A stretch of 64,000 bases of DNA from Chitinophagaceae bacterium (GCA_947372235.1 CANBSW010000001.1:3078-67077); one strand, 5' to 3'. Numbered from the stretch's first letter, positions 1 through 64,000 are shown. Notes: a model not told the origin generated them from the sequence alone. Made by a program: numbers and translations.

Positions 1-1043
1 TTTATAGAATGTGCGATCGCCTCAATACTATGAACAAAAAAACAGCAGGGAACACCGGATGCTTCAAGATTTTGTAAAATAGATCGAACTGATTGGTTGT
101 TTTTTTTGGCAATATCCCGGATATAAACGGCATGTATCCTTCCAGGAAATTTATTTACAATAGAATGATATATATAAGGATCCTGTTGCGAACTGTCGCC
201 AAGTAAAATAAATTTATGAGCCGGGAAATCTTTCAATAAACGAACGATACGTGCAAATTTCCTGCTGTGATTATTCTTTCCTTGATAAAGAAAATCGATA
301 AATGTTTTGATCTTGCTTAATATTAGAATTCCTTTTGGCAAGCCATTGGATTCGATAAATTCAGAAATATATGCAAAGAGGTTCCATTCACTACTGGAAA
401 CATAAAAAAACGGGTTACTTTCATTTGCTTTGTTATGTGCAGAAGCCAGTAACCGATAGTGTTTTACAACACCTTCAAACGGTTTTCTGGTATGAGGATT
501 TCGGGTGAATAAAACTGCAAGCTTCTTACGAAGATTAGTTGAATGTGATATTAAAAAGGTATCATCAATGTCTGAAATAAAGGCAAACTGTGATAAATGC
601 GGAACAAAAAATTTAACATTGGAACTGGCAATTATTTCATCATTTTTGTTGAATAAAACTACGCTAACAGTATGCCAGCCAAAGACCAGCGTTGTATTTG
701 AGTGCCAGTTAAGTTTGATAAAACCATTTTTGTCTGTTTTACCAGTAACCAACTGGTTTTTACATTGTAACTGAACGGTAGCATTTCCAATTGGTTTAAC
801 TATAAACAGCCTGATCAACGCCAACAGGTTATACAAAAAAAAGGTACTATATATTTTCCTGGGTAAAGGTGATATTGAAAATGCATGGCCATACAATACC
901 AGATGTTCTGTATATCCATATCCCGGGTATAATGTAAGGGTTGGTTGATTTGAAAATCCTAGCCAACGCCAAAAAAAATATTTCCAGCCACGTTTGTGTT
1001 GTGGAACTAAAGTGTCTGAAGACCTGAATTTTGTAGTTTGCAT
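1..1043 (-). CDS. App1-family (DUF2183) phosphatidate phosphatase-like protein; 3' end runs off the window edge
   Basis: Hand translation of the minus strand from ATG at 1043: MQTTKFRSSDTLVPQHKRGWKYFFWRWLGF...FISDIDDTFLISHS...FYVSSSEWNLF...FILLGDSSQQDPYIY...AVYIRDI...AIAHSIK. It has the DxDxT (SDIDDT), YVSSS and GDSxQxD motifs. No stop codon inside the window, which is why the ORF track misses it. Confidence 0.88.
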   Translation of the reverse strand, partial: MQTTKFRSSDTLVPQHKRGWKYFFWRWLGFSNQPTLTLYPGYGYTEHLVLYGHAFSISPLPRKIYSTFFLYNLLALIRLFIVKPIGNATVQLQCKNQLVTGKTDKNGFIKLNWHSNTTLVFGWHTVSVVLFNKNDEIIASSNVKFFVPHLSQFAFISDIDDTFLISHSTNLRKKLAVLFTRNPHTRKPFEGVVKHYRLLASAHNKANESNPFFYVSSSEWNLFAYISEFIESNGLPKGILILSKIKTFIDFLYQGKNNHSRKFARIVRLLKDFPAHKFILLGDSSQQDPYIYHSIVNKFPGRIHAVYIRDIAKKNNQSVRSILQNLEASGVPCCFFVHSIEAIAHSI

Positions 1044-1071
1044 TTATCAGTTCTTAAATTATCTTCTTTGC

Positions 1072-1953
1072 ATGCAAAATAGTACACATTTAAAACTACT
1101 CTTTGTCATTAACCCTGTTTCAGGAGGCATTGACAAAGAAATATTCAAAGAAGGGATACGTAATTATTTTTGCCAAACTGAATACGAAATTGTTCTGGTT
1201 ACACTAAACGGCAAAACGGATGACGCTTTACTTCAGAGCCAGATACGCTCATTTCAGCCAGACAAAGTTATAGCAGTAGGCGGGGATGGCACTATTAAAT
1301 TAGTTGCCGAACAATTGATAGGTACGAATATAGCTTTGGGTATTTTACCTGCAGGATCTGCCAATGGACTGGCTACAGAATTGGGTATGCCTTATCGATT
1401 GAATCAAGCCTTGGATATTATTATCGGTAATTCAATAAAAAAGATAGATCTGGTTCTGATCAATGAGAAAGAAATATCCATTCATTTAAGTGATCTTGGA
1501 CTGAATGCTTTACTATTAAAATATTATTCAAAGGGTTCAATACGAGGGAAGTGGGCATATGCCAGACTATTTATTCCCGTATTGCTTCGCAGGCGACTTT
1601 TTAAAACTACCCTGGAATATGATGGTATAAAGATTAATTGCTCAGCCTTTATGATCGTTTTAGCCAATGCCCGGTCATATGGTACGGGATTGGTGATCAA
1701 TCCACTTGGTGAAATGGGAGATGGTAAATTTGAAGTGATCATTATCAGGGAATTATCATTTTGGGAATTGCTGAAAATGATGTTTACCCATCGGCCATTC
1801 GATCCCAGTAAAACTGAAGTTATGCAAACAAGTGAGATAACTATTACAACCCGGAAAAAAGTATTCTTTCAGATAGATGGAGAATACATGGATAAGGTTA
1901 CCTGTGTAAAAGCGCGAATTTTGCCATCCGCAATAAATCTTATTTGTCCTTAA
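1072..1953 (+). CDS. Diacylglycerol/lipid kinase family protein (YegS/DgkB-like)
   Basis: INPVSG, GGDGT, LPAGSANG and QIDGE motifs. Likely start is ATG 1072, not TTG 994, which would overlap App1. Confidence 0.92.
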   Translation: MQNSTHLKLLFVINPVSGGIDKEIFKEGIRNYFCQTEYEIVLVTLNGKTDDALLQSQIRSFQPDKVIAVGGDGTIKLVAEQLIGTNIALGILPAGSANGLATELGMPYRLNQALDIIIGNSIKKIDLVLINEKEISIHLSDLGLNALLLKYYSKGSIRGKWAYARLFIPVLLRRRLFKTTLEYDGIKINCSAFMIVLANARSYGTGLVINPLGEMGDGKFEVIIIRELSFWELLKMMFTHRPFDPSKTEVMQTSEITITTRKKVFFQIDGEYMDKVTCVKARILPSAINLICP

Positions 1954-1998
1954 AGTTAGTTCCTCAAACTTTATTCATTGAATTTGGTAGTAATAACC

Positions 1999-2063
1999 TG
2001 TGAATGGTGTAAACATTTCCACACTTTATATAACAGTAAGAATTAATTAGTGATACAACTTTG
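1999..2063 (+). promoter_or_regulatory. Shared promoter motif, copy 1
   Basis: TGTGAATGGTGTAA(1999-2012)-N16-TATAA(2029)-N22-CAACTTTG(2056). Confidence 0.7.
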
Positions 2064-2157
2064 TAATACAAAAGACAATCACTCATGGAATTTCTTTTTA
2101 GCATAATTGGTATACTTATATTTTCATTCTTACTGATAAAACTGTCTTTTGTTAAAC

Positions 2158-2646
2158 ATGAAAACAAAACAACTATTGTTAACCGTATTTATTGGTATCC
2201 TGTTATTTACAGGAAACCTGATGGCACAAAGTTATCAAACAGGTCTGGGGGTAAGATTCGGTGGGTTAACCAACGGCCTGACAGTGAAATCATTTTTAAG
2301 TAAATCTTCCGCTGTTGAAGGAATTTTAAGTGTGGGTCATAAAAATTTCATCGTTACAGGATTATATGAAATGCATTCATCGATGGATCATTCCAGTCAG
2401 TTCAATGTATTTTATGGTTTTGGAGGCCATATAGGTTTTTTTCAGGATGGAGGAACTTATTATTACCATGATAACCGTTTATATACCAGTACAACTGTTG
2501 CAGGAGTAGACGGAATAATTGGACTGGATTATAAATTCAGAACCGCCCCTGTTAACATTAGTATGGACTTTAAACCATTTGTAGATTTCTTTAATGGTGG
2601 TATTGTTTATTTCGATGGGGGTATCAGTTTACGATATACGTTTTAA
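2158..2646 (+). CDS. Secreted hypothetical protein, probable small outer-membrane beta-barrel
   Basis: Signal peptide MKTKQLLLTVFIGILLFTGNLMAQ, alternating amphipathic strands, C-terminal ...SLRYTF aromatic beta-signal. Confidence 0.75.
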   Translation: MKTKQLLLTVFIGILLFTGNLMAQSYQTGLGVRFGGLTNGLTVKSFLSKSSAVEGILSVGHKNFIVTGLYEMHSSMDHSSQFNVFYGFGGHIGFFQDGGTYYYHDNRLYTSTTVAGVDGIIGLDYKFRTAPVNISMDFKPFVDFFNGGIVYFDGGISLRYTF

Positions 2647-2712
2647 ACTTTAAAAGAAGAACTTGAAAAATTTATTTTATACACATATCAATTAATCAAT
2701 TAAATCAATTCT

Positions 2713-2868
2713 ATGGGAAACTTATTATACACCATCGCAGTTATCCTCGTTATTATTTGGGCAATCGGATTTGTTGGATATGGTACCGGCGGTATCATAC
2801 ATATTCTTCTGGTAATAGCCATTATTATTGTGCTCTTGCGTGTGATTCAGGGTAGAAGGCCACTATAG
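2713..2868 (+). CDS. lmo0937-family (DUF5670) small membrane protein, 51 aa
   Basis: Hand translation: MGNLLYTIAVILVIIWAIGFVGYGTGGIIHILLVIAIIIVLLRVIQGRRPL*. Family pattern W-x-x-G...GG-x-IH-x-LLV-x-A. Below the ORF-track cutoff. Confidence 0.88.
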   Translation: MGNLLYTIAVILVIIWAIGFVGYGTGGIIHILLVIAIIIVLLRVIQGRRPL

Positions 2869-2948
2869 AGTGTTTTTTGAAGCAAAAAAATTATTTGCTT
2901 AACCCCTGGATCCGGCACAATATTTTCGGATAAGTCAATTGACTGTAT

Positions 2949-2980
2949 CACCCATCTGTAAAAAGATGGGTGTTTTTTTT
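2949..2980 (+). terminator. Intrinsic terminator
   Basis: CACCCATCT-GTAAAA-AGATGGGTG followed by T8. Confidence 0.8.
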
Positions 2981-3142
2981 ATGTATACTGGTTGCAATTC
3001 TTTTTTTATAACAGGAGAAATAAATCATCGCCAATTTCAAGTTAACGGGTTATGAAATCAAATAAAAACAGCGTTTCAATAACACAAAAAAGTATAATCA
3101 GTTTGATAAAATCTTTAACAGTCAAACATGTTAATTTAAATG

Positions 3143-3207
3143 TGTGAATCATGTAATCTTTTCATCTCAACGTGTAATGATATAGAAATCGTTGTGCATC
3201 AACTTTA
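3143..3207 (+). promoter_or_regulatory. Shared promoter motif, copy 2 (upstream of OmpA)
   Basis: TGTGAATCATGTAA(3143-3156)-N16-TGTAA(3173)-N22-CAACTTTA(3200). Confidence 0.75.
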
Positions 3208-3254
3208 CAATACGAATCATTACCTAATTAAGGGTTTGATATAAATCTACTGTT

Positions 3255-4664
3255 ATGAATAAAATTTTATTAAAATGTATTTGTTTATTTTCTGCAGCAT
3301 TTATTTGCATATCGGGAAGTATTGCACAAGATACAATGCGACAATCCACTGTAGAAGTGGCACCTCCCTTATTTAAAGGAAATCAAGGTTTCAGAACATG
3401 GTCTATCGGCGTTCATGCAGGAGCCATGGCACCATTTTCTGCATTTGGCGGAAGAAATGATTTCTCTAAATGGCAACCGGCTTTAGGGTATGGATTTTAT
3501 ATTAAAGACCAGATCTCACATACTTTTGGTATACAGGCCGATTTTATGCGTGGAACACTAAAAGCAAATAATGATAAATTATGGGTTGGGCTTCCACCTC
3601 CGGGACCATATGCTTCATTTAAAACAGACCTTAACTGGACAGCTGCTTTAAGTGCCGTTGTTATATTGGGAAATATCAACTGGTCACAATTACATACTTC
3701 TATACAGCCTTATGCTACAATAGGAGGTGGAGTAATGAGTTTCAATCCGCATCTTATTACCAAAGGTGGATTGGCAGTTGATTACAAACCATCTGGTAGT
3801 GTTTATGATTTTTATGTTCCTTTTGGAATGGGTTTAAAAGCAAATTTATCTCCCCGTGTAAATCTTGATCTGGGTTATACCATTGCTTTTGTTGATGGAG
3901 ATGATATGGATGGATATTTTAAAGATCCTATTCTAAGTGATAAATTTTCTTATTTACACCTTGGACTTGAATTTTCATTAGGTAAAGCAAACAAACCACA
4001 ATTGGCCCGTCACAATGCTCCTGCACAAATGCAGGACGAGATCAACAGTGCAGATAATGCATTGCGTGCATCTCTGGCAGCCAGCGAAGAGCGTTATAAC
4101 AGACGTTTAGCTGAATTGAATGCTTTGAAAGATGATATGGCCCGTATGAAAATGGATTCAGATGGTGATGGCGTAAGTGATTATTTTGATAAATGTCCTA
4201 ACACCCCTTTTGGTGTAAAAGTAGATGGAGCCGGTTGTGCATTGCCACTTCCTGCACCTGCAACGGTGGATACCATTGTTAAAATACAACAGAACACCAC
4301 TTATATTGTAACCAAAGAAGATAAAGAATTAGCAAACGATACTTTCCGTAACCTGGAATTTGATTTTGCAAAATCTACGATCAGACCACGCTCTTTTGTA
4401 TTTCTTAACAGACTTGCTGATCTGATGGTTAAAAAAGGAATCAGCCTGAAAGTTTCCGGACATACAGATAATGTAGGCTCAGATGCAGCAAATATGGAAT
4501 TGTCAAAAGACAGAGCTGAATCAGTTAAACACTATCTGATGAGTCAGGGAGTTAAAGAAGCCCGTATAGAAGCTACCTGGTTTGGAGAAAGACAACCCAT
4601 CGCTACTAATAAAACAGCAGAAGGACGTCAGAAAAACAGAAGAGTAGAACATACGATCTATTAA
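3255..4664 (+). CDS. OmpA-family protein (N-terminal beta-barrel, coiled coil, Ca-binding DSDGDG motif, C-terminal OmpA_C domain)
   Basis: Signal peptide; DSDGDGVSDYFDKCPNTP; FDFAKS, GHTDNVG, NMELSKDRA and NRRVE peptidoglycan-binding motifs. Confidence 0.92.
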   Translation: MNKILLKCICLFSAAFICISGSIAQDTMRQSTVEVAPPLFKGNQGFRTWSIGVHAGAMAPFSAFGGRNDFSKWQPALGYGFYIKDQISHTFGIQADFMRGTLKANNDKLWVGLPPPGPYASFKTDLNWTAALSAVVILGNINWSQLHTSIQPYATIGGGVMSFNPHLITKGGLAVDYKPSGSVYDFYVPFGMGLKANLSPRVNLDLGYTIAFVDGDDMDGYFKDPILSDKFSYLHLGLEFSLGKANKPQLARHNAPAQMQDEINSADNALRASLAASEERYNRRLAELNALKDDMARMKMDSDGDGVSDYFDKCPNTPFGVKVDGAGCALPLPAPATVDTIVKIQQNTTYIVTKEDKELANDTFRNLEFDFAKSTIRPRSFVFLNRLADLMVKKGISLKVSGHTDNVGSDAANMELSKDRAESVKHYLMSQGVKEARIEATWFGERQPIATNKTAEGRQKNRRVEHTIY

Positions 4665-4685
4665 TAGTTAAAAACCAATATTCTG

Positions 4686-4718
4686 GCCTGTAAGTTGTAA
4701 AAACTTACAGGCTTTTTT
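4686..4718 (+). terminator. Intrinsic terminator after OmpA
   Basis: GCCTGTAAGTT-GTAAA-AACTTACAGGC followed by T6. Confidence 0.85.
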
Positions 4719-4907
4719 ATAGTAAAGAACATAGCAGTGGTATGAGATTTTTGGGAACAGGGATGATTAGAAATGGTTAAAAAAGCAGCATAGTTTTCAC
4801 TTTTCTAACTACCTTTACTTACACATCCGTTTTCCAATCTTTCCCGCTATACTTTATCTTATCTTTGTTAAGTAATTGCATTCTCTGCAATTGTTAAAAT
4901 CTATATC

Positions 4908-5783
4908 ATGTCATTTGTTGATTATTATAAAGTATTAGAGATCGATAAAAATGCTTCTGAAGATGATGTCAAAAAAGCTTACCGCAAGCTGGCAAGAAAA
5001 CTACACCCGGATCTGAATCCTAATGACAAAGAAGCCAATAAAAAATTTCAACAGATCAACGAGGCCAATGAAGTGTTAAGTGATCCGGAGAAAAGAAAAA
5101 AATATAATCTCTATGGTGAGAATTGGGAGCATGGTGCTGAGTATGAACAAGCCAGAAAAAATCAATCTGAAAATAAAAACCGCACTTATAACGGGGGATT
5201 TGGTGAAGAGGATTATTCAGATTTTTTTGGTTCAATGTTTGGTGGAAGTGGTCGTGGAACTCAGACAAAATTCAGAGGGCAGGATTATAACAGCGAATTA
5301 CAGATCAATCTCACCAATGCCTACACTACCCATCAGCAAACATTATTGGTGAATGGAAAGAATGTACGAATTACCATTCCGGCAGGTATTGCCAATGCGC
5401 AAACCATCAAACTAAAAGGCTATGGCGGCAAAGGGATCAATGGCGGCCCTGACGGTGATCTTTTTATCACTTTCAATATAACCAACGATACTAAATTCAA
5501 ACGTATAAACAACGATTTATATGCTTCGGTCGATCTGCCTTTATATACTGCCGTATTAGGAGGTGAAATGATGGTGGATACGATAGATGGAAAGATTAAA
5601 TTAAAGATATCACCCGAAACACAGAATGGTACAAAAACAAGAATAAAAGGTAAGGGGTTCCCGTTTTATAAAAAAGATGGACAATTTGGTGATCTGTATA
5701 TTACCTATAGTATTAAAATACCTACACAATTATCTGAAAAAGAAAAAGAGTTGTTTGCAGAGTTATCCAAAATAATTCACTAA
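4908..5783 (+). CDS. cbpA: DnaJ-class co-chaperone, CbpA-like (J domain plus DnaJ_C, no Zn finger)
   Basis: DYYKVL, HPD motif (KLHPDLNP), G/F-rich linker, DnaJ_C with GDLYITY; followed by cbpM. Confidence 0.85.
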
Positions 5784-5787
5784 AAAA

Positions 5788-6093
5788 ATGATCATGGAAA
5801 CGCAGGAATTTATACCGCTAAATGTTCTATGTAGTCAATATGGTGTTGAAATGTCATTTGTCAGTTCTCTCCAACAATTTGGGTTGATTGAAATCGTAAC
5901 AGTTAATGAAGCTGAATGTATTCCTGTTAATCAATTAAAAGAAACCGAAAAACTGATCCGGCTTCATGATGAACTGGAGATCAACCTGCAAGGCATTGAT
6001 GTGGTTAGCCATATGTTACATCGAATGCAGGAAATGCAGAATGAGATACTAATGCTGCAAAACAGGCTTCTATTGTATGAGGATAATGAATGA
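5788..6093 (+). CDS. cbpM: Chaperone modulator CbpM (MerR-like)
   Basis: RLHDELEINLQGIDVV pattern; directly downstream of cbpA. Confidence 0.85.
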   Translation: MIMETQEFIPLNVLCSQYGVEMSFVSSLQQFGLIEIVTVNEAECIPVNQLKETEKLIRLHDELEINLQGIDVVSHMLHRMQEMQNEILMLQNRLLLYEDNE

Positions 6094-6352
6094 TTCTATT
6101 ATCCTTCTTGCGATGTTCCTAAACATAGTAATAAGTGTTACGAATAAAAGGAGGTGTATTTTATTGTATCTCTTTTGCGTGTAACTGCATATAACTGCAA
6201 ATCAGGCTCAATAAGCTCTGATTTGCGGAAACACCTGTGAATGTTGCGGTTCTTTGCGTTGCTATAGTAGCTTCCCCGCCTTAATTTGATCATTTTTTCT
6301 GCAGAGCATCCATTGTAACCGCTCAAAACCAACTTGCTATATCTTTTATATG

Positions 6353-6417
6353 TGAGAATCATGTAACAAATCAATCACCAGTTGTAACAATTATTCTGTT
6401 TTAAGTTCACAACTTCA
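6353..6417 (+). promoter_or_regulatory. Shared promoter motif, copy 3
   Basis: TGAGAATCATGTAA(6353-6366)-N16-TGTAA(6383)-N22-CAACTTCA(6410). Confidence 0.72.
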
Positions 6418-6475
6418 TATTGTGAAAAACAATTCCAATCAACCCTTGCAACCTGTTCCTGGTAAACTGTATAAT

Positions 6476-6778
6476 ATGAGAAATAATATTGGATATATCG
6501 ATAAAACCATGCGTATGCTGGTAGTGATCATTATTGGCTGCCTTGTATTTTCCAAATTGATTATTGGTGTAGCGGCTATTTTACTTTATGTATTAGCGAT
6601 CGCTTTGGTATTTACCTGTTTTAAAGGCAGTTGCCCGGTATATCGCCTATTGGGTATAAATACTAAAAGAAACCTGAATGATAAAGCAAAGATCCATGAA
6701 CGTAACCAGGCTTTACTCAAAAACAATAACAACAATTATAAATACATGTTCTCAGTACCCGGGAAGGGCATCCATTAA
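6476..6778 (+). CDS. DUF2892 (YgaP-like) two-TM membrane protein
   Basis: NIGYIDKTMR...TCFKGSCPVYRLLGINT matches the N-x-G-x-x-D-R / C-P-x-Y-x-x-x-G-x-x-T pattern. Start ATG 6476. Confidence 0.85.
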   Translation: MRNNIGYIDKTMRMLVVIIIGCLVFSKLIIGVAAILLYVLAIALVFTCFKGSCPVYRLLGINTKRNLNDKAKIHERNQALLKNNNNNYKYMFSVPGKGIH

Positions 6779-6856
6779 AGAAAAAAAAATAATCATACTA
6801 TTCCTTACACAAATCAAATTTCAATTATTATCTATTAATCTCAAACAATTATTATC

Positions 6857-7159
6857 ATGAAAAAGATCATTTCTCTTATTGTATTTGCAGCATTTATTTT
6901 GAACATTTCTGCACAAACAACAACTCCTACAAAGAAAGCTGCAGAAAAATCTATGCGTACTGATGTGACCATTTTAAAAGATGAGCGCAAAGAGCGCAAT
7001 GCTGCTATTTTAAAAGGGAAACTGAAAACTGCAAAAAAAGAGCAGGCCGAGATCACAACAGCCAGAAAGCACATGAATGCAAATAAAAAACACTTGAAAA
7101 ACAAAGGAGTTAAAACGCCAGTTAAAAAAGCCAAAGAACAGGTTGACGGCGGTAAGTAA
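6857..7159 (+). CDS. Small secreted Lys/Ala-rich hypothetical protein
   Basis: Signal peptide MKKIISLIVFAAFILNISAQ; basic helical mature part; followed by a terminator. Confidence 0.75.
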   Translation: MKKIISLIVFAAFILNISAQTTTPTKKAAEKSMRTDVTILKDERKERNAAILKGKLKTAKKEQAEITTARKHMNANKKHLKNKGVKTPVKKAKEQVDGGK

Positions 7160-7173
7160 TTATGGATAGTCAG

Positions 7174-7206
7174 ATTGCCCATACGTATCTCATATGGGCA
7201 ATTTTT
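7174..7206 (+). terminator. Intrinsic terminator or hairpin
   Basis: ATTGCCCATA...TATGGGCAAT followed by a T run. Confidence 0.7.
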
Positions 7207-7245
7207 ATGCTATAACAAGGATTAATATTTTAAACAGACAGTTTT

Positions 7246-8025
7246 ATGAAACAGGGAATAATCTTGCGGGGAAAGAAAATACTGGAGAGTATTGGAGATT
7301 ATACTGAGTTCTTCAAATCTGTTATCACAAATACCTTCCGCAGAGGGTTTGAATGGAATGAATTGATCAGACAGTGTTACCTGGTTGGTGTAAGGTCGAT
7401 AAATATTGTTTTGGTTACTGGTTTTGTGTTAGGATTTGTACTTACACTACAATCACAGCCTACACTAAAAGCTTTTGGTGCGGAGGGCTTTGTGCCTAAT
7501 ATGGTTGCAGTTTCCATTATTCGTGAAATAGGGCCGGTAATTATTTCACTTATTTGTGCCGGCAAAATTGCATCAGGTATTGGTGCAGAAATTGGAAGTA
7601 TGAAAGTTACTGAACAGATAGCCGCAATGGATGTATCCGGAGCTAATTCCATACAATACCTGGCAGTTACAAGAATACTTGCCTGTATTTTTATGGTTCC
7701 TTTACTGGTGCTCTTTGCAGATGCAATGTCATTACTGGGAGGATATGTTGGAACCAATATTTCAGGCAATATGACAGCTGTTTTATATTTCAACAAATCA
7801 TTTTCATCTTTATTATTTTCTGATTTTTTCCCATCGCTGATCAAAACTTTTTTCTTTGGATTCATTATTGGATTTGTTGCATGTTTTAAGGGATTTCATG
7901 CAAACAGAGGAACAGAAAGTGTAGGTATCGCCGCAAATTCTGCAGTGGTATCTGCATCTTTTTGGATCATTCTCATAGATGCCCTGGCTGTTCAATTAAC
8001 CAGCATTTTTGTGTACAATCAATAA
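7246..8025 (+). CDS. mlaE: MlaE-family ABC permease
   Basis: REIGPVI, GAEIGSMKVTEQI-x-AM, and GTESVG-x-A-x-x-x-AVV motifs. Confidence 0.92.
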   Translation: MKQGIILRGKKILESIGDYTEFFKSVITNTFRRGFEWNELIRQCYLVGVRSINIVLVTGFVLGFVLTLQSQPTLKAFGAEGFVPNMVAVSIIREIGPVIISLICAGKIASGIGAEIGSMKVTEQIAAMDVSGANSIQYLAVTRILACIFMVPLLVLFADAMSLLGGYVGTNISGNMTAVLYFNKSFSSLLFSDFFPSLIKTFFFGFIIGFVACFKGFHANRGTESVGIAANSAVVSASFWIILIDALAVQLTSIFVYNQ

Positions 8026-8027
8026 TC

Positions 8028-8756
8028 ATGGAAACAGTAATCGAAATAAAAGACCTTAAAATAGCATTCAACGGGAAACCTGTTTTAACGGGTATTAACC
8101 TTACACTGTGCAGGGGAGAGAACCTTGCCATTATAGGTAGGAGTGGTGAGGGTAAAAGTGTAACCATAGAATGTATTGTAGGCTTGCTAACTCCCGATGA
8201 AGGAACCATTACCGTTTTAGGAAAGGATATAACAAACCTCGATTCCGACGAGTTAAAAGAATTACTTCTACATACCGGGTTTCTGTTCCAGCAATCCGCT
8301 TTATACGATTCAATGACGGTAAGAGAGAATCTTGCATTTCCTTTAATAAGGGTATTAAAAATTAGCGACGAAGCAGAAATTGAAAAAAGATCTGTTGAAG
8401 CACTGGAAGCGGTAGGTCTTGCAGCGGCGATCGATAAAATGCCATCAGATCTTTCGGGTGGGCAACGCAAAAGAATGGCATTGGCCAGAACCCTGATAGT
8501 GAATCCGGAAATCATATTGTACGATGAACCTACTACAGGCCTGGATGCCATCACCTCCAAAGAGATCAGTGCGCTGATCATGGATATCAGAAAAAAATAC
8601 AAATCATCTTCCATTATTATCACACACGATATGTCTTGTGCAAAAATTACAGCAGACCGGATACTGATCATCAATGAAGGGAAGATCATTGCCGGAGGAA
8701 CTTACAAGGAACTGGAAAATTCATCTGATCCCTTTATCGCTTCATTTTTTAAATAG
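8028..8756 (+). CDS. mlaF: MlaF-family ABC ATP-binding protein
   Basis: GRSGEGKS (Walker A), FQQSALYDSMTVREN, LSGGQRKR, ILYDEPTTGLD. Start ATG 8028. Confidence 0.92.
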   Translation: METVIEIKDLKIAFNGKPVLTGINLTLCRGENLAIIGRSGEGKSVTIECIVGLLTPDEGTITVLGKDITNLDSDELKELLLHTGFLFQQSALYDSMTVRENLAFPLIRVLKISDEAEIEKRSVEALEAVGLAAAIDKMPSDLSGGQRKRMALARTLIVNPEIILYDEPTTGLDAITSKEISALIMDIRKKYKSSSIIITHDMSCAKITADRILIINEGKIIAGGTYKELENSSDPFIASFFK

Positions 8757-8762
8757 TGTATT

Positions 8763-9539
8763 ATGCAGGTTACTACAATAACAAAAATTAAAACAGGTGC
8801 ATTTGTATTGGCTGGTATTGTCGTTTTATTGATGATTATATTCTTTATAGGCAACCAGAAAAATCTGTTCAGGAGAACCATACAGTTACACATCAATTAC
8901 AAAACCGTTGCCGGATTGCAGGAAGGAAATTTTGTGCGGTTTGCAGGGATCAATGTGGGTTCTGTAGACATGATCGAAATAACAAGCGATACAACCGTTC
9001 GCGTAGATATTTCCATACAAAAGAAAGTACAGAAATTCATACGCACAGATAGTAAAGCCAGTATTGCCAATGATGGGTTGATGGGAGATAAACTGATTCA
9101 GATTAATTCAGGTTCTGACAGTCAGCCGATCATTACGGAAGGAGGTAATCTGGTTGCAGTTAACCCATTTGACATGGAAAAAATCATGGCAAAAATTGAG
9201 AAGGTTGGCATTAAAGTAGAAAATATTGTAAACAATATAGATACACTTTCCGGACAACTCTCCGGTATTTTCGGAAAAGTAAATAATGGGAAAGGCACAT
9301 TAGGTAAACTTATCAATAGCGAAAAATTAGCCAACGACCTGCAACAGACAGTTAATTCTGCCAAACAAACCGTAAAAACCATTGATAAAGCAGCGGATGG
9401 TATCAAGGATAATATGGATGCAGCGAAACATAATTTTCTCCTGAAAGGGTTCTTCAATAAGAAAGAGAAAAAAGGGATCGCAGATTCTACAACGAAAGCA
9501 GATAAGAAAAATGCGCCTAAACCGGAAATAAAGAACTAA
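8763..9539 (+). CDS. mlaD: MlaD/MCE-family protein
   Basis: N-terminal TM, GL-x-x-G-x-x-V-x-F-x-GI-x-VG-x-V, GLMGDK, coiled coil with GTLGKLI. Confidence 0.92.
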   Translation: MQVTTITKIKTGAFVLAGIVVLLMIIFFIGNQKNLFRRTIQLHINYKTVAGLQEGNFVRFAGINVGSVDMIEITSDTTVRVDISIQKKVQKFIRTDSKASIANDGLMGDKLIQINSGSDSQPIITEGGNLVAVNPFDMEKIMAKIEKVGIKVENIVNNIDTLSGQLSGIFGKVNNGKGTLGKLINSEKLANDLQQTVNSAKQTVKTIDKAADGIKDNMDAAKHNFLLKGFFNKKEKKGIADSTTKADKKNAPKPEIKN

Positions 9540-9542
9540 TGT

Positions 9543-10820
9543 ATGCGCGATATTTTTTCACTGCAGAGTTGCAGCGGAGCATTGTTTTCGCGGAAAATAT
9601 GTTCTCTGCGAAAAAGTATATTACGCTGTGCATCTTTGGTTGGCTTTTGTTTGATAAGTATGACGGTATTCCCGCAGGCTATTACACCCAAAAAAGATAC
9701 GGCAGAACAGAGAGATCTGATTGATATCGCCAAACAAACCTTTCATTTTCACGCCAAAAAAATGCCGAAGAATGGTATAAAAAAAGTGTACTATTCTTTT
9801 TTGCCTTTCAGTACACAGATGCCGGGTGGTGGTAATGCTTTGGTTAGTGCCACCACTGCAGGTTTTTATTTGAGCGACAGAAAAAAAACATCTTTGTCAA
9901 CAGCTACCTTTTATCCTTACCTGACTTTAGTGGGCCGATTCGGTTACAGTTTACAAACCGGTTTATGGTTAAAAGAAAATAAATGGAATGTTTTGGGAGA
10001 TACACGATACCTGTATTATCCGCAAAATACTTGGGGTTTAGGAGGCAAAATGCCGAATGATCATAAGGTGGAAGTTCAATACAAATACATCCGTTTTTAC
10101 CAGACCTTTCTGCGGCAGATAGAACCCTATTTTTTAGCAGGCATAGGATATCACATCGATAACCATATTAATATACAAACCATTAATGATACCCTTGGTT
10201 TGCAAAAATTTACCGGATATGATTATGGAACAGAAACCGGTTCCACTTCTTTTTCAACCGGTATTTCTTTCAATGTATTGTATGACGGAAGAAAGAACGC
10301 GTTCAACCCATTGCCAGGTTATTATGGAAATCTGGTGTACCGGTTCAGCCCTAAATTTTTAGGTAGTAATAACAACTGGAATTCACTATACCTTGATCTT
10401 CGGCACTACATACCTTTTAGTACAACACAACAGAACATGCTTGCATTCTGGACATTTTACTGGACGGGTTTGAATGACAACACACCGTATCTTGACCTCC
10501 CCAGTATTGGCTGGGATCCTTATCAGCAGCGTTCCGGACGCGGTTTTGATCAGAACCGTTACCGTGGAAAAGGGTTGCTTTATTTTGAGACAGAATATCG
10601 CAAAGACATAACAGAGAATGGTTTATTCGGGTATGTATTGTTTGCCAATTTTAATAGCGTTACCGAAAAAAACAGCAGTCAATATGCGTATCTCCATATG
10701 GCAGCAGGAGGAGGCTTACGTATAAAATTCAACAAAGGTTCCGGTACAAATATGGGAATCGATTTTGGGGTTAGCAAAGGATATGCAGGTTTGTATTTTA
10801 ACCTTGGTGAAACTTTTTAG
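9543..10820 (+). CDS. Omp85 (BamA/TamA-type) beta-barrel without obvious POTRA domains
   Basis: YDGRKN-x-FNP-x-x-G, DLRHY, GRGFDQNRYRG (loop-6-like), E-YR and terminal NLGETF. The start position is uncertain. Confidence 0.8.
   Translation: MRDIFSLQSCSGALFSRKICSLRKSILRCASLVGFCLISMTVFPQAITPKKDTAEQRDLIDIAKQTFHFHAKKMPKNGIKKVYYSFLPFSTQMPGGGNALVSATTAGFYLSDRKKTSLSTATFYPYLTLVGRFGYSLQTGLWLKENKWNVLGDTRYLYYPQNTWGLGGKMPNDHKVEVQYKYIRFYQTFLRQIEPYFLAGIGYHIDNHINIQTINDTLGLQKFTGYDYGTETGSTSFSTGISFNVLYDGRKNAFNPLPGYYGNLVYRFSPKFLGSNNNWNSLYLDLRHYIPFSTTQQNMLAFWTFYWTGLNDNTPYLDLPSIGWDPYQQRSGRGFDQNRYRGKGLLYFETEYRKDITENGLFGYVLFANFNSVTEKNSSQYAYLHMAAGGGLRIKFNKGSGTNMGIDFGVSKGYAGLYFNLGETF
9553..9615. repeat. CGCAGAG/CTCTGCG-type palindromic element overlapping the 5' end of the Omp85 gene
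   Basis: TTTTTTCACTGCAGAGT...ATGTTCTCTGCGAAAAA, similar to 60385-60452. Confidence 0.5.
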
Positions 10821-10903
10821 AAGGCACTAAAAATAAAATATTACGAGGGAGCTCTAAATGAAACCCAGTTTGATCATTTTAAAATCTATTATTTAAAAAG
10901 AAT

Positions 10904-12007
10904 ATGGATACTATAAAAATACCATTCTACGCCAAAACAGCACTGATATTCATTTCGGGATATGCTTTTATTTATGCACTTTACCTTGGCCAGAATATTA
11001 TTGTACCTATTGTATATGCAACGCTGATTTCTATTCTCCTGAATCCAATTGTTAATTTTCTGGTCAGGAAAAAACTGAATAAAATACTGGCTATTTCGAT
11101 GGCAGTGATATTGGTTTTTTTAATTACAGCCTGCCTGCTTTATTTTATTTCTACCCAGATTTCAATGTTTGCTGAAACTTACCCGCAGCTTAAGGTAAAA
11201 ATGTTAACTACCAGTAATCAGGCAATTCATTCATTTTCTCAACATTTCAATATTAAAGAGAAAAAGGTCAATGAATGGATTCAGCATAATGAAGATATTA
11301 TTTTCAGCGATGCGGGTCTAATGGTTGGGCGAACCCTGCTTAATTTAAGCAGTACTTTTTTTGTTTTGTTATTACTCCCTGTCTATTTATTTATGATCCT
11401 GTATTATAAATCCCTGCTTCTTGAATTCATCCGTCGTTTATTCAGGGCAGAACACCATACTTCTGTTGCAGAAGTACTTAATAATACCAAAGTAATTATA
11501 CAAAGTTACCTGAAAGGGCTTTTAATTGAAGCATTAGTGATTGCAATACTTAATTCAGCCGGTTTGTTGTTACTTGGCGTTGAGTATGCAATTATACTGG
11601 GTGTTACCGGGGCATTGCTTAACGTAATTCCCTATATAGGAGGGGTGATTGCTATTGCTTTGCCTATGGTGATTGCATTTGTTACCAAGGATTCTGTTTC
11701 ATATCCTTTTCTGGTATTGGGGATCTATCTGCTTATTCAGTTTATCGATAATCACTACATTATTCCAATGGTGGTTGCATCCAAAGTAAAGATCAATGCA
11801 CTTGTTTCGGTGGTTGTTGTATTGGTAGGTGGGGCAATCTGGGGCATTCCCGGAATGTTCCTGTCAATTCCTCTTACCGCAATTTTGAAAGTTATTTTCG
11901 ATCATATTGAAATCCTGAAGCCATGGGGTTATTTGCTGGGCAACATTGAACCGAGTGCCAGTAAGTTCACATTACGTAAAATGAGAAAAATCAATGAAAA
12001 AAAATAA
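10904..12007 (+). CDS. AI-2E family transporter
   Basis: Multi-TM; IPYIG, QFIDNHYIIPMVV and WGIPGMFLSIP motifs. Confidence 0.92.
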   Translation: MDTIKIPFYAKTALIFISGYAFIYALYLGQNIIVPIVYATLISILLNPIVNFLVRKKLNKILAISMAVILVFLITACLLYFISTQISMFAETYPQLKVKMLTTSNQAIHSFSQHFNIKEKKVNEWIQHNEDIIFSDAGLMVGRTLLNLSSTFFVLLLLPVYLFMILYYKSLLLEFIRRLFRAEHHTSVAEVLNNTKVIIQSYLKGLLIEALVIAILNSAGLLLLGVEYAIILGVTGALLNVIPYIGGVIAIALPMVIAFVTKDSVSYPFLVLGIYLLIQFIDNHYIIPMVVASKVKINALVSVVVVLVGGAIWGIPGMFLSIPLTAILKVIFDHIEILKPWGYLLGNIEPSASKFTLRKMRKINEKK

Positions 12008-12046
12008 CTGTGTTTTAGGTTTTACAAAAACCAATGAAACTGATAA

Positions 12047-12111
12047 TGTGATTTATGTAATATTCTGCAAAAATCATGTAAGTACATTAATATCAGAATA
12101 GTTCAACTTTA
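12047..12111 (+). promoter_or_regulatory. Shared promoter motif, copy 4
   Basis: TGTGATTTATGTAA(12047-12060)-N16-TGTAA(12077)-N22-CAACTTTA(12104). Confidence 0.75.
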
Positions 12112-12179
12112 CTGTAACATCATTCCATCATAAGGGTAATGATAACAAAGACTTTATCTGATTGTTAAACATAAAAATT

Positions 12180-12695
12180 ATGATAATAAAAAAAGTAGTA
12201 GTAGCCCTTGCAATGATTTCTGTGATGGCAGCATGTAATAGTAAACCAAAAGAAGTTGCAGTAGTGGTTGATACTACTGCGATTAAACAAAAAGCAATTT
12301 TTGATGAACAGGCCAGGGTTACATCTGAAGAAGAAGCCCGCCAAAAACTGGCACTGGAAAAAAGAAGGGAGCACCGCAGAGAAAATGAAGAATCTGCTTC
12401 TTCATCCAATGTTGGTAACAGTGGCACACCTGTAAATGCAGGTTCCGGAACTTCTTCTGAAGCTGCTCCTGCAAAAAAAGGATGGAGCTCTGCAGCCAAA
12501 TCAACGGCTATAGGTGCCGGTGCCGGTGCTATTGCAGGTGGAATTATTGGCCATAATCTTGGTGGTGCTGCTATTGGTGCTGCGGTAGGTGGTGGTACCG
12601 GTTATTTGATCGGTAGAGCTAAAGACAGAAAATCAGGAAGGGTGGTAAAAAAAGTCAAACCCGTTAAACCGGTCGAACCACCTGTCGAACAATAA
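12180..12695 (+). CDS. YMGG-like glycine-zipper lipoprotein
   Basis: Lipobox MAAC; KKGWSSAAKSTAIGAGAGAIAGGIIG...GAAIGAAVGGGTGYLIGRAKD. Confidence 0.88.
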   Translation: MIIKKVVVALAMISVMAACNSKPKEVAVVVDTTAIKQKAIFDEQARVTSEEEARQKLALEKRREHRRENEESASSSNVGNSGTPVNAGSGTSSEAAPAKKGWSSAAKSTAIGAGAGAIAGGIIGHNLGGAAIGAAVGGGTGYLIGRAKDRKSGRVVKKVKPVKPVEPPVEQ

Positions 12696-12775
12696 ATAAC
12701 GGATATCTAATACCATTTCGATATTAATATTAGTCTATACAAACTCTGATAGTCTGTATGTCGTAAAGAAAATTT

Positions 12776-12814
12776 GCCACAGAATACACGAAAAAGTCTG
12801 TGCTAATCTGTGGT
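12776..12814. repeat. GCCACAGA/ATCTGTG palindromic family, degenerate copy
   Basis: GCCACAGAATACACG...TCTGTGCTAATCTGTGG. Confidence 0.65.
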
Positions 12815-12843
12815 GTTTTTAAAAATTCTAATTGATATAAAAG

Positions 12844-12907
12844 TGCGAAACATATAATTTATTGAAGGGGATCTGTAACATTTTTTACTGTAATAAAGTA
12901 ATCTTTG
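12844..12907 (+). promoter_or_regulatory. Shared promoter motif, copy 5 (variant spacing)
   Basis: TGCGAAACATATAA(12844-12857)-N16-TGTAA(12874)-N21-AATCTTTG(12900). Confidence 0.55.
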
Positions 12908-13002
12908 TTAGTCATCTTACTCTAATCCTATTTACTTTTTGATAAAATCTGTTTGTAGCATATTGGTTTAAAATATATCCACATCACTTTTAAATAATTA
13001 CC

Positions 13003-13296
13003 ATGAAAAATTTATTGCATCGTTGCGGAATTAAAACCTGTATAACATTAATCATTGTTTTTTTCTTTCAGGCAGTTGTTCTTGCCCAGAATACCAAAGT
13101 TGAAATAAACGGTAATGATGTGGGCAGTTGGTTTTCGCAGAATTGGATCTGGATAACTGCACTGGTTGCTTTTCTGATCATTATTTTAATATTCAGTGCC
13201 ACCAGCAACAGGCGTAGCAGGAGCAAAACCACAATTTACAAAAACCATGATGGCAAAGTTGTTCAAACAACTACTACAGAAACAGAAACGGATTAG
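13003..13296 (+). CDS. Small hypothetical membrane protein
   Basis: Signal-like N-terminus, TM segment WIWITALVAFLIIILIF, polar TTTTE tail. Confidence 0.75.
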   Translation: MKNLLHRCGIKTCITLIIVFFFQAVVLAQNTKVEINGNDVGSWFSQNWIWITALVAFLIIILIFSATSNRRSRSKTTIYKNHDGKVVQTTTTETETD

Positions 13297-13317
13297 AAAT
13301 CTGACAACCTCAAAATA

Positions 13318-14946
13318 CTATACCTGAAATACACCCATCTTAAAATCAGCAATATCTTTATTTTGATTAGCTGCGGTAATTCCTTCAGCTATCACTTTTC
13401 TGGTATCCATTGGATCAATGATATTATCAACCCATAAACGTGCAGCAGCATAATATGGAGAAGTTTGTTTTTCATAACTGGCTTTAATCCTATCGAGTAA
13501 TGCTTTTTCCTCTTCAGCACTTACTTCTTTGCCTTTCGCTTTCATAGTAGCCACCTGAATTTGTAATAATGTTTTTGCAGCCTGGTCGCCACCCATTACA
13601 GCAATTTTGGCAGAAGGCCATGCATAAATAAACCGGGGGTCATACGCTTTCCCACACATGGCATAATTACCGGCTCCATAACTATTGCCAATAATGATCG
13701 TGATCTTGGGTACCACAGAATTAGCTACTACATTCACCAGTTTGGCACCGTCTTTAATAATGCCACTATGTTCACTTCGGCTGCCAACCATAAAGCCGGT
13801 AACATCCTGTAAGAAAACCAGGGGTATTTTTTTCTGGTTGCAATTCATGATAAATCGGGCAGCTTTATCAGCACTGTCGTTATAGATCACACCCCCAATC
13901 TGCATTTCGCCTTTTTTGTTTTTGCTTACCATACGCTGATTGGCAACAATTCCAACTGCCCATCCTTCAATACGAGCATATCCACACAAAATAGTTTTGC
14001 CATAGTCTTCTTTAAACTGGTCAAACTCACTGTTATCAACTATCCGCTCAATAATTTCCAGCATATCATACGGCTTTACATTTCCTTCGTGAAGGATGCT
14101 GTAAATTTCATTGGGTTCTTTTTTGGGTGTGGCAGGTGCAACCCTGTTAAATCCGGCATTCTCTGGATCGCCCAGTTTGTTCATGATCTTTTTGATATGA
14201 TCAAGACATTCCTGTTCAGTTTTAAATTTATAATCTGCTATTCCACTAATCTCTGTATGCGTTACAGCTCCGCCAAGTGTTTCATTGTCTATTTCTTCTC
14301 CAATGGCAGCTTTTACCAGATAGGCCCCAGCTAAAAAAATACTGCCATTGCCTTCAACCATCAATGTTTCGTCACTCATGATAGGCAGATAAGCGCCGCC
14401 CGCTACACAGGCACCCATTACTGCTGCAATTTGTGTGATACCCATGGCACTCATTTTTGCATTGTTGCGGAATACCCGGCCAAAATGTTCCTTATCAGGA
14501 AAGATCTCATCCTGCATTGGGAGAAAAACACCGGCACTATCTACCAGATAGATGATAGGCAATTTATTTTCCATGGAGATTTCCTGCATTCGCAGATTCT
14601 TCTTTCCTGTGATTGGAAACCAGGCCCCCGCCTTTACTGTTTGGTCATTGGCTACAATGATGCATTGTCTGCCACTAACATATCCTATTCCGGCTACTGT
14701 TCCTCCACAAGGACAACCGCCTTGTTCCTCATACATATCAAAACCCGCAAATGCACCGATTTCTAAAAAGGGTTTATCTGTATCACACAAATATTCAATC
14801 CTTTCGCGGGGAGTTAGTTTATTACGTTCGTGTTGTTTTTCAATTGCTTTTTTGCCTCCGCCTAATTTGATCTTTTCAAAATGTTGTTTGGCTTGGCTAA
14901 CTGCCATTTTCATCCAGTCTTCATTACGGTTATTCTCAAGATTCAT
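13318..14946 (-). CDS. Acyl-CoA carboxylase carboxyltransferase beta subunit (3-methylcrotonyl/propionyl-CoA type)
   Basis: LTPRERI, LVDSAG-x-x-LP, CVAGGAY, GFMVG, SYGAGNYAMCG and YYAAARLWVD motifs. Confidence 0.93.
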   Translation of the reverse strand: MNLENNRNEDWMKMAVSQAKQHFEKIKLGGGKKAIEKQHERNKLTPRERIEYLCDTDKPFLEIGAFAGFDMYEEQGGCPCGGTVAGIGYVSGRQCIIVANDQTVKAGAWFPITGKKNLRMQEISMENKLPIIYLVDSAGVFLPMQDEIFPDKEHFGRVFRNNAKMSAMGITQIAAVMGACVAGGAYLPIMSDETLMVEGNGSIFLAGAYLVKAAIGEEIDNETLGGAVTHTEISGIADYKFKTEQECLDHIKKIMNKLGDPENAGFNRVAPATPKKEPNEIYSILHEGNVKPYDMLEIIERIVDNSEFDQFKEDYGKTILCGYARIEGWAVGIVANQRMVSKNKKGEMQIGGVIYNDSADKAARFIMNCNQKKIPLVFLQDVTGFMVGSRSEHSGIIKDGAKLVNVVANSVVPKITIIIGNSYGAGNYAMCGKAYDPRFIYAWPSAKIAVMGGDQAAKTLLQIQVATMKAKGKEVSAEEEKALLDRIKASYEKQTSPYYAAARLWVDNIIDPMDTRKVIAEGITAANQNKDIADFKMGVFQV

Positions 14947-14997
14947 TGCGAACGATTGTTAGTATTGCAAATATAGCTTGTAGTAAGTTATGAAAAA

Positions 14998-15103
14998 GCA
15001 AATGAATATCGAACAGATGAACAAGGAACAGATGAATGATGAAGTGGAAAAATAATATTTACTTCATCATTCATCTGCTCCTTGTTCAATATTCATCTGT
15101 TGC
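14998..15103. repeat. GAACAGATGAATGATGAAGT-family inverted-repeat element
   Basis: Left arm ...GAACAAGGAACAGATGAATGATGAAGT (to 15045) pairs with right arm ACTTCATCATTCATCTGCTCCTTGTTC (from 15061). Confidence 0.8.
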
Positions 15104-15123
15104 TTTTTCTTTATATTTATTCT

Positions 15124-16725
15124 ATGCCTTACGATTACATCATCATTGGAGCCGGTTCAGCAGGTTGTGTGCTGGCTAATCGCTTAACCGAAGATTCAAA
15201 CTGCACGGTACTGTTACTTGAAGCCGGTGGAGCGGATAATAAAACAGAGATCCATATACCGGGAGCTTATACCAAACTGAACCATTCGGAGGTTGACTGG
15301 GCATTTTGGACAGAGCCCCAGAAATATATCGGCAATCGCAAATTATATATTCCCCGTGGTAAAACATTGGGCGGATGTAGTTCTACCAATGCCATGGCGT
15401 ATGTGCGGGGTAATAAAGAGGATTACAATGAATGGGCGGCATTAGGTAATGCCGGATGGAGTTATGAGGAGGTATTGCCTTATTTTAAAAGATCTGAAAA
15501 TCATGAACAATTTGGTGAACCTTATCACGGAGAAACCGGGCCATTGAATGTTACACTATCTAAACAGCCAAGTGAATTGGGGCCCGTATTTGTTGAAGCC
15601 TGCGCTGAATGCGGTATTCCAATCAACAATGATTATAACGGAGAGAACCAACTCGGCGCCAGCATGATGCAGTTCACTATTAAGAATAACAAACGTCATA
15701 GTACAGCTACTGCATTTCTTAAGCCTGCTATGAAACGCTCTAATCTTACGGTAAGAACCAATGTACATGTTAGTTGCATTTTAATAGAAGATGGAAGGGC
15801 CGTTGGGGTAGAGGTAATTACTTCTCATTCCAATTCAGAGCGTATCAATTGTGCAAAGGAGGTAATTCTATCAGCGGGTGCCATTCAATCCCCGCAGATC
15901 TTAATGTTATCCGGTATCGGCGATCCTGCTGAGTTAAGTAAACAGGGTATTGATATCAAATTTCCATTACCCGGCGTTGGTAAAAACCTTCAGGATCATG
16001 TATGGACGGGTGTTAGCAGCCTTTCAAATGTGCCTACCGGTAATTCGTTGCTAACTCCCATTAATATGACGAAAGCCGTTCTGCAACATTTGCTGTTAAA
16101 GAGCGGCCCATTGGGAAACAGTCCGCTGGAAGCCAATGCTTTTATTAAAACCGATCCTGATAAAAACCGTCCGGATATACAATTTCATTTTGTGCCCTTG
16201 GGAATCAATGATGATTATTCAACGGATATTTATAATATCAAAACATTTTCTACGCGCGACGGGTTCAGTATCATGTCAATTCTGCTTAGGCCTGAAAGCA
16301 GGGGTTATATTGGATTAAAAAGTTCCAAATCTAAGGATGCGCCAGTAATTAACCCCAATGTTCTGTCTACCGGAAATGATCGAAAAGTGTTATTGAAAGG
16401 CCTAAAAAAGGCAATAGAAGTGATCAGTTCCAAAACACTGCAGGGATATTCTACAGATGGGGTTTCCTTACCAAAAGAACTCGATGATACTGCTTTGCTG
16501 GCTCACATAGATCAAAGTCTCGAAACCCTTTATCACCCTGTAGGAACCTGTAAAATGGGAAAGGATGCCATGGCAGTGGTAGACAGTTCGCTCCGTGTAC
16601 ATGGAGTTAAATGTTTACGGGTAGTGGATGCATCCATTATGCCAACAATCGTTTCCGGTAATACCAATGCCGCTGCAATAATGATAGGAGAAAAGGGATC
16701 AGATCTGATCAAAATGGGAGTATAA
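15124..16725 (+). CDS. GMC-family FAD oxidoreductase (choline dehydrogenase-like)
   Basis: YDYIIIGAGSAG, PRGKTLGGCSSTNAM, GVGKNLQDH, YHPVGTC and NTNAAAIMIGEK motifs. Start ATG 15124. Confidence 0.92.
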   Translation: MPYDYIIIGAGSAGCVLANRLTEDSNCTVLLLEAGGADNKTEIHIPGAYTKLNHSEVDWAFWTEPQKYIGNRKLYIPRGKTLGGCSSTNAMAYVRGNKEDYNEWAALGNAGWSYEEVLPYFKRSENHEQFGEPYHGETGPLNVTLSKQPSELGPVFVEACAECGIPINNDYNGENQLGASMMQFTIKNNKRHSTATAFLKPAMKRSNLTVRTNVHVSCILIEDGRAVGVEVITSHSNSERINCAKEVILSAGAIQSPQILMLSGIGDPAELSKQGIDIKFPLPGVGKNLQDHVWTGVSSLSNVPTGNSLLTPINMTKAVLQHLLLKSGPLGNSPLEANAFIKTDPDKNRPDIQFHFVPLGINDDYSTDIYNIKTFSTRDGFSIMSILLRPESRGYIGLKSSKSKDAPVINPNVLSTGNDRKVLLKGLKKAIEVISSKTLQGYSTDGVSLPKELDDTALLAHIDQSLETLYHPVGTCKMGKDAMAVVDSSLRVHGVKCLRVVDASIMPTIVSGNTNAAAIMIGEKGSDLIKMGV

Positions 16726-16919
16726 ACCTTGAGAAATCGATTGACTGTAAGAAGATTATATTGGTTTTAAAGCTAACCCGACCGCTTTTATCTATCAATC
16801 CTTCCTTTTTACCGAATTGTGTTCTTATTACACATTGTTTTATTACTTTAGCTACCCTAAATCTCAGCAACTTGGCCACAAAGAAATTAACGATTGCATC
16901 TGATCCTGCAGGAAAAGCT

Positions 16920-19832
16920 ATGCCAACAAACAAAAAATCAGTAAATAAATCTGTTGAGAAAAAAGATGCTATTACTTCAAATAGTCAAACAAAAGCAAAT
17001 TTAGCTGCTACCGAAAGTAAAAAAACGGCTCCAAAAAAAACTCCCAAAAATTCAAAAGCAGTTAAACAGACAATAGCATCCGTAAAATCAAAATCAGAAA
17101 AAACTCCCTCTGTAAAACCATATTTACAAAAGATCATTTTTCAGATCGCATTTCAAACCCAATTCGGACAGGAATTGTTTATTACGGGAGACCATCCTCT
17201 ATTGGGAAATGGAGATATAACTAAAGCAGTACCCTTACAATATTTTAATGAATCATTTTGGTATCTGGTAATTGAACTGAAACCGGAAGATGTTACAGAA
17301 CACCCAATTACTTATCAGTACATTCTGAAAAATGCGGATGGGCAAATGAGTTTTGATTGGGGCAATGATAAATCAATCATTCCTGCAAAGATCCTGGCCA
17401 AAGAATTGCTCGTTATAGACTCTTGGAATTATGCAGGTTATTTTGAAAATACATTTTATACAGAACCTTTTGTTAAGGTATTATTGAATGCCAATCATAC
17501 TCCAATCAAAACGGTTACTCCTAAAAAGACAACACATACCCTTAAAGTGAAAACACCTCTGCTTGCAAAGGGGCAAACGCTTTGTGTATTAGGCAGTAGT
17601 ATTGATGTAAGCAATTGGGATATTAGCAACCCTGTTTTATTGAGCAGGCCTGAGGGAGAAGATTTTTACAATATATCACTCGATCTGAGTAAAGCATCTT
17701 TTCCGATCGCTTATAAATATGGTGTGTACGATGTTGAAGCAAAACAATTTATTCGGTTTGAAGATGGCAATAACCGGGTTTTGCATGATGCGGGCAAACC
17801 CAATCGTCAAACTATGATCAATGATGGCTTTGCCATTTTACCAAACAATACCTGGAAAGGTGCGGGAATAGCCATTCCTGTTTTTAGTTTGCGTTCTGAG
17901 AAAAGTTTTGGGGTAGGGGAGTTTACTGATATGGCATTGCTGGTAGACTGGGCAAAACAAACCGGATTAAAAATGATCCAGCTTCTACCGGTTAATGATA
18001 CTACGGCAACACATACCTGGATGGATTCTTATCCTTATGCCGCTATATCTGCATTTGCATTGCATCCAATGTATCTCAATCTGGATCAACTTTCTGATGC
18101 ATCAAGCCGTAAAAGATTGCAAAAATTAGAACCTGAACGTTTACGTCTGAATGCCTTACCTACTGTTGATTATGATACGGTGAACAAGATCAAATGGAAC
18201 TATGTAAAAGCCGTTTATGAAGTAACGGGAGAAGAGATATTTAAGACCAAAGAATACGCAAATTATTTTGAACGCAATAAACACTGGCTGGTTCCATATG
18301 CTGCATTCTGTTACCTGCGCGATCAGTATGGTACTGTTGATTTTAGCAAATGGCCTGCATATAAAAAATACAATGCAGAAGAGATCAGTACACTGACAGA
18401 TAAAAAATCTGATGCATTTACAGATATTGGCCTGCATTATTTTATTCAATACCATCTTCATGTACAATTACAGCAAGCCACAGCTTATGCTCATGCCAAT
18501 GGAATTATTGTAAAAGGTGATATTGCCATTGGTGTTTATCGTAATGGAGCCGATGCATGGCAAAATCCTGAATTGTATCATTTGGATTTTCAGGCAGGTG
18601 CACCACCGGATGACTTTGCAGTTACAGGACAGAACTGGGGTTTCCCTACTTATAACTGGCAACGTATGCGCAAAGACGGCTTTGCCTGGTGGAAGCAGCG
18701 TTTTGAACAGATGAGTGATTATTTTGATGCTTTTAGAATCGATCATATACTTGGATTCTTCCGCATCTGGAGCATACCAATGAATGCGGTTGAAGGAATC
18801 ATGGGACATTTTGTTCCGGCTATTCCCATTCATATTAATGAGTTCAATGGCAATGGGATCTGGTTTGATCATGCCAGATATACAAAACCATTTATCAATG
18901 AGAATGTTTTATGGCAGGTATTTGGTTATGATAATGAACTGGTGAAAAGCCTTTTTTTAAAACATGCCGGGAATGGTGTTTATGAGCTGAAGCCTGAATT
19001 TGCAACCCAGCGTTTGGCAGAACATTATTTTAATACACTGGAAAAAGATACACATCATTCAAAAATTCAACAGGGTTTATATAACCTGATCAGTAATGTA
19101 ATCTTGTTTGAGGAAGAAAATACGAACGGACAACAATTTCATTTCAGATTTGGAATGGAAAACACTACTTCATTCAAAAACCTTGAATGGAATACACAAC
19201 AACAGTTACGTGAATTATACCTTGATTATTTCTTCCGCCGCCAGGATGATTTCTGGATGAAAGAAGCCATGCAAAAATTACCTGCCTTAAAACGTGTAAC
19301 CAATATGCTGGTTTGTGGTGAAGACCTTGGTCTCGTTCCTGCATGTGTACCGGATGTGATGAAACAATTGGGATTATTGAGCCTGGAAATTCAACGCATG
19401 CCCAAAGACCCCACAAAACAATTCTTTCATCCCAATGATGCTCCTTATTTAAGTGTGGTAACACCATCCACTCACGATATGAGCACAATACGAGGCTGGT
19501 GGGAAGAAGACAGAGAAAGAATACAACAATTCTACAATAATTCACTTGGTCAATGGGGAGATGCACCGGTGTATTGTGAAGCATGGATCAACAAAGCCAT
19601 TGTTTTGCAACATTTATATTCACCAGCCATGTGGAGTATTTTTCAATTACAGGATCTTCTGGGAATGGATGAATTGTTACGCAGAGCCAACCCCGCAGAT
19701 GAACGTATCAATATCCCCGCCAATCCAAAGCACTATTGGCAATACAGAATGCATATTAGTCTGGAAGAATTGTTGGCTGCAAAAGAGTATAATGAGCAAC
19801 TGAAGGGAACCATTGTAGCGGGTGGTAGATGA
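16920..19832 (+). CDS. malQ: 4-alpha-glucanotransferase (GH77, DPE2-like, tandem CBM20) with a basic N-terminal extension
   Basis: Two CBM20-like segments; GIAIPVFSLRS, GDIAIGV, RIDHILGFFR, GEDLG and STHD motifs. Start ATG 16920. Confidence 0.93.
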   Translation: MPTNKKSVNKSVEKKDAITSNSQTKANLAATESKKTAPKKTPKNSKAVKQTIASVKSKSEKTPSVKPYLQKIIFQIAFQTQFGQELFITGDHPLLGNGDITKAVPLQYFNESFWYLVIELKPEDVTEHPITYQYILKNADGQMSFDWGNDKSIIPAKILAKELLVIDSWNYAGYFENTFYTEPFVKVLLNANHTPIKTVTPKKTTHTLKVKTPLLAKGQTLCVLGSSIDVSNWDISNPVLLSRPEGEDFYNISLDLSKASFPIAYKYGVYDVEAKQFIRFEDGNNRVLHDAGKPNRQTMINDGFAILPNNTWKGAGIAIPVFSLRSEKSFGVGEFTDMALLVDWAKQTGLKMIQLLPVNDTTATHTWMDSYPYAAISAFALHPMYLNLDQLSDASSRKRLQKLEPERLRLNALPTVDYDTVNKIKWNYVKAVYEVTGEEIFKTKEYANYFERNKHWLVPYAAFCYLRDQYGTVDFSKWPAYKKYNAEEISTLTDKKSDAFTDIGLHYFIQYHLHVQLQQATAYAHANGIIVKGDIAIGVYRNGADAWQNPELYHLDFQAGAPPDDFAVTGQNWGFPTYNWQRMRKDGFAWWKQRFEQMSDYFDAFRIDHILGFFRIWSIPMNAVEGIMGHFVPAIPIHINEFNGNGIWFDHARYTKPFINENVLWQVFGYDNELVKSLFLKHAGNGVYELKPEFATQRLAEHYFNTLEKDTHHSKIQQGLYNLISNVILFEEENTNGQQFHFRFGMENTTSFKNLEWNTQQQLRELYLDYFFRRQDDFWMKEAMQKLPALKRVTNMLVCGEDLGLVPACVPDVMKQLGLLSLEIQRMPKDPTKQFFHPNDAPYLSVVTPSTHDMSTIRGWWEEDRERIQQFYNNSLGQWGDAPVYCEAWINKAIVLQHLYSPAMWSIFQLQDLLGMDELLRRANPADERINIPANPKHYWQYRMHISLEELLAAKEYNEQLKGTIVAGGR

Positions 19833-19838
19833 GGCTTT

Positions 19839-19956
19839 GAACAGAGGAATATCCAACAAGGAACAGATGAATGATGAAGTAAATTTATTTTCGAGAACAT
19901 CCTTCATTATTCCTGGCTCGTATGTTCGATATTCATCTGTTCTTTTTCATCTGTTC
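19839..19956. repeat. GAACAGATGAATGATGAAGT-family element
   Basis: GAACAGAGGAATATCCAACAAGGAACAGATGAATGATGAAGT...GTTCGATATTCATCTGTTC. Confidence 0.78.
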
Positions 19957-19987
19957 AATTATCTTTGCAACAATTAAACACAAAGAT

Positions 19988-21001
19988 TTGAAACTCAGTT
20001 ATCGCCAAACCAATCTCCCTTTCCAATACCCTTTTACCATTTCAAATGGACGAACAAAAACACACCAACCCGCATTATTGGTAGCTCTTGAATTGGGGCC
20101 TTTTATGGGTTTTGGAGAAGCACCGGCTATTGTTTATTACAACATAACCGTTGAACAAATGATCGCTGATCTGGAAGAGAAAAGAACCTTGGTTGAGAAA
20201 TTCGCGTTTACAGAACCTGAACGTTACTGGCATTATTTACATCATTTATTTCCCAATAATCCCTTTTTAGTTTGTGCATTGGATATGGCCGCATGGGATC
20301 TGTATGGCAAAATGAAAAGCAAGCCATTATATGAACTCTGGAATACCAAATGGGAAAATACACCCCTAACAGATTACACCATTGGCATTGACACCATCGA
20401 AAAAATGGTGGAAAAAATGAAAGCCAAACCATGGCCGGTTTATAAGATCAAATTGGGAACGGATGAAGATATCCGGATCGTAGAAGCTTTACGAAAACAT
20501 ACCAATGCTGCATTGCGTATTGATGCCAATGCGGGTTGGACAGTTTCAGAAGCTCTTGAAAAAATACCTCAGTTAGCCGCACTTGGTGTTGAATTTATTG
20601 AACAACCACTTGCCAAAGATGATTGGGATGGAATGAAAATGCTATTCGAAAAATCTTCACTTCCTTTATTTGCAGATGAAAGTTGTGTGTTTGAAAAAGA
20701 TGTGGAAAGATGTCACAACCATTTTCATGGCATCAATATCAAACTCACCAAATGCAGTGGTATCACACCCGCTATCAGAATGATACAAGAGGCACGGCAA
20801 TTAAATATGCAGGTAATGATGGGCAGCATGAATGAATGCACCATTGGTTCTGCAGCTGTTGCTAATTTTCTTCCTCAACTAGACCACGTTGATATGGATG
20901 GCCCTTTATTACTTTCAGAAGACATCGCAGAAGGAATTCAGTTTGATTTTGGAAAAGTGAATTTGTCGGGTAAGCCGGGGCTTGGAGTGAGATTCATTTA
21001 G
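19988..21001 (+). CDS. L-Ala-D/L-Glu dipeptide epimerase (enolase superfamily)
   Basis: YKIKLG, RIDANAGW, EQP, ADES, NIKLTKCSG and DMDGP motifs. Probable start TTG 19988; the track's extension lies inside the repeat. Confidence 0.9.
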   Translation: MKLSYRQTNLPFQYPFTISNGRTKTHQPALLVALELGPFMGFGEAPAIVYYNITVEQMIADLEEKRTLVEKFAFTEPERYWHYLHHLFPNNPFLVCALDMAAWDLYGKMKSKPLYELWNTKWENTPLTDYTIGIDTIEKMVEKMKAKPWPVYKIKLGTDEDIRIVEALRKHTNAALRIDANAGWTVSEALEKIPQLAALGVEFIEQPLAKDDWDGMKMLFEKSSLPLFADESCVFEKDVERCHNHFHGINIKLTKCSGITPAIRMIQEARQLNMQVMMGSMNECTIGSAAVANFLPQLDHVDMDGPLLLSEDIAEGIQFDFGKVNLSGKPGLGVRFI

Positions 21002-21009
21002 TCAGCTTT

Positions 21010-21093
21010 TCGTGAGCTGTGAATCGTGAGTGAATTAATAGTATCAGAAAATATTCACCATTCACCACTCACGACTGACGTCTCACGCTCACG
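21010..21093. repeat. Heptamer-period inverted array (TCGTGAG / CTCACGA)
   Basis: tcgtgag-ctgtgaa-tcgtgag-tgaa ... ttcacca-ttcacca-ctcacga-ctgacgt-ctcacg-ctcacg. Confidence 0.7.
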
Positions 21094-21173
21094 TCCTTCA
21101 TTAACGAAACTCTAACAATCACAACAATTTCTGGCATTGCGTTTGGATTAGGTAGTGTATAAAACTTTGAATT

Positions 21174-21752
21174 ATGAAAAAGTTACTACTTACAACAGCA
21201 ATGATTATGAGTGCTTTTCTTTTTATGAATGAAACAAAAGCACAGGTCAGATTTAATCTGAATGTAAATCTCGGTATAAGACCCAACTGGGGATTAGCTG
21301 GTAATTATTCAGGTGATTATTATTACTTACCTGAGATTGATACTTATTATGATATACCTCACCATCAGTTTATTTATTTTGACGGTGGCGAATGGATCTA
21401 TGCGAATGAACTTCCTTATATCTATCGCAACTACGATCTGTTCAGTGGTTATAAAGTAGTGGTGAATGAATATCGCCCTTTTTTACACGCAAGTGTTTAT
21501 CGCGACAGATACAGAAACTATTATAATACCTATCATCAGCCTGTGATCTTGGCACAAAGACAGGGTTATTATGATAATCGTTCAGATAACCGCTACTATG
21601 GAAGCAGGGATAATGACCGCTACAATAACAGAGGCCGTGATTTTGACCGTGATGACCGTAACAACAGAAACCGCTCAAACGAACAACGCGGCCGTGATAA
21701 CGACAGAGGCAGAGACAACGATCGTGGCAGCAACCGTCATGGAAGAGGATAA
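21174..21752 (+). CDS. Secreted hypothetical protein with a Tyr-rich domain and an Arg/Asp/Asn-rich tail
   Basis: Signal peptide ending AQ; YYYLPEIDTYYD...FIY; tail with repeated DNDRGR. Confidence 0.82.
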   Translation: MKKLLLTTAMIMSAFLFMNETKAQVRFNLNVNLGIRPNWGLAGNYSGDYYYLPEIDTYYDIPHHQFIYFDGGEWIYANELPYIYRNYDLFSGYKVVVNEYRPFLHASVYRDRYRNYYNTYHQPVILAQRQGYYDNRSDNRYYGSRDNDRYNNRGRDFDRDDRNNRNRSNEQRGRDNDRGRDNDRGSNRHGRG

Positions 21753-21775
21753 TTTGTTTTGTTTTGATTTATAAG

Positions 21776-21806
21776 AGCATGGAGCATTTGCTTCATGCTT
21801 TTTTTT
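21776..21806 (+). terminator. Intrinsic terminator
   Basis: AGCATGGAGC-ATTT-GCTTCATGCT followed by a T run. Confidence 0.7.
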
Positions 21807-21855
21807 ACTCTGATGTTGGTCGCCCCATCATAGTGCTTGGAAGATTGTATTTATC

Positions 21856-21920
21856 GCCACAGATTCACAGATTACCACAGTTGTACAAAGCAAATCTGTG
21901 GTAATCTGTGAATCTGTAGC
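21856..21920. repeat. GCCACAGA/ATCTGTG palindromic family
   Basis: GCCACAGATTCACAGATTACCACAG...CTGTGGTAATCTGTGAATCTGTAGC. Confidence 0.8.
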
Positions 21921-22032
21921 TTTTATTTCTTTCAAAAAATATTGTCGACTGAAAAACAGCAAAACCTATCACATGAAATGAATTTTGTTTACCTCAATCC
22001 TCTTGTCGAATTTCGCTCTCTAGTAAAAACAC

Positions 22033-22626
22033 ATGAACGACAATCGTAAGCATAGATTATTGGATGTACTTAGCCGTCGCCAGTCGAACCTGACTGTAGT
22101 AATGGAGAATGTGGATGATCCTCATAATATCTCAGCCGTAATGAGAACCTGCGATTGTGTGGGTATTCAGGATATTTATGTGTTAACCACCAAGATCCAT
22201 AAACATAAAAAATTTGGCCCACGCAGCAGTAGCAGTGCAGCCAAATGGTTAACCATACATGAATATACAGATACGCAAGCCTGTTTTGCAGAATTAAGAA
22301 AAAATTATAACCGGATTTTAACCACCCATCTTGCAGCAGATTCTGTAGGATTGTATGAAATAGATTTTACGCAAAGCACAGCTCTGGTATTTGGCAATGA
22401 ACACGATGGGGTAAGTGAAGAGTTTAGAGCGTTGGCCGATGGTAATTTTATCATCCCACAAATGGGGCTTATTCAAAGTCTGAACATTTCGGTAGCCTGT
22501 GCTGTTAGTATTTATGAAGCCATGCGACAAAAAACAGTGGCCGGGCATTACCAGCAACCACAATTACAAAAGGAGCGTGTAGCTTCGATCATGAAAGACT
22601 GGGGGTATTTGGAGAATGATTTATAA
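22033..22626 (+). CDS. TrmH/SpoU-family RNA 2'-O-methyltransferase
   Basis: ENVDDPHNISAVMRT, FGNEHDG and IPQMGLIQSLNISVA motifs. Confidence 0.9.
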   Translation: MNDNRKHRLLDVLSRRQSNLTVVMENVDDPHNISAVMRTCDCVGIQDIYVLTTKIHKHKKFGPRSSSSAAKWLTIHEYTDTQACFAELRKNYNRILTTHLAADSVGLYEIDFTQSTALVFGNEHDGVSEEFRALADGNFIIPQMGLIQSLNISVACAVSIYEAMRQKTVAGHYQQPQLQKERVASIMKDWGYLENDL

Positions 22627-22630
22627 AGGG

Positions 22631-22860
22631 TTCAATAAGAGTAAGGCAAGAGGAAAGAGTGGTAAGAGATTCCTTAACAATTAAACTTTAAAAGAAATCT
22701 AAGTGATTTTTTTTGAAACACATAGGGACATAGGTTAGGAAAAAGTTCACATAGTAATCAATTCTATATGCCCTTGGCTTTAACCTAAGTTCCTATGTGT
22801 TTCAAAAAAAGTTATTAAGGCAGATTGATTCTCTTTATCTCTTGTCCTGCTCCTATTGAA
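22631..22860. repeat. Outer heptamer-like inverted arms enclosing the 104-bp element
   Basis: TTCAATAAGAGTAAGGCAAGAGGAAAGAG (22631-22659) versus CTCTTTATCTCTTGTCCTGCTCCTATTGAA (22831-22860). Confidence 0.65.
22707..22810. mobile_element. 104-bp MITE-like element, copy 1
   Basis: 18-bp perfect terminal IR TTTTTTTGAAACACATAG...CTATGTGTTTCAAAAAAA. A second similar copy is at 50841. No ORF; mobility is inferred. Confidence 0.6.
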
Positions 22861-22876
22861 ACAATAAACTTATGAA

Positions 22877-23356
22877 ATGAAGAAAATATTACTATTCGCA
22901 TTACTGATCGGATCATTTGAATTTGCATCTTCACAACAACTCAAAAAAATAAAAATGAATGAGTTGTTAAAGATGATCGATACCACCACCCAGCCCATCG
23001 TTGTTAATTTCTGGGCCACCTGGTGCGGCCCCTGCATCCGTGAAATTCCCTGGTTTGAGAAAACCATTGCGCAGTTTGCAGATAAGAAGGTTAAATTATT
23101 ATTGGTAAGTCTTGATTATCCCGGCGAATACCCCAAAGGCATTCAGGATTTTATAAAAAAGAATAAATACCGCGCAGAAGTGATCTGGTTAAATGAAACC
23201 AATGCAGAAGAGTTTTGTCCGAAAGTAGATAAATCGTGGGAGGGAACCATTCCTGTTACCTTGATGGTGAACAATAAAAATCACTACCGTCAATTTTATA
23301 ACCAGCAATTACCGGAGGCAAAGCTGGTGCAGGAATTGCAAAAGCTGGTTCAATAG
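22877..23356 (+). CDS. TlpA-family thiol-disulfide oxidoreductase
   Basis: Signal peptide; VVNFWATWCGPC-x-x-E-x-P. Confidence 0.9.
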   Translation: MKKILLFALLIGSFEFASSQQLKKIKMNELLKMIDTTTQPIVVNFWATWCGPCIREIPWFEKTIAQFADKKVKLLLVSLDYPGEYPKGIQDFIKKNKYRAEVIWLNETNAEEFCPKVDKSWEGTIPVTLMVNNKNHYRQFYNQQLPEAKLVQELQKLVQ

Positions 23357-23362
23357 AAAAGC

Positions 23363-23413
23363 GCCACAGATTCCACAGATTATTTTCAATCAAAATCTGT
23401 GCTAATCTGTGGC
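23363..23413. repeat. GCCACAGA/ATCTGTG palindromic family
   Basis: GCCACAGATTCCACAGATT...AATCTGTGCTAATCTGTGGC; lies between convergent genes. Confidence 0.8.
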
Positions 23414-23420
23414 AATAAAA

Positions 23421-23621
23421 TTATTCGCTAACTTCTTCTTCTTTATTGATCTGAGAAAGTTTGCGGTAGAGCCTGATGGTAATGTATAATGCAAGCATAC
23501 TCCCAATCGCCATCGCAACACCCCATCCGCTGCCATATCGGATTCCATCAGCCAATGCATAGGTGATCAGGAAAATGATTCCCAATACAATAATCGTTCT
23601 TAGAGTAGGATTCTTTTTCAT
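23421..23621 (-). CDS. Small two-TM hypothetical protein (66 aa)
   Basis: Two hydrophobic helices, GSGWG loop, acidic tail; fills a gap not covered by other genes. Confidence 0.7.
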   Translation of the reverse strand: MKKNPTLRTIIVLGIIFLITYALADGIRYGSGWGVAMAIGSMLALYITIRLYRKLSQINKEEEVSE

Positions 23622-23697
23622 AAACAGGGGTTTGGTTATGCACTGTGATGCATAAATGTAGGAATTCCATAAAATTTCAAAAAGAATAATTGGGGGG

Positions 23698-23731
23698 TAT
23701 CAGATCCTGGATACTAGGTGCGGGATATTAA
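23698..23731. repeat. Degenerate heptamer array
   Basis: tatcaga-tcctgga-tactagg-tgcggga-tattaa. Confidence 0.45.
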
Positions 23732-23744
23732 ATTCTTGTATGCA

Positions 23745-24707
23745 TTATTTATGCTGATTTGCTTCCTTCAATCTGCGTTCTTCCACTTCTTTGGTAAGAT
23801 AGGTTATACTCACATTCAACTCAAAACCTATCAACAGGATCAGTGAATTGAAATAGATCAGGATCATAATAATTAATACCGTTCCGATAGAACCATAGAT
23901 CTTGTTATAGCTAGCAAAATTATTCACCCACCAGGAAAACAGAATTGTGGTTACCATGGTTAAAACCGTTGCCAGTATTGAACCTGGAGATAAAATATCC
24001 CATCTTTTTTTGATTGAAGGTGCAAACTTATAAATGAATGCAATCCCATAAAATAACAGCCCTACAATGATGGCCCAACGGATACTGCTCCACCAGGTGA
24101 TCCTGGTATCTTTTTTTACATTAAAAACATTGTTCAGCAAATAGATCAATTGTTGCTTTCCAAGAAACAGGGCAAAAGCTGCGATCAGTGTTAACAGAAT
24201 CAGGATGATCGTAAGCCGGATAGCTCTCCATCGCTGGTGCAAAAAAATCCCTTTATGTTCCTGTATCGATTTATCAAATGTTCGGATGATACCGATCATC
24301 GCATTGGATGAATAGAAGATCAACAATAAAAAACCAAAAGAAAAAATACCAACGTGCTGGTTATCTATCAAATCGTTTAAAATATTGGCTATAAAATTGT
24401 AAGTGCTTGAATTAGGTGTGATGTCTTTAAAAAGATTCAAAACTTCCCTGCTTAAACTTTTTGGTTTAGGAAAATAGGGAATGAGTGAAAACAAAAACAG
24501 GATCGCCGCTGGCAATGCCATGATCAGGTTAAATGAAATAGCAGCGGCCCTTTCATTCAATCCCACTTTATTGATCTGCTTTAAAAAAAAGTTCGCCACA
24601 TCATATACCGGTATTCCCCTGAAACCCGGTATTACCCAGCTCTTGCTCTTCTGTAAAAGAAAAGACACGGGTGGAAACCTTAGTATTACGCGTTCCAGTT
24701 TTGTCAA
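23745..24707 (-). CDS. YihY/virulence factor BrkB family membrane protein
   Basis: AAAISFNL-x-x-A-x-P, PGS-x-LAT and YNKIYGSIG motifs. Confidence 0.9.
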   Translation of the reverse strand: MTKLERVILRFPPVSFLLQKSKSWVIPGFRGIPVYDVANFFLKQINKVGLNERAAAISFNLIMALPAAILFLFSLIPYFPKPKSLSREVLNLFKDITPNSSTYNFIANILNDLIDNQHVGIFSFGFLLLIFYSSNAMIGIIRTFDKSIQEHKGIFLHQRWRAIRLTIILILLTLIAAFALFLGKQQLIYLLNNVFNVKKDTRITWWSSIRWAIIVGLLFYGIAFIYKFAPSIKKRWDILSPGSILATVLTMVTTILFSWWVNNFASYNKIYGSIGTVLIIMILIYFNSLILLIGFELNVSITYLTKEVEERRLKEANQHK

Positions 24708-25747
24708 GGCTTGGGTTCGTTTTGTTGTTTTTTGGCCATGTAAATATCCAGTGCTTTCTGGTACTCTTTGGCATATTGGCTATGTTCTTTAAAATTGCTG
24801 CTGAAATGATGATAACCACTAAAATCACTCTTCGCTACAAAGAACAGGTAATCTGTTTTTGGGGCGTCTAAAATAATATCAATGGTTTTGGGTGATGGGG
24901 TACAGATAGGGCCGGGTGGCAAACCTTTCTTTCTGTAAGTATTATACGGCGATGGATTGAACAGGTATTTTTCATAGATCCTCGTTAAAGTAAAATCCTT
25001 CATCGCGTATTTGATGGTTGGACAAGCCTGCAGCGGCATTTCTTTATTTAACCTGTTCGTATAAACACTGGCAATTTTTAGTTTGTCACTATCATAATTG
25101 GTTTCTTCTTCTACAATAGAAGCCAAAATATATACCTGCTCCGGTGTAAACTGAATGGCTTCTGCTTTTGCCTTGCGGTTATTTTTATTCCAGAATGATT
25201 TTTTTGCGTCGGCTAATCTGGCAAAAATATTTTGCAAACTGGTATTCCAGTAAAAAGTATAGGTATCAGGAATGATGAGTGTAAATACGGTGCTCGTATC
25301 CACTCCAAATGGTTCCAGTGATTGATTTGAATTGAGAAATTCCATCACAGCCGTAGAATCTGTCGAAAAATTCTTACCAATCAATTTGGCCAGGTCTTCT
25401 TTAATTCGAAGCCTATTGATCACCAGATTAACACTGGCAAATCTTCCGTTCTTCAGCATTTTGGCAATGCTGAAAGTGCTTTGTCCTTTTTTAACCTCGT
25501 ATTTACCGGGTTTGATCTTGCTCCAGTCAATCATTCGCGAGGATGCCAATGAAAACAATCCTGTATTAAAAACAATATCATTTTGCTGCATTACCTGCAA
25601 TACAGCTGCCTTATCTGTTTTTCCGGGTTCAATAATGAATGACCTTGTTTTCTCGCTAAAACCTGTGCCTGAACCATAGATCATCCAGCATAAAAATGCC
25701 ACAACCAACAGAAAGCCCACCAGAAGAAATTTTACAATTTTCGACAT
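24704..25747 (-). CDS. mltG: Endolytic transglycosylase MltG
   Basis: LASIVEEET, LQACPT, SPYNTY-x-x-x-GLPPGPI and YLFFVAK motifs. Confidence 0.93.
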   Translation of the reverse strand: MSKIVKFLLVGFLLVVAFLCWMIYGSGTGFSEKTRSFIIEPGKTDKAAVLQVMQQNDIVFNTGLFSLASSRMIDWSKIKPGKYEVKKGQSTFSIAKMLKNGRFASVNLVINRLRIKEDLAKLIGKNFSTDSTAVMEFLNSNQSLEPFGVDTSTVFTLIIPDTYTFYWNTSLQNIFARLADAKKSFWNKNNRKAKAEAIQFTPEQVYILASIVEEETNYDSDKLKIASVYTNRLNKEMPLQACPTIKYAMKDFTLTRIYEKYLFNPSPYNTYRKKGLPPGPICTPSPKTIDIILDAPKTDYLFFVAKSDFSGYHHFSSNFKEHSQYAKEYQKALDIYMAKKQQNEPKP

Positions 25748-25765
25748 GTGTTCAAATTAAATAAA

Positions 25766-25792
25766 AAACCCTGTCTGCAAGTACAGACAGGG
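25766..25792 (-). terminator. Intrinsic terminator after secG
   Basis: On the minus strand: CCCTGTCTGTACTTGCAGACAGGG followed by T6. Confidence 0.75.
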
Positions 25793-25813
25793 CATTAAAA
25801 TATCGTTACCGGA

Positions 25814-26167
25814 TTATTTTTTTCCGGAATCAGGTTTTGCAGTAACGGTATTAGCCGGTGCAGGTGCTGGAGCAGGGGCCGGAGCTGTTTGGTTGGTATT
25901 TACTTTCTGTAAAATAGAATTATCAACCCCTACAGAACTGCCGCCTTTCAGAAACAAAGTTGAGAAGATAGCCAGTACCGCAATAATGGCTGCAAACAGC
26001 CAGGTACCTTTCTCAAGCACATCTGTGGTTTGCTTAACACCCATTAACTGGTTGCTGAAACCGCCAACGTTGCCGGAAAGACCGCCACCTTTGGGATTTT
26101 GCACTAAAACCATAAAACCTAACGCAGCAGCTGCAATCACAATCAGAATCAAAAACAAAATGATCAT
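25814..26167 (-). CDS. secG: Preprotein translocase subunit SecG
   Basis: VLVQNPKGGGL...TDVLEKGTW. Confidence 0.93.
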   Translation of the reverse strand: MIILFLILIVIAAAALGFMVLVQNPKGGGLSGNVGGFSNQLMGVKQTTDVLEKGTWLFAAIIAVLAIFSTLFLKGGSSVGVDNSILQKVNTNQTAPAPAPAPAPANTVTAKPDSGKK

Positions 26168-26168
26168 A

Positions 26169-27074
26169 TTATATTCCTTTTAGTTGTTCTATTTTGGCAG
26201 CAAAATAACTGGATTTTTCAGGATTTAAGAAACTTAATTTAATATAGAGCTGAATAGCTTTGTCTATCTGCCCCTGTTTCTCCAAAACATCAGCCATTGT
26301 TTCTGTTACAATCTCCCTGGTTTCGTTGGAGTTTTTGGCGGTTTCTGCTACGGCTTTTTCCATTTCTAAACTGGTAGTAAGCTCGCCGGGAGTACCGGAT
26401 TGGGTAGTTTTAACCTGTTTTAGCCAGTCGGTAAACTTTCTCAGGTGTGTGGTCAGTTTATCCTGAGGAATGGAGGAGAGGTCTATCTTAATACCCTGTG
26501 AGGCAAAATAATCGATGGTGTGTAATTTTTTACGCTCGGCATCAATTTCCAGAACGGCATCAGCTTCTATGGGTTTTTTAAAATCGGCAAGCTGGCTGGA
26601 TAAGATCCCGGCAATTTTACTATCCGATTCATCCATTCCTGCAATAGCATCTGCTTCTTCTATATATTCATCCGGCATAGGTTCTTCTTCTTCGCGTTGC
26701 GTTTCCTGGTTATGATCGATCTTCCGCATCAGCTCTTTTACGGCTTCTACAGTTGGTATGGCAAATTCTGCGGCTTTCTCTATTTTTTCTGTACTGCTCA
26801 GTTCCGGTGCAGGCTCGGTTTTGGTTAAAACAGATACCTCATCCAGGTGATACTGCAGCCAGTAAGGATTGGTAAAATAGAGATTGGTTTTTGGAGAAAG
26901 ACTTAGCAACTCATCCTTACGATTATTTTCCTTCTGTTTTGCAACATGAAAAAAGCGGGCAGGTGTAAAATAAGGAGCTTCCTCGATGAACTGTTTGAGT
27001 GTCTCGGTGTTTATTTGAGACAGTTTCAGCTTGCCGGTTAAATGGAAGAATGCTTTTTCCTGTATAAGATTCAT
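26169..27074 (-). CDS. Conserved Bacteroidota hypothetical protein with a C-terminal TPR-like helix pair
   Basis: VTETMA-x-x-x-x-KQG-x-x-DKAI-x-x-Y-x-KL-x-x-x-x-PEKSSYFA; located between lptE and secG. Confidence 0.82.
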   Translation of the reverse strand: MNLIQEKAFFHLTGKLKLSQINTETLKQFIEEAPYFTPARFFHVAKQKENNRKDELLSLSPKTNLYFTNPYWLQYHLDEVSVLTKTEPAPELSSTEKIEKAAEFAIPTVEAVKELMRKIDHNQETQREEEEPMPDEYIEEADAIAGMDESDSKIAGILSSQLADFKKPIEADAVLEIDAERKKLHTIDYFASQGIKIDLSSIPQDKLTTHLRKFTDWLKQVKTTQSGTPGELTTSLEMEKAVAETAKNSNETREIVTETMADVLEKQGQIDKAIQLYIKLSFLNPEKSSYFAAKIEQLKGI

Positions 27075-27095
27075 ATAAATAAAAGTAATACTTGA

Positions 27096-27641
27096 TTACC
27101 AATCAGAGAAGATGCGGTTAAAAATATCATCTGTAATGGATCGCACCATTTCATCCAGTAAAGCTCCTTCTGCCTGTTGCAGTGAGAGGTTTGCAGAATA
27201 ATCAAAACTGCGACTCACATCAAATTCTTCTGTTTCATTTTTTTGTGTTCTTCGCCAAACCATATGCAGGGTTACGGTTAATCGGTTGGTGGTGGCCTGT
27301 TGGGCACTTACACCTACGGTTAAACCTGCATCATAAGTAGTGATGGTTCCATTGATCACATAATCGGCATTATCATCATTGGTTCTCGACAAACGTGTAT
27401 TGCCGATAATTTTCTGCTGGATCTTATCCGTAAACTTCTGTGCCACCTGTGGATTTATGTACCTCGCTTTGTTCTGAATAAATCCTACTTTAACCGTCTT
27501 TACTTCAGCCGGAATAGTGGCCCCGTTAAATTTATAAATACCACACCCCGCAAACAGCCACAAACAGCCTATCATCATCACACTAAAACGCAATGATCTA
27601 TCAAACCTCCTCAATGAAAAATGTATCCCCATGGTAAACAA
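27096..27641 (-). CDS. lptE: LPS assembly lipoprotein LptE (Bacteroidota type)
   Basis: Lipobox FAGC, Y-x-F-x-GA-x-I-P-x-x-x-KT, terminal IFNRIFSDW. The true start may be a downstream Met. Confidence 0.85.
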   Translation of the reverse strand: MFTMGIHFSLRRFDRSLRFSVMMIGCLWLFAGCGIYKFNGATIPAEVKTVKVGFIQNKARYINPQVAQKFTDKIQQKIIGNTRLSRTNDDNADYVINGTITTYDAGLTVGVSAQQATTNRLTVTLHMVWRRTQKNETEEFDVSRSFDYSANLSLQQAEGALLDEMVRSITDDIFNRIFSDW

Positions 27642-27670
27642 TTAAAAAACATTTTCAAATTTTCAAATTC

Positions 27671-28945
27671 CTACTCATCAATATCATACTCCTTCAATTT
27701 TCTGTATAAAGTTCTCTCACTAATGCCTAAATCCAAAGAAGCATCGCGGCGTTTGCCTTTGTGTTTCTTTAATGCTTTTACGATCAGTTCTTTTTCTTTA
27801 TCCATGATGTTCAACGATTCTTCCACTTCTTCGTGCTGGTGAATATCATTGTCGTGCAAGAGAACAGGTTGTGAGCCGGTTGGTAAAAAGCTTTGCTGGT
27901 TATTATTTACCGGTTGTGAAACGGTATTGTTATTTGCCATCTGCTGATTATCGCCATTGCTGTGAAAATCGTTTAGCAAAGAGTCTCTGGTAAAGTTAGC
28001 GGCAGTTCCGGCTAAAGAAGGGTTCTGCAATATTTCGAGGAACATCTTCTTTAGTTCTGTCACATCTTTTTTCATATCAAAAAAGAGCTTATACAGAATT
28101 TCTCTTTCATTGGCAAACTCACCGGCCGGATGCTGGCCAGACAATACCGGTAAACGGTTGCCTGTGCCTGCCGGTAAGAACTTACGCATTTCAGTACCAT
28201 TCACCTGGTTATTGGTACTTAACACTGAGATCTGTTCTGCAATATTCTTTAACTCACGCACATTACCCTGCCAGCCATGGTTAATTAACAGGTTTTTGGC
28301 TTCATCATCTAACTGAACGGGAGTGGTTTTATAGCGCTCCGCAAAATCAACCACAAACTTTCTGAAGAGCAATAAAATATCTTCTTTTCTGTCGCGCAGC
28401 GATGGAACGCGGATAGGAACGGTGCTTAAACGATAATACAGATCTTCACGAAAACGCCCTTTCTGGGTAAACTCCAGCAGTTCACGATTGGTAGCCGCAA
28501 TCACACGCACATCCGTTTTCTGTACTTTGGATGACCCCACACGAATAAATTCCCCTGTCTCCAAAACACGCAGTAACCGGGCCTGTGTACCCAGCGGCAT
28601 TTCACCAATTTCATCCATGAAAATAGTACCACCACTTACTGTTTCGAAATATCCTTTACGGCTGTCAACGGCACCGGTAAAGGCGCCTTTCTCATGACCA
28701 AACAATTCAGAATCGATTGTGCCTTCGGGAATGGCACCACAGTTAACTGCAATAAAGGGATTATGCTTGCGCGATGAGAGTGCATGAATGATCTGCGAGA
28801 ATACTTCTTTACCCACACCACTTTCTCCCACGATCAATACGGTAAGATCTGTTGCGGCTACCTGTACGGCTGTATTCAATGCATGGTTTAATGCAGGTGA
28901 GTTGCCGATGATGCCGAAACGGTTTTTTATACTTTGTAAATCCAT
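27671..28945 (-). CDS. Sigma-54 interaction-domain AAA+ regulator with Fis HTH and no receiver domain
   Basis: GESGVGKE, ELFGHEKGAFTGA, FREDLYYRL, GNVREL, LGISERTLYRK. Confidence 0.93.
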   Translation of the reverse strand: MDLQSIKNRFGIIGNSPALNHALNTAVQVAATDLTVLIVGESGVGKEVFSQIIHALSSRKHNPFIAVNCGAIPEGTIDSELFGHEKGAFTGAVDSRKGYFETVSGGTIFMDEIGEMPLGTQARLLRVLETGEFIRVGSSKVQKTDVRVIAATNRELLEFTQKGRFREDLYYRLSTVPIRVPSLRDRKEDILLLFRKFVVDFAERYKTTPVQLDDEAKNLLINHGWQGNVRELKNIAEQISVLSTNNQVNGTEMRKFLPAGTGNRLPVLSGQHPAGEFANEREILYKLFFDMKKDVTELKKMFLEILQNPSLAGTAANFTRDSLLNDFHSNGDNQQMANNNTVSQPVNNNQQSFLPTGSQPVLLHDNDIHQHEEVEESLNIMDKEKELIVKALKKHKGKRRDASLDLGISERTLYRKLKEYDIDE

Positions 28946-28953
28946 TACCTTTT

Positions 28954-28995
28954 AATTAGAAATTAATAATTAGGAATTAATAATTATTAATTGAT
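28954..28995. repeat. AATTAG(A/G)/AATTAA heptamer array
   Basis: aattaga-aattaat-aattagg-aattaat-aattatt-aattgat. Confidence 0.72.
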
Positions 28996-29011
28996 TTTTT
29001 GAGCTTATTGT

Positions 29012-29182
29012 TTATTCTTCGTCGTTCGTATTTAAAACCTTCACATCCTGAATTTCTATTAAGGCGTAAGCAATAAAAGCACCTGCTGCTGCAATGCCTG
29101 AACCCCAATGAGATTTTGTAAACGCATCGAAACCTGCAATGAAACCGAAAAGTAAAATCAGGTATTTTATCTGCACTTTCAT
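29012..29182 (-). CDS. Small two-TM hypothetical protein (56 aa), not in the ORF track
   Basis: Hand translation: MKVQIKYLILLFGFIAGFDAFTKSHWGSGIAAAGAFIAYALIEIQDVKVLNTNDEE*. Starts 12 bp after the miaB stop on the same strand. Confidence 0.62.
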   Translation of the reverse strand: MKVQIKYLILLFGFIAGFDAFTKSHWGSGIAAAGAFIAYALIEIQDVKVLNTNDEE

Positions 29183-29194
29183 TGGATATTCATT

Positions 29195-30625
29195 TTATTG
29201 TTTGTCAACAATTTTACCTAATAATGTTCCTGCAGTACAGGAATGAATAAATACATCTATATAATCACCTTTATTTAAATTGTAATTTTCTTTTGGAAAA
29301 ATGACCACTTTATTATGATCGGTTCTTCCATGCCAATCGGTATCACTTTTTTTGGAGTTAGCTTCAATCAATACTTTAAATGTTTTGTTCACATCCCGCT
29401 GCATACTTTCCAATGAGTGGATGCGGTGTAAAGCGATAATTTCCTGTAACCTTCTTTTCTTTACTTCTTCAGGTATATCATCTTCATACCTTCTTTCTGC
29501 AAGTGTGCCGGGTCTTTCGCTGTAGTAGTACATGTAGGCCAGATCGTATTTGCAGTATTCCATCAATGTATAAGACTCTCTATGATCTTCTTCGGTTTCT
29601 GTACAAAAGCCGGTGATCATATCCGTACTCAATCCGCAATTGGGTAAAATTTCACGGATGCGGTTTACTTTGGCGATATACCATTCTCTGGTATAGGTTC
29701 TGTTCATTAACTGCAAAACCCGGCTGCTGCCGCTTTGCACGGGAAGATGGATATAATTGCAGATATTATCATATCTCGCAATAGTATACAATACTTCATC
29801 CGTAATATCTTTTGGATGTGATGTACTGAAGCGTACCCGGAGTAGGGGAGATACCAATGCCACTCTTTCCAGGAGTTTGGCGAATGTGATGGTTTCATCA
29901 TTTTTCTCATCTATCCAATAATAACTGTCTACGTTCTGTCCTAATAAAGTTACTTCACGGTATCCTGTAGCAAACAATTGTTCCACTTCTACCAAAATAG
30001 AATTGGCATCGCGACTTCTTTCCCTACCTCTGGTAAAAGGAACCACGCAAAAACTGCACATATTATTACAACCACGCATGATGGATACAAATGCACAAAC
30101 CCCGTTACTGTCTAAACGGATCGGGGCAATATCTCCATAAGTTTCATCCCTGCTTAATAAAACATTCACCGCTTTCTGCCCGGTTTCGGCTTCTTCTATT
30201 AATGAAGGTAAACTTCTGTAAGCATCCGGGCCAACTACCAGATCAACCAGTTTTTCTTCTTCCAGTAATTGCGCTTTTAGTCTTTCAGCCATACACCCCA
30301 GCATACCAATCAGCATACCTGGTTTTTTCTTTTTGAGAGATCTGAATTCAGTCAATCTTTTCCTAACCGTCATTTCGGCTTTTTCGCGGATGGAACAGGT
30401 ATTGATCAGTATGAGATCTGCTTCATCGGGAAGCTTGGTGGCTCCAAATCCTTCACCATTTAAAATAGAAGCAACCACTTCACTATCTGCAAAATTCATG
30501 GCGCAACCATAACTTTCTATATAAAAGCGTTTTTTGAAATTCGCATTTTCATTCATAAGGGGATTAAAGGCTTCGCCCTGTCGACTTTCATCGTGCACTT
30601 TACCTTCTAACTCCATCATTTCCAT
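29195..30625 (-). CDS. miaB: tRNA (N6-isopentenyl adenosine(37)-C2)-methylthiotransferase MiaB
   Basis: ESYGC-x-[29 protein letters not shown]-terminal TRAM domain. Start ambiguous among 30616-30634. Confidence 0.95.
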
Positions 30626-30743
30626 TCTTAACACAATTTAGGCGGTAAAAATACGGAAAATGAGCTGTTAATGTCAGAATGGCAGCATCCCTTTTTTTAT
30701 AATAACCGATAACCTTTAGATTTGCTTAAAATTTTTTACAGGA

Positions 30744-31700
30744 ATGAAGAAACCCGTTGTACTTATTGGGGTATTGTTTTGTATGTTGGCAGCATCTGCA
30801 CAGGATATTGCCATTAACCGTTTTCGCAATGAAACACAGAGAAGCATCAAAAAAGATGCAGATACCAGTAAATGGAACTGGAAAAGAGGGGGTTTATTCA
30901 GTTTTAATCTTTCACAGGGTTCCTTAAGCAACTGGGCATCCGGGGGCGATAATTTTTCCCTCATTGCCAATGGTTATTTCAATTATTTTTTCTTTTACCG
31001 AAAGGGCAGACATAGCTGGGATAATAATATAGATGTGAACCTTGGCTACATTCAAACCACCAGTATAGGAAGTCGCAAAAATGATGACCGTTTTGATTAC
31101 CTGAGTAAATACGGGTATAAAATGGATACCGTGGGAAGATGGTATCTGACCACACTTTTCAATTTCCGTTCCCAGTTTTTTGACGGCTACACTTATTCCA
31201 ACAATGTGGGAGATTTTTCATCTTCTTTTTTGTCGCCGGCATACCTGATCGCCTCTTTGGGGTTTGATTATAAGCAGGGGCCAAATCTATCTATATTCAT
31301 GTCGCCACTCACTTCCCGATATACCATTTTAGCGAATAACCGATTGGCGCAAAAGGGAGGGTATGGCGTGAAGCCGGGTGAGCATATATTGAAAGAAATT
31401 GGTGCTTTTGCAACAGTTAACTATAATAATACCATCGCAAAAAATATTACCTATAAGGGAAGGATGGATCTGTTCTCCAACTATGAGAATCAGGCACAGA
31501 ATGTGGATTTTTTTATGACCAACCTGTTTTCATTTAAGATCAGTCGTTTCTTTTCTGCCACATATGGGTTGGATATGATTTATGATGATAATATACGTTT
31601 GTTTGGCCCTACCAATTCATCTCCGGCATTGCAAACCAAAAGCCTGATTGGTATTGGCTTTCTGAAACCATTGAATGTGAGAAAATCCAGCTTTAATTAA
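30744..31700 (+). CDS. DUF3078 domain outer-membrane protein
   Basis: SQGSLSNWASGG, RKNDDR, QFFDGY, FLSPAY and terminal-region IGIGF patterns. Confidence 0.85.
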   Translation: MKKPVVLIGVLFCMLAASAQDIAINRFRNETQRSIKKDADTSKWNWKRGGLFSFNLSQGSLSNWASGGDNFSLIANGYFNYFFFYRKGRHSWDNNIDVNLGYIQTTSIGSRKNDDRFDYLSKYGYKMDTVGRWYLTTLFNFRSQFFDGYTYSNNVGDFSSSFLSPAYLIASLGFDYKQGPNLSIFMSPLTSRYTILANNRLAQKGGYGVKPGEHILKEIGAFATVNYNNTIAKNITYKGRMDLFSNYENQAQNVDFFMTNLFSFKISRFFSATYGLDMIYDDNIRLFGPTNSSPALQTKSLIGIGFLKPLNVRKSSFN

Positions 31701-32815
31701 GCGATCACTTTTAACAGGTGTTTGATCTTATTGGCTTTGTAAGTAAGGTCCTGGTAATCTTTGTGAATTATGGTTACATGCCCCATTTTTCTGCCCGGTT
31801 TGGTTTGTGTTTTTCCGTAGAGATGAACAAATACATTGTCCATTGATAGTATTTCTTCGAGCCCTTCGTATTTAGCGTTACCGGAATAACCATCTGCTCC
31901 TAAAATATTCACAATAGCAGAGGGAAGAATCGCATCGGTATTACCTAATGGGAAGCCGAGCATGATACGCCAGAGCATATCGTACTGACTGGAATAATTG
32001 GCTTCAATGGTATGATGCCCGCTGTTATGAACGCGGGGCGCTGTTTCGTTTACCAGCACTTCGTCATTAATATCAACAAATAATTCAATGGCAAAAAGGC
32101 CGGGACTTTTTAATTCTTTCACCACACGAACCGCGATAGCTTCTGCTTTCCATAAAATTTGTTCAGGAAGAATGGCAGGGCTGAGCTGGTAATCCAACAG
32201 GTTCCAAACAGGATCAAAAATCATTTCGGCGGGGGGGTAGATAGCCGTTTCGCCTTTATCGTTCATCGCAACAATTATGGCGATCTCTTTTTTGATCTTT
32301 ACTTTTTTTTCCAGTACAGCATGTGTATCAAATCCTTTTTCAATATCCTGAGGAGTATCAATTACGGTAACTCCTTTTCCATCATAACCGCCTTGTCCGA
32401 TCTTATGAACAGCCGGTAAAAAATCAATATGTTTCTGAAGATCTTGCAGTGATTCTGTGATCACAAACTCTGAAGTAGGAATTTGATGAGTTTGATAAAA
32501 TTCTTTCTGAACCACTTTGTTTTTAATGGTTCGAATGGCAGCTGGTTTGGGAAACACTTTCACGCCTTGCAGCTCCAGTTTCTCCAATGCATCAACATTA
32601 ACCGATTCAATTTCAATGGTTATGGCATCTAAACCTTTACCAAAATTGTAAACCGTTTCAAAGTCGGTAATATCTCCTTTGGTAAAATGATGACAGAGAT
32701 GTGCTGCCGGACAATTATCATCATTCTCCAGAACAAAGGTTTCAACCACATAATTTGCAGCCGCCTGCAATAACATTCTGCCCAATTGACCACCGCCTAG
32801 AATTCCTACTTTCAT
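31697..32815 (-). CDS. purK: N5-carboxyaminoimidazole ribonucleotide synthase
   Basis: GILGGGQLGRM, GYDGKG, NETAPRVHNSGH and YGK-x-x-x-KPGRKMGH motifs. Confidence 0.95.
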   Translation of the reverse strand: MKVGILGGGQLGRMLLQAAANYVVETFVLENDDNCPAAHLCHHFTKGDITDFETVYNFGKGLDAITIEIESVNVDALEKLELQGVKVFPKPAAIRTIKNKVVQKEFYQTHQIPTSEFVITESLQDLQKHIDFLPAVHKIGQGGYDGKGVTVIDTPQDIEKGFDTHAVLEKKVKIKKEIAIIVAMNDKGETAIYPPAEMIFDPVWNLLDYQLSPAILPEQILWKAEAIAVRVVKELKSPGLFAIELFVDINDEVLVNETAPRVHNSGHHTIEANYSSQYDMLWRIMLGFPLGNTDAILPSAIVNILGADGYSGNAKYEGLEEILSMDNVFVHLYGKTQTKPGRKMGHVTIIHKDYQDLTYKANKIKHLLKVIA

Positions 32816-32848
32816 ATGCTAGATTAATAGGTGGCGAAGATAGTATAG

Positions 32849-32928
32849 GAGTTTGTGGTTTGGGGTTTGAGGTTTGGAGTTTTTTTAAAATTACAACCCC
32901 AAACATCAAACCCCAAACTCCAAACTTT
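32849..32928. repeat. Heptamer inverted array (GGTTTG(G/A) / CCAAAC)
   Basis: gagtttg-tggtttg-gggtttg-aggtttg-gagtttt ... caacccc-aaacatc-aaacccc-aaactcc-aaacttt. Confidence 0.78.
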
Positions 32929-33031
32929 TGTATAGATTTGTCCCGATGATTCCCGATTATCCCCATAAATTATTCGGCGACAAGCGATTCTGTTATTGTT
33001 TGCTGATGGAAGCCCTTGCCATGCGTGATGC

Positions 33032-33094
33032 AAATGCATAATGCTTAACGCACAATGCTCAAAGCTAAAGGCTGATTGCTGAAAGCTCAATTCC
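33032..33094. repeat. Degenerate heptamer array (NAANGCT)
   Basis: aaatgca-taatgct-taacgca-caatgct-caaagct-aaaggct-gattgct-gaaagct-caattcc. Confidence 0.68.
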
Positions 33095-33113
33095 AATCAT
33101 TTCAAATTCATTT

Positions 33114-34244
33114 ATGGAAACCGTTGTATCCAATACTACCGCGCAGAATATTGTGCAGGATTTTCTTCCTTTGCAGGGAACCGATTATGTTGAATTTTAT
33201 GTAGGCAATGCCAAACAGGCGGCGCATTTTTATAAAACCGCTTTTGGCTTTCAAAGTCTGGCTTATGCAGGGCCTGAAACCGGAATGAAAGACCGGGCCA
33301 GTTATGCTGTTCGTCAGAACAAACTCACTTTTGTATTTACTACTCCCTTAAGAAGCGGTAATACAATGGCCGATCATGTTTACCAACACGGCGATGGCGT
33401 TAAAATGCTGGCGCTAAAAGTAGACAATGCAACAGATGCCTGGCAGCAAACCACAGGAAGGGGAGCGAAGAGTTATTCAGAACCCGTTAGTATGAAGGAT
33501 GATTTTGGTGAATTGATAATGAGCGGCATTCACACTTATGGAGAAACCATTCACCTTTTTATTGAACGTAAGAATTATAATGGAGTTTTTATGCCCGGTT
33601 ACAGAAAATGGGAAAGCCATTACAATCCATCAGAAACCGGTTTGTTATATGTGGATCATTGTGTAGGTAATGTGGGCTGGAACCAAATGAACCCGTGGGT
33701 AAAATTTTATGAAGAAGTAATGGGATTCCGCAATATTCTTACGTTTGATGACAATGATATTTCCACCGAATATTCGGCCCTGATGAGTAAAGTAATGAGT
33801 AACGGAAACGGCTTTGTAAAATTCCCCATTAATGAACCCGCCGAAGGCAAAAAGAAATCGCAGGTAGAAGAATACCTCGATTATTATGATGGGGAAGGAT
33901 GTCAGCACGTTGCATTGGCTACTAATAATATTGTACAAACTGTTACCGATCTGCAAAACCGGGGTATTGAGTTTTTAAAAGTGCCCACATCCTATTATGA
34001 TGAATTGATTGACCGTGTTGGCCAGATTGAGGAAGATATCAATCCGTTAAAGGAACTTGGTATCCTTGTTGACAGAGATGAGGAAGGATACCTGTTACAA
34101 ATTTTTACAAAACCTGTAGAAGACCGCCCCACACTGTTTTTCGAGATCATACAGCGCAAAGGTGCCAAAAGTTTTGGCAAAGGCAATTTTAAAGCCTTAT
34201 TCGAAGCCATTGAAAGAGAGCAGGAGTTAAGGGGGAATTTGTAG
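33114..34244 (+). CDS. hppD: 4-hydroxyphenylpyruvate dioxygenase
   Basis: VDHCVGNV, GCQHVAL, YLLQIFTKP and FFEIIQRKG-x-x-SFG-x-GNFKALFEAIE motifs. Confidence 0.96.
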   Translation: METVVSNTTAQNIVQDFLPLQGTDYVEFYVGNAKQAAHFYKTAFGFQSLAYAGPETGMKDRASYAVRQNKLTFVFTTPLRSGNTMADHVYQHGDGVKMLALKVDNATDAWQQTTGRGAKSYSEPVSMKDDFGELIMSGIHTYGETIHLFIERKNYNGVFMPGYRKWESHYNPSETGLLYVDHCVGNVGWNQMNPWVKFYEEVMGFRNILTFDDNDISTEYSALMSKVMSNGNGFVKFPINEPAEGKKKSQVEEYLDYYDGEGCQHVALATNNIVQTVTDLQNRGIEFLKVPTSYYDELIDRVGQIEEDINPLKELGILVDRDEEGYLLQIFTKPVEDRPTLFFEIIQRKGAKSFGKGNFKALFEAIEREQELRGNL

Positions 34245-34247
34245 AGG

Positions 34248-34331
34248 GGTTCATTGAGTATGGTTCATAGTTTATGGTAAGTGAAAGTATTTGTGGAAAG
34301 ATTAACCCGCCATAAACCATGAACTATAAGC
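34248..34331. repeat. Heptamer inverted array (TGGTTCA / CCATGAA)
   Basis: ggttcat...tggttca-tagttta-tggtaag ... ccataaa-ccatgaa-ctataag. Confidence 0.65.
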
Positions 34332-34418
34332 ACGTTACTATGCAATTTTAAGCTTTGTACAACGTTAAATACAGAAGTAATCGTTCAGCATGTTGTCTCA
34401 AAGCTTATTTTTGAAACT

Positions 34419-35171
34419 ATGAAGCGTTTAACCGGGATATTCGTTTTATGGATCTTGGCTCTGCAGGTTGGGGCACAATCTTCTTTTATTGCTGCGCAAA
34501 AGCAATATCCCAAAGTGGTGAGTGCAATCAAATCGAAAGAAGATTCTCTTAAAAAACAACTGGCGGCCATGCATATTTCCTGGCCATTGAAACAGATTTA
34601 TGTTAGAAGCTTTAAATATGACAGTCAGTTAGAAGTTTGGGTACGTAATCAAAGTAATGAACCGTTTAAATTATTCAAGACCTATAAAGTTTGTGCATTA
34701 TCCGGTGCACTTGGCCCTAAAAGAATAGAAGGCGATTACCAGGTGCCGGAAGGTTTTTATTATATCAATCAATTCAATCCCAAAAGCAATTATCATATGG
34801 CATTGGGTTTGAATTATCCCAACGCTTCTGATCAGTTACTAAGTGATTCTCTTAAGCCCGGAAACGATATTTATATTCATGGAAGTTGTGTAACCGTAGG
34901 CTGTATCCCTATTCAAAATAACCAGATAGAAGAATTGTATTTACTGGCTTCATATGCACATGACCAGGGACAGGATTTTATTCCCGTTCATATTTTCCCA
35001 ATCCGGTATAATATAGAAAAAAGCAAGGAAGTGCTGATCAAAGCAACCAAGGACGATGCTGCCTATCAGCATTTTACCGCCAGGCTAAAAGAAGTGTTCG
35101 ATTATTTTGAACTGAATAAAAAATTGCCGCTGATCTCCATTAATAAGAAAGGGGAATACATTGCGCTTTAG
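34419..35171 (+). CDS. L,D-transpeptidase-family (YkuD/YafK-like) protein
   Basis: GPKRIEGDYQVPEGFY, LNYPN and IYIHGSCVTVGC motifs. Confidence 0.88.
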   Translation: MKRLTGIFVLWILALQVGAQSSFIAAQKQYPKVVSAIKSKEDSLKKQLAAMHISWPLKQIYVRSFKYDSQLEVWVRNQSNEPFKLFKTYKVCALSGALGPKRIEGDYQVPEGFYYINQFNPKSNYHMALGLNYPNASDQLLSDSLKPGNDIYIHGSCVTVGCIPIQNNQIEELYLLASYAHDQGQDFIPVHIFPIRYNIEKSKEVLIKATKDDAAYQHFTARLKEVFDYFELNKKLPLISINKKGEYIAL

Positions 35172-35173
35172 CG

Positions 35174-35201
35174 AATTAGAAATTAAGAATTAGGAATTAA
35201 A
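35174..35201. repeat. AATTAG(A/G) heptamer array
   Basis: aattaga-aattaag-aattagg-aattaaa; same order as 28954. Confidence 0.7.
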
Positions 35202-35313
35202 AATTTATAAACCGCATACCCGTATGTTATCACCGGCGAGATACGGTTGGGTTGGAAGATTGTATAAATAATCTGCGAATCTGCGGTTATTATATTTCAC
35301 CGTTGCTCATTCA

Positions 35314-36567
35314 CTACTCACTATATAACACCTGAACCGTTTCTTTCGTCCGTTGTGTTAATACGATGTTTTTTCCTTTTGTAAGCTCTTCAAAAACAGT
35401 AACATTGTAATGGCGGATTGTTAAGAGGTTTAATTCTTTTTCTAGTTGAACATCAAATAAGGTACTGGCTTCGGCTGCGAGGTTGTCAATTTTATCTGCA
35501 CGGTAATCAAGGCATACCTGAACGTTGATGGCGCCGGTTTGTATCAGATTGGGGCGAACTTTATGTTTGCTGAATAGTTGGTATAGTTTACTCATGGGTT
35601 CTTCTCCCACAAAAGAAAAATCCTGGCTGTTCAAATGTAATAATGCCTGGTTTTGTTTGATCACAATAATAGGGGGAAGGTCTTTACTGTTTTTTTTATG
35701 AATAACGGTACCCGGTAATGAAGGATCTAAAAAACATTTTACATGCAGCGGTATGTTTTTGTTTTGTAAAGGTTTGATCGTTTTAGGATGGATCACCTGT
35801 GCCCCATAATACGCCATCTCTATCACTTCGGTAAAGCTGAGTTCTGAGATCAGTTGCGCATCGGGAAACAGTTTTGGGTCGGCATTCATTACTCCTTCTA
35901 CATCTTTCCAGATGCTAAGGCTTTCTGCATTGAGAATATTGGCAAAAACGGCTGCCGTATAATCACTTCCTTCACGGCCCAGTGTGGTGCTTTCGTTATC
36001 ATCTGTACAGCCGATAAAACCCTGTGTGACAAAGATGTTTGAATGGTTGTTCAGCATCGTTATTCTTTCTGAAGTGATTGTCCAGTCAATATTGGCATCC
36101 CTGAAAGTATTATCGGTTCTGATCAGGTCGCGAACATCCATCCATTCATTTATGATACCTGCTTCATTCAAATAATGACTGATGATACAGGTACTCAACA
36201 ATTCACCTATACAAACTACCTGATCATAATAATAATCAAATTCGCGAACGGGTTTATCGTGCAATAACCATTCAACTTCCGTGAAGAAATCTGTGAGTTG
36301 AGCAAGGCATTCGTTGAATTTTGTAACCAGCAAATATTTAGAAATGGTGAGATGGTGTTGTTTAACCACATCAAACAAACGCAAAGCTTCTTCTTTATTA
36401 CCGGCAAAAAATGATTCGGCTACTTTTTCCAATCCGTTGGTGGTTTTCCCCATCGCCGAAATGATGATTACCAAAGGTTCTTTCTCAAATAATTTCACAA
36501 TGCCTGCCAGATTCTGTATCCTTTCCACATTGTTAACACTGGCGCCGCCGAATTTGAATACTTTCAT
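35314..36567 (-). CDS. lysC: Aspartate kinase
   Basis: MKVFKFGGASV, SAMGKTTN, TLGREGSDYTA and YGAQVIHPKT motifs. Start ATG 36567. Confidence 0.93.
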   Translation of the reverse strand: MKVFKFGGASVNNVERIQNLAGIVKLFEKEPLVIIISAMGKTTNGLEKVAESFFAGNKEEALRLFDVVKQHHLTISKYLLVTKFNECLAQLTDFFTEVEWLLHDKPVREFDYYYDQVVCIGELLSTCIISHYLNEAGIINEWMDVRDLIRTDNTFRDANIDWTITSERITMLNNHSNIFVTQGFIGCTDDNESTTLGREGSDYTAAVFANILNAESLSIWKDVEGVMNADPKLFPDAQLISELSFTEVIEMAYYGAQVIHPKTIKPLQNKNIPLHVKCFLDPSLPGTVIHKKNSKDLPPIIVIKQNQALLHLNSQDFSFVGEEPMSKLYQLFSKHKVRPNLIQTGAINVQVCLDYRADKIDNLAAEASTLFDVQLEKELNLLTIRHYNVTVFEELTKGKNIVLTQRTKETVQVLYSE

Positions 36568-36684
36568 TGCTTCTTGCTGGTTTCTTTCGCGCAAAACTAG
36601 GGTAAATATGGCTATTAGCTAATCAGCAACTGTCAATACCTGTCTGGTTGTTCTTGCTGGTACGGTTGTTGTTTATACCAACGT

Positions 36685-37203
36685 ATGAAACAATACCTCA
36701 AATCAAATCCAATTGTAACCCTTTTAACTTTTTTAACCCTATTCTCTTCCCCAATACTTATCGCCTGCAGCCCCGGTATCTCAAATACAATTGCAACAAA
36801 GTCAACTGAACCTGTAGCCGTAAATAGCATGGAAAAAGACATCCTGGGCCTTATCAACCAACATCGACGCTCACTTGGATTAGCTTCTTTGCAAACTGTA
36901 TCAGTTGCATCTCAACAGGCGTATACACATAGCAGAAATATGGCTTTACGAAAAACCGGTTTTGGCCATGAAGGTTTTGAAACAAGAATGGCCGTTGTTG
37001 GAAAAACGGAAGGATGGATCGTGGCATCTGCCGAAAATGTAGCGTATGGGCAATTATCTGCTGAGGCTGTTGTAAAAGGATGGCTTAACAGCCCCGGACA
37101 TAAAAAAAATATCGAAGGCAATTATGCATTTACCGGAATTGGTGTGTACCCGGATAAAAGTGGGAACCTCTTTTTTACACAGATCTTCTTCAGAAAATCA
37201 TAA
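36685..37203 (+). CDS. CAP/SCP domain lipoprotein
   Basis: LIAC lipobox, INQHRRSLGL, AENVAYG and W-x-NSPGHKKN motifs. Confidence 0.9.
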   Translation: MKQYLKSNPIVTLLTFLTLFSSPILIACSPGISNTIATKSTEPVAVNSMEKDILGLINQHRRSLGLASLQTVSVASQQAYTHSRNMALRKTGFGHEGFETRMAVVGKTEGWIVASAENVAYGQLSAEAVVKGWLNSPGHKKNIEGNYAFTGIGVYPDKSGNLFFTQIFFRKS

Positions 37204-37293
37204 ATCTAAACTGTGTAATTTATACATGGTTCCTCATAAAATTTATCTGCAGGATTACACGGCACTCGTTAACTTTATCTAAACGATTATGCT

Positions 37294-38304
37294 ATGAATG
37301 TGAACAGGAAGATCTTAACGTTAGATGAATTTACGTTAACACAGCTAAGGCAATTTCCTTCAGCCACCGGAGAGCTGAGTAGGTTGCTGCGCGACCTTGC
37401 ACTTGCCTCCAAAAGAGTGAATGTAGAAGTAAATAAGGCCGGCTTGGTTGATATTTTAGGTGATTATGGCACGGTAAACGTACAGGGTGAAGATGTAAAG
37501 AAGCTTGACATTTTTGCCAACAACCAGTTTATGGGTGTTCTGAAACACGGTATCAGCTGTGCAGGTATTGGCAGCGAAGAAATGGATGATTTTGTGGTGT
37601 TTGATGATGAAGTTAGTAACAACAGCAAATACGTAGTTCTTTTCGATCCCCTGGATGGTAGTGGTAATATTGATGTAAACGTTTCTATCGGTACTATTTT
37701 CAGCGTTTACAAAAGGGTAAGCGAACTGGGAAAGCCTTGCACAAAAGAAGATTTTTTACAACCCGGAAATAAACAGGTTGCTGCCGGATATATGGTATAT
37801 GGATCAAGCACCATGATGGTATATGCAACCAGAAGAGGTGTAAACGGATTTACGTTGGATCCCTCTATTGGCGAATTTACTTTGAGCCATCCGGACATCA
37901 AATGTCCTGAAACAGGGAAATTTTACTCTGTAAACCATGGCAACTTTTTTCAGTATGATGAAAAAGTTCGTGAATACATCAATGGATGCCAGCGCAAGAC
38001 AAAAGAAACAGGTGGCCCTTATACACAACGCTATATTGGAAGTATGGTAGCCGATGTACACAGAAATTTGATCAAAGGCGGCATATTTATGTATCCCGGA
38101 ACATTGGATAAACCCAAAGGAAAACTGAGGTTGTTATATGAAGCAAATCCATTTGCATTTATAGTAGAAGTAGCCGGAGGATTGGCCACTAATGGCGTTC
38201 AAAGAATTCTGGACATACAACCTACAGAATTACACCAGCGTACAGCCCTGTTTATTGGCAGTAAAAAAATGATGGAAGAACTGGCATCAATCACCAACTC
38301 ATAA
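37294..38304 (+). CDS. fbp: Class 1 fructose-1,6-bisphosphatase
   Basis: GEDVKKLD, DPLDGSGNID, RYIGSMVADVHR and KLRLLYE motifs. Confidence 0.96.
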   Translation: MNVNRKILTLDEFTLTQLRQFPSATGELSRLLRDLALASKRVNVEVNKAGLVDILGDYGTVNVQGEDVKKLDIFANNQFMGVLKHGISCAGIGSEEMDDFVVFDDEVSNNSKYVVLFDPLDGSGNIDVNVSIGTIFSVYKRVSELGKPCTKEDFLQPGNKQVAAGYMVYGSSTMMVYATRRGVNGFTLDPSIGEFTLSHPDIKCPETGKFYSVNHGNFFQYDEKVREYINGCQRKTKETGGPYTQRYIGSMVADVHRNLIKGGIFMYPGTLDKPKGKLRLLYEANPFAFIVEVAGGLATNGVQRILDIQPTELHQRTALFIGSKKMMEELASITNS

Positions 38305-38314
38305 AACCAATTGA

Positions 38315-38809
38315 ATGAAGTTTTCTTTTCTGGTAACACTGTGTTTTCTTTTGATCGGACAATTTGCAAATGCACAAAGACTGCTTGACCCCAAGGGAAT
38401 GAATTATGTGATTACTGCCAAACCCAATAATATCATTTACAGGGATACCTTATATTCCGGAAGAAAACAATTTGAGGGTTTATTTTATCGTACGATGGAT
38501 CCCCAATTGATCAAACTGCTTGAAAAACACCAATCCAATAAAGTAGCGGGGCAGATACTTGGATTTGTGGGAACGATTGGTACTATCATAGGAATCAGGA
38601 AATTGTCGGGCGATAATGCCGATAAGGGTTTGGGCTGGGCATTGATCGGTGGCGGACTTGCTACAAGTTTAACCGGGGGATATCTGACATTAATGGGCCA
38701 GAAAAATATGCAAATGGCTGTAAATTTGTTTAATCAAAAACACCGACCGTCAGCAGCTTTAGGTATTGGTGTTGCCGGTAATGCTGCCGGACTGGTTTAT
38801 AAATTCTAA
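38315..38809 (+). CDS. Hypothetical secreted/membrane protein
   Basis: Signal peptide, Gly-rich hydrophobic hairpin, terminal YKF. Confidence 0.72.
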   Translation: MKFSFLVTLCFLLIGQFANAQRLLDPKGMNYVITAKPNNIIYRDTLYSGRKQFEGLFYRTMDPQLIKLLEKHQSNKVAGQILGFVGTIGTIIGIRKLSGDNADKGLGWALIGGGLATSLTGGYLTLMGQKNMQMAVNLFNQKHRPSAALGIGVAGNAAGLVYKF

Positions 38810-38811
38810 AC

Positions 38812-39573
38812 ATGGGAAAAACGATCATAGAAGTAAAGAATCTGCATAAAAAATATGGAGATTTTGAAGCGGTAAAAGGCATCAGCTTTGATGTATATGA
38901 AGGTGAGATCTTTGGCTTATTAGGCCCGAATGGAGCGGGTAAATCAACTACACTTGAGATCATAGAAACACTTCGTGATAAAACAAGTGGAGAGGTTTTT
39001 GTGGATGGAATGAATTTGGATACATCACCCAATGAGATCAAAAAGATCATTGGGGTGCAGTTGCAGACATCAGGATATTATCCATCCTTAAATCTGGTAG
39101 AACTGATCACTTTATTCTCGGGATTGTACAATGAAGACGTAGATCCTTTGGCATTACTGGATAAAGTAAATCTGCGCGATAAAGCCAAAGCCAAATTCAA
39201 AGAGATGAGTGGCGGACAAAAACAACGATTCTCTATTGCCACCACCTTGATCAATAAACCCAAAATCATTTTTCTGGATGAACCAACTACCGGACTTGAT
39301 CCGCAGGCAAGAAGAAATTTGTGGGACCTGATCCGGGAAATCAGAAACAGCGGAACCACGGTTGTGATTACCACACATTATATGGATGAAGCAGAAGTTT
39401 TGTGCGACAGGGTAGCGATCATTGACAGTGGCAAAATCATCGCATTGAATTCTCCGGATCATCTGGTAGATGAACTGGTGGCAAGTGGGTTTGAAAAACC
39501 CAAAGAAGTAAAGCAGGCCAATTTGGAAGATGTGTTTATTAATTTGACAGGAAGAGAATTGAGAGAAGAATAA
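38812..39573 (+). CDS. ABC-2/DrrA-type ATP-binding protein
   Basis: GPNGAGKST, MSGGQKQR, LDEPTTGLDP and TTHYMDEA motifs. Confidence 0.92.
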   Translation: MGKTIIEVKNLHKKYGDFEAVKGISFDVYEGEIFGLLGPNGAGKSTTLEIIETLRDKTSGEVFVDGMNLDTSPNEIKKIIGVQLQTSGYYPSLNLVELITLFSGLYNEDVDPLALLDKVNLRDKAKAKFKEMSGGQKQRFSIATTLINKPKIIFLDEPTTGLDPQARRNLWDLIREIRNSGTTVVITTHYMDEAEVLCDRVAIIDSGKIIALNSPDHLVDELVASGFEKPKEVKQANLEDVFINLTGRELREE

Positions 39574-39647
39574 TAGAATTATAATTTTTTGATGGGTATG
39601 ATCTGGTGACTGAGAATTGATTTTTTATAAAATAATATAACTGCGTT

Positions 39648-40175
39648 ATGACAAACGATCCGCGTTATCCTATTGGTAAATATGAACCCCAGCCTTTTTC
39701 CGCAGAGCAAAAAGAAAAATGGTTACTGGATATTAAATTCCTGCCGGAAGAACTGGAGCGATCATTATTGAATTTAGATGCAGATCAGTTGCATACACCC
39801 TACAGGGAAGAAGGTTGGACGGTACAACAATTGGTACACCATGTGGCAGACAGCCATATGAATGCCTATATCAGATTCAAGTTGGGTTTAACAGAATCTA
39901 ATCCAACAATTAAGCCTTATGAAGAAAAGGAGTGGGCCTTACTGGCAGATAATGAAACTGTGCCCATCAATGTTTCCATCACTTTATTACATGCTTTACA
40001 CCAGCGTTGGTATATGGCTATTAAAGACCTTTCAGATAAAGATTTTGCGAAAACCGTTGTTCATCCGGAGCAGGGAAGGCAAATGACATTGTGGTTCTTA
40101 TTAGGTCTTTATGCCTGGCATGGTAAACATCATACGGCACACATCAATGTATTGAGAGAAAACAAAGGGTGGTAA
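39648..40175 (+). CDS. YfiT/BstA-family (DinB fold) thiol transferase
   Basis: YPIG, GWTVQQLVHHVADSHMNAY and YAWHGKHH motifs. Confidence 0.92.
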   Translation: MTNDPRYPIGKYEPQPFSAEQKEKWLLDIKFLPEELERSLLNLDADQLHTPYREEGWTVQQLVHHVADSHMNAYIRFKLGLTESNPTIKPYEEKEWALLADNETVPINVSITLLHALHQRWYMAIKDLSDKDFAKTVVHPEQGRQMTLWFLLGLYAWHGKHHTAHINVLRENKGW

Positions 40176-40738
40176 TGGAAAGAGACATGACATGGAAGCT
40201 GATCTCTTCCCAAAAATTATACAGTGAAACATGGATGAATATCAGGATCGATACCTGTGAGAAACCGGATGGTACTGTTGTTACGCCGTACTATGTTTAC
40301 GAATTTCCTGAATGGGTGGCAGCTCTTGCCATCACCAAAGATGGCAAAGTAATTCTTGAAAGACAATACCGTCATGCATTAGGTAAGACGGGGTATGAGA
40401 TTCCCGGAGGATGTGTGGATAAGACCGATGCAAACTTTGAAACAGCCATAGCGCGCGAATTATTGGAGGAAACCGGTTATCGTTTTGATAAAATTGAATA
40501 CCTGGGAGATACTTCCAGTAATCCTTCTACCAATACCAATCTCATGCATATGTTTCTGGCTACTGGTGGCGAACTTGTAAAGGAACAGGAATTGGATGCC
40601 GGAGAAGATATAGAACTCTTATTGGTAACGTTGGATGAATTTATAGAAATGTTCAAGAACGATCAATTTCTACAATCCATGCATGTGGCAGTGATCTTCA
40701 AAGCCCTTGAAAAATTGGGAAGGATTAAGATTTCATAA
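40175..40738 (+). CDS. NUDIX hydrolase (ADP-ribose pyrophosphatase-like)
   Basis: RQYRH, EIPGG...ARELLEETGY; TAATG stop/start overlap with the upstream gene. Confidence 0.9.
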   Translation: MERDMTWKLISSQKLYSETWMNIRIDTCEKPDGTVVTPYYVYEFPEWVAALAITKDGKVILERQYRHALGKTGYEIPGGCVDKTDANFETAIARELLEETGYRFDKIEYLGDTSSNPSTNTNLMHMFLATGGELVKEQELDAGEDIELLLVTLDEFIEMFKNDQFLQSMHVAVIFKALEKLGRIKIS

Positions 40739-40755
40739 ATGGTCTGGTAATTATG

Positions 40756-40817
40756 TTGCCACAGATGCACAGATTTTCACAGATTTTTTTCTGTGTTAAT
40801 CTGTGCATCTGTGGCAA
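40756..40817. repeat. GCCACAGA/ATCTGTG palindromic family, best-preserved copy
   Basis: 20-bp perfect IR TTGCCACAGATGCACAGATT / AATCTGTGCATCTGTGGCAA. Confidence 0.85.
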
Positions 40818-40866
40818 AAACTATTCAATCACTTATGTAAAAAAATCATACCAAAAATCCGCGAAA

Positions 40867-42150
40867 TCAGCGCTCTACTTCCCCCACCAAAAACACACTC
40901 CCACAAACCAAAACGAGATCATCTTTATGTGAATGGCTCAATACATCTTGCAATGCAATATTTACCTCAGCAAATGAATTGCCTTTCAAACCAAAGCCTT
41001 CAGCCTTCCGCCTTAAGCTTTCAGCATCCAACGCTCTTGGTATTTGAGCTTGTGTAAAATAATAACTAGCTTGTTGTGGAAGTAATTTCAATACTTCATC
41101 AATTTCTTTGTCTTTTACCATTCCCACTACAATATGCAGATGATTGTAATTACTAAGTTCCAATTGTTTTTTCACTTCCCTTATGCCATCCACATTATGT
41201 GCAACATCCAATATTACTGCCGGGTTTTGGTGTATCAATTCCCATCTTCCATGTAAGCCGGTTAATCTTTTTACATGCGGTAATGCTTTTTGAATTGTTG
41301 CGGTATCTGTTTTCCAGCCCTGTAATTCCAATTGATGTGCAGCTTCTAAAACAGTGAGTAAATTTTTTGTTTGATAGATGCCGGGAAGGTCTAATTGATA
41401 GGTTTGATGTTCATCATTTTGGTTGGTCACTACATCAACACTCAATTGATGATGCTCATACTTCCAATCCGCCACATATCTTTTTTCCTGAGCATAGGCA
41501 AGTTGATTTTGTTCTGCCTTTCCTTCAAAAACAGGTTTTGTTTCAGGGATCACTTCTCCAATCACAACCGGGATTCCTTTTTTTATAATTCCTGCTTTTT
41601 CAAATGCAATCTTTTCCAGTGTATCACCCAACATATTCATATGATCCCATCCGATATTGGTGATGATGCTTAATTCGGGAGTGATGATATTGGTACTGTC
41701 GAAACGCCCGCCCAGTCCAACTTCTATCACTGCAATATCCACCTGTTGTTGGGCAAAATAATCAAAAGCCATCGCTACCGTGATCTCAAAGAAGGAGGGC
41801 TCTATTTCATCGATTAATGGCTGAATACGACGCGTAAAATCAACCACAAAATCTTCCTCACACCATTCGCCGTTTATTTTTATCCGTTCCCTAAAATCTT
41901 TTAGGTGAGGAGAAGTGTATAATCCTGTTTTATAACCGGCCGTTTGTAAAACCGCAGCCAACATATGACTGGTAGATCCCTTGCCATTGGTGCCGGCAAT
42001 ATGTATGGATTTGAATGTATTCTGCGGATTGCCCAATGCTTCACATAAACGAATAGTATTGGTAAGGTCTTTCTTAAATGCCGCAGCACCAATTCTGCTA
42101 AACATGGGCAGTTTGGTAAACAGATAATTGATAGTTTCGGGATAGTTCAT
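40867..42150 (-). CDS. folC: Folylpolyglutamate/dihydrofolate synthase
   Basis: HIAGTNGKGS, YTSPHL, EVGLGGRFDSTN, DVAHN and CGSVFLVG motifs. Start ATG 42150. Confidence 0.95.
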   Translation of the reverse strand: MNYPETINYLFTKLPMFSRIGAAAFKKDLTNTIRLCEALGNPQNTFKSIHIAGTNGKGSTSHMLAAVLQTAGYKTGLYTSPHLKDFRERIKINGEWCEEDFVVDFTRRIQPLIDEIEPSFFEITVAMAFDYFAQQQVDIAVIEVGLGGRFDSTNIITPELSIITNIGWDHMNMLGDTLEKIAFEKAGIIKKGIPVVIGEVIPETKPVFEGKAEQNQLAYAQEKRYVADWKYEHHQLSVDVVTNQNDEHQTYQLDLPGIYQTKNLLTVLEAAHQLELQGWKTDTATIQKALPHVKRLTGLHGRWELIHQNPAVILDVAHNVDGIREVKKQLELSNYNHLHIVVGMVKDKEIDEVLKLLPQQASYYFTQAQIPRALDAESLRRKAEGFGLKGNSFAEVNIALQDVLSHSHKDDLVLVCGSVFLVGEVER

Positions 42151-42294
42151 AATCTGTTGCAAATTATGCAACAATCAGGATTTTAAACGTAGGTGTATGA
42201 TATATTCTAAAACCCAATAAGTATTCTTTCAATCAAGAACTAATGAAGGGATTTTTTATATGATGAATAATAATGTTGATCGCTTCATTTTGCA

Positions 42295-43692
42295 TTAAAG
42301 CACATCAGAATTTTCTTCCAATTGTTGAATGGTTTTCTTTGCTGCCGCTAACCGTATTTTTTTATTCTTCTCCACCATAATATTAGTGATCCATTTTTCA
42401 AGTTTGTGATGTAACGGTATAAGCAAAGCGCCGATAGCGATTAATACACCCAGCATTAAAATGGGTGAATCATTTGTTAAATGGGCAAGGTAGGGATGGA
42501 TCAAAAGATTGATGAACTCAAATACAGCTAGCAGTTCAAGCACACTAAAAAACTCAATGAATTTAGTTTTTACAATGATGCTGCGACTCAGGGCAAAAAA
42601 CAATATGATCATAGTTATCAAACCAATTGCAATGGCGGCATATTGAAGATTATGTTGTCTTTCTTCTTTGGCTTTTAATTCCGCTGCCGCAATTTCGGAC
42701 TGCCTGTTTTTTTCGTCAAAAGCAAGGCTGTAGAGTTGATTGATCCGTTGTTGTTTAAATAAAGTGTCCTTAAGTACCGTGGCTAACTCAAGGTAAAAGA
42801 AGGCGCTATCTTTGTTTCCATTATTTTTGTAATAAAGGGATAGAAAATTACTGGCGTTTAGTAGTTTATCCGAAAATCCTCCGGATTTACTAATTTTGAA
42901 TGCCTGATTGGCATAAAAAAGTGTTGAATCCTTTTTTCCTTCCAGCTGAAATAAATCAGCCATATTTAAAAACGTACCACTTAATCCACGAAAATTATCA
43001 GACTGCTTTGAACAAAGAATACTCAGTCGGTAATATTCCATCGCAAGTTTCTTCTGTCCGGTCTCTGAAGATATTCCACCCATTACAGATAAAATACTTG
43101 CTTGGGCTAGTAGTGCATTGTTTTTATTGGCTATTTCATATCCTTGCTGGGTATAGAATCTTGCAGAATCATATTGTTTTAATCGCAAATAGGTGTCGCC
43201 AAGATTAAGAAATATGAAAGGATTTTTATTATTTAATTCTGAGTCTATTTTTTTTGCTTGTGATAAATAGGCGATTGCCTCATGATAATCCTCCAGTTCT
43301 TTGTAAATGATGCCTAATTGCAAAAGATCAACTTGCATACCTTCCTTGTTATCCATTTTTTCATTTATCTTCAATCCCAGCAAAATCGCTTCCATTGCTT
43401 TGGGTCTGTTTCCAATGATACGATAAGCATTTCCCATCAAATGATAGGCGGATGCTTCTCCCTTACTGTATCCTATGCGTTTTGAAAGTGTTAATGCTTC
43501 TTCTGCAAGGCGTAAAGACGTATCGGGTTTAACAGCTCTATTTGCCTGGCCGAGGTCTACCAGTTGAATTACCCGATTTGTATCCTGCTTTCCCTTTTGT
43601 AATAAGATTTTAAGGCTATCCTTTGTATTTATTTGTGCATCGGTATGTTTTGTGAATAGGCAGATAAAAAGAAAAAGCGTTATATATTTCAT
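42295..43692 (-). CDS. Secreted TPR-repeat protein with a C-terminal three-TM module
   Basis: Signal peptide, several TPR-like repeats, YLELA-x-x-LKDTLF, three hydrophobic helices; no HisKA or HATPase domain. Confidence 0.82.
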   Translation of the reverse strand: MKYITLFLFICLFTKHTDAQINTKDSLKILLQKGKQDTNRVIQLVDLGQANRAVKPDTSLRLAEEALTLSKRIGYSKGEASAYHLMGNAYRIIGNRPKAMEAILLGLKINEKMDNKEGMQVDLLQLGIIYKELEDYHEAIAYLSQAKKIDSELNNKNPFIFLNLGDTYLRLKQYDSARFYTQQGYEIANKNNALLAQASILSVMGGISSETGQKKLAMEYYRLSILCSKQSDNFRGLSGTFLNMADLFQLEGKKDSTLFYANQAFKISKSGGFSDKLLNASNFLSLYYKNNGNKDSAFFYLELATVLKDTLFKQQRINQLYSLAFDEKNRQSEIAAAELKAKEERQHNLQYAAIAIGLITMIILFFALSRSIIVKTKFIEFFSVLELLAVFEFINLLIHPYLAHLTNDSPILMLGVLIAIGALLIPLHHKLEKWITNIMVEKNKKIRLAAAKKTIQQLEENSDVL

Positions 43693-43803
43693 GAACAGTC
43701 AATTAATGTATTCTACCTAGGTCGATTGTCGCATGAAATATACGAATAGTTATTAATTCTATGTATGAATAAACTGTTGCTGTAAGATGATATATAACAA
43801 TGA

Positions 43804-44706
43804 TTATCCGCGAAGCTTGAAATTGAAAACAAGGGTTCCGGTTTGTTCTTCAGTATTACCTGCATTCAGTTTTAAACCACGGGCTTTGCGAAGGGCGATA
43901 TCGCGGATGGCCTGATTGGTAGTAGTAGTTCCGCGTTGGTTTACAACAGCCATAGTTACATTACCGGCTTTATCAACCGTAATATCTACAGCTACTTTTG
44001 CGTTTTCATTAAATTCATCTTCAAAAGAAGGAAGCTTGGTAATTCTTCTTCCATCCAAACCGCTTCTGATACTTACACCACCGGTTCCTCCATTGCCGCC
44101 GTTTCCACTGGCTGCATTGCCTTTGTAACTGTCTGAATTGGGGTTGCCATTCGGATTACCCTGATCTCCCTTACCACCTGCAATTCCCTGGTCTTTTACG
44201 CCATTATAGCTATCGGCACGGTTACCGCTGGTTGTAGTACTTGTACCGCCTTTAAAAACAGCTTTTGGTTTAGGTGGGGCAGGTGTGGGATTAGTAACGG
44301 TTGTTGTATTGATCTTTTTTGTTTTTTCAGCAGGTGCTGTAACCGGTTTGGTTGCAGGTTTAGTGGTTTTGTTTACAGCCGGTGCATCGCCATCGGCATA
44401 TTCATCAGTATTGATCTTTGGCTGATCTGCAGGTTGCTGCGCGGCTTTGGGTGGCGCACTTTTTACATCCTCCGTAGCAGAAGGCTCGCCAGGTATCTGA
44501 GGAGGAACATCACCCAAACCTGTTTCACTGTTGCCGAGGTTTACTTCAATCCCTTCTCCAAATGTTGGTGGAGGAATCTGCGGTAATGTCCACTGCAGAA
44601 AAAAGAACAGCATAAACAGCAATGCACAGATCAAAGCCGTGTATGTGGATGCTTTAATATTCTTCTCTCTTTCAAATGTAGCCGACATGGACTGATAATT
44701 GGTCAT
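43804..44706 (-). CDS. TonB-like energy transducer / TolA-like protein
   Basis: N-terminal TM, GIEVNLG, Pro/Thr/Gly-rich linker, C-terminal V-x-V-x-I-x-VDK-x-G-x-V domain. Confidence 0.8.
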   Translation of the reverse strand: MTNYQSMSATFEREKNIKASTYTALICALLFMLFFFLQWTLPQIPPPTFGEGIEVNLGNSETGLGDVPPQIPGEPSATEDVKSAPPKAAQQPADQPKINTDEYADGDAPAVNKTTKPATKPVTAPAEKTKKINTTTVTNPTPAPPKPKAVFKGGTSTTTSGNRADSYNGVKDQGIAGGKGDQGNPNGNPNSDSYKGNAASGNGGNGGTGGVSIRSGLDGRRITKLPSFEDEFNENAKVAVDITVDKAGNVTMAVVNQRGTTTTNQAIRDIALRKARGLKLNAGNTEEQTGTLVFNFKLRG

Positions 44707-44798
44707 ATCAAATGTACCTATATGGTTGATGGTAATAGAGAATGTTGAAAATTACATTCTTATCGGTTGGGTAATCCACTTTGGGGTATAAAGAAAGG

Positions 44799-44984
44799 TT
44801 AAGGTTGGGGGTGGTTAAAGTAGTTAAAAGGGGTAAATATGGTAAATATGGTAATTGGGTAATTAGATAAACGGAATAGAATAAGCAGATCTTATTGTTA
44901 ATGGGATTGATTAGTAAAAACTGATAAATATTCCCATTTTAACCCCTTTTAACACCATTTAACTTCTTTAACCCAATTTAACCA
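44799..44984. repeat. Degenerate 9-10-nt-period inverted array (GGTTAAA / TTTAACC)
   Basis: ggttaagg...ggttaaag-tagttaaaag-gggtaaata-tggtaaata-tggtaattg versus cccattttaac-cccttttaac-accatttaac-ttctttaac-ccaatttaac. Confidence 0.65.
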
Positions 44985-44991
44985 CTCTACA

Positions 44992-45759
44992 CTACCTAAA
45001 AAACGCATCATACCCAAACCTTAACAAAGTAGCCGTAATCACCACTAAAAAGAAGATCCGGATGAATTGATTGCCTTTGGCGATGGCGAGCTTTGCACCA
45101 ATCATTCCGCCAAGTCCGTTACAGATGGCCATGGGGATGGCTATTTTCCAAAGAATAGTTCCTTTTAAGAGAAAAAGCAGGATAGATCCGAAATTGGTTG
45201 ACAGGTTAACCAGCTTGGCATTGGCACTGGCATGTAAAAAATCGAATCCCAATAAACTGATGAAGGCCAATACCAGAAAACTTCCGGCGCCAGGGCCAAT
45301 AAATCCATCATAAAAACCAATACCTATGCTGATGAGTAATGCATATAACAATTCCTGTTTGGGAGAGTGGGTTTTATGTGTATGCTGACCAAAATTCTTC
45401 TTGCTGTAGGTATAAATAGCCACAAAGATCAATACCACAAAAATAACCGGCTTCATATAGCGGTTGCTCACCATGGTTAAAGCCTCCGATCCTGCAAAAG
45501 CAGCCGTAAAAGCGGTAACACACATGATGGCTGCCAAACGTAAATTCAGTTTTACTTTATTCAGGTATTGGATGGTGGCAAAAAAAGTTCCGGTAAATGC
45601 GGGGATCTTTAAAGAACCGATCACGGTGGCTACCGGAAATTGCGGAAGTAATACCAGGGAAGCCGGTGTCTGTATCAATCCACCCCCACCCACAATAGCA
45701 TCCACAAATCCTGCGGAGAAAGCAAAACAGCAAAGTAGTATCAGGGTTAAGGTGGTCAT
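44992..45759 (-). CDS. TauE/SafE (TSUP, YfcA-like) transporter
   Basis: AGFVDAIVGGGGLIQTP, GFYDGFIGPGAG and ANAKLVNL motifs. Confidence 0.92.
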   Translation of the reverse strand: MTTLTLILLCCFAFSAGFVDAIVGGGGLIQTPASLVLLPQFPVATVIGSLKIPAFTGTFFATIQYLNKVKLNLRLAAIMCVTAFTAAFAGSEALTMVSNRYMKPVIFVVLIFVAIYTYSKKNFGQHTHKTHSPKQELLYALLISIGIGFYDGFIGPGAGSFLVLAFISLLGFDFLHASANAKLVNLSTNFGSILLFLLKGTILWKIAIPMAICNGLGGMIGAKLAIAKGNQFIRIFFLVVITATLLRFGYDAFFR

Positions 45760-46685
45760 TATGCTGTAATTGTTTTCTTTTTAATGATCGTATTTGCCAA
45801 TATCAATCCACTGATCACCAATGCGCCGCTGATGATATGTACAGTAGTGATTTTTTCATGCAGGATCAATACTGCTTCAAATGTGCTGAATACCGGAGTA
45901 AGATTGCCAAAGAGAACCGTTCTTCCGGCGCCAAGTTTTTGAATGGATACGTTCCAGCTTAAAAAAGAAACGATAGAAGCGCCGGCTCCTAAATATAGTA
46001 TGGACCCTATCAGAGTATTGTTGAACTGGGGTGGACCGCTTACAAAAAGTTCGATCAAAAACATTGGGAATAACATCATCACACCCATCGCAAAAATCAC
46101 AAACAGAAAATTGATGGAAGAAATGTCTGTGGGTTTCTTTCTCACCAGTGTGCTGTAGATCGCAAATACAAATCCGCTGGATAAGATCCACAGATCACCT
46201 TTTGAAAAATGAAAAGCTGCCAGTACTTCGATACTCCCTTTTGATAAAAGCAATAAAATACCGGAGATACAGATCAACATTCCCAATAAACGAAATCCGG
46301 TGATCTTTTCTTTCAAAAAGAGTAATGCAAACAGGGTTGCAAAAATGGGGGAGGACGTGGTTCCGATCAATGCCATATTAATGGCACTGGTATAATGTCC
46401 TGAAAAATAGATACAGGTATTGAATAACGTAATACCACATAAGGAAACCCAGAAGAGGTATTTCCAGTTAGCTTTTACAGCAGGGATTTCTTGCCTGAAT
46501 TTTCTCCATGCCAGTGGTGTTATCAATATGGTAGCCGTTAGCCATCTGAAAAAAGCAAGACTAACCGGACCGATCTGCTTACTCACTCCCTTAGAAATAA
46601 TAAAATTACCAGACCAGATCAGGGTTGCCAATACAGCAAGGGCAACGCCGGTATAAATATCTTTTGAAGAGTGGGATCGGGTCAT
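45759..46685 (-). CDS. DMT (EamA) family transporter
   Basis: IWSGNF, two EamA repeats, GAGRTVLFGNLTPVF. Confidence 0.9.
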   Translation of the reverse strand: MTRSHSSKDIYTGVALAVLATLIWSGNFIISKGVSKQIGPVSLAFFRWLTATILITPLAWRKFRQEIPAVKANWKYLFWVSLCGITLFNTCIYFSGHYTSAINMALIGTTSSPIFATLFALLFLKEKITGFRLLGMLICISGILLLLSKGSIEVLAAFHFSKGDLWILSSGFVFAIYSTLVRKKPTDISSINFLFVIFAMGVMMLFPMFLIELFVSGPPQFNNTLIGSILYLGAGASIVSFLSWNVSIQKLGAGRTVLFGNLTPVFSTFEAVLILHEKITTVHIISGALVISGLILANTIIKKKTITA

Positions 46686-46834
46686 CTGATCGGTCTGAAT
46701 AAATAAGTTGCAAATATAGCCCTGCGGTAAATATGCATCTCATTTCATACTTTATAAAAAGGGTACCTGAACTTAGTTTTATACCTGCTGTCGCTCTTAT
46801 TGGATATTGAATTATCTTCATAACCCGTAAATAG

Positions 46835-46854
46835 GCACCATATTAAAATGGTGC
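46835..46854. promoter_or_regulatory. Palindrome just upstream of the galactarate cluster (possible operator)
   Basis: GCACCAT-ATTAAA-ATGGTGC, 13 bp before the ATG. Confidence 0.35.
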
Positions 46855-46867
46855 AGCCGGCTATATC

Positions 46868-48304
46868 ATGAATTCATTACTCATTGTTGCTATAGGAATT
46901 GTAAGTGTACTGGTTTGTATCATATTGTTACGGCTACATGTTGTGATATCCCTGCTTTTTGCGGCACTCATCACCGGCATTTTGTGCTCGCAATATCAGC
47001 TGCAACAATTTGCTTTACAAAGTGGCATGACGGAATTGAATGCCACTAATTTTTCACACCAAACAATCGGAGTAAGGTTATCAACTGCATTTGGAAATAC
47101 AGCTGCTAAAATAGGGTTAGTGGTAGTGTTGGCTTCTATTATTGGATCTGCATTGATCAAAAGTGGCGCCGCAGAGCGCATCATTCGTGGGTTACTGAGA
47201 AGAGTGGGCGAAGAAAATGCTGCCATTGCTTTTATATCCGGCAGTTTCGCACTTGCCATTCCCATATTTATTGATATGGTTTACTTTTTAATGATTCCCT
47301 TGGTAAAATCTTTAGGTATTCATAATCCGAAAAAATTCAGTCTTTACCTGTGTTGTGGAGTAGGTGGCGGAGTAATGGCTCATGCAATGATTCCACCTAC
47401 ACCCGGACCGTCCTTTGTTGCAAATGAATTGAATGTGAATGTGGGGTTAATGATGGTTATGGGGCTGATCGTAGGCGTTTTCACCATTATTTGCGGATAC
47501 CTTTATGCCTTATGGGCCAATAAAAAATGGGATCTGCCTATGCGTGATACTGCAGATGTTTCAATTGAGGAACTAAAGCAAAAATCAGAATTAAAGAAAG
47601 AATCATTACCGGGATTAGGAATTTCTCTTCTGCCTGTAGTATTACCCATTGTTTTAATAGCAGGTAATACATTGCTAAACCTGTTCCTTAAACAGGGAGT
47701 GGCAGAATCGGGTTCCTTTCAAAGTATTTTACTCGCGGTTTTCAAAGTAGTGGGGGATAGTAATATTGCGTTGTTCATTTCTGCATTCTTTGCACTGATG
47801 TTGTTGTGGAGGCGATTAAATAATGCAAAAGCATTTCAGAAAATAATTTCCGATGCCATTATCAGTGCTGGTACAATCGTATTGATCATTTCTGCAGGAG
47901 GTACTTTTGGGCAGATGTTGCAACAATCAGGTATTGGCATTCAAATAGCAGCAATGGCTACAGGGTATAAAACCTTAATTTTACCACTGGCATTCCTGAT
48001 AACAGCGGTGGTAAGAACGGCACAAGGTTCAGCAACAGTGGCCATGGTAACCACGATTGGCGTAATGAAAGGGTTTAGTACTGCTGCCATATTGGGGTTC
48101 AATCCTGTTTACCTGGCATTGGTGATCGGCTGTGGTTCCAAAGTGTTTTCATGGATGAACGACAGCGCTTTCTGGATCATTACAGAGATGTCTGGTATGA
48201 AAGAAAAAGAAACCATACGCTTTTTCTCATTCATGCTCACGATCATGGGACTGGCGGGATTGGTGGCTGTAATTATTTTGTCGAAAATTTTTCCTTTAAT
48301 TTAA
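46868..48304 (+). CDS. GntP-family sugar-acid permease
   Basis: SGAAERI, H-x-x-x-PPTPGP, VRTAQGSATVA and WMNDSAFW motifs. Confidence 0.92.
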   Translation: MNSLLIVAIGIVSVLVCIILLRLHVVISLLFAALITGILCSQYQLQQFALQSGMTELNATNFSHQTIGVRLSTAFGNTAAKIGLVVVLASIIGSALIKSGAAERIIRGLLRRVGEENAAIAFISGSFALAIPIFIDMVYFLMIPLVKSLGIHNPKKFSLYLCCGVGGGVMAHAMIPPTPGPSFVANELNVNVGLMMVMGLIVGVFTIICGYLYALWANKKWDLPMRDTADVSIEELKQKSELKKESLPGLGISLLPVVLPIVLIAGNTLLNLFLKQGVAESGSFQSILLAVFKVVGDSNIALFISAFFALMLLWRRLNNAKAFQKIISDAIISAGTIVLIISAGGTFGQMLQQSGIGIQIAAMATGYKTLILPLAFLITAVVRTAQGSATVAMVTTIGVMKGFSTAAILGFNPVYLALVIGCGSKVFSWMNDSAFWIITEMSGMKEKETIRFFSFMLTIMGLAGLVAVIILSKIFPLI

Positions 48305-48312
48305 ATTGAACA

Positions 48313-49851
48313 ATGAGCAATCATTCAGCTATAGATTTTATCAAAACAAATATTGCAGATAATGTGGGGATTGTTTCTAATCCTTCCGGATTAGAAAAAG
48401 GTACCCATCTTTCTAATGGCATTGTTTTAACAGAAGATATTCCGATGGGGCATAAACTGGCATTGGAAGATCTGCAACAGGGTGATCGGGTGATCAGGTA
48501 CGGACAGATTATCGGATTTACCAAAACCACGATTACAAAAGGCAGTTGGCTGAATGAGCTAAATATTGAAATGCCACAGCCTCCGGAGCTGAAAGATATT
48601 ACTTACAAAAAATCAGAAACTATTTCACAACCTCCATTGGAGGGGTATACTTTTCAAGGATATAAAAATGCAGATGGTTCTGTGGGTACAAAAAATGTGC
48701 TGGCCATTACCGAGAGTGTACAATGTGTAGCCGGAATTGCCAACTATGTAACCCAAAAAATAAAAAAAGAATTATTGCCGCTTTATCCTAATGTAGATGA
48801 TGTGGTATCACTGGGGCATAGTTATGGCTGCGGTGTGGCTATAGATGTAGCTGCAGCATTGGTACCCATCAGAACCATTAAACACATAGCACAAAATCCA
48901 AATTTTGGAGATGAAACAATGATCATTGGATTAGGATGCGAAAAATTGAGACCGGAACGTTTATTGAGAGATGGAGATAGAAATGTGAATGATACTATTC
49001 TCTATTTGCAGGATGAAGCTTTTTCAGGATTTGAAGAGATCATTGATGGCATCATGAAAATGGCAGAAGATCATTTGAAAAGATTGAATCAAAAACGCCG
49101 TGTAACCTGCCCTGCTTCAGATTTAGTGGTAGGAATGCAATGCGGTGGAAGTGATGCATTCTCCGGTCTTACAGCCAATCCTGCAGCAGGGTTTGCTTCA
49201 GATCTAATTGTAAGGGCAGGAGGAACCGTTATGTTCTCTGAAGTAACAGAAGTAAGAGATGCGATTCATTTATTGGTACCCCGAGCTGAAAATGAACAGG
49301 TTGCCGAGGCATTAAAAAATGAAATGGCCTGGTACGATGATTATTTATTTAAAGGGCTTGCAGATAGGAGTGCCAACACAACACCGGGCAATAAGAAAGG
49401 CGGATTGAGTAACATCGTAGAAAAAGCATTGGGATCGGTAGCTAAATCTGGAACCAGTACCATCGTTGATGTTGTTTCACCGGGAGAAAAAATAAAAAAG
49501 AAAGGTTTGAATTTTGTTGCCACACCATCAAGTGATTTTGTATGTGGCACATTACAACTGGCAGCCGGAATGAATGTTCATGTTTTTATGACGGGAAGAG
49601 GAACTCCTTATGGATTACCGATGGTTCCTGTGATCAAAGTAAGTTCCAATTCAAAACTGAGCAATCGTTGGTTTGATCTTATCGATTTTGATGCCGGCCC
49701 AATTGCATTTGGCACAAAAACCATTGAAGAAATGGGATGGGCACTTTTTCATTTGATCCTCGATGTGGCAAGCGGAACTAAAAAAATAGCAACCGATAAA
49801 ATTGGCTTGTATAATGATCTGGTATTATTTAATCCCGGCCCATTAACCTAA
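48313..49851 (+). CDS. garD: Galactarate dehydratase (UxaA/GarD family, N-terminal SAF domain)
   Basis: [37 protein letters not shown] and [12 protein letters not shown] motifs. Confidence 0.9.
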
Positions 49852-49892
49852 GAATATAAAGCAATCAAATAAGTAATAAAACCCATTATCAA

Positions 49893-50816
49893 ATGTCATT
49901 ACCACTATCAAAAATCAGGGCTTCCTTAGAAGACGGCTTATTGTCTTTTCCAATAACAGATCTGAATAAAGAAGGAAATTTTAATCCAGACAGTTATGCA
50001 ACCCGTCTTGACTGGTTTGTTACTCACAATGTTTCCTCCGTATTTGTAGCAGGAGGAACCGGTGAGTTTTTCTCACTGTCAGAATCAGAATACAGTAAAA
50101 TTGTTGCGGTTACAGCAGAAACGGTACAGGAAAAAATACCCATGATCTCCAGTATCGGCAGAAGTATTCCGGATGCAATTGCGTATGCAAAAATAGCTGA
50201 GAAAGCCGGCATGAATGCCTTATTGCTGATGCCTCCATACCTTACCGAATGCCCCGAAGATGGTACCTATGAGTATGCCAAAACGATCATGAACAACACC
50301 AGCCTTCCGGTTATTTATTACAACCGTGCCAATGGTGTTTTATCAAGTAAGTATATTCAAAAACTGGCCGATAACTGCAATAATTTTATTGCATTAAAAG
50401 ATGGTACCGGAAATATCCAGGAACTCAATGATACCATCAAATCGGTAGGAGATCGTCTTTCCTATATTGGTGGGGTTCCTACGGCAGAAATTATTGCAGA
50501 AGCCTATTTATCAATTGGAGTGAATACCTATTCTTCAGCGGTATTCAACTTTGTTCCTGATTTAGCAAACCTGTTTTACAAAAGTTTGCGTGCCGGTAAC
50601 AAAGAGATCGTTGCCAGAATTATAAAAGAATTTTTTGTCCCATTTGTAAGATTGCGCAGCAAGAAGAATGGGTATGCTGTAAGTTTGATAAAAGCCGGTG
50701 CAACTATTATCGGTAGAACTGCGGGTGATGTAAGGGCGCCATTAACAATGCCTACAGCTGAAGAAGTTGCTATACTTGAACAACTGATCCAACGTTCGGA
50801 ATCTTTATTGGGGTAA
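49893..50816 (+). CDS. kdgD: 5-dehydro-4-deoxyglucarate dehydratase (DapA family)
   Basis: GLLSFPIT, FVAGGTGEFFSL, LLMPPYL, KDG-x-G, YSSAVFNFVP, GYAVSLIKAG and VRAPL motifs. Confidence 0.9.
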   Translation: MSLPLSKIRASLEDGLLSFPITDLNKEGNFNPDSYATRLDWFVTHNVSSVFVAGGTGEFFSLSESEYSKIVAVTAETVQEKIPMISSIGRSIPDAIAYAKIAEKAGMNALLLMPPYLTECPEDGTYEYAKTIMNNTSLPVIYYNRANGVLSSKYIQKLADNCNNFIALKDGTGNIQELNDTIKSVGDRLSYIGGVPTAEIIAEAYLSIGVNTYSSAVFNFVPDLANLFYKSLRAGNKEIVARIIKEFFVPFVRLRSKKNGYAVSLIKAGATIIGRTAGDVRAPLTMPTAEEVAILEQLIQRSESLLG

Positions 50817-50840
50817 GATAAATTCAAAAGACTTCAAGAC

Positions 50841-50944
50841 TTTTTTTGAAACACATAGGGACCTAGGTTAGGAAATAGTTCACACAGCATGTCATTTCTA
50901 TGTTCCCTTTGTTTTAACCTATGTTACTATGTGTTTCAAAAAAA
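50841..50944. mobile_element. 104-bp MITE-like element, copy 2
   Basis: Same TIRs and span as 22707-22810, diverged in the core. Confidence 0.6.
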
Positions 50945-50945
50945 T

Positions 50946-50973
50946 AATCTGTGAAAATCTGTGAATCTGTGGC
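50946..50973. repeat. ATCTGTG family half-element abutting the MITE-like copy
   Basis: AATCTGTGAAAATCTGTGAATCTGTGGC. Confidence 0.7.
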
Positions 50974-50981
50974 GCAAAAAA

Positions 50982-52280
50982 TCAATGTGCAAAATCAATC
51001 TCATAATCCCCTTTGATCCTCTCCATCGACGGATTAAAATACCCGAATTTCAATTTAGGAAACTCTTCACCTATCAATTCCATCAATTGCTTAACACCCA
51101 GCATTTCGCCGGTTTCATGAACGCCAATTTTGCCCATGTACCAATCCGGATCAATATTAAAATTGCGCCATTGTATCATGTTGAGATCTGTATCAATGAT
51201 CAGTTTGCGTAATGCTTCATATTCTTCCACACTATCCGTCATACCGGGGAAAACAAAATAGTTAATGCTTGTCCATCCTCCAAAACTGCGAACTACTTTC
51301 AGGCTTTCAATAATATCTTCAAACGCATAATTGTTTGGACGATAATACGGTTCATAAATATGTTTTCTTGCAGAATTGGTACTAACACGAATACTGTTCA
51401 AACCTGCTTCACACAAGGCTTTTACGGCATCAGGTTTGGAACCGTTGGTATTGATATTGATACTTCCTTTATCGGTATGTTTTCTGATCTCAATGATAGA
51501 GTCACGGATGGTTTCCCACATCAGTAAAGGCTCTCCTTCGCATCCCTGTCCAAAACTGATGATCGGGAATGGTGCATTCATCAAATGTGGAACCGTAAAC
51601 TCAACAATCTCTTCTGCCGATGGTTTGAAAGTAAGACGATCCTGAGTTGATACGATTGTTTCTTCTTCAGGCTGAAATGAAATACATCCCACACAATTGG
51701 CATTACAGGCAGGAGAAGTTGGCACCGGACATTCCCATCTTCCCAAAGAAAAATTTCTTGCTGCAGGACAATTATACGTCATGCAACAGTTCTCCATCAA
51801 ATGCTTAACCAATCTGTTTTCTGAATAGGCTTTTAACAGATGTTCTGCACCGGATTCTATTTTATTATCATCATACCCGGCACATTCCTGGCGAATATCT
51901 TTTTCGATACGAACAGCAGGCACATAATTTTTATTATTCAACCAACCCACCGCAGTGTAACAGAACAATGGAAGGGTAGGAGCATCAGGTAATGTTTCGA
52001 AAGCAGCAATGTACAAACCGGTATGTGCAGGAGGAATAAATGCTGCAACAGCCCAACCTTTCTCGCACAAACGCATTTCTCCTGTTGTAACGTCGATGCC
52101 AATTCCTCTGCGGCCTGGTAATTCGTATAAATTACCGCCATCCGGCAGTTCTATCCATTCGTCTGCAGGAATGGGAAATGCATCCCAGCCTGCACGGCCA
52201 GTAGCATAAAGACTTTCATCTTCAAAAATATTTCCGTTACCATCGGAGTATAATAAGAATGGAGATTGTATTATGGGCAT
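50982..52280 (-). CDS. Radical SAM protein of unknown function with an N-terminal accessory region
   Basis: PTSPACNANCVGC (CxxxCxxC), SFGQGCEGEPL, NTNGS and SINYFVFPG motifs. Confidence 0.9.
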   Translation of the reverse strand: MPIIQSPFLLYSDGNGNIFEDESLYATGRAGWDAFPIPADEWIELPDGGNLYELPGRRGIGIDVTTGEMRLCEKGWAVAAFIPPAHTGLYIAAFETLPDAPTLPLFCYTAVGWLNNKNYVPAVRIEKDIRQECAGYDDNKIESGAEHLLKAYSENRLVKHLMENCCMTYNCPAARNFSLGRWECPVPTSPACNANCVGCISFQPEEETIVSTQDRLTFKPSAEEIVEFTVPHLMNAPFPIISFGQGCEGEPLLMWETIRDSIIEIRKHTDKGSININTNGSKPDAVKALCEAGLNSIRVSTNSARKHIYEPYYRPNNYAFEDIIESLKVVRSFGGWTSINYFVFPGMTDSVEEYEALRKLIIDTDLNMIQWRNFNIDPDWYMGKIGVHETGEMLGVKQLMELIGEEFPKLKFGYFNPSMERIKGDYEIDFAH

Positions 52281-52285
52281 GATGG

Positions 52286-52313
52286 AAAATTCAAAAGTAA
52301 AAATTCAAAAGTA
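52286..52313. repeat. Perfect 2x14-bp tandem repeat (heptamer-based)
   Basis: AAAATTCAAAAGTA twice, between two co-directional genes. Confidence 0.7.
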
Positions 52314-52322
52314 AAAAAGCAT

Positions 52323-52880
52323 TCAGCTTTGAGCCTTCAGCATTGAAATGCAAAATTCGTTAAATTCCTGTTCTTCCAAAGCAGAAGTTTGCGATTCGAT
52401 TTCTTTCTGGATGAGTTTATTGTTGCGGAAATCGATCGTGATCATTCCATCCTTCAATACCACATTGGTAATATCAGACCATGCATAGATTTTTTTTGGG
52501 AAGGTATTGAATACAATTTCCACTTCATCAAAAGCTACTTCCTGTGGAAACTTAACCTGTTTTTCTAAAATGGCGGCCAATAAATAAACAAGTGCGATCC
52601 ATTTGCCTCCGGGCTGATAATACCAGCCGATAGCTGCGGTAAAAATTGCCAGCCTGTAAAAAGGGGCGATCCCTTTTTTTTGTTTTTTGCTAATAAAGAA
52701 AACCTGTCCGATTATAGCAATAATCAGAAAAACAAAAAAAACAGACATGGCATTAAATACTGCCATCGATAATGAAAATATAAAAACAGCGATCGCTAAA
52801 ATGATCATCAACTGACTAACCCTGTCTACCCAACGATAATCGGGTCTTTTGAAAACTATAATAAAATCGTAAACTTTCAT
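52323..52880 (-). CDS. Hypothetical membrane protein with a C-terminal soluble domain (DUF5673/PH-like)
   Basis: About four TM helices, then W-x-D-I-x-NVVLKDG-x-x-TIDF-x-NNKLIQ. Confidence 0.78.
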   Translation of the reverse strand: MKVYDFIIVFKRPDYRWVDRVSQLMIILAIAVFIFSLSMAVFNAMSVFFVFLIIAIIGQVFFISKKQKKGIAPFYRLAIFTAAIGWYYQPGGKWIALVYLLAAILEKQVKFPQEVAFDEVEIVFNTFPKKIYAWSDITNVVLKDGMITIDFRNNKLIQKEIESQTSALEEQEFNEFCISMLKAQS

Positions 52881-52884
52881 GTAT

Positions 52885-53934
52885 TTAGGATGGTTTATTG
52901 TTATTCACCATCAGGTTACATAAACGCCATAAAATTCGGGCACCCACGTTACTGTCCCAATCGGTTTGTCCAACACCTATTTCAACCAGATCAAACCCGA
53001 TCAATGTACGCCCGCTTTTGGCAATTGTTTTGAGGAGATAAAAGATTTCTTCCATATCAAACCCGCCGGCAACAGGGGTTCCGGTATTGGGACAAAGTTT
53101 TCTGTCGAGCCCGTCAATATCGAAACTGATGTAAACCTTATCAGGAAACTTGCTTACAATTTCATCAGCGATCTGTTTCCAGGTTTCGCCTTCAAACTGA
53201 CGTTCTTTGATTTCTTTATCGCGGTATGCAATTACTCTATAATCACTGTTACAGATATAATCCCACTCTTCCTCACAATAATCCCTAACACCCACCTGAA
53301 CCAATTTTTTCAGGGAAGGAATTTCATTAAGTGCATTATACATTACTGAAGCATGCGAATAGGTGAAAAGCTCGTAAGATTTTCTTAGGTCACAATGTGC
53401 ATCAATTTGCAGAACGCCAAATTCTCCGTGTTTTTCTGCCAATGCTTTCATAAAACCAAGCGGGGTGCTGTGGTCTCCACCCAATAATCCAACCAGTTTG
53501 CCTTTTTCAAGGAGGATAGAACTTTGTTCATACACCCACTGGTTCATCAGTTTACTGCCTTCATTGATCTCTTTCAGGCTTTTGCACATGAATTTGTTCT
53601 TCTCAACTGATTCGCCTTTGGAGATATAATCAATATACAATTCAGCTTCTTTGCGGAGATAATCGCTTTTCATCAGCACTTTTCTGTCTACTTCACGCAT
53701 ATAAAATCCCTGCTTCCAGCCAAAATCGCCATCACCGTCAAAAATATCCACCTGTTTACTGGATTTGTACACATGATCCGCTGCGCGGGAGGTACCCGCC
53801 CCATAACTTACGGTCACTTCCCAGGGTACGGGAAGAATAACAAGCTTTGCATCTTCTTCTGTAAAAGGCAGACCAAAAATATTATTGTTGGGGTTGCCTA
53901 CTGAATTCGGGTCAAACTGTGATAGATCTGCCAT
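52885..53934 (-). CDS. Agmatinase/ureohydrolase family protein
   Basis: GGDHS, DAHCD, SFDIDGLD, TGTPVAGG and FDLVE metal-ligand motifs. Start ATG 53934. Confidence 0.9.
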   Translation of the reverse strand: MADLSQFDPNSVGNPNNNIFGLPFTEEDAKLVILPVPWEVTVSYGAGTSRAADHVYKSSKQVDIFDGDGDFGWKQGFYMREVDRKVLMKSDYLRKEAELYIDYISKGESVEKNKFMCKSLKEINEGSKLMNQWVYEQSSILLEKGKLVGLLGGDHSTPLGFMKALAEKHGEFGVLQIDAHCDLRKSYELFTYSHASVMYNALNEIPSLKKLVQVGVRDYCEEEWDYICNSDYRVIAYRDKEIKERQFEGETWKQIADEIVSKFPDKVYISFDIDGLDRKLCPNTGTPVAGGFDMEEIFYLLKTIAKSGRTLIGFDLVEIGVGQTDWDSNVGARILWRLCNLMVNNNKPS

Positions 53935-54186
53935 GGTAATTTGCTTGAAATGCAAACAGGGCGCAAATTTAGGAGCAATTTTCTGAATTTTATAAAGATT
54001 GTACAGGATGGTTTTATAAAAGCCAAAGATTATTAATAATGGCAGTACCTATGACCAGGATCAGTCAAAAAAATTACCTAAGCAGTTAATTTCTTATCTC
54101 CCCTTTTAGTAGGTTGTAAGGTGAATGATAAACATCAGTACTTCACAAGCCATTTTGGGCTACTTTTGCAGTGTAAAAACAAACCC

Positions 54187-54588
54187 ATGAAGAAAACGCA
54201 TATAATTATTTTGGTGTGTATTGCAGCAGCCATCGTTGTATTGATAAGTTATACAGGGGATCTTACCACCTATGAAACCATTGCATCCGCCAAACAAAAA
54301 GAAGGAAAGTTTGTGAACCTGATCGTAAAAATGGATAAACAAAAGCCTCTTGAATACGATGCAGTTAAAAATCCGAATTATTTAACATTTACGGCGGTAG
54401 ATACGCTGGGTAATAATATTAAGGTGGTTTATCACAACAATAAACCTACCGATATGGAAAAAAGTGAAAGGATTGTTTTAAAAGGAAGGGTACAGGGAGA
54501 TCATTTTGAATGCAAGGATATCTTATTGAAATGCCCATCCAAATACAAAGACGAAATGAAGGCCGATAAAGCCGTTCAAAACTCTTAA
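54187..54588 (+). CDS. ccmE: Cytochrome c maturation heme chaperone CcmE (Cys type)
   Basis: N-terminal TM, V-x-L-x-G, C-terminal ILLKCPSKY. Confidence 0.88.
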   Translation: MKKTHIIILVCIAAAIVVLISYTGDLTTYETIASAKQKEGKFVNLIVKMDKQKPLEYDAVKNPNYLTFTAVDTLGNNIKVVYHNNKPTDMEKSERIVLKGRVQGDHFECKDILLKCPSKYKDEMKADKAVQNS

Positions 54589-54653
54589 GCCATTTTATTG
54601 TTGAATAAACAAAACAAAGTCCAGACGTATTTCTCTACCTGAACCACAGCTAC

Positions 54654-57140
54654 ATGAATTATACCGGAGAACATTTATTGCCAGGCCAGATTGGGCATTT
54701 TTTTGCTTTACTTTCCTTAATTACATCATTGGTTGCAACCATTGCTTATGCATGGGCTTTTCGATTAGCTCCCGGCCCCGAAAAGCAAAGCTGGCAAAAA
54801 ATGGCCAGGGTAGCTTTTTTATTGGAGACCATAAGTGTCTTGTTTTTGTTTGCCACTCTTTATTATATCATTTCAAATCATTTGTTTGAATATAAATATG
54901 CGTTCACCCATAGTGATAAGGGCCTGCAGATGCAATACCTGCTTGCCTGTTTCTGGGAGGGACTGGAAGGCAGTGTGATGTTATGGGCTTTTTGGCATTG
55001 CGTATTGGGATGGATACTTATCTGGCGCTCCAAAACATGGGAGCCCGGTGTGATGATGGTGATCAGCTTTGCTCAGTTTTGCCTGGCTACTATGGTTGCC
55101 GGGGTATATGTGTTTGGCGTTAAGATTGGCAACAGCCCGTTTATATTACTGCGGGATGATGGTTTTTTTGATGGTGCACCCATTTTTAAAGACATTACTA
55201 CCGGCGCTCTTCGTGCAGATTATCTGACACTCTTAAAAGACGGAACCGGATTAAATACTTTATTACAGAATTACTGGATGGTAATACATCCGCCTGTTTT
55301 GTTTTTGGGATTTGCAACCACTATTGTTCCTTTTGCTTATGCAATGGCCGGCTTATTAAAGAAAGACCATACCTGGATAAAACCTGCGATACCCTGGGCT
55401 TCTTTTTCAGCAGCTGTGTTGGGATTGGGTGTGATGATGGGTGCCGCCTGGGCGTATGAAAGTTTATCTTTTGGAGGTTATTGGGCATGGGATCCTGTTG
55501 AAAATGCATCTCTGGTTCCCTGGTTAACACTGGTTGCGGGTTTACACACAAACCTGATCTATCGAAATGCAGGTTATTCACTCCGGCCAACTTACTTTTT
55601 TTATATCATCAGTTTTTGTTTGGTATTGTATTCCAGCTTTTTAACCAAAAGCGGTGTTTTAGGTGATACCTCTGTACATGCTTTTACTGATAGTGGATTG
55701 AATGTGCAGTTATTGCTGAATGTATTGGTGTTTTTTATACCGGCACTCTTAATCTATTTCAGAAACTATAAGTCAATTCCAACAATTGCAAAAGAGGAGA
55801 ATACTTATAGCCGTGAATTCTGGATGTTTATCGGATCATTGGTTTTGTTTTTGGCAGGTATTGTGATCATTTCTAAAACATCGGTTCCTGTTTTCAACAA
55901 AGTATTCGGTACCAATATCGCGCCTCCGGAAGATGCTGAGTTTGCGTATAACCAGATTCAGGTTTTTGTGGCAGTGGTGATCGGATTATTAACTGCCGTC
56001 AGCCAGTATTTTAAATACAAAGACACACCGAAGGAATTCTTTGGGAAGAAAATATTGATCCCAACATTGATTGCAGTAGTGATCAGTTTATCCATCAGTT
56101 TCTTTGGTCATATCAGTTACGATAAAAAAGGACCGGGCTTTTTATTCGCAATCCACCTGGCCATTTTTGCGGCCGTTTATTCGGTTGTAGCCAATGCGGC
56201 ATATATCTGGCAGGGATTGAATGGAAAGATTAAAGCGGCAGGTGCTTCTGTGGCTCATGTAGGCTTTGGGTTGGTATTGGTAGGCATTCTGATCTCATCC
56301 AGTAAAAAAACAGTATTAAGCTGGAATACTACCGGCATCTCACCTTTACGTGCTGAACCAAACGCAAAGAACAATGCAGCAGGAGATCCGGCAGAGAATA
56401 TTACATTGTTTAAAGGAGTTTCTACTGATATGGGTAAATATATGGTAACCTATGCTCAGGATACCATCAACCCTGAAGACAGGAAACGATATTTTGAGAT
56501 CGCATTTAAAGCCAAATCCGGGGGAGAAGAATTCAAGCTTTATCCTGATGTGATCAAACAAAACAAAGGCATGGAGGGTTTCTCAGCCAATCCCGCTGCC
56601 AAACATTATTGGTATAAGGACATTTTTGTTTATATCACTTCTTTCCAGGAAAACAACCGTACAGATACCACCACATTTAGAAACCGCGAGGCAAAAGTTG
56701 GGGATACTTTGTTCTATGGAAATGGATTTATGGTATTGAATAAAGTACTGATCAATCCGGCAGAATTAAAGAATAAATACAGGGATGATGAAACTTCATT
56801 ATTTCTAGATATGACCGTTATTTCCAAAGATGGGCGCCGTTATTCCATTAAACCGGGTATTGCTTTAAAAGGGATGGATCAACTGAGGAATCTGCCGGAT
56901 ACTGTTCTTTCCCAAAGCCTGGTATTACAGTTTAATAAAGTGATCGATAAAGACAGCGGTAAGCTGGAAATTGGAGTTAAAGAAAGTTCTGCCATTACAG
57001 ATCTAATCACATTAAAAGTATACGAATTCCCGATGATTAATATTTTGTGGCTGGGGGTTGTGATCATGGTGATTGGATTTCTGATGTCGATCTATCAACG
57101 TTTAAAACTGGCAAACAGGGGCGGTTTACGGGTTTCTTAA
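54654..57140 (+). CDS. ccmF: Cytochrome c synthase CcmF/CcsA family
   Basis: FWEGLEGS, LLQNYWMVIHPP, FGGYWAWDPVENAS (WWD domain) and TKSG-x-L-x-x-x-SVHAF motifs. Confidence 0.9.
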   Translation: MNYTGEHLLPGQIGHFFALLSLITSLVATIAYAWAFRLAPGPEKQSWQKMARVAFLLETISVLFLFATLYYIISNHLFEYKYAFTHSDKGLQMQYLLACFWEGLEGSVMLWAFWHCVLGWILIWRSKTWEPGVMMVISFAQFCLATMVAGVYVFGVKIGNSPFILLRDDGFFDGAPIFKDITTGALRADYLTLLKDGTGLNTLLQNYWMVIHPPVLFLGFATTIVPFAYAMAGLLKKDHTWIKPAIPWASFSAAVLGLGVMMGAAWAYESLSFGGYWAWDPVENASLVPWLTLVAGLHTNLIYRNAGYSLRPTYFFYIISFCLVLYSSFLTKSGVLGDTSVHAFTDSGLNVQLLLNVLVFFIPALLIYFRNYKSIPTIAKEENTYSREFWMFIGSLVLFLAGIVIISKTSVPVFNKVFGTNIAPPEDAEFAYNQIQVFVAVVIGLLTAVSQYFKYKDTPKEFFGKKILIPTLIAVVISLSISFFGHISYDKKGPGFLFAIHLAIFAAVYSVVANAAYIWQGLNGKIKAAGASVAHVGFGLVLVGILISSSKKTVLSWNTTGISPLRAEPNAKNNAAGDPAENITLFKGVSTDMGKYMVTYAQDTINPEDRKRYFEIAFKAKSGGEEFKLYPDVIKQNKGMEGFSANPAAKHYWYKDIFVYITSFQENNRTDTTTFRNREAKVGDTLFYGNGFMVLNKVLINPAELKNKYRDDETSLFLDMTVISKDGRRYSIKPGIALKGMDQLRNLPDTVLSQSLVLQFNKVIDKDSGKLEIGVKESSAITDLITLKVYEFPMINILWLGVVIMVIGFLMSIYQRLKLANRGGLRVS

Positions 57141-57209
57141 CAATTTTGCAGGTTACTTTTTTATGAGAAACAGCATTATAGAGAAGATGAGTGTCTATTT
57201 TTAAGCATC

Positions 57210-57851
57210 GTGAAACACCTGACCCTACATATCACCTTTTGTTTCTTATTGGCTTTCTGTTTTCAAAACAGGACAGAAGCTCAGCGTAGTTCATTAGATA
57301 CAATTAAGGTATTTGCATTTATCTCTGCACAGGGCGATACCATTCCTTCTGATTTTCTTCCTCCGGTGGAAGTGTATGCAAAGCTTACCCATAAATGGAA
57401 AAATTACTGGGCCGACTGGACAAGACTCCGCAATGCAGTTTATGTTACATTTCCATATGCAAAAAGAGCGGGAATGATTATGAACCAGATCAATGCACAA
57501 CTGGCAAATGTGAATGACCGTGCCAAGCGCAGACAAATTATAAAAGCGCGTGAAAAAGATCTGAAAAAAGAGTTTACGGATAAACTAACCCAGCTGTCTA
57601 TTTACCAGGGAAAAGTATTGATGAAACTGATTTATCGCGAAACAGGCAATAACTGTTACGAGATCATTGATGAATACAAAGGTTTTCTCAACGCTGCATT
57701 CTGGCAAACGGTTGCGGTTGTTTTTGGCAGCAGCCTGAAACAGGAATATGAACCGGGAGGGAAAGATAAGGATATGGAAAAAATTGTACGCGATGTAGAA
57801 GTGATGTATGGCTACAGAAGCCATCTCAATAATACCACAGGTCAGCCATAA
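57210..57851 (+). CDS. DUF4294 family protein
   Basis: RNAVYVTFPYA, QG-x-VLMKLIYRETG and FWQTVA-x-x-FGSSLK-x-x-Y-x-P motifs. Confidence 0.85.
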   Translation: MKHLTLHITFCFLLAFCFQNRTEAQRSSLDTIKVFAFISAQGDTIPSDFLPPVEVYAKLTHKWKNYWADWTRLRNAVYVTFPYAKRAGMIMNQINAQLANVNDRAKRRQIIKAREKDLKKEFTDKLTQLSIYQGKVLMKLIYRETGNNCYEIIDEYKGFLNAAFWQTVAVVFGSSLKQEYEPGGKDKDMEKIVRDVEVMYGYRSHLNNTTGQP

Positions 57852-58486
57852 ATTTTGATGATCTTCATAAACTGTTCACGCGGTATCATTTCTGCTCCCA
57901 GACTTTCTAAGTGTTCTGTATGAACCTGACAATCGATCAGGAAAACATTTTCCTTTCTTAGATGATCCACATATTTGATAAAAGCAAATTTACTTGCATT
58001 GCTTTTTTTACTGAACATACTCTCGCCAAAAAAAAGATTTCCCATTCGTATTCCATACAATCCTCCCACCAATTCATTATCCATCCATGTTTCAGCGCAA
58101 TGGGCGTAACCACGGGCGTGTAATTCATTCAGTGAGAGTTCCAGTTCATCGGTGATCCAGGTGCCGTCCTGTCCTTTACGCTGCAGTTCCTTACAGTGAT
58201 TGATCACCTGTGAAAAAGCGGTATTGATACTGAACCGAAATTGTTTTTTCCGTATCACAGTTTCCATACTCTTACTCACTTTCAATTTCTCAGGAAACAA
58301 TACAAACCGTGGATCGGGGCACCACCAAAGTGGAACATCTCCGTCATACCATGGGAAAATGCCTTGTTGATATGCAAGGATTAATCTCTCCACACTAACA
58401 TCGCCACCCATTGCCAGCAAGCCATCTTCCATAGCTTCCGTAACCGGAGGAAACCAAATGTTTTGATCAAGGGCGTAGAGAGGCAT
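57842..58486 (-). CDS. aat: Leucyl/phenylalanyl-tRNA-protein transferase
   Basis: GLLAMGGD, AYQQGIFPWY, WWCPDPR, LVGGLYG, FFGESMFS and IDCQ motifs. Start ATG 58486. Confidence 0.95.
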   Translation of the reverse strand: MPLYALDQNIWFPPVTEAMEDGLLAMGGDVSVERLILAYQQGIFPWYDGDVPLWWCPDPRFVLFPEKLKVSKSMETVIRKKQFRFSINTAFSQVINHCKELQRKGQDGTWITDELELSLNELHARGYAHCAETWMDNELVGGLYGIRMGNLFFGESMFSKKSNASKFAFIKYVDHLRKENVFLIDCQVHTEHLESLGAEMIPREQFMKIIKIYG

Positions 58487-58508
58487 AGTTGGGTTATATA
58501 TAGTTGGG

Positions 58509-58591
58509 AAGTCAGGAGTCCGCAAGTCCGCAAGTCGGAAAGATTAATACTGGATGTAATTACCAATTATTAATTCCTAATTACTAATTGA
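58509..58591. repeat. Two adjacent heptamer arrays (AGTCCGC type; TAATTAC type)
   Basis: gaagtca-ggagtcc-gcaagtc-cgcaagtc...; taattac-caattat-taattcc-taattac-taattga (reverse complement of the AATTAG family; overlaps the clpS stop). Confidence 0.62.
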
Positions 58592-58885
58592 TTCAATCGT
58601 CGCTCCAATACCTCTATCCGTTATGGCATCACACATGGGTTTCAGGGTTTCGTAATCACCTTTTTTAACGGCGTACTTGCCCTGGGTATGAATCAGCATA
58701 GCACATTGTTCTGCCTGTTCCGGAGAATGGCTACATATTTTGATCAGGGTTTCGATCACCCATTCAAAAGTATTCACTTCGTCATTCCAAACTATCAAGC
58801 TATACTTGGAAGCGAGTTCCGTAATCACGTCCGTATCCGATTCCTGCCAGGGTTTGGTGGCTTCATTGTTACTATCCCACATCAT
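58577..58885 (-). CDS. clpS: ATP-dependent Clp protease adaptor ClpS
   Basis: LIVWNDEVNTFEWVI, EQAEQCA-x-LIH-x-x-GK. Confidence 0.92.
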   Translation of the reverse strand: MMWDSNNEATKPWQESDTDVITELASKYSLIVWNDEVNTFEWVIETLIKICSHSPEQAEQCAMLIHTQGKYAVKKGDYETLKPMCDAITDRGIGATIESISN

Positions 58886-58956
58886 AAAACAAAGGTAATT
58901 GTTGGGTGGATATTCTTCAATCAGAACAGAATTCTGTTTATGTTAATTCAAAAATA

Positions 58957-58988
58957 AAAAGGGTTTCAAATGAATGAAACCCTTTTAT
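58957..58988 (-). terminator. Terminator downstream of tRNA-Val
   Basis: AAAAGGGTTTCA-AATGAA-TGAAACCCTTTT. Confidence 0.8.
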
Positions 58989-58992
58989 TCTG

Positions 58993-59067
58993 TGGGGGCA
59001 CACGGGTTCGAACCGCGGACCCTCTGCTTGTAAGGCAGATGCTCTAAACCAGCTGAGCTATGCCCCC
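58993..59067 (-). tRNA. tRNA-Val (anticodon TAC), CCA not encoded
   Basis: Minus strand GGGGGCATAGCTCAGCTGGTTTAGAGCATCTGCCTTACAAGCAGAGGGTCCGCGGTTCGAACCCGTGTGCCCCCA; acceptor stem GGGGGCA/TGCCCCC, TTCGA T-loop. Confidence 0.97.
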
Positions 59068-59084
59068 TTGTTTGTTTGGGAGTG

Positions 59085-59092
59085 CAAAAATA
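59085..59092 (-). promoter_or_regulatory. Bacteroidota sigma70 -7 element for tRNA-Val
   Basis: Minus strand TATTTTTG matches TAnnTTTG, about 17 nt before the mature tRNA. Confidence 0.6.
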
Positions 59093-59138
59093 GGGTCTGA
59101 GCCGTAACCTCCAAAAAAAAGTTTGTATTTCTTTTAAA

Positions 59139-59429
59139 TTAGTTCAATTGAAGGGCAGGTAAACGATAATGCTGACTATCATACACAAACAATTCTTCTA
59201 TATGGTAAGTCCAGTATTTATATAAAGGAGATTTTGCAATATAACCATCCGCTTCGCCTTTAGTTTCTGTATTTAAAGTGATCCAGCAGGTTTGGCTTTC
59301 CATACTTACTGCATAACTGTCAATAATGCCTTTATTGATCAAATAATTGATATAAGTGCGGTGTGGCGGCACAAACGACATAAATTGCTCATCCATCGTA
59401 AACTTGATAATCGCCTGGAACTTATTCAT
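59139..59429 (-). CDS. Muconolactone isomerase/YciI-like small alpha/beta protein
   Basis: P-x-HR-x-x-IN-x-L-x-x-KG-x-I-x-SYAVS...W...SPL-x-x-Y pattern. Start ATG 59429. Confidence 0.65.
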   Translation of the reverse strand: MNKFQAIIKFTMDEQFMSFVPPHRTYINYLINKGIIDSYAVSMESQTCWITLNTETKGEADGYIAKSPLYKYWTYHIEELFVYDSQHYRLPALQLN

Positions 59430-59559
59430 ACTTCTCGGTTTTACAGGGTTCATACTGCAATATTCATGCAGTAGTTGATCAGATGGCAAACTGGCAATCG
59501 AGGGGCAATTCTTCTGCAGTTATAGCAGTAACTTAGCAGCCATACTAATTTACAGATAT

Positions 59560-59892
59560 ATGGTGAAAACAGTTGGATTACTTTTATTGTCGAATATTTT
59601 TATGACGTTTGCCTGGTATGGGCACCTGAAAGAGAAGGGTTTATCACTCTGGAAAGCGATATTGATCAGTTGGGGGATCGCCTTTTTTGAATACTGTTTA
59701 ATGGTGCCTGCCAACAGGGCGGGTTTTGCCAGCGGACTAAATGGCTTTCAGCTAAAAATTACCCAGGAGATCATTACATTAATTGTGTTCAGCTTTTTTG
59801 CTGTATGGTACTTGAAAGAACCGTTTGAAACCAAATACCTGATCAGTTTTCTGTTTATTGTTGGAGCAGTTTATTTTGCTTTTAAGAAATAA
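59560..59892 (+). CDS. DMT-family small membrane protein (DUF486)
   Basis: SNIFMTFAWYGHLK, SWGIAFFEY-x-x-x-VPANR and QLKITQE motifs. Confidence 0.92.
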   Translation: MVKTVGLLLLSNIFMTFAWYGHLKEKGLSLWKAILISWGIAFFEYCLMVPANRAGFASGLNGFQLKITQEIITLIVFSFFAVWYLKEPFETKYLISFLFIVGAVYFAFKK

Positions 59893-59960
59893 AATAAAAA
59901 AGGGCATCCCGTTATGGTTTGCCCTTTGCTCATATACCCCCCGGTATAAAAACTGAAATC

Positions 59961-60302
59961 TTAACGGGACTCCTGTTTATTATTTTTAAGTCTTCTTAAT
60001 AAACCTCTTTTTTGTTGTGGCGACAGACTATCTACCTTACTCATGATCTTGTCACGTAAGTCTTTCTTTTGTTCAGGACTAAGATTTTCAGCTTTGCTTT
60101 TCATTTTATCACGCATTTCTTTCTTTTCTTCCGGTGATAAACTATCATAACGAGCCCTGAGTTTTTGCCTGATCTCTTGTTTCTGTTCAGGGCTTAAACT
60201 ATCAAGTATGGCTTTTTTGTTGAATTTAGGGATGCCTTTTTGGGCAAATGCCTGAGTAAATGAAAATCCGATTACCAGAGTTAGAAGCAGGAACTTTCTC
60301 AT
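59961..60302 (-). CDS. Secreted helical-repeat protein (four 19-aa repeats)
   Basis: Signal peptide; DSLSPEQK / DSLSPEEK / ENLSPEQK / DSLSPQQK at 19-aa spacing. Confidence 0.8.
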   Translation of the reverse strand: MRKFLLLTLVIGFSFTQAFAQKGIPKFNKKAILDSLSPEQKQEIRQKLRARYDSLSPEEKKEMRDKMKSKAENLSPEQKKDLRDKIMSKVDSLSPQQKRGLLRRLKNNKQESR

Positions 60303-60384
60303 GCAAAGTTTTTTAATTAGACCGGACTTGAACTAAAAGGTTTAAAAGTATCAGATTTTTTTTGAATTGAGGAGAATGATAATG

Positions 60385-60452
60385 TTTTTTCAACGCAGAG
60401 TAGCGTATCTCTGCGAAAACGCTGCGTTCTCATGTTCTCCGCGGTGAAGAAA
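60385..60452. repeat. CGCAGAG/CTCTGCG-type palindromic element
   Basis: TTTTTTCAACGCAGAGTAGCGTATCTCTGCG...ATGTTCTCCGCGGTGAAGAAA. Confidence 0.6.
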
Positions 60453-60469
60453 GTCACGAACCCCAGCCA

Positions 60470-61495
60470 CTATAAAACCAACTTAGCAATCCGCCCATTA
60501 CTACCCGCCAGAAAAACAGCATTTCCTTTTTTAGCTTTCTGACAAACATGGTAGCTTTCTTTGGAGATGAGTTCCCAATTATTGCCACCATCTATAGAAA
60601 TATCGATACCTGAAGTGCCGCAAGTGATGAGATTTTTTTCATCCATATAAATAACACAGGAACGGTAGCCGTGGGGTGGGGTTTGAGGTATTGTAAAAAT
60701 AAATTTCTCTTTTTCATATTTAAATAATGCACAATTATTGTTAGAGATAGTGTCTTTGGCAAAATCACCACCCACAATAATTCCCTTCTTTTTTGATTCG
60801 AAATAATCAATAGAATTTGCACCTGTAGAAGTTGCCCCTTTCATAATAGGAATTGGCTGATCTGAAATATCATTAACACTATAAATATTAGCTTCTTTCC
60901 CACCTGAAGCAATAAATGTTCCACCAGATCTGATCATTTTTAAGTTTGTGCCGCTGGAAGCAAAAAAAGCTTCGTCTTTTGCGTGCATCGGAATTTTTTC
61001 CAACTTGTGAAAAGGTTTCCATGTTTCTCCACCATCATAGGTTTCTGCAATAAACATATATTCAGCAATTGGGTCACCTATGAGGGTACCATTTTTAGAA
61101 TCAGCAAAATCCATGGCATCAAAAAAAGCTCCCTTTGTAGTATCCTCAAAAACTTTTGTCCAGTTAGCACCTCCATCCTTTGTTTTTAGCACAACTGCGG
61201 GCGTTGTTATTCCCATAATGATGGCTGTATTTTCATCAAAAGCCTCAATATCCCTGAAATCATTTTTTTCATAACCGGGCACTTTCATCCAGGTAAATGT
61301 ATTGCCTCCATCAACAGAACGGGCAACAGAGCCGCCGCTGCCACTGGCCCAGATGATTTTATCAGTTACAACACTAAGTCCACGTATGCTGATTCTCTTT
61401 CCGGATTCAAGTATTTTAATGGTGGGTTGCTGAGCTTTGCCTGTAAACATCCACAAAACAGATACGATAACTGAAAATATTTTTAAATACCGCAT
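60470..61495 (-). CDS. Ycf48-like / BNR-repeat beta-propeller protein
   Basis: Signal peptide; SVDGGNTF, TKDGGANW, TYDGGETW and SIDGGNNW Asp-boxes. Start ATG 61495. Confidence 0.88.
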   Translation of the reverse strand: MRYLKIFSVIVSVLWMFTGKAQQPTIKILESGKRISIRGLSVVTDKIIWASGSGGSVARSVDGGNTFTWMKVPGYEKNDFRDIEAFDENTAIIMGITTPAVVLKTKDGGANWTKVFEDTTKGAFFDAMDFADSKNGTLIGDPIAEYMFIAETYDGGETWKPFHKLEKIPMHAKDEAFFASSGTNLKMIRSGGTFIASGGKEANIYSVNDISDQPIPIMKGATSTGANSIDYFESKKKGIIVGGDFAKDTISNNNCALFKYEKEKFIFTIPQTPPHGYRSCVIYMDEKNLITCGTSGIDISIDGGNNWELISKESYHVCQKAKKGNAVFLAGSNGRIAKLVL

Positions 61496-61525
61496 AGGAA
61501 CTACATTTTTGCAAACTAATATACA

Positions 61526-61560
61526 CAATTCATACTTCATACTTCGTAAATCGTACCTGA
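61526..61560. repeat. Degenerate heptamer array
   Basis: caattca-tacttca-tacttcg-taaatcg-tacctga. Confidence 0.6.
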
Positions 61561-61561
61561 T

Positions 61562-62311
61562 ATGATTCCTTACTGGATGAGCCGTACCCAATTATTATTG
61601 GGGGATGAAAAGATAGAAGCCTTACAAACCAAAAATGTATTGGTGGTAGGACTGGGTGGTGTTGGTGGAATCTGTGCTGAAATGATTGCCCGTGCAGGAG
61701 TTGGTAAAATGACTATTGTTGATGCTGACACGGTTGATCTGAGTAATGCCAACCGACAGATACCAGCCTTACATTCCACCGCTGGTAAAGGGAAAGCAGA
61801 AGTGATGGCAGAACGATTGAAAGATATTAATCCGGAACTTGATCTCACTGTGTTGCATGTTTACATCAAAGAAGAATTGACCATACAAATACTGGAAGAA
61901 GGTAATTTTGATTATGCGGTGGATTGTATTGATACACTTTCTCCTAAAGTATTTTTTATCAAAGCCTGTAAAGACAGGAATATCCCCATTGTAAGTTCGC
62001 TGGGTGCCGGAGGAAAAATGGACCCTTCACAAGTTGTGATCACAGATATTTCCAAAACGTATCAATGCAATCTGGCCAGTTATGTTCGAAAGAAACTAAA
62101 CGCATTGGGTATCAGAAAAGGATTGAAAGTTGTGTTCAGCGCAGAGCCGGTTGATCAGGAAAGAGTAATTGTAACCGAAAAAGCCTTCCCCAAAAAATCA
62201 ATCATCGGCACCATCAGTTATATGCCGGCTATTTTTGGTTGTATGGTTGCGAGTGTGGTGATCAGAGATCTGTTAGAACAGATGAATATTGAACAGGGAA
62301 CTGATGAATGA
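61562..62311 (+). CDS. tcdA: tRNA threonylcarbamoyladenosine dehydratase (ThiF/E1-like)
   Basis: VVGLGGVGG, SNANRQ, DCID, SSLGAGGK-x-DP and GTISYMPAIFG motifs. Confidence 0.92.
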   Translation: MIPYWMSRTQLLLGDEKIEALQTKNVLVVGLGGVGGICAEMIARAGVGKMTIVDADTVDLSNANRQIPALHSTAGKGKAEVMAERLKDINPELDLTVLHVYIKEELTIQILEEGNFDYAVDCIDTLSPKVFFIKACKDRNIPIVSSLGAGGKMDPSQVVITDISKTYQCNLASYVRKKLNALGIRKGLKVVFSAEPVDQERVIVTEKAFPKKSIIGTISYMPAIFGCMVASVVIRDLLEQMNIEQGTDE

Positions 62312-62393
62312 TGAACGTTACTGCGAGGTACGAAGCAGCCTGTGTCTCAAATAACAACATGAATGATGAAATACAGCTTGCTTCGTTCCTCGC
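62276..62393. repeat. GAACAGATGAATGATGAA arm followed by a GCGAGG(T/A)ACGAAGCA hairpin element
   Basis: GAACAGATGAATATTGAACAGGGAACTGATGAATGATGAA (62276-62315); GCGAGGTACGAAGCA(62323)...TGCTTCGTTCCTCGC(62393). Confidence 0.72.
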
Positions 62394-62399
62394 TGCCTT

Positions 62400-63572
62400 T
62401 TAATACAACAAATACCCCTCAATCTTATTCTTCCAAGTCCTGCATTGTGTCAGTTTTGTGATCTCTGCAATAAACCTCGCCAATGGAAGATCAAACAATG
62501 TTTCGCTGTTAGAAATACCTAATAATTTATCAAGATGATGATTACCACTTGGATTTACCAATGTAGGGTAAGGCTTCCAGGTAAATTGTTGTGGAAACAT
62601 TTGTTTGATCAGCCTGATCAATAGTAAACCAAAGGAAACCGATTGAAAATAATGAGGTTCGCGTACTTCAAATTGAACACCGTTGCAAATTTGTTGATAA
62701 TATTTGCTGTTACTATCCTTTGGTGTAAATGATATTGGCGTAACAGCTACATCATCCAGCCCCATATCATTTAAAATAACGGCAATGGCATTTCCGTTAA
62801 TCCATGGTGCACCTGCACAGCAAAACGAAAGATCTGTTCCCCGTCCTTCACTGATATTGGTGGCTTCCAGGAGGCAAAGTCCCGGATATAATAACATACT
62901 CTCAAAACTTTGAATGGCAGGAGACGTGGGTACAAACCGAATTCCCCAATCAGGTTGAAACTGATTCCGTTCCCAGTTAGTACAGATAATGATCTCAAGA
63001 TCGCAGTGAATATTTTTTTCTTTGTTGAAATACTTTGCCAGTTCACCCAATGTGCAACTGTGCCGGATGGGGATACTCCATCTGCCAATGAATGAGCTCT
63101 GTAATTCATCCAGCATCGGCCCTTCTGCCAGATCCATATTCCCGGAAACAGGATTGGGTCTGTCAAGAATGATCAGTTTCTTTTTCGCAATACTACAGGC
63201 TTCCATTACATAGGTAAGCGTCCATAAATAAGTATAGAATCGGCTGCCTACATCCGGTATATCAAACAACACAATATCTATATCTGCCAGATCAAGAGCC
63301 GATGGAGCCAGTTTGGTACTATATAAACTGATGATGGGTAATCCTGTTAATGCATCAAAACCATCTTTCATTTCATGCCCGTCTGCACCCTGCAGATCCA
63401 GCCCATGCTCCGGCGAAAACAATTTGGTTAGATTGAAATTTTGTTTCAGCAAAGCTTCTCTTGAAGGGTTATTATCATTTGTAGTTGCTGCGTGGTTGGT
63501 TACCAGTGCAATACGTTGATCCTTCAAGGATTGGGAGGAGGAAAGTAATTTATCAATACCAAATTGTATCAT
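62400..63572 (-). CDS. namZ: Exo-beta-N-acetylmuramidase NamZ (DUF1343)
   Basis: FSPEHG, SLYS, D-x-G-x-RFYTY, LDRPNP, RHSCTLGELA and SEGRGT motifs. Start ATG 63572. Confidence 0.9.
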   Translation of the reverse strand: MIQFGIDKLLSSSQSLKDQRIALVTNHAATTNDNNPSREALLKQNFNLTKLFSPEHGLDLQGADGHEMKDGFDALTGLPIISLYSTKLAPSALDLADIDIVLFDIPDVGSRFYTYLWTLTYVMEACSIAKKKLIILDRPNPVSGNMDLAEGPMLDELQSSFIGRWSIPIRHSCTLGELAKYFNKEKNIHCDLEIIICTNWERNQFQPDWGIRFVPTSPAIQSFESMLLYPGLCLLEATNISEGRGTDLSFCCAGAPWINGNAIAVILNDMGLDDVAVTPISFTPKDSNSKYYQQICNGVQFEVREPHYFQSVSFGLLLIRLIKQMFPQQFTWKPYPTLVNPSGNHHLDKLLGISNSETLFDLPLARFIAEITKLTQCRTWKNKIEGYLLY

Positions 63573-63592
63573 GGAGTAAAGGTAGAGAAGTT

Positions 63593-63698
63593 GAACAGAT
63601 GAATGATGAAGTAACAAAAACGGTGAGGAAGCTAGAACGGCCTGAACGATTTTAAACAGAGGAGCATCAACAGGGAACAAGGAACAGATGAATGATGA
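63593..63698. repeat. Two GAACAGATGAATGATGA arms in direct orientation
   Basis: GAACAGATGAATGATGAAGT (63593-63612) and GAACAAGGAACAGATGAATGATGA (to 63698). Confidence 0.7.
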
Positions 63699-63718
63699 TT
63701 AAGCTAAGACTCAAAACT

Positions 63719-64000
63719 TTAAACTTCTCTCTCAAACCCCAACTCATCCTTTAACTGCTCCACCACATTGAAAATAATGGGACAACGATCATAATGCATA
63801 AATGTGGTGAAAAGGCGTCTGGTAAAATTTGGCAAATGTAAAGCGGGGAACTCTTTACAACCTTCAAAACGATGTTCGTACACACTGCATTTATTATCGG
63901 AGAGAAAGGGACAGGGCATGCGGTTCATGATCATGAGTCCGTTACTGCCTTTTTCAAGATATTCTTTGTCGAAGGTCTCACGTGATTGACTAAGATGATC
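63719..64000 (-). CDS. YkgJ-family cysteine cluster protein, 5' part beyond the window
   Basis: Open frame to the edge: DHLSQSRETFDKEYL...PCPFLSDNKCSVYEHRFEGCKEFP (CPFL...C-x-x-Y-x-x-R-x-x-x-C pattern). Confidence 0.85.
   Translation of the reverse strand, partial: DHLSQSRETFDKEYLEKGSNGLMIMNRMPCPFLSDNKCSVYEHRFEGCKEFPALHLPNFTRRLFTTFMHYDRCPIIFNVVEQLKDELGFEREV

Follow-up and report, generated by a model that had tools for sequence, protein, structure and literature searches.

What do five similar regions between positions 1,999 and 12,907 of a Chitinophagaceae contig have in common, and what might act on them? The window, by which we mean the whole stretch of 64,000 nucleotides that was analysed, had been the subject of a preliminary description in which sites were placed at 1999, 3143, 6353, 12047 and 12844. 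All five read as described there, on the plus strand and with the same spacing: the pattern TGNGA-N4-TRTAA-N16-TRTAA is followed by a third box after N22 (or N21), with a repeat period of exactly 21 bp in every case. Likewise borne out is the claim that each copy precedes a plus-strand gene or operon, as all five are intergenic and lie 48 to 98 nt before a plus-strand start codon (Table 1). Site 5 is the weakest of the five and has a spacer one base shorter, a minority variant (offset 58) that recurs in other genomes.

Table 1. Promoter sites, transcription units and other elements of the window, with the predicted transcription start and the score against a matrix built from other genomes
Feature	Coordinates	Strand	Description	Predicted start	Score (bits)
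Promoter site 1	1999-2063	+	TGTGAATGGTGTAA, N16, TATAA, N22, -7 box CAACTTTG at 2056-2063	~2068	42.0
Unit 1	2158-2868	+	162-aa exported protein (2158-2646), no Pfam match; DUF5670/lmo0937-type small membrane protein (2713-2868)		
Hairpin	2949-2972	+	terminator-like, closes unit 1		
Promoter site 2	3143-3207	+	AATG-TGTGAATCATGTAA, N16, TGTAA, N22, CAACTTTA at 3200-3207	~3212	47.4
Unit 2	3255-4664	+	469-aa OmpA-family outer-membrane protein: beta-barrel, TSP_3 repeat, OmpA domain		
Hairpin	4685-4713	+	terminator-like, closes unit 2		
Promoter site 3	6353-6417	+	TGAGAATCATGTAA, N16, TGTAA, N22, CAACTTCA at 6410-6417	~6422	29.3
Palindrome copy	6422-6437	+	GTGAAAAACAATTCCA, degenerate; full form GTGAAAATTnATTCAC		
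Unit 3	6477-12007	+	YgaP-like/DUF2892 membrane protein, 100-aa protein, MlaE, MlaF, MlaD, Omp85-like, AI-2E transporter		
Promoter site 4	12047-12111	+	TGTGATTTATGTAA, N16, TGTAA, N22, CAACTTTA at 12104-12111	~12116	35.4
Unit 4	12180-12695	+	glycine-zipper (YMGG-like) lipoprotein-like protein		
Promoter site 5	12844-12907	+	TGCGAAACATATAA, N16, TGTAA, N21, AATCTTTG at 12900-12907		24.1
Unit 5	13003-13296	+	97-aa small membrane protein		

With at most one mismatch allowed, TGNGA-N4-TRTAA-N16-TRTAA has five matches in the window against 0.26 expected, and none of 100 shuffles gave five; TRTAA-N16-TRTAA alone has seven matches against 1.5 expected. Because both patterns were derived from the five sites themselves, a stronger test is offered by an independent weight matrix built solely from 121 sites of other genomes, whose proteins are at best about 60% identical to those of the window genes. 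In a scan with this matrix, with an entry filter of at least 8 bits for the upstream block, all five sites were recovered at 24-47 bits (for site 5, the upstream block alone scores 26.3 bits). No sixth position passed the filter on either strand of the whole 64 kb, which agrees with the earlier remark that the motif had not been noticed elsewhere, and 20 mononucleotide-shuffled versions of the window yielded just one passing position between them, with a total of -6.3 bits. An AT-rich genome, and a first pattern made from the sites themselves, might suggest a chance resemblance or a small repeat or mobile element present in several copies; however, these origins, to which we assign next to no probability, are refuted by the shuffles, the genome scan described below, the conservation of free positions and the independent matrix. 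Moreover, conservation is limited to discrete positions while the spacers differ, and the strand of the site is always that of the downstream gene. The five window promoters are hereby confirmed as real copies of one promoter design of about 70 bp.

When 185,579 species genomes were scanned for TGNGA-N4-TRTAA-N16-TRTAA-N22-CAACTT, at least 120 loci matched; among the matches listed, 119 carry a Bacteroidota label and one has no label, and the orders represented are Bacteroidales, Chitinophagales, Flavobacteriales, Cytophagales, Saprospirales and Sphingobacteriales. Numbering the motif from the T of TGTGA as position 1, we observed that positions left free by the pattern are also conserved among the matches listed (A-2 87%, T3 85%, A6 92%, T7 85%, A9 77%, T19 82%, T28 87%, T29 79%, T64 90%, G65 71%). 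A same-strand ORF opening with ATG begins no more than 400 nt from the motif in 113 of the 121 listed matches, mostly at 20-100 nt, and in the 199 of 240 sites where an ORF opens in that range, the -7 box precedes the ATG by a median of 41 nt. The sites also cluster, with two to six of them in 74 of 123 loci at the 8-kb scale. As judged from these genome comparisons, the motif is shown to be a conserved, phylum-wide promoter architecture of the Bacteroidota, about 70 bp in length.

The repeat unit is longer than the TGTAA noted at first: it consists of a pair of 15-bp direct repeats (AATnRTGTAACnnnT), one at positions 5-19 and the other at 26-40, offset by exactly 21 bp or two helical turns, and 11 of 13 conserved positions agree between them across about 240 sites elsewhere. 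The distal repeat alone carries a 5' extension, AATGTG; this distal-only AATGTG/TGTGA element is not explained by two identical protomers. At a fixed distance from the repeats follows a sigmaA-like -7 box, yAyCTTTG (positions 58-65), with a degenerate first base. Among 111 further sites selected on the upstream block alone, the -7 box being left out of the selection, the A is present in 87% and the TTTG in proportions of T100 T100 T83 G62, all at fixed positions, while the first base is distributed as C39/T29/G18/A12. The canonical Bacteroidota sigmaA promoter has the form -33 TTTG / -7 TAnnTTTG; its A and TTTG are kept here, whereas its first T is found in 29% of the block-selected sites and in none of the five window sites, so that the earlier reading of these as weakened -7 promoters holds. 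Its -33 TTG/TTTG element is likewise missing: 15 of 239 sites, and none of the five in the window, have a TTG where it would be expected, and the place of the element is taken by TGTAAC, which ends 21-22 nt before the -7 box at a fixed distance. If transcription begins near position 70, the predicted start, the proximal repeat would extend from about -44 to -30. Two repeats 21 bp apart beside or over the -33 position make up the layout of an activator-dependent promoter, one of the two readings offered in the preliminary description. In low-depth RNA contigs from a Flavobacterium locus, the motif-bearing spacer is uncovered and the contigs begin 15 nt past the predicted start; in one RNA run of unclear type, a low-depth contig end falls inside the motif.

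The first three transcription units of the window are divided by the two hairpins, and the gene calls of units 1 and 3 were also made from a near-identical contig (L127). In other loci, a site immediately precedes each of the 17 homologues of the unit 2 OmpA gene, two of three homologues of the 162-aa exported protein and some of the MlaEFD and AI-2E homologues; MlaEFD and AI-2E also rank with the gene families found most often near sites in other genomes. Elsewhere, the genes downstream of sites encode OmpA, CsbD, YtxH, DUF892, Usp, BrkB, MlaEFD, AI-2E, ice-binding-like proteins, KaiC, DUF4142, glycine-zipper and DUF5670 proteins, a content typical of known general stress regulons. The genes controlled by the sites look like envelope and stress proteins of a general-stress-type regulon, whose members would presumably be induced by stress. 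In Flavobacterium psychrophilum, an island that matches by annotation, with the same gene families and an AraC regulator of 179 aa among them, is silent in 32 of 32 conditions. We found no published description of this promoter or regulon in the literature searched, where it is so far undescribed, just as the preliminary description had suspected; an undescribed general-stress-like regulon of Bacteroidota becomes directly testable.

When all ORFs of the 120 listed loci were clustered, the largest group was that of the PAS hybrid kinases (60 in 40 loci), followed by a small AraC-family protein (31 in 28 loci). This protein, of 179-187 aa, is the sole DNA-binding family enriched near the sites among clusters of at least five members. 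Its sequences from different orders are about 60% identical and hardly vary in the HTH helices; it combines an HMA-like ferredoxin-fold N-domain of 65 aa, containing one nearly invariant cysteine, with a C-terminal MarA/SoxS-like two-HTH domain. An AF2 model (pLDDT 88) matches the HMA fold (Atx1, GolB; TM about 0.68) and the MarA/SoxS/AraC DNA-binding domain (TM about 0.8). The proteins, about 968 clusters at 50% identity (E<=1e-30), are by sequence a distinct family, for which there is no specific Pfam or NCBIfam model. The AraC gene is closely tied to the motif: in 10 of 31 cases its TGA stop coincides with the TGA within TGTGAAT, five of 31 have a site 43-71 nt before the start codon and two more have one at 198-263 nt, and within the same gene islands it usually forms an operon with a PAS hybrid histidine kinase, joined in some cases by a REC-PP2C phosphatase. 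In the reverse direction, all five loci fetched by way of the AraC protein rather than the motif hold four to six sites within 20 kb. The preliminary description had found no cognate regulator encoded in the block, and indeed the HMA-like/AraC gene is absent from the 64-kb window as well as from the 6 kb upstream of it, as seen on near-identical contigs. Similarly, 92 of the 120 listed 8-kb loci are without a copy, as would be expected if there were one or two copies per genome. For the window genome, the proposed link between motif and regulator draws on other genomes.

From these observations, we hypothesize, with somewhat better than even confidence, that class II activation of sigmaA promoters by the HMA-like/AraC regulator best accounts for the architecture. 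SigmaA RNA polymerase alone would use these promoters poorly; the two DNA-binding domains of an activator, most likely the candidate protein of 179-187 aa, would occupy the tandem repeats and recruit polymerase in the style of AraC/XylS class II systems. The co-operonic PAS hybrid histidine kinase, sometimes with the REC-PP2C phosphatase, would probably deliver the signal. As the gene is not in the window, the regulator would have to act in trans there.

The alternative that carries most weight, although we consider it unlikely, is that the promoter is truly activator-dependent while some other transcription factor encoded elsewhere binds it. The AraC gene would then be no more than a common constituent of the regulon or island; its linkage to the motif could reflect conserved synteny, and it is itself often preceded by a site, like a target. 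The window and the 6 kb upstream hold five sites and no regulator, most listed loci have no AraC copy within 8 kb, and the distal TGTGA box has what we take to be a resemblance to a CRP half-site. Against this, no other DNA-binding family is enriched, every protein-anchored locus carries a cluster of sites, and tandem 21-bp direct repeats abutting -33 are the classic AraC/XylS layout; for a CRP/FNR-type dimer in particular, neither an inverted repeat nor covariation is present in about 240 sites. That the repeats are instead a repressor operator keeping the island silent is improbable: AraC-family proteins can repress and the corresponding F. psychrophilum island is silent, but the sites span about -69 to -30 and precede the -7 box rather than covering it, and promoters with no -33 element and a weakened -7 should be weak even when unoccupied. 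We thus favour activation over repression.

Two further candidates had been raised in the preliminary description, and neither fared well. A LytTR-type response regulator (AgrA/ComE-like) was one candidate for binding the two repeats: their 21-bp period just before the core promoter matches that of the direct repeats at AgrA and ComE sites, and Bacteroidota encode many LytTR proteins. However, the LytTR consensus [TA][AC][CA]GTTN[AG][TG], tested as 9-bp repeats separated by 12 bp, occurs as a 21-bp pair in none of 239 sites and in no window site, and as a single 9-mer in three of 239. Nor is there a LytTR protein among the 32 largest ORF clusters (at least five members each), 30 of which were scanned with Pfam, the other two being 111-aa and 64-aa proteins too short for a LytTR response regulator; we regard this reading as quite improbable. 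A shade less probable still is an ECF-type alternative sigma factor using TGTAAC as -35 and CTTTG as -10. Many ECF -35 elements contain AAC, and in two loci (L123, L007) a site is immediately followed by an ECF sigma gene, with another such gene in a third locus (L095), yet three loci compare with about 33 for the AraC protein. The spacer from TGTAAC to the box is 20-21 nt, not 16-17, the A and TTTG specific to sigmaA are retained in the box where sigmaA would require them, CGT is found in the -10 region of four of 239 sites, and a sigma factor needs no second upstream repeat.

Activation by an AraC-type protein can be set beside known systems. At AraC I1-I2 (pBAD), XylS at Pm, RhaS and MelR sites, direct repeats are about 21 bp apart with the proximal one overlapping -35; the sites described here share this centre-to-centre distance, the proximal repeat at the -35 equivalent of a weak core promoter (relative to a predicted start) and, in the linked candidate, a two-HTH AraC DNA-binding domain whose binding is predicted. 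In contrast, the core promoter here is of the Bacteroidota -33/-7 type, and the candidate, of about 185 aa, has an HMA-like N-domain instead of a cupin/sugar-binding domain and stands in an operon with a hybrid histidine kinase. MarA, SoxS and Rob, the closest structural match of the DNA-binding domain, are likewise small AraC-type activators of many scattered stress and envelope promoters with an asymmetric box by the core promoter, but MarA and SoxS work as monomers at a single 20-bp box, whereas two phased repeats are always present here and the candidate has an extra N-terminal domain. The LytTR systems share the 21-bp direct repeats before the core promoter and differ in consensus and in linkage to a LytTR gene. 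Other promoter classes of Bacteroidota depart from TTTG/TAnnTTTG as well, namely the near-palindromic PM2 of B. thetaiotaomicron with its -10 and -30 elements (PMC7366714) and, in F. psychrophilum, SM4 (sigma54), SM5 (TAnnTTGY) and SM6 (ECF-like CGT) (PMC9723704); none of these has tandem TGTAAC repeats.

The general stress regulons of Bacillus (sigmaB), E. coli (sigmaS) and Alphaproteobacteria (EcfG) share with the genes near the sites CsbD, YtxH, DUF892/YciF-like, Usp, OmpA-like, glycine-zipper, small membrane and KaiC proteins, and the hybrid kinases and REC-PP2C phosphatase resemble RsbK/RsbY of B. cereus. Those systems have a dedicated sigma factor; since the element here looks sigmaA-dependent with a predicted activator, no dedicated alternative sigma is indicated. 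We suggest, tentatively and as the less probable outcome, that the motif, the HMA-like/AraC regulator and its co-operonic PAS hybrid kinases, REC-PP2C phosphatase and SiaB-like kinase together constitute the general stress or dormancy response that has been missing in Bacteroidota. Gating of the regulator might then come from a phosphorelay or partner switch, or from the nearly invariant cysteine in its vestigial metal-binding loop. If this is true, no earlier example would exist of a general stress response that acts through an AraC-type activator of sigmaA promoters instead of an alternative sigma factor.

The palindrome GTGAAAATTnATTCAC, of which the window holds a degenerate copy behind site 3, is carried by 18 of 240 sites in other genomes. 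In 15 of these 18 it begins exactly at motif position 70, approximately at the predicted transcription start, and it might serve as a 5' hairpin or as an operator.

A search of the window with TGNGA-N4-TRTAA-N16-TRTAA returned five matches against 0.26 expected (seven against 1.5 for the bare TRTAA-N16-TRTAA). These are the five look-alike promoters of the preliminary description, here called sites 1 to 5, whose stretches and spacings match the window exactly and whose list of downstream genes agrees with our gene analysis. All five are intergenic, with a plus-strand start codon 48-98 nt downstream, and the first two transcription units end in terminator-like hairpins. The DnaJ-like/MerR_2 operon in the middle of the block is without a motif site and has its own canonical -7 box. 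We also observed a hydrophobic ORF whose start is 22 nt downstream of the site 1 -7 box and which, in a different reading frame, overlaps a 162-aa gene starting at 2158; in a near-identical contig, the gene caller picked the 162-aa gene over this ORF.

Features of the window, of loci in other genomes (L-numbers) and of the F. psychrophilum block (THC0290)
Feature	Sequence	Position	Strand	Details
Site 1	window	1999	+	third box CAACTTTG after N22; exported protein without Pfam match, DUF5670 small membrane protein
Site 2	window	3143	+	third box CAACTTTA after N22; OmpA-family protein, 469 aa
Site 3	window	6353	+	third box CAACTTCA after N22; YgaP-like, 100-aa protein, MlaE, MlaF, MlaD, Omp85-like, AI-2E transporter
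Site 4	window	12047	+	third box CAACTTTA after N22; glycine-zipper protein
Site 5	window	12844	+	third box AATCTTTG after N21; small membrane protein, 97 aa
Hydrophobic ORF	window	2085-2303		72 aa
Terminator-like hairpin	window	2949-2972
Terminator-like hairpin	window	4685-4713
Canonical -7 box	window	4860-4867		TATCTTTG
DnaJ-like (CbpA-type)/MerR_2 pair	window	4908-6093
DnaJ-like (CbpA-type)/MerR_2 pair	L126	8296-9500		directly upstream of HMA-like/AraC gene
Degenerate palindrome	window	6422-6437		GTGAAAAACAATTCCA, at site 3
Inverted repeat	window	15018-15088		28 bp, 96% complementary, 15-nt loop
ECF sigma gene	L123	13998-14631		~170 aa, directly behind strong site
ECF sigma gene	L007	6359-6964		~170 aa, directly behind strong site
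ECF sigma gene	L095	6270-6779		within island
dCache-SpoIIE phosphatase	L121	4158-6062
Regulator stop inside TGTGAAT	L052, L067, L076, L081, L098, L103, L111, L113, L123-L125
Motif	L101	1788-1850
Uncovered by RNA, runs X6-X9	L101	1674-1871		earliest RNA contig starts 1872
Uncovered by RNA, run X10	L101	1673-2186
Island-type genes upstream of window position 1	L127	1-3493
Island-type genes upstream of window position 1	L128	1-6138
AraC-family regulator	THC0290	1150		179 aa (PMC9723704 Table S4)
Hybrid kinase; response regulator	THC0290	1152, 1153
BrkB/YihY-like (our reading)	THC0290	1158		annotated 'ribonuclease BN'
GH130 (our reading); group-1 glycosyltransferase	THC0290	1166, 1167		1166 annotated 'PH1107-related glycosidase'
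Peptidoglycan-binding protein; Usp	THC0290	1181, 1182
Mla-like (our reading)	THC0290	1187-1189		ABC permease, ATPase, membrane protein
Outer-membrane protein	THC0290	1191

Scanning 185,579 species genomes with TGNGA-N4-TRTAA-N16-TRTAA-N22-CAACTT, we found at least 120 loci; among the matches listed, 119 carry a Bacteroidota label (Bacteroidales, Chitinophagales, Flavobacteriales, Cytophagales, Saprospirales and Sphingobacteriales) and one is without a label. None of these foreign loci comes from the window's own genome, to which their best protein identity is about 60%. Positions left free in the scan pattern turn out to be conserved, and the consensus, numbered from the first T of TGTGA, is A(-3)A(-2)tG TGTGAAT n A TGTAAC ttt T ... 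A(26) R T T R TGTAAC a c t T(40) ... AAA(49-51) ... t CAACTTTG y A. Positions 5-19 and 26-40 are one 15-bp unit, AATnRTGTAACnnnT, shifted by 21 bp, and only the distal repeat has an additional AATGTG at its 5' side. From the foreign sites alone we built a two-block weight matrix, covering positions -3 to 40 plus the -7 box at offset 58-59, which recovers all five window sites at 24-47 bits; no other position of the window passes its entry filter, in keeping with the earlier remark that no further copies were noticed, and in 20 shuffles of the window a single position passed, at -6.3 bits. The sites are clustered, with two to six per locus in 74 of 123 loci. We regard the motif as almost certainly a real conserved promoter element. 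An Rfam identity for the sites was discarded, there being no match on any of them.

The same-strand start (ATG) of an ORF lies within 400 nt of the motif in 113 of 121 matches, mostly at 20-100 nt, and a median of 41 nt separates the ATG from the last box's G (199 of 240 sites, those with an ORF within 400 nt). Against the bias of the scan pattern, we picked 111 further sites by the upstream block alone; these have at a fixed position a downstream box of composition [C39 T29 G18 A12] A87 [C52] [C54 T32] T100 T100 T83 G62, the sigmaA -7 element of Bacteroidota (TAnnTTTG) in a form whose leading T is relaxed. Now and then the spacer lacks one base, as at site 5. A -33 TTG is present in 15 of 239 sites and in none of the five window sites. 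The predicted transcription start is some 5 nt past the box, close to position 70, so that the repeats would span approximately -69 to -30, with the proximal TGTAAC in place of the -33 element. The conserved degenerate -7 box and the missing -33 TTG support the general reading offered earlier, of weak -7 promoters that need an activator and form an undescribed regulon, and we consider it very likely that the promoters are sigmaA-type and activator-dependent. A TAACTT...AAGTTA dyad between the boxes was rejected as a hairpin or palindrome, its Watson-Crick pairing being at expectation with no covariation. Separately, a 16-bp palindrome, GTGAAAATTnATTCAC, occurs in 18 of 240 sites, 15 of which have its first base precisely at motif position 70, approximately the predicted start of transcription; its carriers (L001, L019, L022, L026, L056, L065, L071, L100, L102 and others) have it before unrelated genes, CsbD-like and ice-binding-like among them, and site 3 has a degenerate copy. 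Possible roles are a 5' mRNA hairpin and an operator for a second regulator.

RNA evidence sought for the window consisted of low-depth freshwater metagenome contigs only, which are uninformative about transcript ends. For a Flavobacterium resistens locus (L101), four metatranscriptomes (X6-X9) leave the motif uncovered, with the earliest RNA contig beginning 15 nt downstream of the predicted start. In a fifth RNA run (X10) the uncovered stretch is longer. A run of unknown type, one of whose contig ends falls at 1797 within the motif, is ambiguous and was left out. This coverage is consistent with the promoter model at a coarse scale.

The first genes behind 113 foreign sites encode OmpA (10) and ice-binding-like proteins (5), as well as DUF4142, DUF748, BrkB, beta-barrel outer-membrane proteins, YtxH, CsbD, DUF5670, DUF892, KaiC, PAS histidine kinases and bestrophin-like proteins. 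Clustering of all ORFs in the 120 loci listed adds MlaEFD, AI-2E, a GT1 and GH130 pair, Usp, DUF4382, a cupin and a number of conserved proteins that match no family. Homologues of the window OmpA have a site directly upstream in 17 of 17 cases. Such a gene set is similar to what general stress regulons contain in other phyla. The islands, as we call gene clusters carrying motif sites, also contain REC-PP2C (RsbY-like) phosphatases (L019, L046, L088, L116), a DUF6272 protein weakly similar to SiaB-family kinases (L009, L026, L035, L097, L099, L111) and, in one locus, a dCache-SpoIIE phosphatase, parts reminiscent of partner-switching stress signalling. The three ECF sigma genes in the table suggest a sub-cascade within the regulon in some lineages. 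DnaJ-like/MerR_2 pairs lie inside islands in the window, L126, L005 and L065.

The commonest ORF cluster in the loci listed comprises PAS-HisKA-HATPase-REC hybrid kinases (60 in 40 loci), and the second is a protein of 179-187 aa with an AraC-type HTH_18 domain (31 in 28 loci), which is the sole enriched DNA-binding family among the clusters of five or more members. It is about 60% identical across orders, with the HTH helices DYTYLANLFSE and YSSVAHLSNQFKK nearly invariant, in agreement with the invariance of the DNA boxes. In its AlphaFold model (pLDDT 88), the N-terminal domain has a beta-alpha-beta-beta-alpha-beta fold like that of copper chaperones and further HMA domains (TM ~0.68), with the metal-binding CxxC changed to SxxC in most members and one nearly invariant cysteine, Cys13, left, and the C-terminal domain matches the DNA-binding domains of MarA, SoxS and AraC (TM ~0.8). 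Pfam and NCBIfam hold no model specific to this HMA-like/AraC family, which a full-library profile search resolved into approximately 968 clusters at 50% identity (E<=1e-30), well apart from generic AraC proteins.

The gene recurs in an operon of regulator and hybrid kinase, at times followed by a REC-PP2C gene. In 10 of 31 regulator genes from motif-found loci, the TGA stop is the TGA of the next site's TGTGAAT, a layout that recurs in loci found through the protein, and seven of the 31 have a site upstream of the regulator's own start codon (43-71 nt in five, 198-263 nt in two). In the reverse direction, the site counts within 20 kb are 4, 4, 4, 6 and 5 for five loci reached via the protein and not the motif; in four of these loci, all sites lie at or just past the 3' end of the regulator gene, and in L126 they flank it on both sides. 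Two Flavobacterium-type regulators (SYGYLSN.., ..STQFKNT) occur together with sites that diverge in having TGGGAAT or TGAGAAT, TATAAC and a weak proximal AATT; at n=2-4, this covariation of subtype and motif variant is too small to count and was set aside.

AraC/XylS-family activators classically bind a pair of direct repeats spaced by about 21 bp, of which the proximal repeat overlaps -35 (AraC I1-I2, XylS at Pm, RhaS, MelR), and this is exactly the geometry of the tandem repeats here. LytTR regulators, the earlier lead, have the right period but the wrong sequence: none of 239 sites contains the LytTR consensus pair, and the neighbouring gene clusters of five or more members include no LytTR protein, so that binding of the repeats by such a protein is not supported. 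Nor is reading of the promoter by an ECF sigma factor. Two loci have such a gene behind a site and a third has one close to a site, but the spacing and the sigmaA-like box speak against a sigma reading (an ECF-like CGT occurs in 4 of 239 sites), and the ECF gene looks like a target. The observation in the preliminary description is confirmed, and its proposal of an undescribed, activator-dependent regulon has support; its LytTR and alternative sigma leads have none.

Repression in place of activation is unlikely, given where the sites lie and how weak the core promoter is. The main rival is an unlinked transcription factor, with the AraC gene a mere member of the regulon; the window itself does not encode the HMA-like/AraC protein, and the preliminary description had seen no cognate regulator in the block. 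We hypothesize that the HMA-like/AraC protein would activate the motif promoters as a class II activator at the tandem repeats: the family is the probable activator, and on balance we favour the model as a whole. AraC-type proteins that act as class II activators on tandem repeats are known; new in form are the Bacteroidota -33/-7 core promoter, the HMA-like N-terminal domain, the kinase-linked operon and the phylum-wide stress-type regulon.

Guerin et al. 2021 (PMC9723704, Table S4) list 103 F. psychrophilum genes whose expression is weak in all 32 conditions. Many of them fall in one largely co-directional block, THC0290_1141-1210, in strain OSU THCO2-90, on which the paper does not comment; the block dominates the list. 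By annotation alone, the families of this block are those found around the motif. The regulon, through this annotation-only link, offers a reason for the silence of the ~60-kb block in 32 laboratory conditions. No start in the F. psychrophilum transcription-start table has the motif, which fits an island silent there. The promoter classes SM1-6 of that study are other motifs, and published PM2 (B. thetaiotaomicron), SM5 and SM6 differ from the motif described here.

Our literature search found no description of the motif, of the HMA-like/AraC family or of a Bacteroidota general stress regulon. Soil, freshwater, marine and gut communities all have Bacteroidota among their major members, and we know of no general stress regulator or regulon established for them. 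The analysis provides a precise cis-element as a genome-wide predictor, a set of about 30 recurrent gene families, many without assigned function, and a single candidate regulator family with a candidate signalling operon.

An exact-protein look-up with the window OmpA gave no match; the diacylglycerol-kinase gene led to contigs 99.8% identical to the window (L127, L128). The 6 kb that these add upstream contain neither a motif site nor a regulator gene, and encode a 787-aa GT1, DJ-1/PfpI, a second AI-2E transporter, a Dps-like ferritin and an iron permease. Within the window, the divergent spacer between a carboxyltransferase gene (-) and a GMC oxidoreductase gene (+) holds a 28-bp inverted repeat, which gave spurious sub-threshold miRNA matches in Rfam.
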